From: Octopus sinensis
Lineage: Eukaryota
Assembly (NCBI RefSeq): GCF_006345805.1
Contig: NC_042998.1
Location: forward strand, 7,564,001-7,628,000
Reading direction: 5' to 3'
Length of the DNA stretch: 64,000 nt
The notes under the pieces were generated by a model, which did no database searches, was not told the DNA's origin, and was given only the letters and a program-made list of their open reading frames with translations. Every line of letters begins with the position of its first letter. Within the stretch, counting starts at the first letter, position 1. A program made the translations under genes and the position numbers. This document shows, in pieces, positions 1-64,000 of this stretch.

Positions 1-1977
1 TTCTCTCCTCTAGGGTTTCTAACATGTATATTTTGTTTATCCTCACAATGCTAAAAAGGGGTTCACTGCTAAGATGAAAGGTATCACAGACAAGCTACCC
101 TAATGCTGTTTTTGATTTTAATAACATCTACAGCTCTAAGGACCATGTTGTCGGTCTCTTAATGGTATGACAGAGTCAAACGCCTTATAAGTTGGTCATA
201 TAGTTAGAAGAGCTCCCTTCGTTCTGGTCAGCAATGCTGAGGAGGATCTCTTCAACACAACTCCACATTTATTCATTTATTATCTTTCTCATTAGTCACC
301 ACGTTTGTTTTGATCCCGGAAAAATGCATTCAAGTAATCTGTGCATAGTTTAACTTTAAAAATTATACAAGGTCTTAGTGTGTCTCCTGCTTCTTAGATA
401 CGTAAGCTGAACAACTGCTAACTGGTTCACTTAAAATAAAATTCAACGTTCAATGTTTTTTTTTTAACAGGTCGACGAGTACTTCCCTGTAGAACGTGAG
501 ATTTCTATACCAATAACAGATTATCGGAAAATTTCCTTTGGTGATGTTTTGAAGGGTCTCGCATAACATTCACTCAGTAGCTCACTTAACCTCATTGCAT
601 TGCGATTTTGCTCTCTGTGTACACTCCAGATTCCACTCTAAATGACTCTAGACAATATTCTTTCCATTTTGGCGGGTGGTGGGCAGAAAATCCTGATCTG
701 TTCACATCCATTTCCCGTTCAGTTTTCAAGGTTGATTATACTAGAAAGTGCATCATATTATCCCTCAAAGAACGAGGCTTACTGGCGTAACCGTTTCGCC
801 CTGCAACCCGAGTATCTCTGATATTTAAGCTCTACTAGCTCTCTATGGAGGTATTTTCCCCCACCCTTTTCGTAGACAGATGCTGATTCAACTCGAAAGT
901 CTCCTGGAATTCTCTAGATAATTCCACAACCTATTATACTAAGTCTACTTTCATACATTGCCTTAGTGTAATGTAGTTGAAATCCACGTGTTAAATTTCA
1001 AGTCAGTTTCACAGCCTGCTTATTACTATAATCATCTCTAAGAAGACGCTTCTTTGCATTTATCCGAAGATAACTATTATTTTTTTTCTTTACCAGACTT
1101 GTATTAAATGACAGAAGATTTAGGGGATCGTATTTATTACACGAAACATGAATAGTTCCCATATGCTGACGTGACGGAATTTGATCCCGTGTTATGTATG
1201 TATATATACGTTGATCAGTAGGTATGCATGTGTACGTGTGTGCTTCAGTATGTGCATCCTTGTTGCATTTTTTTAACTAAAATAAATGTAAAACAATTGC
1301 TGACGTTGGGTAAATTTACAAGGCAGTGTTTTCACTTAACCGCTTATTAAGGGTTGAATACTGTGTTACTTAAAATAATGCTATATTACTTGGGGGCCCC
1401 ACACTTAATGGAATCTCCCCCTTAAAACACACACACACACACACACACGAATGCGCACAGGCAGATATCGCTCACACTGATATCGTTTATGACTTTGAGC
1501 AGTCTGTACTTTTACGTGGACGCGATATAAGTCGTTCTAAGAACTTCGCGAAGTTATGTTCTTCATAGTTATGAAAATGAAGAGTTTAATGTTAAATGGA
1601 AATAAAGACACATTATGGGGGTGCGGGGGAGGACTTCAGAAAACTCTCGGTGTTTTCAAAATCACGTTTCAATCTGCTAATTTTAAAAACAAGATAACAA
1701 GCTAACCACTCCATAATGTTTCTTTAGAGAGGAAACCTAAAGCAATTTGGTAAAATAAACAAATGCAATTTAACGTTATTTTAAAAATTTCATCTAGAAA
1801 CAAGTAAAGTGCTGTTTTATAGAATATAAATATATGGGAAGTCGAATATGTTTGGATTAGCTTCTTTCAATATATGTACGAAAGTGATAATGTATGCGCA
1901 TGTGTATAACATTATATATATATATATATATATATAAACTTACTTGGAGGATAAGAAACGACGCGAGGTGGTCAGTC

Positions 1978-2055
1978 ATATAATAACAATTTAACAAATA
2001 AAACATAGGCATACATACATATATGTACATAGCTACATCTATATGTATATATACA

Positions 2056-2095
<40 letters not shown>

Positions 2096-2417
2096 TACAG
2101 GACACTACAAATAAACGTAGAACACAACGAGAAACGATAACATAAAAACAAACAAGAACATGCATTGAGTCGAACCAGGGGCAGCTGATGAAGGGGAATA
2201 TTCCTTGTATTATTTGTCTTGTACTCTGTTTTTTCGTTGTTAAAAAAAGTCCGTTTCCTTGTTTTGTTTTTATGTTTTCGTTTCTCGTTGTGTTCTACGT
2301 TTATTTGTGGTGTCATGTACTCATATATATATCCATGTATATATACATATAGATGTAGGTATGTACATATATGTATGTATGTATGCATATGTTTTATTTG
2401 TTAAATTGTTATTATAT
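1978..2417. mobile_element. Foldback/MITE-like element, copy 1
   Basis: Arm 1978-2156 (ATATAATAACAATTTAACAAATAAAACA...AACAAG) is the reverse complement of arm 2258-2417, with an ~100-bp spacer and TA-rich flanks. Confidence 0.75.
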
Positions 2418-2471
2418 ATATATATACATATATATATATGTGTGTGTGTGTGTGTATGTGTGTGTGTGTGT

Positions 2472-2708
2472 GGAGGCGCGTGGCTTAGTCGTTAGGGTGT
2501 CAGCACCATGATCGTAAGATTGTGGTTTCGATTCCTGGAGCGGGCGACGCGTTGTGTTCTTCATTTCACGTTGCTCCAGTCCACTCAGCTGGCAAAAATG
2601 AGTAACGCTGCGATGAACTGGCGCGTCACGTCCAGCTGGGGAACACATAGGACATAGAAACCGGGAAACAGGGCCCATGACCCTGGCTAGGCTTTAAAAG
2701 GACGCATT

Positions 2709-2709
<1 letters not shown>
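2472..2709 (+). mobile_element. tRNA-derived SINE (family C), copy in unit 1
   Basis: A-box-like GTGGCTTAGTCG and B-box-like GGTTTCGATTCC. Core TTTCACGTTGCTCCAGTCCACTCAGCTGGCAAAAATGAGT is shared with the SINE at 21869-22200. Confidence 0.8.
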
Positions 2710-2742
<33 letters not shown>

Positions 2743-2792
2743 ATATATATAAACTTACTTGGAGGATAAGAAACGACGCGAGGTGGTCAGTC

Positions 2793-3215
2793 ATATAATA
2801 ACAATTTAACAAATAAAACATAGGCATACATACATATATGTACATAGCTACATCTATATGTATATATACATGCATATATACATATATATATATATATATA
2901 TATGAGTACAGGACACTACAAATAAACGTAGAACACAACGAGAAACGAAAACAAGAACATGCATTGAGTCGAACCAGGGGCAGCTGATGAAGGGGAATAT
3001 TCCTTGTATTGTTTGTCTTGTACTTTGTTTTTTCGTTGTTAAAAAAAGTCCGTTTTCTTGTTTGGTTTTATGTTTTCGTTTCTCGTTGTGTTCTACGTTT
3101 ATTTGTGGTGTCCTGTACTCATACATATATGCATGTATATATACACATAGATGTAGGTATGTACATATATGTATGTATGTATGCATATGTTTTATTTGTT
3201 AAATTGTTATTATAT
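2793..3215. mobile_element. Foldback/MITE-like element, copy 2
   Basis: Same inverted arms as 1978-2417, inside the duplicated unit. Confidence 0.75.
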
Positions 3216-3269
3216 ATATATATACATATATATATATGTGTGTGTGTGTGTGTATGTGTGTGTGTGTGT

Positions 3270-3503
3270 GGAGGCGCGTGGCTTAGTCGTTAGGGTGTCA
3301 GCACCATGATCGTAAGATTGTGGTTTCGATTCCTGGAGCGGGCGACGCGTTGTGTTCTTCATTTCACGTTGCTCCAGTCCACTCAGCTGGCAAAAATGAG
3401 TAACGCTGCGATGAACTGGCGCGTCACGTCCAGCTGGGGAACACATAGGACATAGAAACCGGGAAACAGGGCCCATGACCCTGGCTAGGCTTTAAAAGGA
3501 CGC

Positions 3504-3507
<4 letters not shown>
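3270..3507 (+). mobile_element. tRNA-derived SINE (family C), copy in unit 2
   Basis: Essentially identical to 2472-2709. Confidence 0.8.
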
Positions 3508-3542
<35 letters not shown>

Positions 3543-3557
3543 TATAAAGTTTGTTTA

Positions 3558-4159
3558 TCTCTATATATATAAACGGCAGTTTGTCTGTCTGTGTGTCTGT
3601 CAGGTTGTACCCTCACCCTGACCACGGCTTTCAACCGATTCTGATGAAACTTGACACACACATAGCACAATGTCATAATTCAAAACTAACGCAGCGAAAA
3701 TTTTGAAAAGTTCCCCCAGTTCTGAAAAAATATCGATAAATTCAACATGGGTCGAGAATCTAAGCTTTTTATATGCAACACATTTTCTACAGATTGTCTA
3801 GGGGACGCAACTCGACCTTTTTAACTCTCGGAACACGTGGGGTAAGTATCCCAAAATGTATAAAAATGTACAAAAACGGCAAAAAAGCGGGCAGCAACGT
3901 GAGTGACAACAACGAAAAAGTCAAAAGTGACCAAACTGAACAAACGAATGGAAAAGGTTTTTTGATGCACACGACAAAAGCGGTTTATAATAAACCAAGA
4001 GTTTATCGATAGCTGTTTGATAGTTATTTGGGAGTGAAGAGAAGACATTGCAACCTACACATGCGCCTTCGTTCACTAGAGGGAAAGGACTAGATTGGGA
4101 TTAATCGTTGCCTACTAGGAGCTCTTACATACCCGGGCAACGCTGGGCTATGCTGCTAG
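3558..4159 (+). mobile_element. Non-autonomous Helitron-like element
   Basis: 5' TC(TCTATATATATAAA) preceded by A. 3' subterminal hairpin CCCGGGCAACGCTGGG, then CTAG at 4156-4159 followed by T. No TSD (A^T insertion). Confidence 0.75.
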
Positions 4160-4206
4160 TAATATATATATATATATATATATATACAGAGAGAGAGAGA
4201 GAAAGA

Positions 4207-4320
4207 CTTATTCTTTGTAAACCTAGTACTTATTCTATCTGTTCCTTTTGCCAAACCGCTAAGTTACGGGGACGCAAACCACCATCGGTTTTCAAGCGAT
4301 GTTGGGAGGACAAACACAGA
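4207..4320 (-). mobile_element. SINE family A, 3' fragment
   Basis: Matches the TTATTCTTTGTAA.CCTAGTACTTATTCTATC...CCGCTAAGTTACGGGGACG segment in copies at 6558, 13710, 20323 and 53498. Confidence 0.75.
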
Positions 4321-4376
4321 TGTACACACACACGCACACACACGCACACATACACACACGCACGCACGCACGCATA

Positions 4377-4422
<46 letters not shown>

Positions 4423-4427
4423 ACTAA

Positions 4428-4633
4428 GGCGAGCTTGGAGAATCGATAGCATGCCGGGCGAAATGTTAGTGGTATTTCGTCCGCTATTATATTCTGAGTT
4501 CAAATTCCGCCGAGGTCGACTTTACCTTTCATCCTTTCGTGGTCGATTAAATAAGTGCCACTTATGCACTGGGGATCGATGTAATCGACTTAATCCCTTT
4601 GTCTGTCCTTGTTTGTCCCCTCTATGTTGAGCC
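4428..4633 (+). mobile_element. SINE family B monomer
   Basis: GGCGAGC...GAGTTCAAATTCCGCCGAGGTCGACTTT...GCCCCTTGTGGGTAATAAAGAA; matches many other copies in the window. Confidence 0.8.
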
Positions 4634-5094
4634 CCTTGTGGGTAATAAAGAATCCTATATATATATATATGTATGTTTGTATATATCATTGCTATTATGC
4701 AAAAGTGTCTTAAGTCGAAAATGTTGCTTTATTCAGAAAACGATAAAATAGTTTTACTTTTCCGCAGTGAAACCCTTGTACTACACTTAGACAATTTTTG
4801 ATATCTTGGCATCTAGAGCTGCTGGAAATAAGATAGTTTGACGAACAGAACCGGCTACTGCAAGCAAAAATAAATATTAAAAAAAAAACGTATTTGACTA
4901 AATTTGGACATGCGACAGTTTAACATAATAGTAACGATATGTATGTATGTATGTATATATATATAGAGAGAGAGAGGGAGAAAGAGAGAGAGAGAAGGGT
5001 AGACATACTGCAGGTAAATGGGTAAAAATATAGACAGACGATTGCTGCAACGTATTATGTGGTGAAATGGCAGCTTCCGTAGTGAATGCATGTA

Positions 5095-5440
5095 GAGGTG
5101 ATGGTGGTGTTAAAGTGCAAAAGAGTGGCGAGATGTTGACGATGATGGAAGCGGTAGAGATGATAATGATGATAAAGATGGTGGTGGTAGTGATGAAGGT
5201 GGTAACGGTGGTGTTGGTAGTAATGTTTATGATGATGGTGGCAGCAGCGACTTAGAGAATGTTAGCGGTTGATAGGCATGATGATGATGATGACGATGAT
5301 AATGATGGTGATAGAAATTTGTACAAATGGTGCTGATAGCCATGGCGATGATAGCAATGATGATGATGATGGTGAGAGTGGAGATGTTGCTGTAGATTAT
5401 GTAGTTGGGTGCCATGTTAATGGTGGTAATGAGATGAGGT
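5095..5440. repeat. Degenerate (GAT/GGT)n trinucleotide low-complexity tract
   Basis: Runs of GATGAT/GGTGGT; source of the spurious Met/Val/Asp-rich ORFs. Confidence 0.85.
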
Positions 5441-5699
5441 ATTTATGGCCGTAAGTTGTTAGTGGAGAAAACAGATGTGGTTTTAGATAAAGATAATGGT
5501 TATAGCGATGGTAATAGGGATACTGGTAACTATAGGGAGGGTTTTTTTTAGCCTGGAAGTGGAAGTGAGCTTATATGTCATTAAGGTTATCAATAATTGT
5601 TGGTATTCTTTTTGTCTCGGGAGTCAATGGAGTTGCGCATACAATTATCTAGACCGGCTTTTGCATTTCATGTCCTAATACATCTCCTGCTGTGGCAGG

Positions 5700-6225
5700 T
5701 GCTGCAAATGTAGCGAAGACTTTTCCTGGCCGGTTGTAATTTTCATAGTTTCTTGTTGACATCTTTTCTTGTCTTTCCATTTTGCCTGCGCAAAGCTGGA
5801 GAGGACACTTCAGTGCTGCTGTAAAAAGTGGCAGAAAAAAACACGGGAGGTAGCAGTCACGAGTGATAAGTCCATTCATATTGGCGTAAGATATGGGCGC
5901 TACGGGTTACCTCTGACGGTGAGAGGGACCCCTGTGTCCTATTGGTTAGCTACTGCCCACCTCAAGCTGGGCAGCCCCCGGTTAAGAAGATGCTGACCCG
6001 CCACAGGCCGCCTGCATCATTGGGTGCTTGGAGCTAAGAGTTTGACTTGAAAAACGGCCTGCAACCTCTGCACCAGGCAAACAACTAAAAGACAAGAAAC
6101 CACCAGTCCTGTGGTTAGCAAGCTGGAATTTCAGGACCATGTGCCCTGGCATATCTAATGACCTACTCAAGGTTGAAGACACAAGAAAGACGGCCATCAT
6201 TGACCGTGAACTATCAATGATTAGA
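5700..6225 (+). mobile_element. RTE-clade LINE 5' remnant (5' region plus N-terminus of the AP endonuclease)
   Basis: 6088-6222 translates KDKKPPVLWLASWNFRTMCPGISNDLLKVEDTRKTAIIDRELSMI, containing the WN(V/F)RT motif typical of RTE/BovB-like APE domains. The upstream boundary is approximate. Confidence 0.65.
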
Positions 6226-6557
6226 AACACAAAAATACTGGTACACATATACATATATAGAGAGGAAGAATAAATGCATACATTCACGCGAGCAAACGAT
6301 ATATACATACAAACATGCACGTATACACACACGCATACAACACGGTGGCTGTCAACTCGTTAACGGGTGTGAGCATCACCAACAAATTAGCCTACATATT
6401 AAAGACACTGAGTGTCAGCAATTCCCATGATGAAATTCAGAGTCAATAACAGCTTGCACAATTTCGCTCAGACAATGCAGAAACATGCAGAAGCAAGATC
6501 TCCCTCTTCACAATGAGATGGGTTTTATTTCGGAATTTCTCTTACAGAGATGTCTAA

Positions 6558-6945
6558 ACTGACTCTCTCTCTTTACTCTTTTACTTGTTTCAGTCATTTG
6601 ACTGCGGCCATGCTGGAGCACCGCTTTTAGTCGAGCAAATCGACCTCGAGACTTATTCTTTGTAAGCCCAGTACTTATTCTATCGGTCTCTTTTTGCCGA
6701 ACCGCTAAGTGATGGGGACGTAAACACACCAGCATCGGTTGTCAAGCAATGCTAGGGGGACAAACACAGACACACACACATATATATATATATATACATA
6801 TATACGACAGGCTTCTTTCAGTTTCCGCCTACCAAATCCACTCACAAGGCATTGGTCGGCCCGAGGCTATAGTAGAAGACACTTGCCCAAGATGCCACGC
6901 TGTGGGACTGAACCCGGAACCATGTGGCTGGTTAGCAAGCTACTT
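6558..6945 (-). mobile_element. SINE family A host copy, body and B-box part (interrupted by the ORF1-element array)
   Basis: Near-consensus family A sequence. On the minus strand it resumes with AAGTAGCTTGCTAACCAG-CCACATGGTTCCGGGTTCAGTCCC (B box). Its missing A-box part is at 13507-13548. Confidence 0.9.
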
Positions 6946-8982
6946 TATTTTAATAATTTGCCACTAGGGCAGCACACAGAGTAGCTACGGGCTGGACAAG
7001 GACATTAATGGATGATGGTGGTGGTTGATGAAGATGGTGATGGGAGAAGTCAGAAAGCGCCCGCCGACTTTTGCTTCTCTAAAACAATGCTCTTTTTTTT
7101 CAATAATTTACAAAATTTCAAAAAATTTTCACAAAACTTTCAATTTACAATTTACACTTTTAAAAGTCTCTTCAGAGGCAATAAACCTCTGTCACAATGT
7201 AACACAATTACAATTTTACGTTACCTGACCGATGAACTCTCTTGCTTTAATGACGCAATCGTCCATCGTCAGGCTTCCGCATACAGGTATGACTTGCAAG
7301 AGATCCTCCGGGAAAGAATTCTCGATCCTGCACATATCATTTTCGAGTAGGACCTCCGCAGCCAGCTGCGAAGGCCACTCGGGATACTCCATGCAGGACC
7401 GAAGTCCCTCCCATTCGTTTCTCTTCCTCCTCTTACGTATTTCATTTTCTATAGTGCCTCCTTTATGGAAGAGGACTACATAAAATTTCTCCGGCATCAC
7501 AATCGCCGGAGGACACCTGGGAGACGCCCTCTGAGTGTTACAGTCCGCTGGTGGCGTCCCGTTCCTCTTTTTCTTTTTACGCTGGGCCTCGGGAGGTTGA
7601 GGTTCCGGTGCTATACGCACCGGGTCCTCTTTTTCTTCCGCAGCCTCCGGTTCCTTTTGTGGGTCGCCATTGCTCCCCACTCTTCTTTTTCTTTTGGAGG
7701 AGGATTTTTCCCCCTCCTCAATTTGTTTCTCTCCCTCCATTGGTGGGGCAGGGAGAGGCTCTGATATTAACTTCTCCAGGATCCTACTCTGGTTCCTGGG
7801 GCAGTTTTTCTTAATGTGGCCGGTCTCCGAACACAGGTGACACTTGGGGGCGCGTCCCTCAAGCATCACCGGATACTTGGACCCGGCCATCTTCAGGAAG
7901 TCCGGCAAAACCAGACTCTTGGCCGACTGGGTCCACAGAGTCAAAGTAGCCTTTCCTCCTTCCCAGTTAGCCGCAGGCTGCATTCTCACGTTTAGGATCT
8001 TGGCGCTACCACCACTCAGACCCCGGCGGATGGAATCTTCCACCCACTCGGGCTCAAAGCCGGGCGGCAGGCCGCAGACCCATAAACGTATCAATTTTTC
8101 CCCCTTATAGCTTGGGAGAAACAGAATCTCTTCGCCCTCAATGGGCTTACTCGCGAAATCGCAAGCTGCTTTAGGAGAGTCAAACAGCAACCAAATTGTT
8201 GCGTATTTGGCTCCCCGTTGAATATGTTTAACGGCTGGCATATAGTCTGCCAGCTCGTTCATAATTGTGTCTTTCGGAAAGACCATTATGGTGTCGAGAG
8301 ACTTCGAATATGTCCTTAGCACCACTGTCTTTTCCTCAAGTTCGTTCAAATATTTTTTGGGAGGTGTTAATTCCCACACAGTGAAATTCCTTGCCATAAC
8401 GTAAGAAAAACGTAAGAAAAACAGTTCAAAATGTTACAAAATAAATTGGACACAGAAAGGAGAAGGAAAAAAGCAACAGAAGGGAAGAAATAAAATTAAA
8501 ATGGCAGTTCAAAGAAAGTTTTTTACAAATGAATGATAGACAGAGAAAGAGAGTTCAAATTCAGACAAAGGAATTAATTTTTCTTTTTTTTTTTTTTTTT
8601 TTTGTTCACTTTTTCGGCCAAAAATTGTATTCCAGGCCAAATACACTGTTGGTGAAACACCTTGGTAAATAATCCTTGGTAAATCCGTAGATAACACAAC
8701 GACAATTTCAAAAATAATTTTTGTAGACGGACTACGCCGCCTCAAAAACACAATTTTCTTCACACCCGACAACAGGCAGAAAAATTATATCCGGAGCAAA
8801 GTGGAGCCTTATTATCTGCTAAAAAATATTTAATGCTAAAATACATTAATGCAAGTAATAAAACTTCACTTCGCTCGCAAAAATACAAAATTCCTACCTT
8901 TAGTCGAGTCGAAAGTTCAATAGTTCACGTTGAAACAACGTGGCATTCGGAGCAGCAAAATAACATGTCTGAACACTTCAGA
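6946..8982 (-). mobile_element. ORF1-only (HAL1-like) non-LTR retroelement, unit 1, 2037 bp
   Basis: One 200-bp-type 5' monomer, an A-run, an intact 393-aa ORF and an ~270-bp 3' UTR ending AAAATAAA. Flanked by target copies at 6928-6945 and 8983-8999. No RT or endonuclease ORF. Confidence 0.75.
7216..8397 (-). CDS. L1/Tx1-type ORF1p-like nucleic-acid-binding protein with one CCHC zinc knuckle (393 aa, intact)
   Basis: CHLCSETGHIKKNC fits C-x2-C-x4-H-x4-C. It is preceded by a LWVCGLPP...MLEGRAPK segment resembling RRM-type ORF1 of L1/Tx1 elements, and followed by basic KRKRR and RKKKKR stretches. Family assignment is by motif recognition only. Confidence 0.75.
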   Translation of the reverse strand: MARNFTVWELTPPKKYLNELEEKTVVLRTYSKSLDTIMVFPKDTIMNELADYMPAVKHIQRGAKYATIWLLFDSPKAACDFASKPIEGEEILFLPSYKGEKLIRLWVCGLPPGFEPEWVEDSIRRGLSGGSAKILNVRMQPAANWEGGKATLTLWTQSAKSLVLPDFLKMAGSKYPVMLEGRAPKCHLCSETGHIKKNCPRNQSRILEKLISEPLPAPPMEGEKQIEEGEKSSSKRKRRVGSNGDPQKEPEAAEEKEDPVRIAPEPQPPEAQRKKKKRNGTPPADCNTQRASPRCPPAIVMPEKFYVVLFHKGGTIENEIRKRRKRNEWEGLRSCMEYPEWPSQLAAEVLLENDMCRIENSFPEDLLQVIPVCGSLTMDDCVIKAREFIGQVT

Positions 8983-9296
8983 GGTTAGCAAAGCTACTTT
9001 ATTTCATTTAATTTGCCACTAGGGCATCACACAGAGGTAGCAGTAGCTCCGGGCTGGACACAGACATTAATGGATGATGGTGGTGGATGAAGATGGTGAT
9101 GGGAGAAGTCAGAAAGCGCCCGTCGACTTTTGCTTCTCTAAAACAATGTTCTTTTTTCAATAATTTTACAGAGTTCAAAAATTCAAAAAATTCAAAAAAT
9201 TCAAAAAATTTCGAAAAATTACAAAATGTTCACATTACATATTTTAGAGGAGGCAATGAACCTCCTCTTCCATATGTTACAAGGATGTTACATCGC

Positions 9297-10504
9297 CTAA
9301 GTGACCCGGCCGACCATTGCTCTTGCCTCATTGAGGCAATACTCGTTGGTCAGGCCGGAGTCCAGTGGTATGGTCTGGAAAGAGTCCGCCGGGTAGGAAC
9401 TCACGATCCCGTGTAGATCAACCCTTCCCACGACCCCCGCAGCTAACTGCGAAGGCCACTCGGGGTTTTCCACACAAGACCGGATTACCTCCCAATGTCC
9501 TCTCTTTCTCACTTTTCTCACGGCGTCTTCCACCTTTTTTCCCTTGAAAAAGAGGAGCACAAAATCCTCCACAAACAGTCCCTCAGGCGGCACACCCGCC
9601 TGAGAGGACCGGAGATACTCGGGAACCGCCGTCTGCGTGTAGCAATCCGCCGGCGGGGCTCTGTTTCTCTTTTTTCTTCTTTTCTTCTGGCCCTGGGCCA
9701 CGGGAGTCTGAGGTTCCGGAGCTGTGCGCATCGGGTTCTCCTCTCCCGGAGCTTTCGGGTCCTTTGGTGGGTCGCCATTGCTCCCCACCTTTCTCTTTCT
9801 TTTGGAGGAGGATTTTTCCCCCTCCTCACTTTGTTTCTCTCCCTCCACTGGTGGGGCAGGGAGAGGCTCTGATATCAGCCTCTCCAGGATCCTACTCTGG
9901 TCCCTGGGGCAGCTCTTCTTGATATGGCCGGTCTCCGAACACAGGTGACACTTGGGGGCGCGTCCCTCAAGCATCACCGGATACTTGGACCCGGCCATCT
10001 TCAAGAAGTCTGGCAAAACCAGACTCTTGGCCGACTGAGTCCACAGAGTCAAAGTGGCCTTTGATCCTTCCCAGTTAGCCGCAGGCTGCATTTTGACGTT
10101 TAGGATCTTTGCGTCCCTGTCACCCAGACCCCGGCGGATAGAGTCTTCTATCCACTCGGGCTCAAAGCCGGGCGGCAGGCCACAGACCCATAAACGTAAC
10201 AATTTTTCCCCTTGTAACTGGGGAGAAACAGAATCTCATCGCCCTCAATGGGCTGGCTTGCAAATTTGCAAGCTGCTTCAGCGGAGTCAAATAGCAACCA
10301 TACCGTTGCGTATTTGACTCCCCGTTGAATATGTTTAACGGCTGGCATATAGTCTGCCAGCTCGTTCACAATGGTGTCTCTCGGAAAAACCATTATGGTG
10401 TCGAGTGACTTTGAATATGTCCTCAGCACCACGGTCTTTTCCTCGAGTTCGTGCAAATATTTTTTGGGAGGTGTTAATTCCCACACAGTGAAATTCTTTG
10501 CCAT
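9297..10504 (-). pseudogene. ORF1-like gene of unit 2, split by a 1-bp deletion into 10148-10504 and 9297-10202
   Basis: Minus strand reads AAGGGGAAAAATTG (G4) versus AAGGGGGAAAAATTG (G5) in unit 1. Both halves are otherwise open; CCHC is CHLCSETGHIKKSC. It may be functional if frameshifted or if the deletion is an assembly error. Confidence 0.65.
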
Positions 10505-10827
10505 AACGTAAAATACAACAGTTCAAAATGATAAACTAAAATTAGCCACAGAAAGGAGAATGAAAAAATGCAACAGAAGGGAAGAAATAAAATTAAAAAT
10601 GGCAGTTCAAAAAAGTTTTTACAAATAAATAATAGACAGAGAAAGAGAGTTCAATTCAGACAAAGGAATTCAGTTCTTTTTTTTTTTTTTTTCCACTTCG
10701 GCCAAAAATTGTAATCCAGGCCAAATGCACTTGGTAAAACCCTTGGTAAATAATCCTTGGTAATCCATGGACAACACAACGACAATTTCAACAATAATTT
10801 TTTCAGACGGACTATGCCGCTTCAAAA

Positions 10828-11224
10828 ATACAATTTCTTTTTACTCGACACAGGCAGAAAAATTATATCCGGAGCAAAGTGGAGCCCTATTATCTGCTAA
10901 AAAATATTAAATGCTAAAATACATTCATGCAAGTAATAAAACTTCACTTCGCTCGCAAAAATACAAAATTCCTACCTTTAGTCGATTCGAAAGTTCAATA
11001 TTTCACGTTGAAACAACGCGACATCAATACAATTTTCTTTCCACTCGACACAGGCAGAAAAATTACATCTGGAGCAGAGTGGAGCCTTATTATCTGCTAA
11101 AAAATATTTAATGCTAAAAAACATTAATGCAAGCAATAAAACTTCACTAAACTCCCAAAAATACAAAGTTCCTACCTTTAATCGAGACGAAAGTTCAACA
11201 ATTCACGTTGAAACAACGCGACAT
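10828..11224 (-). repeat. Two tandem ~200-bp monomers in the unit 2 5' region
   Basis: CAGGCAGAAA at 10851 and 11051 gives a period of exactly 200. Confidence 0.9.
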
Positions 11225-11556
11225 TTGCCGGAGCAAAAAACAACACGTCTGTCTGGTAAGGAGCTACTTTATTTCATTTAATTTGCCAAAAGGGCAGTAC
11301 ACAGATAGTAGCTACGGGCTGGACATAGACATTAATGAATGATGGTGATGGAATGAAGATGGTGATGGGAGAAGACGAAAGCGCCCGCCGACCCCCGCTT
11401 CTCTAAAACAATGTTCTTTTTTCAATAATTTACAAAATTTCAAAATTTCACAAAAATACAAAAATTTTCACAAAAATTCCAAATTTTACAAATCACAATT
11501 TCAAAAGTTTTTCCAGAGGCAATAAACCTCCATCACAATATAACACAAATACGGGT

Positions 11557-12755
11557 TCACGTTACCCGACCGATGAACGCTCTTGCTTTATTGACGCAAT
11601 CGTTCGTCGTCAGGCACCCGCATACAGGTATAATTTGATAGGAGTCCTCCGGGAAAGACTTCACGAACCTGCACCGATCGTCATGGAGTAGGACCTCCGC
11701 AGCCAGCTGCGAAGGCCACTCGGGACACTCCATGCAGGACCGAAGTCCCTCCCATTGGTTTCTCTTCCTCATTTTACCTATTTCATCTTCTATTGTTCCT
11801 CCTTTGTAGAAGAGGACTACATAATATTTCTCCGGCCACACAACCACAAACGGCGGAGGAGACATTGGAGACGCCGTCTGCGTGTTACAATCCGCTGGCG
11901 GCGTTCCGTTTCTCTTCTTTCTTTTTTTCTTTTTAGCGTGGGCCACGGGAGGTTGAGGTTCCGGTGTTGCACACGCCGGATCCACTCTTTCTCCCGTAGC
12001 TTCCTGGTCTTTTAGTGGGTCACCATTGTTCCCCACTTTTCGTTTTCTCGTTGAGGAAGTCACCGCTTCCTCGTTCTGTTTCTCTCCCTCTATTGGTGGA
12101 GCAGGGAGAGGCTCCGATATCAACTTCTCCAGGATCATACTCTGGTTCCTGGGGCAGCTCTTCTTGATGTGGCCGGTCTCCGAACACAGGTGACACCTGG
12201 GGGCGCGTCCCTCAAGCATCACCGGATACTTGGACCCGGCCATCTTCAAGAAGTCTGGCAAAACCAGACTCTTGGCCGACTGGGTCCACAGAGTCAAAGT
12301 AGCCTTTCCTCCTTCCCAGTTAGCCGCAGGCTGCATTTTCACATTCAGGATCTTGGCGCTACCACCACTCAGACCCCGGCGGATGGAATCTTCCACCCAT
12401 TCGGGCTCAAAGCCGGGCGGCAGGCCACAGACCCATAAACGTAACAATTTTTCCCCTTGTAACTGGGGAGAAACAGAATCTCATCGCCCTCAATGGGCTG
12501 GCTTGCAAATTTGCAAGCTGCTTCAGCGGAGTCAAATAGCAACCATACCGTTGCGTATTTGACTCCCCGTTGAATATGTTTAACGGCTGGCATATAGTCT
12601 GCCAGCTCGTTCACAATGGTGTCTCTCGGAAAAACCATTATGGTGTCGAGTGACTTCGAATATGTCCTCAACACCACGGTCTTTTCCTCGAGTTCGTGCA
12701 AATATTTTTTGGGAGGTGTTAATTCCCACACAGTGAAATTCTTTGCCTTTGCCAT
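11557..12755 (-). pseudogene. ORF1-like gene of unit 3, split by the same 1-bp deletion into 12369-12755 and 11557-12447
   Basis: Same G4-A5 run at 12448-12456; CCHC CHLCSETGHIKKSC; a 6-bp in-frame duplication at the start (MAKAKNF). Confidence 0.65.
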
Positions 12756-13082
12756 AATGTAAAATACAACAGTTCAAAATGATAAACTAAAATTAGCAAC
12801 AGAAAGGAGAATGAAAAAATGCAACAGAAGGGAAGAAATAAAATTAAAAATGGCAGTTCAAAAAAGTTTTTACAAATAAATAATAGACAGAGAAAGAGAG
12901 TTCAATTCAGACAAAGGAATTCAGTTCTTTTTTTTTTTTTTTCCACTTCTTCGGCCAAAAATTGTAATCCAGGCCAAATGCACTGTTGGTAAAACCCTTG
13001 GTAAATAATCCTTGGTAATCCGTGGACAACACAACGACAATTTCAACAATAATTTTTTCAGACGGACTATGCCGCTTCAAAA

Positions 13083-13478
13083 ATGCAATTTCTTTTCACT
13101 CGACACAGGCAGAAAAATTATATCTGGAGCAAAGTGGAGCCCTATTATCTGCTAAAAAATATTAAATGCTAAAAAACATTCATGCAAGTAATAAAACTTC
13201 ACTTCGCCCGCAAAAATACAAAATTCCTACCTTTAGTCGAGACGAAAGTTCAATATTTCACGTTGAAACAACGCGACATCAATACAATTTTCTTTCCACT
13301 CGACACAGGCAGAAAAATTATATCTGGAGCAAAGTGGAGCCTTATTATCTGCTAAAAAATATTTAATGCTAAAAAACATTAATGCAAGTAATAAAACTTC
13401 ACTTCGCTCACAAAAATACAAAATTCCTACCTTTAGTCGAGTCGAAAGTTCAACAATTCACGTTCAAACACGTGGCAT
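13083..13478 (-). repeat. Two tandem ~200-bp monomers in the unit 3 5' region
   Basis: CAGGCAGAAA at 13106 and 13306, period 200. Confidence 0.9.
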
Positions 13479-13506
13479 TTGCCGGAGCAAAAAACAACAC
13501 GTCTGT

Positions 13507-13548
13507 CTGGTAAGCAAGCTACTTACCACACAGCCACTCCTGCGCCTA
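13507..13548 (-). mobile_element. SINE family A host copy, 5' head with A box plus right-hand TSD
   Basis: Minus strand TAGGCGCAGGAGTGGCTGTGTGGT-AAGTAGCTTGCTTACCAG. Joining it to 6927 and below restores a complete SINE head. Confidence 0.9.
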
Positions 13549-13709
13549 ATAGTTTTTCACTCACTTCCACCTTTTAGATGGCCGTTGGCTCTGCTGAGTT
13601 CACCGATGAGACATAAATACATACATACAGCAAATATACATACACACACATATATGCACAGACTTGAATGCAAGCATATGTTTAGACACATCTATCAGTC
13701 TATTCTTCC

Positions 13710-13858
13710 TAGGCGTAGGAGTGGCTGTGTGGTAAACCACATGGTTCCGGGTTCAGTCCCACTGTGTGGCAGCTTGGGCAAGTGTCTTCTCCTATAGCTT
13801 CGCGCCAACCAAAGCCTTGTGAGTGGATTTGGCAGACGGAAACTGAAAGAAGCCCGTC

Positions 13859-13914
<56 letters not shown>

Positions 13915-14140
13915 GTGTGTGTATATGTTTGTCTGTGTTTGTCCCCCCCAACATCCCTTGACAACCGATGCTGGTGTGTTTATGACCCCGTAACTTAGCA
14001 GTTCGGCAAAAAGAGACCGATAGAATAAGTACTAGGCTTACAAAAAATAAGTCCTGGGGGGGGGGCGATTTGCTCGACCAAAGGTGGTGCTCCAGCATGG
14101 CCACAGTGAAATGACTGAAACAAGTAAAAGAGTAAAAGAC
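13710..14140 (+). mobile_element. SINE family A, full length, with a 15-bp deletion in the head
   Basis: TAGGCGTAGGAGTGGCTGTGTGGTAA^ACCACATGGTTCCGGGTTCAGTCCC, an internal (TA)n and tail CAAGTAAAAGAGTAAAAG. Confidence 0.9.
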
Positions 14141-14312
14141 TATAAAATAAGTATCAATCCAATTCGTAGTCAAACCATCTGACTGCAAATCCAACCGTGT
14201 TACTTTCTGTCCATCATTCAATCTGCTAATCCCTTGTCCCACTCAAGCTATCTATCTGCCCTGAGAAACGAGCCGTGTTTGTGCGTGTGTGTATGTGTAT
14301 TCATTGATACCT

Positions 14313-14740
14313 ATTTCTTTATTACCCACAAGGGGCTAAACACAGAGGGGACAAACAAGGACAGATAATAATAATAATATATAGGTATTAAGTCGATTAC
14401 ATCGACCCCAGTGCATAACAGGTACTTAATTTATCGACCCCGAAAGGATGAAAGGCAAAGTCGACCTCGGCGGAATTTGAACTCACAACGTAACGACAGA
14501 CGAAATACCTATTTCTTTATTACCCACAAGGGGCTAAACACAGAGGGGACAAACAAGGACAGATATAGGTATTAAGTCGGTTACAACGACCCCAGTGCGT
14601 AACTAGTACTTAATTTATCGACCCCGAAAGGATTAAAGGCAAAGTCGACTTCGGCGGAATTTGAACTCAGAACAAGCGACAGACGAAATACGGCTAAGCA
14701 TTTCGCCCGGCGTGCTAACGTTTCTGCCAGCTCGCCGCCT
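14313..14740 (-). mobile_element. SINE family B dimer flanked by one TSD
   Basis: TTCATTGATACCT at 14300-14312 and 14741-14753; internal junction GACGAAATA/CCTATTTC near 14508. Confidence 0.85.
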
Positions 14741-17700
14741 TTCATTGATACCTTATGGTGAATTGCTTCTCGTGCGCGGACGTATGTTTGATTATCCGTC
14801 TGAATGGGGAAAACAATTTTTGGTTCATTGGTTGCAGACTCATTGATTGATAACGTGATGTATCGGTCGTCAGTATGAAATTTGGTAAAATTAGTTTACC
14901 GAGAATTGTTGCAGACAGTTCTAGAAAAGTAACTCCAAAGTAATATCTAAAATTTATGCGACCATTTATATATTTTATTGCATCAAGGTGAAGAGAGTAT
15001 AATAAAAGGGGGAAAAAAAACGAAGTCCAAGTATGAATTATATATAACCTTTCCTACATGATTAATAGAAATATAGTTTTCTGAAGCAATAAGTGATACG
15101 AAAAACTGAAGGCAGAAATATGGGAAACAAACTATAGGCATGTAAATAACCGCAAAGAAATTTCTGTCGTAACAGACACATTAAAAATATGAATTACTTT
15201 TCAAGGCAAAAGACCATTTTGTTCAGGTGAAGAGTTAAAGTCGCTAAAAACGAACGCGTTACATTATTACTGATTAAAATATCGATACGGAAAATAGATG
15301 ACATTTATAGATAACCTTATAGAGATCTATAATTAGAATAGTAAAATATTTATTTCTTTCATTGACCAAAATCCAATATGTGGTACTCGGGAAATGAATA
15401 TAATATAACTTTCAATGTAGGAACATGGTTGTGAGGTTAAAAAGTTTGCTCCATAATCACGTAGTTTCGAATGCGGAAACATTGTGTAGAATCTTAGGCG
15501 AGTGTCTTCTACTAGTCTTGAATGGAAACTCGTCGCGTACTTACACATACGAGCGCGCATACACACACTGACGTTTACTTGAGGTTATTATCTTAAAGCA
15601 AAATTAAGAAAAAACCTACAAGGCATTTACTAGTGATAAAAACTCACTACTCAAAGTAGAGTCAAATATGTTGACTAAATATACATATAAGCACACACTA
15701 GCTATAATATGTAGCTCCGGTTACAGTCACTTACCAAGTGTATTCTGTACATGTATGCAGAAACCTCATAAGTTATTTGCTCATATTGGCGTAAGTCAAG
15801 CCATTATCACAGGATCTTCTGAAAAGAACTGAGCACTAAATAGGACCTTACGCTAACAAATGAATATCTACCACGTATTGAGTACTCATTTAAGCTGTAG
15901 TCTTCCCAATTCCATGCCAGGAATACTCTGTATTTCCATCTAAATGGATACTTCATTTCATTGCATAAAACTTTGGACTTTTCCCTAACATTCTATATGT
16001 CTCAGTTGGTATTCTAGAAAACTGGTTTGATATCTAAGTAAATAATTTGATATTCCAGTCTCCCGTTTCAAGAACTTGTCAATGACGAGATTGCTAGTTG
16101 AAGAATAAATGTTCATTCGAAATAACAAAACCTGATGTTATGTATTTAGGCGTAAGCTGCTTTTTGAAATTTATATTTTGCTCTTTTTTAATCCAATGCA
16201 GCAGTGGTAATTAGAGCATCGCCTTAATGAATTTCTAAATCTGTTTTCTGTTGTAAAGACATGAAGGGAAATTGTGGTTTAAGTTTCATTTATGTAATTC
16301 ATATATGCTGTCAATTAAAATTGTTTTGGTATTGCTAGTACATTAGTGGTGTAGAATTTTAAAAAAAATTCTCTTAAATTGCGACCAAGAAGCTCTAGCA
16401 CACAAGCACAGATACACTACATACACGCACACACACTCACAACATACACACACGCACATATAAACACGTATATGGATGTACTTATACACTGCATCATACA
16501 CATACATTACACACACAGAACTATATATATATATATATACACACATACAAACATACATACACACAGATGTATATATTACATTATACACATACTATACATA
16601 CAAATCTCTCGATCTCTCTCTCCCTCTCTCATATTTATACATATATACGTGTGCCTGTATCTATGTACCCTTATAACTTTTAATGTATTTTTGTGTCAAA
16701 ACATAATTGCGAAAAGTAGATTCCAACGATCCATTAAATACTTTATATTTGATCATCTCTCAGACATATCGACTATGCATACTATAATAATGCTTAGTAA
16801 TATGGAATTATGAAGCTGCCAAACATACACACGTACCCTCACACATGTATTGGGGAATCGCATACAAAAAAAAAGCGATCCGGCCGGTGGGCAACTATTA
16901 TTTAACAAGTCACAACTAATCAGCTGGTTCACAATAGTTTTTTCTATCTAAAATGGCTTCTGTACTTTTAGCTGAATACCACCAAAATATTAAATGGCTA
17001 CTTTCCCAGAGCACAACTTTTACTTACGGAATAAAGAAAGGTGCGTAATTAAATGTAGTCCTTACTGAGATTATGTAAGACGTGGTTTTGCTGGGTTATT
17101 GGCAACTTTCGGTTAGAATACACTTCCGTTAATGCAGGTCAATGAACCAGAAACGTCCAGAATTGTTCTTGTTTAAGCCTCAAAACAATCCTGATTAAAC
17201 AGAGCAATCATCAACGGCGTCCGTAGTGTGATCATCCTACCCGTTTTCTCTGGTTTAAGATTATAATTTGTTCTTGGGTACCTTGATCAGAATTCACCCT
17301 GTTGCATGTATTCGGACTAGGTACCAGGTTTGACGATAATCTCTGCTCTTCCTCTAACCAATGTCAGAATCTGAAAAGGAAGGAGTCAGAGGAATTCCCT
17401 TCACCTCCATAACTAAATACTAAAGAGAAAAATGCTGTATCTCCCACCCCCGAAGCTCGAACTTCACAATTTCTCCATGAAACTACAATCCTTCATAATG
17501 ATCTACAGAATTTCAAACTGAATATCAAGTTTATCAGCTTTACCTGACTGGGTTGGCCTGCGAATATTATGGCACAGGTCTTTATCTTAGCTAACAAAAA
17601 TATGTTTATGGGTTGTTTCTTTATATTGTAAAAATACTTGTATTCTCTATCTGTCTGTCACCCACGCATCTGTTTGTCATCCACATCCACATATAATGTA

Positions 17701-18749
17701 TGCGTGTTGGTAAACGTGTGAATTTTTGCGTATAATTATTCCCACAATAATAATAATGCATGTCCCTGAGAAATGGATCAAAACCTTGTAGATATTATTA
17801 CACAAGTCATTTGAAACTGCGGAAAACGGAAGGAGTTTTTGAGGGAGGTTAATGCATGCACGAAAAGTTACCAAACTTTCATTAGGTTTAAAGAAACAAA
17901 AACATTCTAAAATAATATAAAGAAGTAAAAAAAAAATATCCCAAACAACTATTATAGCTTACAACGCAACTTTATTAGATTGTTCTAATTATGTCAACAG
18001 TTAATTAAATTCTGTATTAATTATGAATGTTTTTGATGAAGAATTTCCACTAAAAATGTAGAAGAAAATGGCAGGCAGATATTTTTGCTACGATATTATA
18101 GATCTTATTGTAGTGAAAGCTTAAAGTAGTTAACTTTATAACAGCTTAGATATCTGTTATCTGATGTACGAGTAATCTTGTCAAGAAAAACTCAAAATAA
18201 TCAACAATTTTGAGTTAAAAGTACTGCCTTCCCACCAGTGAAGTTTTTGAAAGACTTATTGTAGTAATTAGTTAAGCACTAGAGTCACATATTCGTTTCA
18301 CTGCTAACTAAAAGTATCGCATGACTGGTGCTAAGAGGCAGGAATTAGAAGATCGTATGGAACCTCAGTCCTTGAATGTTCTGATAAGATATAAATAATT
18401 TCGAATAGTCTTAAATTAGAAACAGTATTTAGAATATTTTTAGAATATTCTTATAAAAGCAAAGGACCTCAGACTTTCAGAGGGGAATAGCATGTGCAGT
18501 ATTGATGCTTTTCACAGAGGAATTTTTGATGTACGTGGAGTTAAATTGTTTAAACCATGATCGTACATTCGGTTATTTGTATCGGCTATAGTCTGATTTA
18601 TAATAGCTGTACAGTGACGCTACTAAATTTATGTAGATACTAATGGAGAGAAATAAGTGCGTCTTCAAAGAAATTAAACCATCGTAAAAGCGAAAGTAAG
18701 CATTCGTCAGATTATAGAAATTCTTGGGATTAATATTATTACGTTAATG

Positions 18750-19144
18750 AAGGCAGCAAGCTGGCAGATTCGTTAGCACGCCGGGCGAAATGCATAGCCG
18801 TATTTCGTCTACAGCTGCGTTCTGAGTTCAAATTCCGCCGAGGTCGACTTTGCCTTTCATCCTTTCGGGATCGATAAATTAAGTACCAATTACGCACTGG
18901 GGTCGACGTAATCGACTTAATCCCTTTGTCTGTCCTTGTTTGAAACTCTATATTTAGCCCCCTGTGGGCAATAAAGAAATAAGAATCGTTAGTACGCCGG
19001 GCAAAATGCCTAGCAGAATTTCGGCTGTTAATACGTTCTGAGTTCAAATTCCGCCGAGGTCGACTTTAATTTCGTCCCTGGAGTCGATGCAATCGATTTG
19101 CCTCCTACCCAGAACTTGCTGGCCTTGTGCCAAAATTTGAAACC
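18750..19144 (+). mobile_element. SINE family B dimer flanked by an 18-bp TSD
   Basis: AATATTATT(A/G)CGTTAATG at 18732-18749 and 19145-19162; internal junction AAAGAAATA/AGAATCGTTAG near 18981. Confidence 0.85.
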
Positions 19145-20322
19145 AATATTATTGCGTTAATGGTAACATTCTGCAGGCTCTCCCCATTAAAAAAATAAAT
19201 GTACTTTAAGTACAAAGGAAACATATTTTTTGTATGTCATCTGTTATGAGCTGCGTGGAATTAGGCACCGTAAACAAGAAGGCATTTGTTTAGTTTTGAT
19301 CTAGATGACCAATCAAGCGTGATATTGACTGACTTATAACAATCTGTGCGAATCAATTCCTATTAGTTATAGCGAATATGTAATTATGAGAGGTTCCTTG
19401 TTGAAAAACCGGTTATCTGAGATATGAGGTAATAAAAATTAGCAATATAAAGACGTATACGAAAGTGTGACAAAATTTTATCTACAAAAGTATGAAAAAA
19501 TTTTTTAGTACACACAGGTTCTATAAATATGTATATTTAGTATTTATAATGAATCTCGCGACCCAGCACTTGGAGGAGGCTTTATTTCAGTTTAGTTAAG
19601 GTATCCGAGGGAAAAGTTACTTCAGTACAATTTATTTTGCTAGTGATAGTTTAGTAAATAGTTAAGTCTTCACAAGCCTTTAACAGTTTCTTGAGTAACA
19701 ATGTTAGAACCTCAAATCAAAATAAACTATAAGCTGAGGGTTTTCAAAATAAAAACCGATAATTTCAATTAGATGAATTAAAGAATTACTTGGATGTTTT
19801 GCAAACAACTTGCACATGCAAGTGCTACCAGTGGAGAACTCCGCATACCGGAAGCCAGCAAGTGTATGGAGTCAACAGGAGAGAATGCGCGTCGTTTCGG
19901 GGCCCAACCACTCGACTGCATCAATGCGCACCGGCCCCTGCTCATTGATAAAAGACCCCGCTTGCTAGATCAACTGGTTATTAAATATAGCTCAATATTC
20001 TTCTAGCCATCGCTCATCGTCTCTTTTTAATCAAATCCAATGAATAGCTTTTTCCACTGTAGTTTGGATTCAATGCGCTTGAAATGAATAAAATTGCTAA
20101 AGTATACTTAACTCCTACAAGAATTACAATGAAGTGAAATCTGCTAAATAATCTTTTTGTCTTCTAATATGAATATGTACAGGACTTTGCACGCTCCTAC
20201 TGGAAATGTGAGCATCTGTTATTTAACAAATTGTACATAATTTTAATTAGAGAGAAGGTCACGTTGTCTTCGGAATTCATGTGTTTCTGCATAAAACCAT
20301 AAATGTATCTCCTTCTTTTGTT

Positions 20323-20668
20323 CTTTTACCTGTTTCAGTCATTTGACTGCGGCCATGCTGGAATACCGCCTTAAGTCGAACAAATCAATCACAGAACTTA
20401 GTACTTATTCTATCGGTCTCTTTTGCCGAACCGCTAGTTTACAGCGACGTAAACACACTAACATCGGTTGCCAAGCGATGGTGGGGGTACAAAAGCAGAC
20501 ACACAAATATATTCACACACACACACACACACAGACATATATATATATATGACGGGCTTCTTTCAGTTTCCGCCTACTAAATCCACTCACAAGGGTTTGG
20601 TCGGCCCGAGGCGATAGTAAAAGACACTTGCCTAAGGTGGTGCCACGCAATGGGTCTGAACCCGGAAT
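20323..20668 (-). mobile_element. SINE family A, lacking the A-box end
   Basis: Tail, core and B-box region match other family A copies. Confidence 0.8.
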
Positions 20669-21868
20669 ATTCTAATACAATACACGTCTGTATGCAATAC
20701 ACGTCTATATACAATACACATATACGTTTGTATATATTCACGTATGTAAATGTATATGCATAATGTGTGTGTGAGTCTATGCGCGCATGCACATACACAT
20801 ATATATTTACATGCATCTTAATACCAAGATCTAAATTTTCATTTACCTTGGGGTTACACGAGCCGTAGACGCGCTAATTTTGGATATGTTTGCAATAGTG
20901 GCCTTTGCATTTCCGTTCAGTGGAATAACTGAAACGCTCGTATGGGAAAGTAAAAGCAGTGCTCTTACCACAGCAAAGTCACGACTGACTCTCACATCTG
21001 AAAGTGTCGCAATTTAAATAGCAATATAATTTAGTGTTTATTTCAGTCACAGAACTGCAAGTATTCTACTCTCTTCTATCACAGTTTTATTATAAAATTT
21101 TAGTCAGTTAAGGAATGTTTTTAATGAAATTTTTACCTAAGAGAGTCAAGACTATTGAAAAGGTTGCAAGACGCAACGAAAATTTTAGGATAATAAAAAT
21201 AAGAAATAAGTGGCAATTTCGCCGGTGAGTGTGTTACATTATAAGGCACAAAAAGAAAATGACTCTCCCCAGACACAACAGAATATGCTTCAACACACGA
21301 AGTCATATAAAGAATTTTGCAAACCAAATCCAAAAACGAAATATTTTTGCGTAAGATTTATGATGAAAACCTGTGGTCATAAAATTTAGTATCTCTCTCT
21401 CTCTCTCATCTTTTTATGACAAAGACACTTTTATAGAAGGGATAGCGATATGTCCCAAAAACTGAAGACAATAGTGTTATGTAGTCTGAGAGTCACTTTT
21501 AAATTTTTCCATCGTATAAAACGAAAGAATCATTTAGGGAAAAACCTTTATACCACAAAGAATATTGCTGCCTGTTGATGTCAATGAATGTCTTCTCCAA
21601 ATAAACGTTTCTAAAACTGTTAAACTTTATTACAACTGGCTGAATAAAATTCTGCCAAGTAATAGATATAACCTATTGCCTAACGAAAACAAAATCGAAT
21701 TGCTTTAAATCAAAGATCCCCAACCGTTTTTGCACCATAGGCCGATTTCTCCCAAGACATTTTTCCCCCGCAGATTGGGGATTACACATATAACACAAAG
21801 TGCGTAATATTTAATTTGATTATTACATATGTAATACAAATATAATGCAAAATCACCCTTCAGACAGT

Positions 21869-22200
21869 TACATAGGAACACTCCGTCGGTTACGACGACG
21901 AGGGTCCCGGCTGATGCGATCAACGGAACGGCCTGCTCGTGAAATTAACGTGCAAGTGACTGAGCACTCCACAGACACGCGTACCCCTAACGTCGTTCTC
22001 GGGGAGATTCAGCGTGACACAGTGTGTGACAAGGCCGGCCCTTTGAAATGCAGGTACAACTCATTTTTGCCAGCTGAGTGGACTGGAGCAACGTGAAATA
22101 AAGTGTTTTGCTCAAGGACACAACGCGTCGCCGGGAATCGAACTCACAACCTTACAATCGTCAGTCGAATACCCTAACAACTAAGCCACGCGCCTTCACG
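21869..22200 (-). mobile_element. tRNA-derived SINE (family C head and core, different tail) with 13-bp TSD
   Basis: CCCTTCAGACAGT at 21856-21868 and 22201-22213; head GGCGCGTGGCTTAG...GTTCGATTCC on the minus strand. Confidence 0.85.
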
Positions 22201-22794
22201 CCCTTCAGACAGTGATAGTCGATAAAATAGAAATTAAATTTTAAAATGCATTATTTCTATGTGGCCCGGAACCAAATGATATATGGCCTCGTCGGTTGGG
22301 GATCGCTGCTTTAAACCGTTGCCTAAACACGAATAACGGGAGAGGGAGTGCCTGCCAAAATGCAATGATGCGTGCAAAAGCAGCAGATATGCTTTTCAAG
22401 GAAGATATACAACTGAGAAAGTAATTTGATGTCTCGGTTTGCAAAGCATGATCCTCATCAATTTTCTAAACATTCGTGAAATAAATAACATGGGGAAATG
22501 ATTAAACCATAATTGTTTGAAATTTGCATTGGACAAAACAGACAAGGAGACCGTCACACAGTCCCTTACTCCGTTAGAAATCATAGCCAAAACTTCCGTG
22601 AAATCATACCATGACTTCTTAGAAAAAGAACAATACGTTCCAGAGTACAATATGACAAGGAGGATAGAATAAATGGACGGCTTTAACTGAAATATCTCTA
22701 AACATAGGTCTGCATAATCAATGCCAACTTGGAGTTAAGCAGGAACTGCAACAAGCAATAGGATTTCAATTAGTAAATAAAATGAAGGAGCCAG

Positions 22795-22907
22795 GTTCAG
22801 TCCTACTGCGTGACACCTTCGGCATGCGCCTTCTATTGTAGCTCCAAGCCGACCAAAGCCTCGTGAGTGGACTGGGTTGATGGGAATTGAGATTCCAGTC
22901 GCGTCTG

Positions 22908-22952
<45 letters not shown>

Positions 22953-23210
22953 GTGTGTCTGTCTGCCTGCCTGTCTGTCTATATCTGTATAAACATATAC
23001 TTGTGTGCTTGTCATTCCCCACCACAGATTGACAGCCGGTGCTGGTTTGCGTCCCCGTAACTTAGCGGCTCGACAAAAGAAGCCGAATGAATAAGCATCA
23101 GGTTTTAAGAAAATATGTACTGGGATCAATTTATTCGAATAATCCCCTCAAGGCGGCGCCCCAGCATAGACGCAGTCCAATGACTAAAACAAGCAAAAGG
23201 TAAAAGATAA
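22795..23210 (+). mobile_element. Diverged SINE family A with internal (CTAT)n
   Basis: TTCAGTCC.ACTGCG, GACCAAAGCC.GTGAGTGGA, CCCCGTAACTTAGCGG and tail motifs. Confidence 0.7.
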
Positions 23211-23579
23211 AATATTAAAAATATTTACTTAATGAATTAAGATTGTTTGGGTTGTTTTATTTCTCTTAGTTACATCAAAACATGATACTTGCTCTCAACA
23301 TAGCGCAGCGGGGCCAATAAACATTCATTCACATATACTAAGAAACATTATATTTGGAGCCGCCCTTCAAAACCCATTTTAAGCAAATTTTTCGTCAAAT
23401 TAGATATTTAACAAAACGTACTTTAAAGAAAACCACTTTTAATAAGCTTTAACAGTATTGCCATTAAAACATTCTCTCACTACATTATACACAACTATTA
23501 TAATTCTGTTCAGATTTATGCAATATAAGATGGCTGGAGGAAATATCAGGATTAGAAAGCAACAAAGATGTAATAATTA

Positions 23580-24520
23580 TTCTTTTTACTACAGGCACAA
23601 GATTTCAAATATTTGTGAAGGATCTGGTCGATTGCATCTGAACTCATTTTATCGACCTCGAAGCGATGAAAGGTAAAGTCGAACTGGCAGCATTTGAACT
23701 CAGAATGTAATAAGCCGGAATAAATACCACTGACCATTTATCCGACGAGTTAACGATTCTGCTAGCTCACTGCCTTTCTCTTTTTTTTTTTTTTGAAATA
23801 AAGGTTCAAATTTTGACACAAGGTCAGAAATTTTAAGGGTGAAAATTAATCGAACGTAAAGAACTGGAAGTAATGCCACTAAGCATTTTGTTCGACGCGC
23901 AAACGAATTTACCGGCTTGCAACCCAGAAGCTGAGGTAAGGAGCTATTTGCTTACATCGATTCAAGTAACTGAGTGCTACCATATTCTATAAGGATAAAA
24001 GACAACGGTGACCACGGAGGGATTTGAACTCAAAATATAAAGAGCCGAAACAAATACTGTTTTGAACTATTTTACCAACCCACCGCCTTTATAAAAACTG
24101 TTTCTAAAATAAGCAAAAAAAAAAACCCCCAAAAAAACCAATTTGAAGGGAGGAATTTAATCGATGACATCGAGCTTATTGTTAAATTGATACTTTCTAT
24201 TATCGACCCCTTAAAGATGAAAGGCAAAGTTGATCTTTGTGAGATTTGAACTCAGAGTTGGAATAATTACCGTAAAGCATTCTACTCAATGCTCTAATGG
24301 TTCTGCTAATTAGACAATGTTGTTAAATCAGACACAAAGCTAGCTATTTTGGTAAGTGATTTAGTCAATATTATCGACCTCAGTACTTGATTGGTATCAT
24401 ATTTTATCGACAGGACGAAAGATAAATGTTGACTTTGACACGATTTGAACTTAGAATGCAAAGGGCCGTACCACATACCACAGATTATTTTGATTGACGC
24501 TCTGATGATTCTACTAATCT
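23580..24520 (-). mobile_element. Cluster of about four decayed SINE family B copies
   Basis: Repeated ATCGAC...GATGAAAGG.AAAGT...ATTTGAACTCAGA motifs. Confidence 0.6.
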
Positions 24521-25916
24521 ATTGCTCTTGAAAGCAGAGTTGAAATGACAGCTTGTCTTTTTGGTTGACTGTTGGTTATTTCTCTTTCCGCCGCCCTAAT
24601 CCGTCTCTCGCTTTCTTAACACAGCCACTGTTTTCCGTTTCCGCATTTCTCTAGCGTGACAAAAGGGGGAACTGGGGAAAAGGTAGACTTGTGACTTCGT
24701 CTTTAGTAATAATGATAAATTTATACACACATATTTTGAAAACTAAGCAGATTTTAGCTTTTCATATGAACACAAAACCCTATACTTAAGCGGACAAGAA
24801 TAGACCTCTCTTAGATATGCTTAGAGTCGTATTTTTACACTTGAAGTGTGAAACGTGCCATACACAGCGCTCAATAATCCCTATACTTATACATATTTGT
24901 AAGTTGATAATTTTTCTGCTCCTACAGTATACTCACACCATTTATATTTGTGTACATGTGAATAAATATCACAATAAATTAGATTTAGTTGAAGAATAGC
25001 AAGAAGCTAATAATCTAACTTCAATGCCTAATTCAAAATCCCTCTTTTCTGTATAAAATAAAGATTCCTTTTGTTGCCTATATTTCTAACAAAATTAGGA
25101 TGACTTCATGAACTTACCCTCACTCAATAACCATTATTTATTTGGACAGCTTTAAAAGTATCTCGGTTCACTCTTCAAACTGCTCTGGAAATTCAATGAT
25201 TAATTTCCGTTATTTTTCTCGATACTTGCGTTTTAAACATATTGGTTATTTAAAAGGAAGAGAAAGTCAGCGATGCTGACAATAGACCAAGATTTAGCTT
25301 GACAGGTAATACGAGGGCTATATTTAGATGTTCACGAAGCTTCTATTATATTATTGTTGTTATAAATGTAGCTAATTTAAAATAAACACTTCAAATCTGA
25401 CATTAAGGTTTTGTAGTATGATGTTGAAGAGAGAAATTCATTGTTCGTTTTTCCGTGGGCGGAGATGCAGTTGCTCTATTTTGATTAATACATTGAATAT
25501 TAAGCTCCAAATTTAACAAAACTGCTGTAGTCCTGTGCTGCAATATATGTCACTACTGAATAATATTCTTGCTGAACAAATTTACTTCTTAATAAATTAT
25601 CACGCGTACATAAACCAGCGGGAATCAAAACGTTGATATACATATTCATTCTAAATGCATTCGGGCAGGTTTGAACATAAATACTTTACTTGCTGTTATA
25701 TTTTACCTGTGGATATCAACATACACCAGCAATTAATTTGCTTCCTGATTTCTGTTAGCAAAATTCATAGTTTTTATCTAGTTTCATTCACCTGTAAAGC
25801 GCTGGGATTTGCACTTATATAGCATGGACTGCTGGGTACATTTTATGAAAACGAAACTACCATGCAAACATAAAAAACAAAAAATAGTTTAAAATATCTT
25901 CTTGGTATATCATTAC

Positions 25917-26595
25917 AAGATAAAGGACCTGGGTATCTTGGTGGATTCCTCCTTTTCGCCTTCGGCCCAGTGCGTCCATGCTGCCAACAAAGCACGCGGA
26001 ATTCTGTTCTTGATTCGACGGTCATTCGGAATGCTCACAGCAGCCATATTCCTACCACTCTATGTCACGCTGGTGAGACCCATATTGGAGTACGGGATTC
26101 AAGCCTCTTCTCCTTATCTCCTCAAAGACATACAGCATCTCGAAAGAGTCCAGAAGCTGGCTACCCGCATGGTTCATGGTCTCAAAAATTTGTCCTACGA
26201 AGAAAGGCTGAGGACGCTCGACCTTTATTCTCTTGAAAAACGCCGCCGCCGTGGTGATCTCATTCTCGCCCACAACATCATAAGCGGAAAGTGTAACCTC
26301 TCGAAAGCGCTGTTCTTCACTCCTGCTCCAGAGCGTCGGCTGCGGGGTCATTCCGAAAAGCTCTACCTGCGACGATTTCATTTCAATCGAAGGAGAGGAG
26401 CTTTCTCCGTCCGGGTTGCGGATCCGTGGAACAAGCTGCCAGACGAGATGGTGAAGATGCCGACGACCGCTTTGTTCAAAGCCTCCCTTGACCTCAAGTG
26501 GCCTGAACTCTTTACATGAACACCACCCTGTACTTAACTCCATGTCCCCCTACATGGCCTTGCTATTTGCTTTTGAGCCAAATTAACTAACTAAC
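25917..26595 (+). mobile_element. 5'-truncated CR1-clade LINE (C-terminal part of ORF2 plus 3' UTR)
   Basis: Open frame KDLGILVD...VRPILEYG...LERVQKLATRMV...YEERL...RRRRGDLI...RGH...FSVRVADPWNKLP, typical of the CR1 C-terminus. 3' hairpin CCATGT-CCCCCT-ACATGG (26540-26557) and a (TAAC)n tail. Confidence 0.9.
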
Positions 26596-27633
26596 AAAAG
26601 TCATTAGTTGAACTATCTCTTGACAGACATTTCAACAAACGCCCTTAAATTAAATGCATCTATCTGGGCCACGATCGTGGCCTGTCAACCTGTGCCTGAC
26701 GGCCACGATCGTGACCCGTCGTGCTTTATGTGTAAATTCGGGTGTAGCTTAGCTTTGACAGAAAAGACACAATCAGCTTGACACACCGCTGTCTCAAAGT
26801 CCCTCTCTAATGAATCAAAGGTGCTGCCAACACATATTCTCTGAAAGGGAAGGGTGTTCTCCGTAAGTGAAATACAACATCAGTTAACCTATTCACGCTC
26901 AAACCAACCGGAATGTATGAAGAATGAATATATACTTGATAGAAATTTACTTCACTTTTTTGGTCGCAGAAACTGTGGCTGAGTGAGAGAATGAAGGTCA
27001 AACCTTTCATTTCCAACTATGGTCAGCGTCGCCGAATTCTTTTCACCGATTCTTTTTGCTTTCTGTTTCATTAAACGCAAAAATTATAACCTATGATAAT
27101 CAGTAAACTGGTGGCAGTGACTTATTTCAACGCCTATGATTTTGCTTATTCGTCATCCCTTGTTATTTAATCAACATAAAAGAATTTGAGTGTATACCAG
27201 CTAACTTACAGGGAGTTGAGTAGGTGACGGATGCTGTACTCCTAAAATAATACTAGAATGTGAAGGTAAGAGAGGGGCCTCACTCATCCACTAAAATATC
27301 GGGCTTTGTGTTTTTAAAAAAGAGAGAAGCCAAAATGTTTTAACAAACGTGAAATATCACTCTTTTGCACAAAATGTTGAGCCAAGTAATACACAAAACA
27401 ATAGATGTTGAAAAATTACTAATTCTGTTTCTAACAAAGTGTTATATAGTAGTAACGTCTCATTCTTTTAAGTTTGTGTAACTCTATATCAGTAAGTTGC
27501 ACTTCAATATCTCTTTGCAATCTCGAGTTCGGAGTTATTTAGAGACATGATATATGAGCTGCCATGGACGATAGCAATAGTTAATTTATTGTTAGTATTA
27601 GTTTAACACATTTTCTCTTGCTTACTTACACTG

Positions 27634-27691
<58 letters not shown>

Positions 27692-28282
27692 ATGGGAGCA
27701 AGAGAGTGAGAGAGGGGAGTATTTTGTAAATGAAAGATAAATAAGTATGGAGGGTAGATGCGAGTATGAGAGTATGATTATATATCTCGCTGCAATTTTT
27801 GAGAAGTAATGAATTTTCAAATGTTGGTTACAGATAATTGCTCTTTAGCTCAAGATTGGCAGGAAATAATTTCGCATGCGTAAAAAGTATAAAATGCCAA
27901 AATATGAAGGAAATGTATTTGGTGAAGATATGTTAAGTAAACGCACAGATATTTTTGTTAATGCCATTAAGTTCAATCGCTCCAAACTTGTAGGAAGCGA
28001 AATGCACTTAGCTGTAGTTTTTTAATGCACAAAATAATTTCTAATTAAAAGACAAAGCTGGTAGTTTTCGCGAAGTAGTTAGTCGAAACCATCGAGTTCA
28101 AAACTTGGCTGGTGTTTTATTTTATTGAGACAGTCAAATTGAAAGGTAAAGTTGACCAATGCGGGATATGAAATTAAAGAACCAAAATAAATACTGCAAA
28201 GCATTTTCTTTTTTGCCAATTCTGTTAATTATGCATCGCCCTTGATTGATACAGAATAATAAAGTGTTAAGTTTAAAAAAAA

Positions 28283-28530
28283 AAAATTTTATCTAGTTTC
28301 AGCTCACAAGCTGGGGCACCGCCATTTGGTGTTGCTACATGATTTTACTTCACGAATGCTTTTTAGCAATTGCCATTTGGTGCATGAGAGAGTTCGATGC
28401 AGCTGCCCTCATCTGCACCTCCTGCCGTGAAGTTGGTTCATCTGGGATACCTGACAAGAAGAGATCCAGTTTCATTTTAAAGACATCTGCATCCACCCCA
28501 TGCAGATCTCTTAGGTTCTTCGGGAGGAAA
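28283..28530 (-). mobile_element. 3' terminal fragment of a second CR1/L2-like LINE
   Basis: LPKNLRDLHGVDADVFKMKLDLFLSGIPDEP...RAAASNSLMHQ matches the FKxxLDxFLxxxPDEP end motif of CR1-group ORF2. Confidence 0.7.
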
Positions 28531-28838
28531 TTTTTTTTTTGTAAACACAATTTTCATAGCGGACTTATTTAGTTGATTTCTGGTGGATCACTGTTATTTA
28601 GTTTATCGACCTTAGAAGATTATTGGACAAGGTCTACCTGGTATTGATTTTACCGGAGGAAATAAAGGTACATAACTTCTAAATACAGCAAGATATTTAC
28701 TCTAGCACGTTACTGAGTCTGCCATCATCCACCTTAAAAGAACTTAATTACTAACGTTATCGGACAATACTTAAAAAAGTTAAACAAATACGAAATGTAA
28801 TGCTTCTTTATTATCTTAAGAAAATTTGCTACTCATAA

Positions 28839-29229
28839 TCTTTATATATAAAAGTAAGGTTGTGTGTCTGTCTCCTACGATTTAGATTCCTAACTACTCC
28901 CACATTTTGCGGTGCAGTTTAACCAAAACCGGGTATCTTATAGTCATGATTCATATCGAGCCCTTCTGGGTATTAGCGCGCGTCTACGATGAGTCTACGA
29001 TTTAAAAAAATTACCATCAATTTTTCCCATTTTTAATGCATTTTTGGCATATATAAGGGAAGTAACTCTCTAAAAATTTATTATTAAATCTCAGAACGTA
29101 AAAAGCTACAGTAACACCCCCTCCTTTGTGGTTAGCCATATTGAGATGGCTATTATACTTTACATCTCTAAAAATGCTTATATAGTTATTTCCCTTACAA
29201 ACCCGAGCAACGCCGGGCGATACTGCTAG
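28839..29229 (+). mobile_element. Non-autonomous Helitron-like element
   Basis: A^TC(TTTATATATAAAAG) 5' end; CCCGAGCAACGCCGGG hairpin; CTAG^T 3' end at 29226-29229. Confidence 0.8.
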
Positions 29230-29311
29230 TATTTATATAAAGGGAAAAATAAAACCGTCCATATATTTTACATCACAAAGTTTATTTTTTGTTTTTAGTC
29301 AAGATTAATCT

Positions 29312-30110
29312 TTTCTACTCTCGGCACAAGACCCGAAATTTTTGGGCAGCGGGGCCAGTCGATTAGATCGACCCCAGTATACGACTGGTACTTAATTTAT
29401 CGACTCCGAAAGGATGAAAGGCAAAGTCGACCTCGGCGGATTTTGAACTCAGAACGTAAAGTCAGACGAAATACCTATTTCTTTACTACCCACAAGGGGC
29501 TAAACACAGAGGGGACATACAAGGACAGACAAAGGGATTAAGTCGATTACATCGATCACAGTGCGTAACTGGTACTTATTTAATCGACCCCGAAAGGATG
29601 AAAGGCAAAGTCGACCTCGGCGGAATTTGAACTCAGAACGTAGCGTCAGACGAAATACCGCTATGCATTTCGCCCGGCGTGCTAACGTTTCTTATTTCAT
29701 TACTGCCCACAAGGGGCTAAACATAGAGGGGACAAACAAGGACGGACAAGGAGATTAAGTCGATTACATCGACCCCAGTGCGTAACTGGTACTTAATTTA
29801 CCGACCCCGAAAGAATGAAAGACTAAGTCGACCTCGCCGGAATTTGAACGCAAAACGTAGCGGCAGACGAAATACCCATTTCTTTCTGCCCACAAGGGGC
29901 TAAACACAGAGAGGACAAACAAGGACAGACAAAGGGATTAAGTCGATTATATCGACTCCAGTGCGTAACTGGTACTTAATTTATCGACCCCGAAAGGATG
30001 AAAGGCAGAGTCGACCTCGGAGGAAATTTGAACTCTGAACGTAAAGACAGAGGAAACACCACTAAGCATTTCGCTTGTCGTGCTAACGTTTCTGCCAGTT
30101 CGCCGCCTTA
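29312..30110 (-). mobile_element. SINE family B tetramer flanked by one 15-bp TSD
   Basis: AGTCAAGATTAATCT at 29297-29311 and 30111-30125; four ~200-bp units and only one complete head. Confidence 0.85.
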
Positions 30111-30147
30111 AGTCAAGATTAATCTAAACAATTCTTTCTAATTTTAT

Positions 30148-30360
30148 GGCGGCGAGCTGGCAGAAACGTTAGCACGTCGGGCGGAATGCTTAGCGGTATT
30201 TTCCTCTGTCTTTACTTTCAGAGTTCAAATTTCCTCCGAGGTCGACTCTGCCTTTCATCCTTTCGGGGTCGATAAATTAAGTACCAGTTGCGTACTGGAG
30301 TCGATCTAATCGATTGACCCCGCTACTCAAAAATTTCTGGCCTTGTGCCGAGAAAAGAAA
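30148..30360 (+). mobile_element. SINE family B monomer, head-to-head with the tetramer
   Basis: Own direct repeat AATTCTTTCTAA at 30130-30141 and 30363-30374. Confidence 0.85.
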
Positions 30361-30774
30361 TGAATTCTTTCTAACTGTTTGGTACAAAGCCAGAAGATTT
30401 GAGTGGAGGGGGAAAATTTCGATTTCACCAACCCCAATGTTTGACTGAAAGTAATGAATCGGAAGAAATGACGCTAAACATTTTGTCAGACTGGCTAACG
30501 CCTCTTCCACCTTACGACTCACCACGTTAGAGTAATCTAAATAACTAAAACTTTTGTCGGCAGAAAATTATCCTGAAAATCACGAGATCTGCTTCCCATT
30601 TATGCACAGTATATCCCATATTTAATTTCTACCTACTGACATTTAAAGGTTCTTTATTTTACTCAAAAATGTTCTAAGTTTAAAATAAATTGCAAATAAA
30701 ATTTACTTTTCCATGAAATGAACTCCAACACAAGATAAATGTCGCAAAGAAAATCGAAATCAACCTTATTAAAG

Positions 30775-31200
30775 TCCTGTATTGCTAGACGAAAACTGAA
30801 AGAAGCCTGTCGTGTGTGTGTGTGTCTCTCTCTTTTTTTGTGTCTCTTTCCCATCATTGCTTGACAACCAGTGTTCGTGTGTTTACGTCCCCATAAATTA
30901 ATGGTTCGGTAAAAGATACCGGTCGAATAAGTACCAGGCTTTTAAAAAAGTACTGGGGTCGATTCATTCAATAAATTCAAGGCGGTGCCTCAGCATGGTC
31001 TCAGTCTAATGACTGAGACGAGTAAAAGATAAAAGAATTTATTTTATCTGCACAATTTGCAGCATAATTTATAGTATTTTTTTTCTGCTCAAGGAACAAG
31101 GCCCGAAATTTGGAGGGAGGGGGCCAGTCGATTACATTGACCCCAGTACGCAACATCCGAAAGGATGAAAGGCAAAGTCGACCTCGGCAGAATTTGATAA
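30775..31200. mobile_element. SINE family A 3' half (+) and an internally deleted family B fragment (-)
   Basis: Family motifs GGAAACTGAAAGAAGCC-like, GAATAAGTACCAGGCT and GGATGAAAGGCAAAGTCGACCTCGG. Confidence 0.65.
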
Positions 31201-32156
31201 TTTATAGTATTTTACAAATATAATGAAGCCACAAAGAAATAATTGCAAGAAAAAACATTCAAGTGTATTAATTTCTTTTTCCATTTTGGAATGTAGAAAA
31301 TTCGAAGATGTAGTATCATCCATTAATAAATAAAATAATTACTCACGCCGCTGACATCTTTGACCAGAAATAACAACTAGCGAGAGTCGCTTATATCAAG
31401 CAACGATAGAGACGCTTATATCAAGCAAAATAACCGTGATGCCGATGTCATGCAGGTTACGGTTGCTTTGCTTATAAATAAGCTGATCAAAGCTATTCCA
31501 GGACAGCTGCGGAACGTTTTGATTTGTGCAATACGATACGACGAAGGACAAAAATAAAAAGGGGACAAATACAAAATTTAAAAAAAGAACACGAGAAATA
31601 GTTTCACTGTACATTAGTACTTGAAGCTGTACAATAAAATTTTGGGTTTTCATTAGTTTTATTTTACATATTCCATTCTTTACATCATAATAATAATACC
31701 AAATGAATATTAATTAAAGAAGATTTAAATGCAACTAGACATGTAAACATACATATACATAAATTTCATTGTGAAAACATATAAACCTGTGTTAGGTATA
31801 CGTACTTGTGTACATATATACATACTTACATATTTACAGATATATGCCTGCGTGTATATATGTTTTGTGTTTGGGGATATTTGTCTTTATGCATAAATAT
31901 ATGCATGATTTTACATATTTGTATGGTATGTATTTATGTAAGTATATTCGTATATATGCCTGATTGTACGTATGTCTAAGATAAAATATCACCAGATAGC
32001 ATTTTTCCACTGCATAATGGTAATAAACCATGTTAAATTTGACGATAAAGTAGCAACTCCAACATGGATTAGTGATAATAAAATTCCTATAACGATCTAG
32101 GAAATAAAAAAAGCCATAAGAAAATCACAGAATAATTTTTTTTCTCTTATAAATCG

Positions 32157-32204
<48 letters not shown>

Positions 32205-32430
32205 AGTATGTAGATACTATGTAATTATTTATTTTGTCTCATTTTCAGAGTGACATCAAATTTGTATATACTATCAACTTATTAGAAGCTGAAGTTTCCA
32301 GAAACGAAACTTGGTGTTTTACCTACCAGATTGACTTCAGCGTCTAATAAATTACACGGATATACGTTTTTTTCCGAGTTTGTAATCACAAATGTTCACC
32401 AATTCCTGGATACATATGTATTATATATAT

Positions 32431-32495
<65 letters not shown>

Positions 32496-32676
32496 CATTT
32501 AGTTTATTTGCGCCTTGGCAGAGCATTATCTTCAGAGTTGAATGCTCTCTCACTGTTACATCTCTATGTGTATCCAGAACTCCCATGCTTTCGTTGTATT
32601 TTTGCAGTATACATGGGATCTCTTGTCGATAGATCACCAAACTGCCTGACGCTGTTCAATGTTGGTCGTAGGCTTT

Positions 32677-32732
<56 letters not shown>

Positions 32733-33459
32733 GTGTGTGTGTGTGTGTATTGTAGTTGAGAGAATGGTCAATGCAAGACGAAGAGAGTATAAGACATATT
32801 GACAAGCGTGTGATTGTAGTAAAAATACATTTTAAACCTCGCTGTGACTATTAGACATACTGACTTGTGATCTTTCAAATTTCAGCATTTATTAACACTT
32901 CATAATAGATTCACAAATTCAGTGTCCTACTATAGAAAATGTTCGTTAATAAGGTATGACAGTTAATAGCGTACAGAAACCCATAACGAACCAAACGGGT
33001 CTGTGCAATTTGCATAACGTACATGCATTGTGAACGTAAATAAATCAACAGACCATCTATACACAGAATAAATAGATATATATATATAAGGTAAATTACG
33101 AACGTTTGCTGTTAGTAAACAGCGTTTTTAGCCATGCTGTACAAAATAGATGGTGTAGTTAAACGATGGATTTTTCTCTCGTTGCCAACGCTTGTACTCT
33201 TATGCAAATTAGATAGACCACTTACTGGCGCCGTAGGCCCCGTATACTATGAGTACTATTTTCTCTTTGAAGGCAAAATCTGTGACCAGTATTTAAAGAA
33301 CCGCCAGTAACATAGTTCAAATACATGAAGTCGATTTGTTTTTCTGTCCACAGAGAAAAAACTTAGATATAAAAACGGTGTCTTTTTGTGGCAGCGAAGA
33401 TAACAGTACCCTTTCACTAACGACACACGCTCGTAAGTATGGCTTATATTTCTTTAATT

Positions 33460-34162
33460 GCCATATCATCTTTCAATATATATGTACACACATACACACA
33501 CACACACATATATATATGTATGTATACACAGACACACACACACAGTTATATATTGATGTGTATAAACATACATATGTTAATATAATTTATATGTATAGAC
33601 ACACGTATATATTTCTACACAGTTGTATATTTTTGTGTGGGTATACATAATCTTATGTATACGCATATATACATCTATATACACTTATGAATATAAATAT
33701 TTGCCTATATATTTATATATATAGTATACATATGATTTATACGCAACTGTTTTATTTATACACTATATATACACACATACACACATATATAAACATAATC
33801 ACTGTATACGTTTATATATGTTTGTGTGTGTGTGTGTTTACATTTATATACGTATTTATACATATTTCTCGATAATTTTACTTATGTGTATGTATATGCA
33901 TATATAAATATATATTTATTCATACGTACATATGTATATACGTATATGCTATATGATTAAATAAGCTTAGGTGTATATATACACACATATATAAATAAGC
34001 ACACGCACATGCATATGTACACACATTTATATAATATTTATAAACACATCGATATCATGAATATGTGTGAGTGTGTGCTTTACGTATGTATATACACATT
34101 TTTACATATATGCATATGTATATGCATGAATATATATATGTAAACATATGTATATATGTAAC

Positions 34163-34202
<40 letters not shown>

Positions 34203-34359
34203 TATATATATATAGGTATATAATGCAAATATATATGTATATATATTATGAATTATATACATATGAATTATATATATATATGATTACATACATAAATCTA
34301 TATATATATATGCATATAATACATATATAGATGTATATATAGATACTCACATATAAATG

Positions 34360-34392
<33 letters not shown>

Positions 34393-34570
34393 TATGTAAA
34401 GTGCGTGCACGTACACACATATATGTATGTACATATATACATACACACCTACACACATGTGTAAAGGTATATTTATGAATTGCTTCTTCCATCTTATTTA
34501 TTCCGCTTCATAAGCAGTTCCTTTTATAATATTTAAACGAAATTATGGATATATATATATGTATATAAAG
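33460..34570. repeat. (TA)n/(TATG)n/(CA)n low-complexity block
   Basis: Directly visible; generates the YIYI/HTHT pseudo-ORFs. Confidence 0.9.
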
Positions 34571-36760
34571 AACAGTTATACTGTCGGAAAAGGAATCGTT
34601 TTAACGACATCTTACCATGGATAATATTGTAGTTTGTGTGTTATGCAGTTCGATAAAATAAGCTTCTACAATACAGTGGATATTTAATACATCATCACGA
34701 ATACCACCATTTATTATATTCTTAAGTTTCTTTTAGTTTAAAAACTTTATCTATTGCAATATTTCGGAGAAGTCAGTCAACGAGAGAGAAGACAAAGAAA
34801 AAAATAGTAAAATATTATCAATAATAAATAAACACCGTGAGTTCTAATAGTTACAATATTTGTTCTGTCTCCATATCGAAATATATTTTATAAGAAGGAA
34901 AAGTGAAGTGATAATTTCAAGCCTTTGACGTAAACAAGCGTTAGTAATCGAATATTAAATGATAATTTAGTAGTGTAAATTGTAGGAGATATAAACTGAG
35001 CTAGCAGATATCTCTTTAAGAAAAGATCAGGAGTGTTCGTATGTACATGATAATTATATGAGTTCCTTCAGCTCTGAAATTCGATTCTTCATGAATTAAT
35101 TTTTTTTGTGTTCTTTGCTCTTCAAATCATTCCTTATCCCCAAAACAGATCGTAAAGTGAATTTTCTTACGATTTGAATTAATGAAATTGTTGAAACATG
35201 TTACGAAGAGTATGTTCATGATAAAAAAAATTAATAAAAAAAAACAATAAAAACAGCAACAATATTTGGAACAATAAAACATAACCTACTTTTTATTAGA
35301 AAATTTCTAAAATTTTTCTTAAAGAATTTAACTGTTGCATTGGTTAGTGATGCTGCTAGAGTGACGTTTCTCATTGCTGTTATGACTACAGTTGGTGAAA
35401 TTGCTATTGCTACAGTTGTTTGGTGTTGGTTTAATTCTTCTTGTTGCTTCTAGTACAGAAATCTACATCACTTTTATGCCAAAATTGTTTTGAAACAGTT
35501 GCCTTGTGTATTGTGTAGTGTTCATGCTCTTTATTATTATTATTATTATCTTTATTATTATTATTATTATTAGTTGGTTTGAGTGCAACATGAAATTACA
35601 GTGGGTACTTTCTTAAATGCCATTATTTTTACTGTTTGATTTCTAATGCTTCTGTCGTACTTGCATATGATTATTTTCTCAATGATATTATTTTTTTATT
35701 ACTAGCGCTGCTTATGAGTTTAGAGCAGTTCAAAGTTCCATTGTTGATCGAGTTTAAACGGATTGCTAAACAATTTTATTTTCTGATTAATACGTAAAGC
35801 TTGATGCTTGACATATATTCGGTGAGAATGGATCAAATGTATGATGTATCTGATATCCTCATAATGTAAAAAAAAAATGAGGTCATGTAAAATTCTATTC
35901 TTGGGAATGTCATACGCACACCTCATAATACCCAACGTTTTCAATAACAGTGGCTGTTACATCTATTTGTTTAGCATCTATCAAAGTGTAGTTCATACCT
36001 TAACAGCTCTGATTTGGAAACTAGATGCTCTTTTGATAAGAATCAAATAACGTACGAAAAGCTTTCTTGACTTTATTCCCGATTGGAATATGTAGCTCAT
36101 TCTGAAGTACTTGCATTATTCAGAGACGTCATGTTGATAACTGATTAAAATTCTAACGATTTCAAGTAACATGGTGAGCCGTATTAATATAAACAGTCAA
36201 AATTTTTATCTGATTATTTCTGCCATAGTTAATGGAATCAAATTGATTTGATAACGGTTATTTTCTCGTTGGGTCTTACGTTGATACTTTGTTGATGATC
36301 TGTAATTCATATCATGCACCTGAACTAGAGTTAACTTCCAGAGAATGATTTCAGTATTTTAGCCTCATACATGAGCAGTAGCTTATCATGTTTTCCCCCT
36401 TCATCACTCTCTTTTACTTTTCCTTTATTTCTTCTTTCTTTCGCTGATTCTTCCTTAAGCATGGACGGCGCGACGATGATGAGGAGGAAGACATTAACAA
36501 CAAAGATTGAGGATATCAATGAATATGATGAGCAACAACAATAATGATGATTTCAACGATAATGTTGGCGATGAAGATAAATATAGCAGCTACAATAATG
36601 TCAATGGTACTGATGCTGCAGTTGATAACAATGAGTCTTCTTATAATCTTTAATATCTTACTGGAAACCTTGCTTCTCGATTTATTTTCAATTCAACTTG
36701 AAGCAGATCAATTTCCAGTATCTATATTTGCTTTATGTATTCATATATGTATACATGTTC

Positions 36761-36792
<32 letters not shown>

Positions 36793-36793
<1 letters not shown>

Positions 36794-36881
36794 TTTATTT
36801 AAGCAGCAGAAAATTCAACAAAATCTGTTACTCTGAGTTTCTCGTTGCCGTTCATCAGACAGTTTTTGCTAGAATCTATAT

Positions 36882-36912
<31 letters not shown>

Positions 36913-37003
36913 TTGCTAGATTCTAGCAAAAACTGTCTGATGAACGGCAACGAGAAACTCAGAGTAACAGATTTTGTTGAATTTTCTGCTGCTTAAAATA
37001 AAG
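36793..37003. mobile_element. Near-perfect ~86-bp inverted repeat, probably a Penelope-like terminal-repeat remnant
   Basis: 36793-36878 is the reverse complement of 36917-37003 except for one extra A; the spacer is mostly (TA)n. The PLE origin is inferred from the hammerhead motif. Confidence 0.6.
36928..36975 (+). ncRNA. Minimal type I hammerhead ribozyme fold (mirror copy on the minus strand at about 36821-36868)
   Basis: Stem I AAAACTGT/ACAG(A)TTTT; core CTGATGA; stem II CG-GCAA-CG; GAAA; palindromic stem III ACTC-A-GAGT; cleavage triplet GUA (36964-36966). The G10.1-C11.1 pair is replaced by A.A. Confidence 0.6.
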
Positions 37004-37073
37004 CATATTACTCTACCACTGGTATTTGAGTACTCTTTTTTCCACCTTGTTTCACATTTATGTGTTTACTCCG

Positions 37074-37074
<1 letters not shown>

Positions 37075-37113
<39 letters not shown>

Positions 37114-37300
37114 ACACTAATATATTAAATATATACATACATATATATACATATATACATAAATGTATGTATATATATCTGTGTACATACATAAATGTAT
37201 GTACATGAAATCAAGTGTGAACACACGAACACACACACACACACGAAATTACATATGTGTTTAAGCGTGTATGTATGTATACATGTCTCTTTATAAATAT

Positions 37301-37332
<32 letters not shown>

Positions 37333-37347
37333 CATATGCATAAATTC

Positions 37348-37409
<62 letters not shown>

Positions 37410-37626
37410 ATCTACAGACACAGACACACACACACACACACATATATATACATAGTAGATTACATATATATATATGTGCGTGTGTGTGTGTGTGTGCGTG
37501 TGTGTGTGCGTGCGTGTGTGTGTGTGTCTGTGTCTGTAGATTACATATATATGTATATATATATATGTATATGTAGATTTCATATATATGTATATATAGA
37601 TATATGAATTTATACATATGTGTATA

Positions 37627-37659
<33 letters not shown>

Positions 37660-37738
37660 TATATATATATATACATATATATGAAATCTACATATACATA
37701 TATATATATATACATATATATGTAATCTACAGACACAG

Positions 37739-37774
<36 letters not shown>

Positions 37775-38032
37775 GTAATCTACTATGTATATATATGAGT
37801 GTGTGTGCGTGTGTGTGTAATCTACATATCTATATATATATATAAGTTATCTACACACATATGTATATATATATATATATATATATGTAATCTACGCACA
37901 CACACATATATGCATATATATATATAATCTATATATATATACATGTATATATATATATATATATGTGTGTGTGTATAATCTATATATACATATATATATG
38001 TATGTATATTTACATATATTTATATATGCATT

Positions 38033-38066
<34 letters not shown>

Positions 38067-38130
38067 ACTATACATTAATACGTGCGTACATACATACATA
38101 CATACATATATACATACATACGCATACGAA
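37075..38130. repeat. (TA)n/(CA)n/(TG)n block with internal direct and inverted micro-duplications
   Basis: TATATGTAATCTAC recurs on both strands within dinucleotide runs. Confidence 0.85.
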
Positions 38131-38368
38131 TACAAAAGTTGACAGTTACTTCGAATTCTGAAGGAGGTGGTTTCCGAGATATTTTCATAAAATTCAATTT
38201 TTATAATTTAGAAATATATATATATATATTTTTTTCATTATTTTCATTTTTCATATAATCCATATTTGGTGTTTACTTTTATTAAATGTCTTCATTTCGT
38301 CTTCTCTTATGACACGTGTTTCCGTTTATCTCTCTATGTTATTGTTGTTTGGTTTTGTTCTTTGCATA

Positions 38369-38402
38369 TTTATTTTATTTTATTTTATTTCCTTTATTTA
38401 TT
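38369..38402 (-). promoter_or_regulatory. Cluster of AATAAA polyadenylation-signal candidates downstream of the PLAC exon stop
   Basis: Several TTTATT on the + strand, 65-100 nt past the stop codon. The region is A-rich, so chance occurrence is possible. Confidence 0.35.
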
Positions 38403-38465
38403 TTTTGTTTCTTTTCTCTCTTTCTCCGGACGTCTGTATGTGTGTGGCAAGGTCAAAATGTGGTG

Positions 38466-38587
38466 TCAACGATACCTCCAGTAAACGTGATTACGACAAG
38501 AGCGGCAACACTCTGTGCGGAACTGAGGATAACGACACATCTTCATGTAGGTCACCAGTGAGCAGTAGCGAGACTTGTCCCGGCAAA
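38466..38587 (-). CDS. Terminal coding exon encoding a PLAC domain (ADAMTS/ADAMTS-like/papilin-type protein)
   Basis: Acceptor TTTTTTATTTCCAG, phase 1, then CRDKSRYCSLVTYMKMCRYPQFRTECCRSCRNHVYWRYR*. Six Cys in C-x6-C-x8-C-x8-CC-x2-C spacing match PLAC, a C-terminal domain of these families. Confidence 0.85.
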
Positions 38588-39349
38588 CTGGAAATAAAAA
38601 ACGATAATAAATTATTATAAATAAATATTTTCAGATCAAGTGAAAACATCTCTTTCCTTGTGTTTTCATATTACGAAAATGAAGACCAACAAAAAAAAAA
38701 AAAGAATGTTATAAAATAAAAGTCTTGGAATGTTTCAGTTCAATGGAAAGAGATGGAAAAGAAACCTTTCTAAGTAACTTCATACTGAAAATATGCATGT
38801 GTTGTGGTGACCCTTCAGTTTTGATTTTTAACCGAACACTGAAAATAATTGTAATATTAACTCTATATAAAGTAACAAGATCTCAGATTCGAAGCCAATC
38901 TGATGTGTCGACAAAAGCCTTGCCCCTTGAGTCAATTTGTAACTTTCTGTTGATTAAATCCAATGAAAATATCAAAAACTTCTGAGTCCTGCAAAGAAAG
39001 AAGAGAAAGATGTATATTATGTACAAAGTTTTGTAATATAACTTCCCTGAGTTAATCCGAAGACTGAGCAATGGTGTGGTAGGTGATTCAGAAGAAAAAA
39101 GTTATATATAATTAGAATACAATTTAGTAGAATCAATTTGGCAACATCTTATCAAAAGAAGTATACTTTAGATATTATTTAGCTAAACTTGTCTATATTT
39201 TGTGTTTGATAGTGATAAATTGCATCATTTGATAAGACTTATTTTATCAATCCACTTGTCAACTTGTTTAATATTGATCGCCATCAGGTTGAGTTTCTTT
39301 GGATTTGTCTGATGCAATCGCTCCATCAATAACGATGCTATGCGAAAGG

Positions 39350-40260
39350 TCAGTAAGCTATGTACGTAAAGAAGTGGTGTATCCATGTTGAGTGTCTACA
39401 GAAATGCATCGCTTGAATTTTTGCTTGGCTTTTCAGCAATGTCCCAGAAAACACATGTATCTTTCTATCTATTGGCACCAATACTTGCAAGTGTCTACGA
39501 TACTGTTTTTGTGTGGTTCGAAGCTTTTTCTACGAGATTATCTAGAACGGCGGTAGCATACAAATGCGCCGCTTGATTGTAGTAGACGTATTCAAACTTT
39601 AAATCATTACTATTCAGAACAGTACCTGTTACCATTTTTTAAAGTTCATGTAGAATGATGCAATCTTCTGAGATGGTGTCAGCAAAGAGAACGATATCAT
39701 CTGTTATTTATTTTAGCTGGGCAACAAGAGGAGGTGATTGTTGTTAGATGAAGCCGAGCTCTTTCATCTTCTTCATAAGAAATGTGAGGAACATAGTCCA
39801 AGTAGACGACAGATAGGAATATGGTATGCTTACAGTGATGTAGAGAAAGTCGGTGTCTCCACCAGGTGATAGTATTTTAGCTCTTGTGTTCTTGTAGGAC
39901 ATCATTACTGCTGTTATTACTTCTTGATGTACTGTGTATATAAGAATTTGCTTCGTTTGACCTCATTGGTCAGAGTGGAGAACGATTGAAACTGTTCGCA
40001 GATTTTTATTCCTGACTCCCTAAATGATCCTTCGGATTGTAAAGATTTGTCTAACAATAGGTAGACTCGAACTTTGCCTGAACCTGTTCTTTTTCCGAAA
40101 GACTTTTGGATGTATAGAATTTCAGCAACAATTTTTAAACAGATTTCTAAGACATTTTTGCTGCTGTAACTGTAAAGACTACCCTGTAATTTTTAGCTAT
40201 GCCACAATTACTCTTCTTTGAGAATTCGAGAATACATCAAGCCTTAGTTCAGTTTTCAAT
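39350..40260 (-). mobile_element. Decayed RTE-clade LINE reverse-transcriptase fragment
   Basis: Minus-strand pieces NYRVVFTVTAAKM, NRFRQSSS, AVMMSYKNTRAKILSPGGDTDF and DDIVLFADTISE correspond to RTE RT subdomains, with stops and frameshifts. Confidence 0.7.
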
Positions 40261-41761
40261 TGGCTTCTAATTGTATACTATATTACAAAATTGCCATTCG
40301 ATGCGTGTCTTGCAGAAACCTAATGGTATGTCATGAATGCCAATATTATACATACATACATACATACATACATACATACATACATACATACATACATACA
40401 TACATACATACATACATACACACATACATACATACATACATACATGTTCCTACCTCCATTCATTATTTTAGTAAATGAAGATAAAATTATGTAATGCATT
40501 GAGTACGTACGGTTAATGTACATTAAATACGAAAATGTTTTTCGCTCATATTAGTTGGTAAAGTTTCAAGTAAAGTAATGAACGTCGTTGCACAGGAATA
40601 TTTTATTTGGCTGTGAAACAAACTATAACATTTATGTATGCGTTAAAACAACTATGCGTGTAATCTGACTACTGCGGAGGATGTACTTCTACGAATGCGA
40701 ATCTTAGCGATAAAACGAATCTTCTAATTGGTTTGATATGTTGCAATTAATTTTCAATTTATTTGATAGGAATAAACGTTTATTTGACTCAATATGGAAT
40801 ATGTAATAATAATACATGAGGGTGATAAAACCGTTTAAGAAGTGTTGCTGATATATGATTCGAAGGAACTTCTGAAAGGAGATCAGGTTCTAAATTATAT
40901 TTTGTTTCGAAATGGATTTCAACATACCAGAAACTATATGATAGAATAATGCTTACCGGATTCTTAGACTTCATTCTTCCACAAATTATCTCAAGATGCC
41001 GTACACACACACACATGCATACACACACTCTCTCTTTCTCTCTCTCTCTCTCACACACACACACATCTTTGTGCGTGTCACTTTATGTTACTAACTGTGT
41101 ATTTATGTACTACAAACGAAAGTGGAACAATTTTATGATTTCTACTTAGTCAATAGTAATCTATTTAGTGTATTTTTTACACCATAATAAATGTTACAAC
41201 TTCAGAAGTAAAAAAAAACTGGACTTCGGGTATTTACAGTATGTTGTGGTTAAGTGGTATGTGGTAATATTAGAATATATTCTAGTATTTGTATATGTTT
41301 TTATGCTACTATGAAATCGAATCTCATCTGCCAAATGGTGTTGGGTGTCATAATTATATTTTCTCCTAAAAAATGGGAAAACAGAACACATTACATTTCA
41401 AACCGGTTTTGACGGTGTTCATTTTAATGTCTGAAACAATTACTTGATTAGTAGACACAACTAAATTTCTTTGGAAAGAAAACTTTAGCTGTCTTCATGC
41501 AAAATGGACCTGAAAGTCGAACCCAATTCTGACTGATTACGCTTTCTTGTAGCTTTCTCATAATTTCTTTATAAAGTATAACTTAACTATTTTGAGATTT
41601 GTAGAATATGTTACTAAGCGCACACAAACATAACTTAATATCGTGAAATCTTACTGAAATTAATAATATGCATCTTTAAACATATACAGAGTTTACTTAC
41701 CTTAAAATATACTCAGTACTGACGTAACTTTTTATCAATATCCCATAATATATGATAATTT

Positions 41762-42120
41762 ATTATCTCCGCCTTAGCGAAGGCAGAGGTATTGTTTTCA
41801 GTCGTGTTTGTTTGTTTGTCAGTGGACAAGATATCTCAAGAACCGCTCGATGGATTCGGTCGAAACTTTCAGGGATGTTTGAGCTCGTAACAGATTAGAT
41901 TTTGAGATCGATCTGGTATCAGACAAGGATTCGGGATTATTTATCCTGTATTTTTTTTTACTTAATTTTTGAGAGCGGTCGGGTTCAATTTTAGCATTCT
42001 CGTTTGTGAGAGCAGTAGAGTTTATTTTAGATATTCTCATTTTAAAAATCATCTCTGGTTAATCGTTGAGAGGACATTGGTGTTGCCTTGGCAGAGGTTT
42101 GTGCTCTCTGAGTGCTCTTG
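41762..42120 (+). mobile_element. Non-autonomous Helentron-like (HINE/DINE-type) element
   Basis: Starts TTATCTCCGCC.TAGCGAAGGCAGAGGTATTGTTTTC and ends GGCAGAGGTTTGTGCTCTCTGAGTGCTCTT, with subterminal inverted similarity. Confidence 0.55.
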
Positions 42121-42418
42121 CTTAAGCATACATTAATGAATTAGCTAATATTGATAGCTAACATTGTGGCGACAAAATACCTTTTGGAGTGGTACTAGAA
42201 AATACATATCATGAATAATACATCCAGTATTATTCATGATATTTAAGCCTTGAAGTACAATGTGGCGAATTCAATAATGACACAGAGACTTTATTAATGA
42301 CATCAACTATAAGACAAGATCACGGAAGATTTCATGGTATTAATTATTACAGCTGTAGGAGGAATAGATTAATTAATAAAAGGAATGTTTTAAAAAGTTA
42401 AACATGTTCACAAAGTCG

Positions 42419-42489
42419 CCTGAAAGATAGAAATCACCTGAAAGATAGAAATCGCCTGAAAGATAGAAATTGCCTGAAAGATAGATATA
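42419..42489. repeat. 18-bp minisatellite, four copies of CCTGAAAGATAGAAATC(A/G)
   Basis: Copies start at 42419, 42437, 42455 and 42473. Confidence 0.9.
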
Positions 42490-43049
42490 CTGACAGTGTA
42501 CTTTGCCAATCCTCACGATGAAAGTTGGGTTATCCACGCTGTAAGAAAGGAAGTTTGATTAATAAAGCATTTTAAAAAAGTAATTTCCAAGACCATGATA
42601 AAATGCAATGAGTTTCAGGTAAGAGGATAAAATATATGCCTTTCGAATGAATGTTGAACGTTATGGTAATAAGACATCTTTCTCTAATATATTTTTAATA
42701 ACTGCATAATATTACTTTATGATTAGGATTGCTAAGCTATCGATGCTCTGAATTCGAAATAGTTAATAATTTTGACTGAAGTGATTTCATTTTACCATCA
42801 TTCATAAATCCTTTGAGAAAAGCATAAATGCTGCTTAACATTATTACTCTCATACATTGAAGATTGTCGCTGATGTTAGATATTCTTATATACAATAACT
42901 AAGGCAGAGTGTCGTAGAAGACGCTAAATCATAATAAGGGGAGTTTTATGACCAAGTTCTCAGTTGCCATAATTTCAGTTTCTATTGCTACCGAGAAAAG
43001 CATCTCAGCTGCAATATATTATCTTTTCTTCTCTTATATCCCAATAAAA

Positions 43050-43954
43050 TAATTCTTTCTACTATAGGCACAAGGCCTGACATTTCATGGAGAGGTGTTA
43101 TTCGATCACATTGACCCCAATGTTAAACTGGTACTAATTTTATCGATTTTGAAAGGATGAAAGGCAAAGTCAAACTCGGTGGCATTTGAACTCAGAATGT
43201 AAAGCCGGAAGAAAAGCCGCTAAGCATTTTTCCCAGCAGGTTAATGATTCTGTCAATACACTACCTTAAAAGCCGATTTCAAATTTTGGCCCAAGGCTAA
43301 CAATTTCAGGTAAGTGGTAAGTCAATTACATCCACCTCAGTACTCAACTGGTACTTATGTTATCGACTTCGACAGGGTGAAAGGCAAAGTCGACATCGGC
43401 GGATTTTGAACTCGGACGAAATACTGCAAAGAATTTTGCTCAGTGTGCTAACTATTCTGCTAGCTCCCTATCCTCACTGCCCTAGATATCACAATATAGT
43501 AATTATTTCTACTCTAGGCATAAGGCTTTGAAATTTTGGCGGGGTAGGGGATCTAGTCGAGTATATCGACCCCAGTGCGTAACCGGTACTAATTTCATTG
43601 ACCCAGAAAGGATGTAAGACAAAGTCAGCGTCGGCGGAATTTGAACTCAGAGCGTAGCAGCAGGCGAAATACTACTAAGCATTTCACCCGGGGTGCTAAC
43701 GATTCTGCCAGCTCACCGCATTTATACCACAATATAATAATTATTTTTACTTTAGGCCCAAAGGCCTTCAAAATTTTTTTGGGAAGGGAATTAGTAGATT
43801 ACATCGACTCCAGTGCATAACTGGTACTTAATTTATCGACCTTGAAAAGATGAAAGGCAAATTCGACCTTGGCAGAATTTGAACTCAGAACGTAGCGAAA
43901 TACCGCTAAGCATTTCGCCCGGCGTGCTAACGATTCTGCCAGCTCACCGCCTTT
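43050..43954 (-). mobile_element. Four consecutive SINE family B copies
   Basis: Each contains GAAAGGCAAAGT...TTTGAACTC; the last two are bracketed by three copies of ATATCACAATATAATAA. Confidence 0.8.
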
Positions 43955-44327
43955 ATATCACAATATAATAACAATAAACTAATTATTACATTTTATATCA
44001 TTCTTATATTATATTTTACTACATTCTATATCATTATTGAATTATATCATATCATATGATGCCCTAACCGGCATTATAAATGCAACTAGCCGTAAACTAC
44101 TCATTTATATTAGAACAATGTTGTTATATACTACACAGAAATAATTATTGCTAAAGTAAATTTATGCTGCATTCAAAAAATATTTCGTGTTACAGTGCGT
44201 ATTTAATAATAAGTGATACTTCCTAGATAATCTAAACCAAGCATGCAACTCATATATGATATATTCCATGTTATATTCAACCGATATGCTATGGGGTAGG
44301 ATACATAGAAAAGTATAACATATCACT

Positions 44328-44402
<75 letters not shown>

Positions 44403-44486
44403 ATTAGTGTACATTTAAGCACAAAGAGGCGAGCCTTAACAGGTTGTCTGACATACTAGAAAGACCAGTCGAAAAGTCCAAACCAG

Positions 44487-44519
<33 letters not shown>

Positions 44520-44594
44520 ATAGAAATGGTCAGACAACAAAAGAATGAAAGAGACCTCGATATTATGTAAATAGAGAAAATTATTTGTAAATGG

Positions 44595-44825
44595 GACAAT
44601 TATTCGGCAGCCATATTAAAACTCCGAGTTTCGGATGTCGGGGTGGAAATCCACGCCGCCATCTCTTCAGTTATCCGGAAAAAATGCTATGAAAAATCCT
44701 TTGAAAAATCATAGTTTCTCATAACATTTTTTTTCCGATGACCGGATAATTGAAGAGATGGCAGCGTGGATTTCCACCCTTACATCCGAAACTCGGAGTT
44801 TTATCATTGCTACCGAATAATTGTC
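44595..44825. mobile_element. ~100-bp-arm inverted repeat carrying hammerhead-like folds on both strands
   Basis: GACAATTATTCGG... / ...CCGAATAATTGTC. Each arm reads GATAA-(C/T)TGAAGA-GATG...CATC-C-GAAA-CTC-G-GAG-TT-TTA. Confidence 0.6.
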
Positions 44826-45119
44826 ACATATTACATTGACATATATATATACATACACACCAGTAGTACCTCTGAAATATATAAATTGAAAATACTATCA
44901 CTGCTTAACTATTATCACTGAAAATGAAACGATTCACCAAGTTATGTGTTTGGATTAGAATACTACCATTTTATCTTTTACACCGATGAAGCTCGAAGAT
45001 CGAAATCAGATGATCTGTAAATTACTAAATTATATTAATTATATATATAGATAGATAGATAAAAAAACTGTATCATACTTGCCTTATTGGTGCAATGTTC
45101 AACAAAATTCAACTCACAA

Positions 45120-45154
<35 letters not shown>

Positions 45155-46082
45155 TATATATATATATCTATAAAAATACATACAAAGATTTGTGTTCATA
45201 CGTATATGCGTGTGTAATACCCTCAGCTTACGGATAAATTTTACAAACTATTTTGTCTTTGTACCATTCATACGAACAATACGATCGTTGATATTTTCTT
45301 TAGATGTAATCCTGAATCTCTCAACGGATTTATATTCTAAAGAAAAACCTAACGAAACAGCATCAAGCAGTCTAACAGATACACTCAGTTTCGTAAAAAC
45401 ACATTTTCTTCCAATGAACAAATGTTTAATGAATCTTGTAGTTACTGCAATATAGATCTTTATAAAAGCAGCTTTAAAATTCACTATCTTAAGCTGAATA
45501 TCAAATAATTTCCGCTGTGGTATTAGAGTAGAAATATCTAATGGTTCAATCGTCCTACAACTTAGAACAAAAACATCCAAAACAAAACATCTCTTTTCTG
45601 AAAATAAAAGGAAAATATTTTCAACCAGAACATGAACATTATAGAATTATTAACAAGTCCACTATCACGATTTCAAAGGCTGCTACACTAAAATACACTC
45701 ATTAACCGTAATTATTCTATTCCAATTAATTGTCATTTGACTTCTAATTGTTTTGCAAAGGATACAGAGTATCAAACGATACAGTGTACAAACAACAAAT
45801 TCCACTGAGTAATATATAAGTTTTATTGCTAATACCTTTAAAGTTCGCTACCATCAACATATCCATTTATTCTGAAATACGATCAGAAGCAGCTTTAATT
45901 CACTCTCTGGTTTCATTTGGGAGTTCACTAATTACATACTCAAACACTCACACACATAAATGTATTTATACATAGATGAGCAGATCTATTAATATATAAA
46001 TATATTTATTTATACATATTATGAATGCATGTTCCTTTATTTCTATTTCTACACAATAATCTTTCTCTCTTTTCCTCTCTCA

Positions 46083-46140
<58 letters not shown>

Positions 46141-46203
46141 GTAAACAAACACATGTATATGAGTGTGGAAATTAATGAGTATATGATGATGATCATGATC
46201 ATG

Positions 46204-46250
<47 letters not shown>

Positions 46251-46254
<4 letters not shown>

Positions 46255-46739
46255 GGGTCACAGAAAACGAGAAAGCAACCATATTCTGGGATATGCCAAA
46301 ACACAGAGATAGAGAAATTAAGGCCAATAGGCCCAATATAGTTGTCAGAGATCATGAAGAAAAAAATGCTTTCTAATTGATGTATCAATACCAGCAGATA
46401 ATAACGTTTCTCTAAAAGAAATGGAGAAACCTTCAAAATACAAAGACCTGGAAATAGAGTTAACTCGAATGTGGAATCTGAAAACAGAAACAATTCCTAT
46501 CATAGGAGGCGCATTAGGTATGATAAAAAAACATTCAGACAAATACATAGCAAAAACACCAGGACTTACAAATATATATAACATACAGAAAATTGCACTA
46601 CTTGGCACTGCGCACATCCTACGCAAAACTCTTTCAATACAGTAACCATAAGAGCATCACAACAAATCGCAGCACATACCCAAGGCACACAGAGCTGTGC
46701 TCGGTAGTGAAGTGAAAGCACGCTATAAAAATAAAACTA

Positions 46740-46742
<3 letters not shown>
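46251..46742 (+). mobile_element. 5'-truncated R4/Dong-like non-LTR element (restriction-like endonuclease domain) inserted in (TAA)n
   Basis: ENEKATIFWDMP...ANRPNIVV...(frameshift)CFLIDVSIP...KYKDLEIELTRMW...IQKIALLGTAHILRK*, then a 3' UTR. (TAA)n on both sides. Confidence 0.8.
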
Positions 46743-46800
<58 letters not shown>

Positions 46801-46832
46801 TAATAGCAATAATAATAATAATAATAACAATG

Positions 46833-46867
<35 letters not shown>

Positions 46868-49850
46868 TATTATTATTATTATTATTGTTATTATTATTAT
46901 TATTGGCAATAAAACATATCATGGATGCGAAACATTATTTTAATGCTTGATACATATACATATGATTACCAAATAGTCAAAGCCTACATTATTTCTTTGG
47001 TTATTTTATTTTACTTGAATTTTTTGTTTATTTTTCTAAAAATGTATTTATTATAAAATGCTGGATGTTTTCTTTTCTGACCTTAGGATGCCGGGTGCGA
47101 TTAAGCACTGGGTGATTGTTTTGTAAGTTTGCACCCTCTTTTTTTTATGACTCACACACACACACAAACGCATGTACACTCGCGTATAGATAATTTTCCT
47201 TCTCTCCCTATCTCTATCTTTATTTCTTGTTTTTTTCCCCCCTTCTTTAATATTTCGACGGTTTTAGTAATATGATTGATGAGAGCCTCGTTCTTCAAAC
47301 GTTTCATTCTGTACCTAAATGTTGTAGTTAACGCGTGTTCCTTACTCTTCCGTTTAGAGTCCCTCATTAGAAATAAGAAAAACAACGCGAATTTTATGGT
47401 ATATTCACCCACCATTCATATTATAATTGAAAAAAAAGCAACTACTCTCAATATCCAATTTTTGACTGGAATATCTAAGTGTAAATTGCTAAGAAGATTA
47501 ATGATAACAATCTAATACCATAACCGGTAGTGGTTGGATTGTTTAACAAATTTATGACATGACAGTATTTACTGAATAACTTAACATGAACTAAAACACC
47601 GAACTTGTATGTACAGGGATTAAATTTCTGTACATGTAACACTAAGTTAATTTGTCTCCAGAAGACCGGCACCGATTTGTAGACATATAGTGTTATTTCG
47701 GTTCAAATGTGTACATCTTCACAATTCCAAACGCGTGTATACACCCAGCTGTACACAAACACTCCCACACACGATCGTACATACACATGTCGGCAGAGTT
47801 TTTCTCTCCTGCTCTTGCTGCTACATTTCCTGACTAATAGCTGTTAAAATATTATACCCCTAAAAGGGTAACTAGCAGAACTTCTCTTTCTGTTATCGTC
47901 AAAATCAAATGTGTGTGTGTATGCAGGTATGTATGTATGTATGTATGTATGTATGTATGTATGTTTTGCAATGACCATACTCGATAATGAGGGGGCAGCC
48001 ATAATGTATGTATGTATGCATGTATGTATGTATTTATGCATGTATGTATTTGTGTATATATGTATGTATGTATGAATGAATGTATGTACGTATGTATAAC
48101 GTTTATAAAATGCCTATTAAAGTGCTCAACATAACCATTGAGTAAGAACTGCATATACGATACTCCGTTATATTCCAAAGTAAGTCTGGAAAGAAAACTC
48201 TTGCTTTCACACAAATAGTTGCATAATATAAGATTGTTGGTTATAATAGTCATAGTGTATTGATAGATAGTGCAAGACAGTTGAAAACAATGTAAAAATT
48301 ATATATTTATGTAATCAAGTATGCGTTTTAGACCAATGTCACCATTTTATTAAATCTCTCTATCAGACTTCTGGACTACAATAAATACTGGTCACTAAAT
48401 AAGTTGTATCGATTTGTGCAAAAGAAATACGTACGATTAATCTTACGTAATCATCATATATCTGTCATCGAAATACGTGTAAAGTTGTTGAGTCGTTTAT
48501 TCCACACTGTTTCCTTCTATCGTCCTTTACACACATACACATAAAAGCAACTTAGGTTTTAAAATAAAAGATCTTGACAAAACGGTAGATGTTTATCAAG
48601 TATGAACACAGAAGTTGTATTTAAGATAAGAAGTAAAACATGGGTCAGTGTAGCTTCTCTCCTATTCAGCACATAGTCAATATATTGTAACTTAGATACT
48701 CCTCGAAACCTTTAATGTGCTTCACATTTCTTTCTCATATCTTGTAAGTGGAATTTGATTGATGGAAGCTGTGCAGAAGGCTGAATTATGCATAACTAGA
48801 AAGCATTACTGGGTTTCACGGTTCAATAATGTATGAATATAAGAAACTAGAAATAGCTTAGCAAGGAACAAATTTATTATAAACAATATCAATAAATAGA
48901 GAAGAAAGCTTGCCTCAAACTATACACAACAGAATCAGAAATTCCTGACTTTCCTCTTAACAAACTCGCCATACACATTGCATGGATGAGGGAGATATTC
49001 GTAGAATATCAGAATTTGCGAGAAATACACGACCTTCTACCGAAATATAAACAAACGTTTTACTTCCACCTAATTATCTTTAATTAGTGAAGTTTACCAA
49101 TGGTTAAAAATAAAGCTATTGTTATTACCATTTTACATCTTCGATTCTGTAAAACTCTCCAAAATTATTGTATTTTGTTTCTGTTGCTAAGTCTTTTCTT
49201 TATACAAATATGGATCATCTTCATTGGTCAATGTATGTTAGTGTGGGCTAAAATTACATTATCCTTATTAACTATTTGATTCCGTCGTCTTGAATGAACT
49301 TTATCTACTTCTCAAAATGTGCATTAAGCTTTAGCTAATATTAATCTTCTTGCAAGAAATGCTTTATGATTTAACCAATGCTTGTAACCGTCTTGGGGTT
49401 TAGCTAATGACAAGAAAAGATTTAGAGAAAACAAAGATATCAAATTATGGAACGTGATGCCATTTACGCTGTAGTTTTAATACAAAATCAATAAAATCCT
49501 TTAATACAAATCTAGGAATACAGTCGTTGAACTCTGCAAGGGGAAAGAAACAGAAGATATTGCCTTACATTATAGGAAGTAATGAAGATAATACTGAAAA
49601 TGAGATGACATTAGATGACATTACAGAGGTAGATTTAGATGCATAAATGAACTTTCGTTAATTACATACGTATGTTCACATGTGAAGCCTTCATGGTGCA
49701 CAGGAAAATCAATACATAAACTGAAGGAAGAAACAAACAAATTAACCCGAATTTTGCACGAAAATTCAAACGACATTTTCTTGTCATACTGAATAGTAGT
49801 AATTTCATTGAATGGGGTAATCATGAAGGCAGGCAGTCTTACGTTTCATA

Positions 49851-51109
49851 CGAGGCTGGGCTGAAAGGTCCATAGGCTTACTATGAAGGAGTGATGCTAG
49901 ATCTGTGAAATTCTGCCTTTATTCATTTCAACTTTCCTTATTAATAACGACATTGTTTTTGTCCCCAGGTAAACTGACATCTGACTGTTCAAAGACTTCA
50001 AAGGCAACTATTAACAACAGCATATATGATCACCATCACTGTAACACAGGTTACTAGCCAATTGTATTTTCATGTTGGAGAACAGATGATAGTCACAGGG
50101 ACCAAATTAGAATAGAGTCGGTGGTCAACCAGTTCAAAGCTACAGTTGCGCATAGTAGCCATCGAACACAAAGATGTGTGCAGGAGCATTGTCCTGATAA
50201 AACAACACCTCTTTCGTCAGTTTCCTTTGGCGCTTGGTTTTTATAACCTTTTGTAACTGCCTCACCAAGTTGGCATAGTACTTTCCATTGAGGGTGTGGC
50301 CCTTTTGAAGATAGTCAATAAGCACAACCCCTTTTCCATCCGAAAAATAGAGGATATCGCTTTCCCTGCTGAAGATGCGACATTGATCTTCTTTGGAGGA
50401 GGTGAGGAGAGATGTTTCCACTGCATGGATTGTCTTTTTGACTCTGGCTCAAAGTGATCAACCAAACACTCACCATGGGTTAGGAAACACTGAAGGAACC
50501 CATCTGGATCTGCCTCAAACAATGTCAGATTTTCCCATGATATCATGGGCCTGATGCGCTTTTGATCAAGTGTCAGAAGCCGTGACACCCACCGAGTAGA
50601 AACCTTCATCATGCCAAGTTCATTAAGCAGAATATTCTCAACTTTCATACGGGTTATACTAACAGCCATGGCTATTTGATATTTAGTCAATCGCCTTTCA
50701 TCCGTCAACATGTGATGAACACGATTAATATTTTCCCCGGTGGCGGCAGCTGCAGGACGTCTAGATCTTGAGTAATGAAGACTCTCCCTCCTCATCCTAA
50801 ATTTAGCTGCTCCCTTTTGCGCTGATAAAGCTGGAACGTCATTCCCTAATGTAGCAAATATGTCAGCATGAATGTCGTTGGCGGCCAAACCTTTTTTCTG
50901 CAAGTACGTGATAACACCACGATGGCAAATTTTGTCCATTTTTAACAGAAGTTGCTACCTGTTTCTTTTGACATCTTCCAAAGAAATAAGTTTACCTGGA
51001 AAGAAACAAGCCAGTTCTTAATAAGATGAGTTGAAATTAATGCAGGCAAGATTTCACAGCTCTAGCATCACTCCTTTATAGTCCCTGTGAACTTTTCATC
51101 CCTTCTTCG
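49851..51109 (-). mobile_element. Decayed full-length mariner (Tc1/mariner) DNA transposon
   Basis: TA at 49849-50 and 51110-11; imperfect TIRs (CGA.G...TGAAA.GT.CA.AGG...AGGAGTGATGCTAGA.CTGTGAAAT). Motifs WVSRLL, HFEPESKRQSMQW, QDNAPAH and a degenerate YSPDLAPSDYHLF, with frameshifts. Confidence 0.9.
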
Positions 51110-51511
51110 TATGTCTAAATCAGTCATGGTTAAGGTGTAGCTTGCGTAACTTTCTGAACTGTACAACCAATGAAAAATTCCTGAGAACTTTTTCAGTTGT
51201 ACAACCCGTCTATTGATGCACGATGCCCCATGAGGCCAACTTCTCGAAAAAAGTTGTCCATGTCATGTCTGAATGATTAGCAAAAATACGAGAATGATTT
51301 TAACAATAAGATACTTTAGGTATTTCTCTGCAGAATTTAGATATCAATACATCTATGTAACAAAAGAACAATAACGAAGAGACTAATTAGCTGAAATAAG
51401 AAAGAGGCAATTTAATAGTGAAAATTAGTTTGATAGTTAGTAAGTTAGGTTTTCAGAAAGATGGATATTGTCAGTTAGATTGACATCTATGTATATATAT
51501 ATATATTATAT

Positions 51512-51553
<42 letters not shown>

Positions 51554-52084
51554 CATATATATATGTATATATATACATATATTTGTTTGTGCGTGTATTT
51601 ATATACAGAGAAAGAGAGTGAGGAAAAGTGAAAGAGCATTTCAAATTAATGAACTTGAGAAAATATTTAGGATGTCAAGCGGTTGGTGACATACGGAGAT
51701 TATAAATTCAAATTTTTTAATGCGTTTAGTTTTCTGCAGAGTTCTGGGGTCCAGAAAGATACGTAAAAATATTTTCAATAAAAGAAACAAAAATAAAGTA
51801 AAATGACGTAGCTTAATTTAACGATACTTTAAAGCATTTAATGTAAATTTTATAATATAACAAGATGATAAAACTTAAGATGCAGATGACGACGACGACG
51901 AAGACGACGATTTTCTAGGCGTTGATATAAGTCAAAGACATCGACACAAGTACTTCAAAGGTACTCACTTTTACCGATCTAAGAAGGATGGAAAAACAAA
52001 GCAAACTTTGACGAAACGTGAATTGTGAATTCTGGATATAAAGGGCCATAATTAAACATCTGAAACACTTTTTTTCCAATATTT

Positions 52085-52089
52085 AATTG

Positions 52090-52167
<78 letters not shown>

Positions 52168-52380
52168 TCAACAATAATAATAACAATAATAACAATAAAA
52201 ACTATAATGATAATAATGATAATAATAATAATAATAAATAATAATAATAATAATATAATAATAATAATATGAACTTCCAACTTGTTGTCTGTTGAGGTCT
52301 CTGGATGAGACTTGGAGCCAGCTTGTGCAAATGTAAAGCAAAAGTCAAACACAGAATAATAATAATGATAAAAAATAATA
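52085..52380 (+). repeat. (TAA)n tract with an inserted ~85-bp unique segment (52269-52354), probably the 3' tail of another (TAA)n-targeting LINE
   Basis: Non-repetitive segment ending GTCAAACACAGAATAATAAT, embedded in AAT repeats. The LINE identity is inference. Confidence 0.5.
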
Positions 52381-52894
52381 AAAAATAAAAATGAACGAAC
52401 TAGTGAGTTTAGTTTAATGGCCTACCAATGTATACTATGAGTTTCTTTGCCCTAGGAGTCGGGTAGACACTCGGCAAGAAATGGAAACAAATTTGAAAGA
52501 AGAAGAAAAAAAAACAATAATAATAATAATAATAATATTAATTGATAATAAACTGCTGAAGAGGTAATAAAGGTGAGTGTAAATAGTTGAAATGACATAG
52601 TCATTTTGAACATAGGCAGTGTGCACGCATTCCGTTGACGTGGTTTCATTTCCAGTGTGTTCTCATGCTGGTCATTTGCTATACGAACAGGCTTTTCTCA
52701 GTTTGGTTAGTGAAGACTACTTAGTGAGTATTTGTTTGTGCTTTGTTAATTGTGTGTTAGAAAGATAATTGAAGTGTTAAAAGAAAAAAAAAAATGGAAG
52801 AAATAAATATAAGAACGGAGTATAAGTAAGAAATATTGGCAATGAATACCTTACGATCATCATGAAATCTTTTAAATACTTAACATAAAACTAG

Positions 52895-52931
<37 letters not shown>

Positions 52932-52932
52932 T

Positions 52933-52968
<36 letters not shown>

Positions 52969-52970
52969 CA

Positions 52971-53003
<33 letters not shown>

Positions 53004-53121
53004 GATGCGCATTCAATAACCTAAGATAATATATGCAATTTGTTATGAATTTATATTATACACACACCTATTCTTTCATTCTTTTCCTCATCTTTAGATG
53101 TAAGCAATATATTTACTCACA

Positions 53122-53160
<39 letters not shown>

Positions 53161-53497
53161 TCTGTCTGCCTCTCTCTCTCTCTCGCACACACACTCACAC
53201 AATTCTATTCTGCATACAGTTCACCACATTGTTGAAAAAGGTTCGACAATACAACCATACTTCAATACTCGACACTGTATTTTAACTGACTAAAACAACA
53301 ACAGTAATATTCTTTGTAGAGAATGATTGAAACCACGAGTGGTGAACAATGCCTTTAAACCATTAAACCACTGCATGCAATATTCCAGGAATTTTTCCTT
53401 TGATATTCTCAGATATCAATGATAGTCGTCAAGGAGAAGAGATAATTACGATGATTCAGAAAGTTGACAGTTGAAATAAAATCGAAATTATTTTGCC

Positions 53498-53700
53498 TCT
53501 TTTACTCTTTTGCTCTTTTACTTGTTTCAGTCATTTCACTGTGGCCATGCTGGAGCACCGCCTTTTAGTCGAGCAAATCGACCCCAGGACTTATTCTTTG
53601 TAAGCCTAGTACTTATTCTATCGGTCACTTATGCCGGACCGCTAAGTTACGGGGACGTAAACACACCAGCATCGGTTGTCAAGCGATGTTGGGGGGACAA

Positions 53701-53735
<35 letters not shown>

Positions 53736-53910
53736 AACATATATATACGACGGGCTTCTTTCAGTTTCCGTCTACCAAATCCACTCACAAGGCTTTGGTC
53801 GGCCCGAGGCTATAGTAGAAGACATTTGACCAAGGTGCCACGCAATGGGACTGAACCCGGGACCATGTGGTGTGTAAACAAGCTGCTTACCACACAGCCA
53901 CGCCTACACC
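53498..53910 (-). mobile_element. SINE family A, full length and uninterrupted (reference for the empty target site)
   Basis: Head on the minus strand GGCGTGGCTGTGTGGTAAGCAGCTTGTTTACACACCACATGGTCCCGGGTTCAGTCCC. Confidence 0.9.
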
Positions 53911-53914
53911 TAAT

Positions 53915-54130
53915 AATTGCCGACAATTATTTTTCGTTCTGGTGGTCCATTGTGCACAATTTCTGGTAAACTTCGTAACAATTCCAGAGACATTCTAATG
54001 GCATGTTTAGATAATATTCTCTCATCACCTGTAAAATTATTCGAAAAGCAATCTTTCGATTTACTGCATAAAAATATACTTTCGCTAAGCATTTCTTTTT
54101 TTTCGGACAAATAGAAGTTTCCTGGCCACA
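53915..54130 (-). mobile_element. Possible hAT transposase C-terminal dimerisation-domain remnant
   Basis: ERILSKHAIRMSLELLRSLPEIVHNGPP loosely resembles the hAT end motif R.S...L..L..I..NGP. Weak. Confidence 0.3.
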
Positions 54131-54149
54131 AACCCAAATACTTGACTTT

Positions 54150-54601
54150 TATTAGCTTTATTCTGTTACTTGTTCCACTCATTTGACTGCGGTCATGCTG
54201 GAATATCACTTTAAAGGGTTTTAATCGAAGAATTCGACCTCAAGAATTTATTCTTTGTAAGCCTAGTACTTATCCTATCGGTCTCTTTTGGCGAACCGCT
54301 AGTTTACGGGTACATAATACACCAGCATCGTTGGTCAAGCGATGACGGGAGTAAAACACAGAGACTCACTGATATAAATATATATATACATACATACATA
54401 CATATATATATATGTATATTTAGGGAAAAACCACTAGGTGGATAACCATACGTTAGAAGAAGATCACATACGGTTATCCACCTAGTGGCTTATCCCTAAA
54501 TATACATATGTATTGAAATGTTTTCTGATTTTTCAGATTTTTTATATATGCTAAGTTTAAAATTGATATTAATTAGATTAATATTCAATTTATCTCCCAC
54601 A

Positions 54602-54639
<38 letters not shown>

Positions 54640-54780
54640 CAGGCTTCTTTCAGTTTCCGTCTACCAAATTGGCTCGCGGCTCTAGAAGACACTTGCCGAA
54701 TGTGCCACGCAGTGGGACTCAATCCCAAACCATGTGGTTGAGAAGCAAGGTTCTCACCACATAGCCACGCCTGCGCCTAT
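54150..54780 (-). mobile_element. Fragmented SINE family A (3' part 54150-54365, head part 54637-54780) interrupted by TA repeats and a hairpin MITE
   Basis: Family A tail, core and head motifs lie on either side. Confidence 0.7.
54410..54509. mobile_element. ~100-bp hairpin MITE
   Basis: Arms ATATGTATATTTAGGGAAAAACCACTAGGTGGATAACC and GGTTATCCACCTAGTGGCTTATCCCTAAATATACATAT, 24-nt loop, in TA context. Confidence 0.7.
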
Positions 54781-55310
54781 TATGTATGATCGTTATATCT
54801 ATACCTATAGCTTTGCAGCTCAAGTTTCATGAAATTTATCACAAAATGACAAAAGAGTTTTTATCTTCATGAGGCGATATAAAATGATAAAATGTTGACT
54901 TCCTTTTGTGTGAGCCAGTAAGTCTAATCCCATTATATTGAACTACTTAAAGGGGCCATCTCTTATTGGCGTACTTTACTATTATATGTAAAAAGATATA
55001 AAAGATCTAATATGTATGATCAATACATAATTCTTAAGATTCTTCCGAAGGTTATGCATGTGTGTGTGTGTGTGTACGCGAGTGTGTTTTTAGAATGCTT
55101 CATGAAACTGAAAAGGCCACATAAGTTCCACATGATTAGCAGAGACACAATACCACCCTGTATTTATATTCAAAGGAGTCAGTTGTAACTAACAAAGTAA
55201 TTACTACTGTTTAACCCGGTTCACCCTATTAGAAAATATGTGCTAGTTCGTTGAGCAAAATTAACATTATCTAGAAACCGTTTTATTTTCATGCATATTT
55301 TAGTTCATAT

Positions 55311-55761
55311 ATATTTCTTTATTGCCCACAGGGGGCTAAACATAGAGGGGACAAACAATGACAAACAAAGGGATTAAGTCGATTACATCGACTCCAGTGC
55401 ATAACTGGTGCTTTTTTAATCGACCCCGAAAGGATGAAAGGCAAAGTTGACCTCGGCGGAATTTGAACTCAGAACGTAACGGCAGACGAAATACTGCTAA
55501 GCATTTCGCCCGGCGAGCTAACGTTTCTTATTTCTCTACTACCCACAAGGGGCTAAATATAGAGGGGACAAACAAAGACAGAAAAACGGATTAAGTCGAT
55601 TACACCGACCCCAGTGCGTAACTGGTACTTAATTTATCGACCCCGAAAGGATGACAGGCAAAGTTGACCTCGGCGGAATTTGAACTCAGAACGTAACGGC
55701 AGACGAAATACTGCTAAGCATTTCGCCCGGTGTGCTAACGTTTCTGCCAGCTCACCGCCCT
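55311..55761 (-). mobile_element. SINE family B dimer flanked by one TSD
   Basis: TTTTAGTTCA(T/C)AT at 55298-55310 and 55762-55774; junction GCTAACGTTTCT/TATTTC near 55527. Confidence 0.85.
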
Positions 55762-57222
55762 TTTTAGTTCACATATTATTTGCTGTGTATAGATTATGTG
55801 TCTTATACTATTCAGCAGGAAGTGAAATTTTCTTCTGATTAATTCGTATTCCAAGTTTATTTTCAAACCTAGACACATATTTTGGGTCTCATTTTTTTTT
55901 TTTACATTTAATGAAACTTTTCTATTTTTCGTCGATATCTGCCTACCATTCACGGCTCATCTATTTTATTTATCACCTTTTCTATATTATGTTACCTATT
56001 CGTCGAATTGTCCAAAAAAGGGTTTTTATTACTAAACTGTTACTGGTGTCTGGTGGTGCAATAGTTATTCGCCTTTTTTACAGTTATTGGTAATGGCGAC
56101 ACCAATAATATAGCAAAAACCAGTGCTTATAACAATACACTAATTAGAAGCACGGATGTTACTATTAAATGGTATACCCTATGTACAAAACAACAGCTGT
56201 CATAGTTGCTTTATTTCGCTTAAACTTTTGCTTTGAGTAAAGTTTTCGACGATCTTGTGTTTTTGCATGATTTGCTTGGCAAAATACCAAAGCGTTCGTA
56301 AACATGACAACTCTTTCAATCTAATAAAAAAGTGAGTCAATGGAGTTACTAAGAGCAATGGAAACCAAGGTTTTCTTCCGCATAAGACAAGAAAATGTCA
56401 TTGCAATTATTGGAAACAGTAAGACCGTGATAGTTCAGGTTTTTTCTTTAACAAGAAAACAGGGAAATGTCATAGGGAATCCAATGAATCATAGAAATCC
56501 CACAAAAGGGTGTTAGCTATAATTAAATCACGCGAACCAAACACTAGCTCCTATGCATTCATAATATACGAACATCCACTGACATTACTACGTAAAATAC
56601 GTGTGTGTGTATACACCCCACTCCATATATATATATACATATATATATATGTGTGTGTGTGTGTGTAAGAAGAATGCAACAGAAAGTAACTGAGAGAAAA
56701 CTGGAGTCACAACCGCCTTCACATCAACAAATATAATATTGGTGTGAGATAAGCAAGAAGAGAATAAAAGAAATAGTCTCTACTTTTACTTTACCAATTC
56801 TCTCTATCGCTATGTCTCTCTCTCTCTCTCTCTCTATCTATTTTTCTCTCCCACCCACACATAAACACATTCGATATTTATATTCGTCAGAAATAAAACA
56901 TATATATACACAGATTATTCTTCTCTTTATGATTATCTATAAAATCAGAATTTAATATATTCGAATCATATTTGTATGTGAGTATGTATAATACGCTACT
57001 GAAAACTCACAGTAATTTCGCATAGTTTATTTGCCCCTTCGCTCACATTCGAAGAATATTTTCTCTCTCTCTCTCTCTCTTCCCTCGCTACTTTGCTTTG
57101 CTTGATTCACACAAAGAAGTAGAAAAACCAAATTTTCTTCTTCTTACCGTTGCTTTCTCTGATCGCATGCGAAGGAAAAGACATTTCAGTATCAAAGATT
57201 TTCATTATACATATCACTTCTA

Positions 57223-57526
57223 GTGTGGAGACACATGGCCTAGTGATTAGAGCAGCGGACTCGCGGTCGAGGGATCGCGGGTTCGAATCTCAGACCGGGC
57301 GATGTGTGTGTTTATGAGTGAAACACCTAAGCTCCACGCGGCTCCGGCAGAAGGTAATGGCGGACTTCTGCTGACTCTTTCACCACAACTTTCTCTCACT
57401 CTTTCCTCCTGCATCTTGCAGCTCACCTGCGACGGACCGGCGTCCCGTGCAGGTAGGGAACCTATACGCCAAGGATACCGGGAAACCGGCCCTATGAGCC
57501 AGGCATGGCTTGAGAAGGAACAAACA
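57223..57526 (+). mobile_element. tRNA-derived SINE (family D) with 12-bp TSD
   Basis: A box TGGCCTAGTG, B box GGTTCGAATC; ATATCACTTCTA at 57211-57222 and 57527-57538. Confidence 0.85.
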
Positions 57527-60068
57527 ATATCACTTCTAAAATACAAGCCCGATCCGAAATTCGGAGGAGGGTATTAATCGATTATATCGATCCCAGTGCT
57601 TTATTTTATCAAGTTCATGGGGGACGAAAAGCAAATGTAATTTGCGCAGGGCTTGAACTCAGAATGAAAATGGTCGTCCCTATATTACTACAAGGTAATT
57701 CCTTCGACGCTCTTAATGTTTCTGCCAATCCATTCATTATGCCAATGACTGCTGTTTATCACATAAAATGACAACTGTTACATTCTGAGTAATAACCATG
57801 AGTTTCTCGATTTTTGCTTTCGTACTTCCAAAGTCAATAAAATGAGTACCCACCAGGTACTGGGCTTGGTACAATTAGCTTTGCTTCTGCCATCGAATTT
57901 ATTGCCTCATGCTTGACATAGAAACAATTATCATATTCTTTTAAGAATGGTGGATGGTTTGAATAATTAAAACGGCAGCGGAAATGCGTTGTGTTATATA
58001 GAACCGACCAAACACTAATATCGTTGAATCGAGTATTCTCGCATACCTGTGTAAGAAATTATTTTCTTCGCAGTTTTACAGTTTAGTGTTAAAACCTCTC
58101 TTTCTCTTTTCACTCTTTCTTTCTCCCAAGAACATGGGTCCGAAGCGGTAGATTTCTCTCTTTTCTCAAGTTACAAAACAACATATTCCATTATTTTGAT
58201 TAAATATCTTACATTTTGCTAACGCCTGCTGTCCATAGTTTCCCAGCATTACAATGTTTTACTATACGATGGAATAACTTATTACATTAGTGAAATGGCA
58301 GACATTTATGAAAGGATCTAAGCAACCCAAATGAACCTCAGTATATTACAGGCACTGGTTTTATCCACTTCAGTAGGCTAAAAGTTACATTTTATCCAAT
58401 TGTGATTTGCAATCAGAACGCAAATGGATCTAATTAAGTGCGGTGGTGCATGTTGTCTTTTACTTTATAGACTGATATCAACCGCTCTTATAACAATCAT
58501 TTCTTACGTGGGCACAATTCCGAAACAGTTTGGGAGAAAAATGCCATCCATATAATCGTCTCCAGTATTTGGCTATTATCGAAGACAAAGAGACTATACT
58601 TTTGCTTACTATATTTTGATTGATCAATGGCGGTTAAAATTGACAAAGTTATCGGAGATAATCTCGGCAAAGAGCACAGAGTCAAGGTGTGGAGACCGAA
58701 TGAAGATAGAAGAGTCTGAAAGCTGTACTTTTCCGATGCTCGTTTTGAAAACTTTATGATTGCAGAGGCATACCCCCTCATGACAATTTAACATTTCCTC
58801 TGTGTTGACAAGCAGTATTCTCTTCGTTTGTGTACAAGTAGGTTTTGCTGTGAGACATTTTAGAATTATCTCGATAAGGAAAGAATTTTACCCTAATAAA
58901 TCTATTGCATAAAATGTCAATATTCTACTTGAAAACAATATTTTGACATTTCACCAAATCTTTTCTACTAGGTGAGTTAAGAGGATGTCGTTTAACAGTT
59001 TAAGAGTCGGCTGTTTATGTTCTCTCACCGAATCTGTGTCAAACGTCACTTCACCTAACTCACAGTAACCGTATTCACTTGGCTTTACATAAGAAGCGAA
59101 GGTGTTGAATGGCTAATGAACGTATCTTTAACATATAGTACTGACTTCATAAAAGGATACGCTTGACCGGGAAACCAGCCAAGTATGATCAAACTAAATA
59201 AAAAGTTTCTGTTACTGTAATACGTTTTACAACATAATCCAGCAGTAGATTATAGTAATATATTACTATATTTTGTTTCTATTATCGAATCTTGCCAAAT
59301 TTTTTCAAGTGATGATTGCTATTCTTTTCATTTCTCAAAAATCACTTTCAAGTTGCATGCAGAATATGCATTCTTTCTTTTCCTACCTCAAAGGTAACTT
59401 AACTACATCCCATTGATATACATGGTATTTTTTCAATTCTGTAAAGAAACGCACTCATATGAATAGGTATGGCCGAACAATAATTGTTGCCACAAGATGA
59501 GAGAAATACGTTTTTGAGATCTTGAACCCGATATGCGACATGTAACATTTAGCATAACAAATACGGACACCAAAAGCTTGGAAAGAAAATTAAAATTAAA
59601 ATTAACATAAATATTTATAATAAACGGTAAACATAATGAAGCGGCTTTAACATAAAGGAAAACAATAATCATTCACACAATCTCTTATCCTCTCAGACAT
59701 ACTAACATATGACAGTAGACACATATATACACATGCACATATATTTGTTTGTAAAACTATACGACCCTATATTGAGGTGATTGATTTGATTAAAGGAAAT
59801 AATCCAGAACGAAGAAAGTTGTTTAAATCTATAAGCATCTCAAATTTTCTTTCGGGTAGCCCCGTTCGCTTCCATGTATGTCGAAATTTTAGCAATTCTT
59901 GATCTTACCTTGTATAATTTGATGTGTTATACTGGCAATTTAAGCAAAACATATATGAGATCAAATCGCCAAAATATTTTCCTCGGACGATAAAGTAGTT
60001 CATGGCATTTAAACACTTCACACATGTTAAGTATGTGGTATCGGTAATACTTGAATTAAGAAAATTTA

Positions 60069-60440
<372 letters not shown>

Positions 60441-62871
60441 CTAAGTGTAAGTGATTGCATTCGTATGAAATTAAGTAGTGTTCGGGTTGACTTAAACATA
60501 TTGGTTGCTCTTTATTTTTGATGTTATATTTTGAAATTAAATTTGAATTGGTTCTTGTTATCTAATTGCCTTTAGATCATAGTAATGTCCATCACAGTAT
60601 TTTCGTTTTACTATCTGTAGCGTTCGGTATAATACACATGCTTATTAGATACATATTTAATTAGAGGCAAACTCTCAAACTGTTGTGTGTACATCTGTAC
60701 AACGTACACCTACGTTATAATATTGTATTGCTGTATTTAAAAGCATTTATGAAAAACATCTATTTTCTTTTACCCTATTCAATGAATATGCTTCATGTTG
60801 GGATATTTGGAGGTGTTTCTTAGTAATCTCAGTACATTGATTTTAATTATGCTGCCTAAAATTTTCTGTTACGCCTAGATTTTGTCAAAACTTATCTTGT
60901 ATCTTTGAGCATTTAGCCGTAAACTCCTTATAAAATAGATCCAAAATAATTCAGCTATAAAAATTGCACCGTAGCATTCTTCTTTTGTCAAATAAAGGAG
61001 GTCACGATTGGACAATAGTGTAGCTGAATGGTTCTACTGCCTGGCCAATCAGACGTCGAGTGGCTCCTCCCGCTAGACTACTCATTAATATATTTGAATT
61101 AGGTTAAGGGGGCTGTATAGTTTGTTTGTACAAGGAATGTAGTGCATCTTATTTGCACTCAAGATACTTTTTATGAATTGTATTCGTTTAGTATGGCGTC
61201 AACGAGTAAATATCTATTTCCCTCGTGTGAAACCTCTCTGATAGTTTTTACTATGTATAAGGGAATGTACAACGTTTTTAACAACAGAGAAACATAAATA
61301 CAGCATTGAAAATTAGATATGTCTACACATACTACTTTGGCTATTCTATAGGAGATTAAGAAAAGTGTTAGACACCTAATTTATTGTACACACAGTAGCA
61401 AAATGTTAACAGTTTCAATGAATTCAAACTGAAAGCCAGCCATTTACTGTTGCCACGATATGATGTGAGTCTAAGGACCTATATCTGCGAAGCAAAAATA
61501 GTAAATGTTTGATAGAAAAATAAAACTAACGTCATATCCTCAGAATTGTTTAACAGACTTGAAATATGCACTACATGATAAAACAGTCATACTACATATT
61601 TTACCGTTAATTGCTTTACCCGAGGATTCTTTTCAAAAATCTAGAAGTGATTGTAATGTTGAATCTAACAATCAATAGTTCTAGTTATCAATCGTTCCCC
61701 ACATCTATTGGAACAGTTTAACAAACTTGGTGGGGATTTAAAATTGGCAAAAAAGTTCCATGGTTTCATGCTTGAGCAGTTCTATAAGTTCTTCATCGTC
61801 ATTTGAAGTTTTCTATCTTTCATTTTACTTAATAGAAAATGATTGTAAATGTAAGATTTGTGCTGCTGGATTTCTCTCAAAATACAATTTTTCTTGATAC
61901 ATTGCCATCCCATGAAATTCTGGTTCAATAATTAACGATCACAACGAGAACTTCCATTAAACATTCTCTGATATAGATGGTATGTATCAAGGTAACTTAA
62001 ACCCAGACATAGTGTGCCTTTATTGTTGATTATATTGTAAGGCCGTTTTGAATCTCATAAAAAATCAGAATAACGTAAGCAAATCTTAAAGTATTTGGCT
62101 CTTTGCATCAATTGGTAACAAAGTTACTAGTTAATATATCTAGCTTCCGTCTTAAGATGCTATAAAGAAAAGACATCTCTGTTTAAAGCTATTTGTTCAT
62201 AGCTATCGCTAATTTTTGAAATGGAAGTTTTTAGGGGTAAATACGAAGAAAGGTTATTGTTTTGTAAAATCTCGTGTTATAATGAGATTTGGATTTCAGA
62301 CGTGAATTCAGCATAGTGTTATTTACACCTAACTGTGGACACTTGCTTATACACATATACATTTTTATAATTTGATAAACTTTTGTTGTTATCAATAATG
62401 TAATTTACCTCTAATATTTTATATAATTATATTTCCTACAATTGGAGACGTTTGCTAAATTTATTGAATGTCAATTTAATATATTCTAAATTTGAGTTTT
62501 AGTTTTAGCTTTAATTTTTCGAAAAATTCGAAAGTGCAATAAGTTCGAGAAATTTTTAATAACTACCATTCGACAATTATTCTTTACAATCAACGAACAT
62601 CAATGAATATTAAATTTAAAATTAATCATATATATATATATATGTTAGAGTGATGCAAATGTTATTATGCTTATATAAATATATATTCTATGTATATGAA
62701 TTTGTATGTTGCTATAACTTTTACGATGACTAGTTTCGAATGAAGTAATTTTTCATGAAATAATGAATATAATTAGAATAATAACGTTTCCTAGACTAGC
62801 TTTCTTGGTGTGTACTGATAGCAATTTGGTGTCTACTTTTTTTTAGACCTGACTAGATTTTGTTTTTCTGC

Positions 62872-62875
<4 letters not shown>

Positions 62876-62931
<56 letters not shown>

Positions 62932-62932
62932 C
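62876..62932. repeat. (TTA)n microsatellite
   Basis: Directly visible. Confidence 0.95.
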
Positions 62933-64000
62933 TACAATTGACCATATAATTTCTGAAGTTCTCTAACTAATGATTTGATCGAATGAGATAGCTTAAGAAA
63001 ATATACATCTTAATAATGAAATTACTAATTTTAGCTTGCCAAACGTTTATATTTTTAAAAACAAGTTTTACAACAGTGATTACTTATTCATATTCGCATA
63101 CAAATTCATATTCGCATACATTCGTATTTGCATACAAGAACGGGTGTTTCATATATTACACACATACACACACACACACCACACACACACACAAACTCAC
63201 ACACACACATACACGCGCAAACACACATATATATATATATACATTCATATATTCATATATTGCAACATAGAAACATAGTTAGATGCGGTGAGTATTAGTG
63301 TTAATTTTCGGACAACGTTTCATGATTAGACGACCATCAATGCAATTGGCTCTATGCCAAGGGTAACCACGAAGACGTCATGTGACCAGCTGTACAAACA
63401 TAAATGTAACATAGGACCAGGATGTGGGTTATATTAAACCGGAACGAACATCGCAAAGCATGAGTCACAGAAATGTACAAATATTTGCAACAGAACATAG
63501 AACAGACAAAGGGAAGATATCTGAGGAACAGAAACAAAATAAGAAAAAAAAAGAAAAAGATGGAACAGGAAATTGACCAATACATAACAGTACAAGCAAG
63601 CGGAAGAGACGACTTACTGCACTAGCTATGACAGCACAGCTAAATGTCAAGAAAGAAAATCGGGTTTCGGTTTCTACCATGAAGTCGTTCCAAACATTCT
63701 GAGCAGTGGAACGAAAACCTGTATTATTGGCTGAAAATAAAGACAAGAGTGCTCCAATGGACGACATTATAGCCAGCATAGTTAACTCGAATGTAATCAA
63801 TTCAACGGAATTGTTGTCTAATCGTTTCACATTAAGGTCATAGGGTTATGTGTGTATTTATATATATATATATGCGTATATAGTCATGTGTATTAGTGTG
63901 CATGCGTGTGTGTATTTGCCTGTGTGCATGTGAGTGTGAGCGTGTGTATGCGTGTGTGTGTATGTATGTGTGTGTGCATCTCTGCGTGTTAGTGTATAAA

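What the first reader, a model, noticed from the sequence alone, without database searches (positions are those of the whole stretch)
6928..13524. ORF1-only retroelement that appears to target the tRNA-derived head of a SINE, stacked three times at one site
Seen: a family A SINE is split between its A box (13525-13548) and B box (about 6904-6914). The 18-mer CTGGT(T/A)AGCAAGCTACTT is duplicated at 6928-6945 and 13507-13524. Between them lie three head-to-tail 2.0-2.25-kb units, each with a 5' region, one CCHC ORF1-like gene, a 3' UTR ending in AATAAA, and no RT. Established: TSDs of this length indicate target-primed reverse transcription; Tx1-clade LINEs are often sequence-specific for tRNA/snRNA/5S genes or other transposons; HAL1 elements are ORF1-only L1 derivatives. 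Inference: this is a non-autonomous, target-specific Tx1-like family that parasitises and inactivates SINEs by separating their Pol III boxes by 6.6 kb. The target is a near-palindrome (TGGTAAG-TAGCTTG-CTTACCA) in the D-arm/anticodon region and resembles tRNA-Gly(TCC), so the autonomous partner may target real tRNA genes. I know of no description of this combination in cephalopods but cannot search.
Basis: partly seen in the sequence, partly recalled or inferred. Interest (0 to 1): 0.88.

Follow-up and report, generated by a model that had tools for sequence, protein, structure and literature searches.

The report
ORF1-only retroelement stacked in SINE head
Three copies of a short retroelement that encodes only the LINE 'first protein' sit head-to-tail at one 18-bp spot in the tRNA-like head of an octopus SINE, and a distant relative in Octopus sinensis sits at the same spot in another SINE, so this looks like a site-specific parasite of another mobile element: a new target and format for a known kind of behaviour.

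Summary
The 18-mer is duplicated at 6928-6945 and 13507-13524. Removing what lies between the two copies, together with one copy, rebuilds an intact SINE head. Three 2.0-2.25 kb units lie between them, all on the minus strand and in the SINE's own orientation. Each unit has a 5' UTR built of 200-bp monomers, one ORF and a 3' UTR, with no RT, LTRs or TIRs. The ORF is intact only in unit C (393 aa). The protein is homologous (hhalign 96-97%) to ORF1s that sit directly upstream of APE-RT-zf-RVT ORF2s, so it is a LINE ORF1. The units are mosaics of diverged lineages, with dN/dS about 0.2, which favours independent insertions over local duplication. The only close relative found (O. sinensis LOC115225585, 59% identity) abuts a different SINE head at the same position. 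Best reading: a non-autonomous, HAL1-like, target-specific LINE derivative mobilised in trans. Tx1 membership, the partner element, genome-wide specificity and the tRNA-Gly claim are untested or unsupported. It is a new variant of a known kind, of moderate interest.

The parts
13525..13548 (-). 5' part of the split SINE head, with the A box TGGCTGTGTGG at 13526-13536
   Evidence: Sequence. Aligns with the intact SINE heads.
13507..13524 (-). Target copy 1 (AAGTAGCTTGCTTACCAG on the minus strand); left TSD of the array and of unit A
11270..13506 (-). Unit A (2237 bp). The 5' UTR has two 200-bp monomers (13082-13470). The ORF is broken by a 1-nt frameshift at the G-run 12453-12456, leaving pieces 12369-12755 and 11557-12447. 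The 3' UTR is 11270-11556.
11253..11269 (-). Target copy 2 (AAGTAGCTCCTTACCAG), a degenerate 17-mer between units A and B
9000..11252 (-). Unit B (2253 bp). It has two 200-bp monomers (10827-11224) and the same frameshift as A (10208-11). ORF pieces are 10148-10504 and 9297-10202. The C-terminal third belongs to a diverged lineage, 50-70% nt identity to A and C.
8983..8999 (-). Target copy 3 (AAGTAGCTTTGCTAACC) between units B and C
8971..8982 (-). 12 extra nucleotides (TCTGAAGTGTTC) at the 5' junction of unit C
   Evidence: Alignment.
6946..8970 (-). Unit C (2025 bp). It has one 200-bp monomer, an intact ORF1 at 7216-8397 (393 aa, with the CCHC knuckle at aa 186-199) and a 3' UTR at 6946-7215.
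6928..6945 (-). Target copy 4 (AAGTAGCTTGCTAACCAG); right TSD of the array and of unit C
6572..6927 (-). Rest of the split SINE: B box GGTTCAGTCCC at 6904-6914, then the body, a (TA)n tract and the tail

Best explanation
This is a family of non-autonomous, ORF1-only derivatives of an APE-type LINE of the L1/Tx1 kind. The format is the same as HAL1.

The elements insert by target-primed reverse transcription, in one orientation, at one 18-bp site. That site is the anticodon-arm-like hairpin GGTAAG-TAGCTTG-CTTACC in the tRNA-like head of an abundant octopus SINE.

Staggered nicks 18 bp apart duplicate the site. On the bottom strand the nick falls at ..CTACTT^ACC... On the top strand it falls after ..CTTACCAG. 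Every insertion therefore leaves two usable targets, and later insertions land in them. This built a head-to-tail stack of three units separated by target copies.

The endonuclease and RT, which carry the site specificity, must come in trans from an autonomous partner that was not found. L1-Tx1 LINEs are recently active in Octopus. The conserved last ~150 nt of the 3' UTR is the likely handle for that partner. After insertion, gene conversion probably homogenised the 5' halves of units A and B.

Shown here: the TSD and empty site, the ORF1-only structure, ORF1 homology to LINE ORF1s, mosaic divergence under purifying selection, and the same junction at a second locus. Inferred: TPRT, the partner, nick positions, order of insertions and gene conversion.
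For: - The 18-mer is duplicated, and joining the flanks rebuilds the empty site.
- There are four target copies for three units. Variants pair up around single units: copies 1 and 2 share CTTACCAG around unit A, and copies 3 and 4 share CTAACC around unit C. Intact SINEs have T at that position.
- Unit C has 12 filler nt at its 5' junction, which is typical of non-LTR 5' joins.
- The units have no ORF2, LTRs or TIRs.
- The ORF profile matches P0052 (97%, E 1e-10), which lies 10 nt upstream of an APE ORF. It also matches the ORF1 of L003 (96%), which is followed by APE, RVT_1 and zf-RVT. The best PDB match for that APE is the human L1 endonuclease, E 4e-10.
- 72 distant relatives were found. 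All five that carry an organism name are from octopods.
- Segment-wise identity gives three different groupings. A and B are 95-100% identical in the 5' half. A and C are 78-93% identical in the C-terminal third, where B is only 50-70% identical to either. B and C are 92% identical in the 3' tail.
- dN/dS between units is 0.18-0.19 over the first 200 codons, with dS 0.21-0.28 there and 0.24-0.42 over the whole ORF. The differences therefore arose in functional lineages, not in place.
- O. sinensis LOC115225585 is 59% identical in protein and has an unrelated 5' UTR. It starts right after ..GGCTGTGTGGTAAGTAGCTTGCTTCC of a different SINE copy, in the same orientation.
- Literature: Tx1-clade LINEs target small-RNA genes and other transposons (PMC4494074, PMC3706591). 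13 L1-Tx1 families are recently active in O. vulgaris (PMC13282606). Type I ORF1p (RRM plus CCHC) is the Tx1 and plant-L1 type (PMC5203782). HAL1 is an ORF1-only L1 derivative (PMC5753468).
Against: - Only two loci could be examined, so the genome-wide distribution of flanks is unknown.
- The L001 copy is truncated at its 3' end at about aa 319. No SINE remainder follows within 10 kb, so only its 5' junction supports specificity.
- No autonomous partner or RT was found, so the clade is unassigned.
- Units A and B share a frameshift and a near-identical 5' half. Local duplication or conversion could also produce that.
- The RRM folds are not demonstrated. Pfam finds only a sub-threshold zf-CCHC match, and the AF2 models have pLDDT 38-47.
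- Assembly error in a repeat array cannot be excluded.
Confidence: 0.6

Rival explanations
1. One or two chance insertions into a SINE were followed by unequal crossing-over or segmental duplication between the TSDs. On this view the stack says nothing about target specificity.
For: Units A and B are 95-100% identical over about 1.1 kb, including the 200-bp monomer duplication and the same 1-nt frameshift. Unequal exchange between TSDs would also leave one 18-mer between units.
Against: B differs from A and C by 30-50% in the C-terminal third. The three segments give three different groupings. dN/dS is about 0.2 rather than about 1. An independent O. sinensis copy has the same SINE-head junction. 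Simple unequal exchange of a B-C pair would put the hybrid unit in the middle, but here it is at the end.
Confidence: 0.15
2. The SINE-head fragment is part of the element rather than its target. It would be a captured or 5'-transduced tRNA-like head, like the U1/U2 heads on some Tx1-Mar LINEs. The shared junction would then reflect common descent, not targeting.
For: In L001 the head is followed by the element with no SINE remainder downstream. Tx1 families with snRNA-derived heads are documented (PMC4494074).
Against: In the window only the first unit is preceded by the head. Units B and C are preceded by the 17-mer alone. The downstream flank runs seamlessly into the B box, body and tail of a complete SINE. 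The L001 copy is truncated at its 3' end, which explains the missing remainder.
Confidence: 0.08
3. This is a tandemly duplicated host zinc-knuckle gene family, or gag-only remnants of an LTR element, that happens to lie inside a SINE.
For: RefSeq annotates the O. sinensis relative as an ordinary uncharacterised protein. A CCHC knuckle is also found in Gag proteins.
Against: There are no LTRs or TIRs. The array has a precise 18-bp TSD and a clean empty site. Two of the three copies are frameshifted. The protein is homologous to ORF1s next to APE-RT ORF2s.
Confidence: 0.03

Closest known systems
Target-specific Tx1-clade LINEs: Tx1L in Tx1D, Keno in U2 snRNA genes, Mutsu in 5S rDNA, Dewa in the tRNA-Leu spacer, Tx1-Mar in Mariner-N4_AMi (PMC4494074, PMC3706591)
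   Same: Insertion is orientation-specific and repeated at one sequence inside a multicopy RNA-gene-like unit or another transposon. The ORF1 carries a CCHC knuckle. Relatives of this ORF1 sit upstream of an APE-RT-zf-RVT ORF2. L1-Tx1 LINEs are recently active in Octopus (PMC13282606).
   Different: These units have no ORF2, so RT-based membership cannot be tested. The target is the anticodon-arm-like hairpin of a SINE head. I found no report of that target in four of the eight full-text searches. Specificity is shown here at two loci only.
HAL1 (half-L1), ORF1-only non-autonomous derivatives of mammalian L1 (PMC5753468)
   Same: The elements keep a 5' UTR, an ORF1 under purifying selection and a 3' UTR. 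They lack ORF2 and presumably depend on a partner's ORF2 protein.
   Different: The ORF1 type differs: a CCHC knuckle with no Transposase_22 domain. The host is a cephalopod. Insertion appears site-specific, whereas HAL1 is dispersed. The parent LINE is unknown.
Dada DNA transposons, which target tRNA and snRNA genes (PMC3706591, PMC8869645)
   Same: Both use multicopy small-RNA-like sequences as a safe landing site.
   Different: Dada are DNA transposons that encode a transposase. Here there are no TIRs, an 18-bp TSD and a LINE ORF1.
SINEU and Tx1 families with snRNA-derived heads (PMC4494074)
   Same: Both show an intimate physical link between a Tx1-type element and a small-RNA-derived head. 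The same target is shared by autonomous and non-autonomous elements.
   Different: In SINEU the head is part of the mobile unit. Here the head is split and stays behind as flank.

Membership tests
Non-LTR (LINE-derived) retroelement inserted by TPRT | Target-site duplication and a reconstructable empty site | tested here: met
   The TSD is 18 bp, against 0.01 expected by chance. Joining the flanks rebuilds an intact SINE head.
Non-LTR (LINE-derived) retroelement inserted by TPRT | ORF homologous to a LINE ORF1 | tested here: met
   hhalign gives 97% (E 1e-10) to P0052, which lies upstream of an APE ORF. It gives 96% to the ORF1 of L003, which lies upstream of APE-RVT_1-zf-RVT.
Non-LTR (LINE-derived) retroelement inserted by TPRT | Own ORF2 with endonuclease and reverse transcriptase (autonomy) | tested here: not met
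   No ORF2 is present in any of the three units. The ORF1 stop is followed by a 270-300-nt UTR and then the target. The elements are therefore non-autonomous.
Non-LTR (LINE-derived) retroelement inserted by TPRT | Absence of LTRs and TIRs | tested here: met
   The repeat finder on unit C finds no terminal direct or inverted repeats.
Tx1 clade of LINEs | RT domain groups with Tx1 in a phylogeny | not testable with these tools
   The element has no RT. No octopus genome search was available to find the partner, and no reference RT set was at hand.
Tx1 clade of LINEs | Type I ORF1p: RRM domain(s) plus a CCHC knuckle | tested here: inconclusive
   The CCHC knuckle is present. The Pfam zf-CCHC match has E 0.0011 and 19.4 bits, below the 20.8-bit cut-off, but C189 and C199 are invariant and C186 and H194 nearly invariant in 23 relatives. 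There is no Pfam RRM or DUF4283 hit. AF2 pLDDT is 38-47, and Foldseek gives only weak ferredoxin-like matches.
Tx1 clade of LINEs | Sequence-specific insertion | tested here: inconclusive
   Four insertions share one site and orientation: three diverged units here and one in O. sinensis. No genome-wide survey was possible.
HAL1-like ORF1-only derivatives | Encodes ORF1p only, with the ORF kept under selection | tested here: met
   Each unit has a single ORF. dN/dS between units is 0.18-0.36, and one copy is intact.
HAL1-like ORF1-only derivatives | Derived from an identifiable autonomous LINE that shares its ends | not testable with these tools
   No full-length relative of this family could be retrieved. 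Only one close homologue exists in the protein database.
tRNA-derived SINE (the target) | Head recognisable as a tRNA, with A and B boxes | tested here: inconclusive
   A-box-like and B-box-like motifs are present. ARAGORN at default settings and Rfam find no tRNA. At a relaxed threshold one copy scores as tRNA-Ser(GCT)-like, not Gly(TCC).
Dada DNA transposons | TIRs and a transposase | tested here: not met
   There are no TIRs, and the only ORF is a LINE ORF1. The 18-bp TSD is what TPRT leaves.

The most novel reading that the evidence does not exclude
A lineage of ORF1-only (HAL1-format) retroelements in octopods has kept, across subfamilies that are only 59% identical in protein, a strict specificity for the anticodon-arm-like hairpin of an abundant SINE. 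The SINE population would then serve as a genome-wide safe harbour, and the TSD would regenerate the target so that elements pile up in stacks. The specificity would be borrowed from an undescribed Tx1-type partner. The poly(A) signal sits at the very end of the element (AATAA|A), so transcripts would carry target sequence that could guide precise priming.
Probability: 0.45. Interest if true: 0.55.

Novelty: new variant of a known kind. Interest (0 to 1): 0.45.

Why it matters
If confirmed genome-wide, this would add two things. It would add a SINE head to the list of targets used by site-specific LINE-type elements. It would also be a non-mammalian, site-specific counterpart of HAL1.

It would be a clean case of one non-autonomous retroelement living inside another. 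It would give a defined 18-bp hairpin target for studying how an APE-type endonuclease reads sequence or structure.

It also bears on repeat annotation in cephalopod genomes. SINEs make up about 12% of the O. vulgaris genome (PMC13282606), and most families there are unclassified. Such nested stacks could be mis-annotated as genes, as happened for LOC115225585.

Tried and rejected
- Pfam on the ORF and on 23 relatives found only zf-CCHC, with no RRM or DUF4283.
- A PDB sequence search found only knuckle matches at E >= 0.1.
- Two AlphaFold runs gave poor models, pLDDT 38 and 47. The Foldseek search had no match at E <= 0.001 and I treat it as uninformative.
- Exact-protein look-ups of the window's ORFs found nothing, so the source assembly and further copies could not be fetched.
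- A word-indexed homologue search with a 23-sequence alignment returned only 2 proteins.
- I spent the third and last homologue search on the APE fragment of L002. It returned only unnamed ENA proteins. As a result, the octopod relatives found could not be looked up in their genomes.
- Metagenome scans found no hit for an ORF 32-mer. A junction 21-mer gave one chance hit in a contig that reads as bacterial (L004).
- L002 and L003 share too little DNA to compare their flanks.
- The SINE and the element share no 3' tail.
- Folding the three aligned 3' UTRs showed no covariation.
- A 10-nt match to the element's 5' end near 20690 is a local tandem repeat, so I dismissed it.
- The tRNA-Gly(TCC) resemblance is not supported.


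Full report
**Observation**

The 18-mer CTGGT(T/A)AGCAAGCTACTT occurs exactly twice in the 64-kb window, at 6928-6945 and 13507-13524, against 0.01 expected. Everything of interest reads on the minus strand.

Read in that direction, a SINE head runs TAGGCGCAGGAGTGGCTGTGTGGT (A box at 13526-13536), followed by AAGTAGCTTGCTTACCAG. Then come 6.56 kb of inserted DNA, then AAGTAGCTTGCTAACCAG, and then CCACATGGTTCCGGGTTCAGTCCC (B box at 6904-6914) and the rest of the SINE down to about 6572.

Joining the flanks with a single 18-mer gives a head colinear with the uninterrupted SINE copies at 53912(-) and 54739(-). The 18-mer is therefore native SINE sequence, and the empty site can be reconstructed.

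The 18-mer covers the near-palindrome GGTAAG-TAGCTTG-CTTACC, which occupies the position of an anticodon arm.

**Anatomy of the insert**

An alignment of the insert against itself gives three head-to-tail units:
- A = 11270-13506
- B = 9000-11252
- C = 6946-8970

AAGTAGCTCCTTACCAG lies at 11253-11269 and AAGTAGCTTTGCTAACC at 8983-8999. There are thus four target copies for three units.

Unit C also has 12 extra nucleotides (8971-8982) at its 5' join.

Each unit contains:
- A 5' UTR that starts ACAGACGTGTTG. It contains a 200-bp monomer, two copies in A and B and one in C.
- One ORF.
- A 270-300-nt 3' UTR ending ..GGCAAATTA..AAATA. This abuts the target so that AATAA|A forms a poly(A) signal across the junction.

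There is no poly(A) tail, ORF2, LTR or TIR. The ORF is intact only in C (7216-8397, 393 aa). A and B share a G5-to-G4 frameshift. No other copy lies in the window.

**What the protein is**

Pfam sees only a zinc knuckle just below threshold. The protein database holds one close homologue, O. sinensis LOC115225585, at 59% identity.

A full HMMER scan of 1.8 billion representatives found 72 distant relatives matching residues ~10-200 plus the knuckle. All five that carry an organism name are from octopods: O. bimaculoides, O. sinensis, O. vulgaris and Argonauta hians.

One relative, P0052, lies 10 nt upstream of an ORF with an APE endonuclease domain on its contig. The best solved-structure match for that domain is the human L1 endonuclease. 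A degenerate relative of that element (L003) reads ORF1(CCHC), APE, RVT_1, zf-RVT.

Profile-profile comparison links the window ORF to both ORF1s at 96-97% probability over ~190-210 columns. The ORF is therefore a LINE ORF1 of the L1/Tx1 sort.

The two RRM-like domains that I read from the sequence pattern are not demonstrated. There are no Pfam RRM hits, the AlphaFold models are poor, and Foldseek is uninformative.

**Independent insertions or local duplication?**

Segment-wise identity is reticulate:
- A and B are 95-100% identical from the 5' UTR to mid-ORF.
- In the C-terminal third, A groups with C (78-93%), while B is only 50-70% identical to either.
- In the last ~150 nt, B and C are the closest pair (92%).

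Between units, dN/dS is 0.18-0.19 over the first 200 codons, with dS 0.21-0.28 there and 0.24-0.42 over the whole ORF. Copies decaying in place would give a ratio of about 1. The differences therefore arose in lineages where ORF1 was under selection.

The target variants also pair up around single units. Copies 1 and 2 share CTTACCAG around A. Copies 3 and 4 share CTAACC around C. Intact SINEs have T at that position.

The simplest history is that B inserted first, and A and C then inserted into the two TSD copies that B created. Gene conversion later homogenised the 5' halves of A and B, including the frameshift. That order, and the conversion, are inference.

**A second locus**

The O. sinensis homologue lies on CM016886.1 (L001). 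Its ORF is 70-72% identical in DNA to the window units, and its 5' UTR is unrelated.

About 510 bp upstream of its ATG, the sequence reads ..ATTATAGGCTGAGGCATGGCTGTGTGGTAAGTAGCTTGCTTCC|TGTGCATG... This is the start of a different SINE copy, in the same orientation, ending within a nucleotide or two of the same position.

SINEs make up about 12% of the O. vulgaris genome (PMC13282606). By my rough estimate, a random hit at that nucleotide and orientation has odds of about one in a thousand.

The copy is truncated at about aa 319, and no SINE remainder follows. Only the 5' junction counts as evidence.

**Mechanism**

I read this as target-primed reverse transcription with nicks staggered by 18 bp. 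The reaction would be carried out by a partner LINE's APE endonuclease and RT, since the element encodes neither.

The site specificity would then belong to the partner. The conserved 3' tail would be what the partner recognises. Because each insertion duplicates the target, stacks form naturally.

The terminal AATAA|A suggests that transcripts end in the flanking target and could anneal to the nicked site. This is speculation by analogy with other site-specific LINEs.

Separating the A and B boxes must disable that SINE copy. That is a consequence of the insertion, not a demonstrated function.

**Comparison with known elements, and novelty**

Tx1-clade LINEs are known to target U2, U5 and 5S genes, a tRNA-Leu spacer, microsatellites and other transposons (PMC4494074, PMC3706591). 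L1-Tx1 families are recently active in O. vulgaris (PMC13282606). Type I ORF1p, with RRM and CCHC, is typical of Tx1 and plant L1 (PMC5203782). HAL1 is the known ORF1-only format (PMC5753468).

What is new here is the combination of an ORF1-only element that appears site-specific with a SINE head as its target. I found no report of this in the text searches.

Tx1 membership itself cannot be tested without an RT. ARAGORN and Rfam call no tRNA, and a relaxed ARAGORN run calls one copy Ser(GCT)-like.

**Limits**

No octopus genome could be searched, so specificity rests on four insertions at two loci. The partner is unknown. Misassembly of the array cannot be excluded.

I rate this a new variant of a known kind, of moderate interest.

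Noticed in passing
window 13719-14150 (+): A SINE copy lies 170 bp from the split head and is inverted relative to it. It lacks exactly the 15 nt AGTAGCTTGCTTACC, which is the hairpin that serves as the element's target. This could be a hairpin deletion, a SINE subfamily, or a footprint.
   Followed up: no
window 13082-13470 and 10827-11224 (units A and B); single copy in unit C at about 8747-8946: The 5' UTR is built from a 200-bp monomer, duplicated in A and B and single in C. This recalls the monomeric promoter repeats of mouse L1.
   Followed up: partly
window about 8584-8603, 10677-10692 and 12928-12942: An internal A15-A20 run, read on the sense strand, sits inside the 5' UTR about 190 nt upstream of the ATG. 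Its length varies between units. It could mark a composite origin for the 5' region.
   Followed up: no
window 6946-7095, 9000-9150 and 11270-11420: The last ~150 nt of the 3' UTR is 86-92% conserved among all three units, although the adjacent ORF end of unit B is only 50-70% identical to A and C. It is a candidate recognition module for the partner RT. Three sequences give no covariation signal.
   Followed up: partly
window 6946-6951 and the equivalent unit ends: The AATAAA hexamer is formed across the element/TSD junction (AATAA|A). Cleavage and polyadenylation of a transcript would therefore fall in the flanking target sequence.
   Followed up: no
L001 10001-10846 (O. sinensis CM016886.1): RefSeq gene LOC115225585 ('uncharacterized protein') is the ORF1 of a 3'-truncated copy of this element family. 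A premature stop ends the annotated ORF, but the ORF1 homology continues to about 10983, where the copy is truncated. It is probably a transposon fragment annotated as a gene.
   Followed up: partly
L002 and L003 (ENA metagenome contigs): A high-copy LINE family from an unidentified eukaryote in ENA assemblies has an 800-860-aa ORF1 homologous to the octopus ORF1. It is followed by an APE-RT-zf-RVT ORF2. 562 APE hits were found, on contigs up to 0.9 Mb.
   Followed up: partly
window 6780-6806, 13858-13915 and many other sites: (TA)n and (TG)n microsatellites lie inside the SINE bodies and make up much of the window's simple-repeat content.
   Followed up: no
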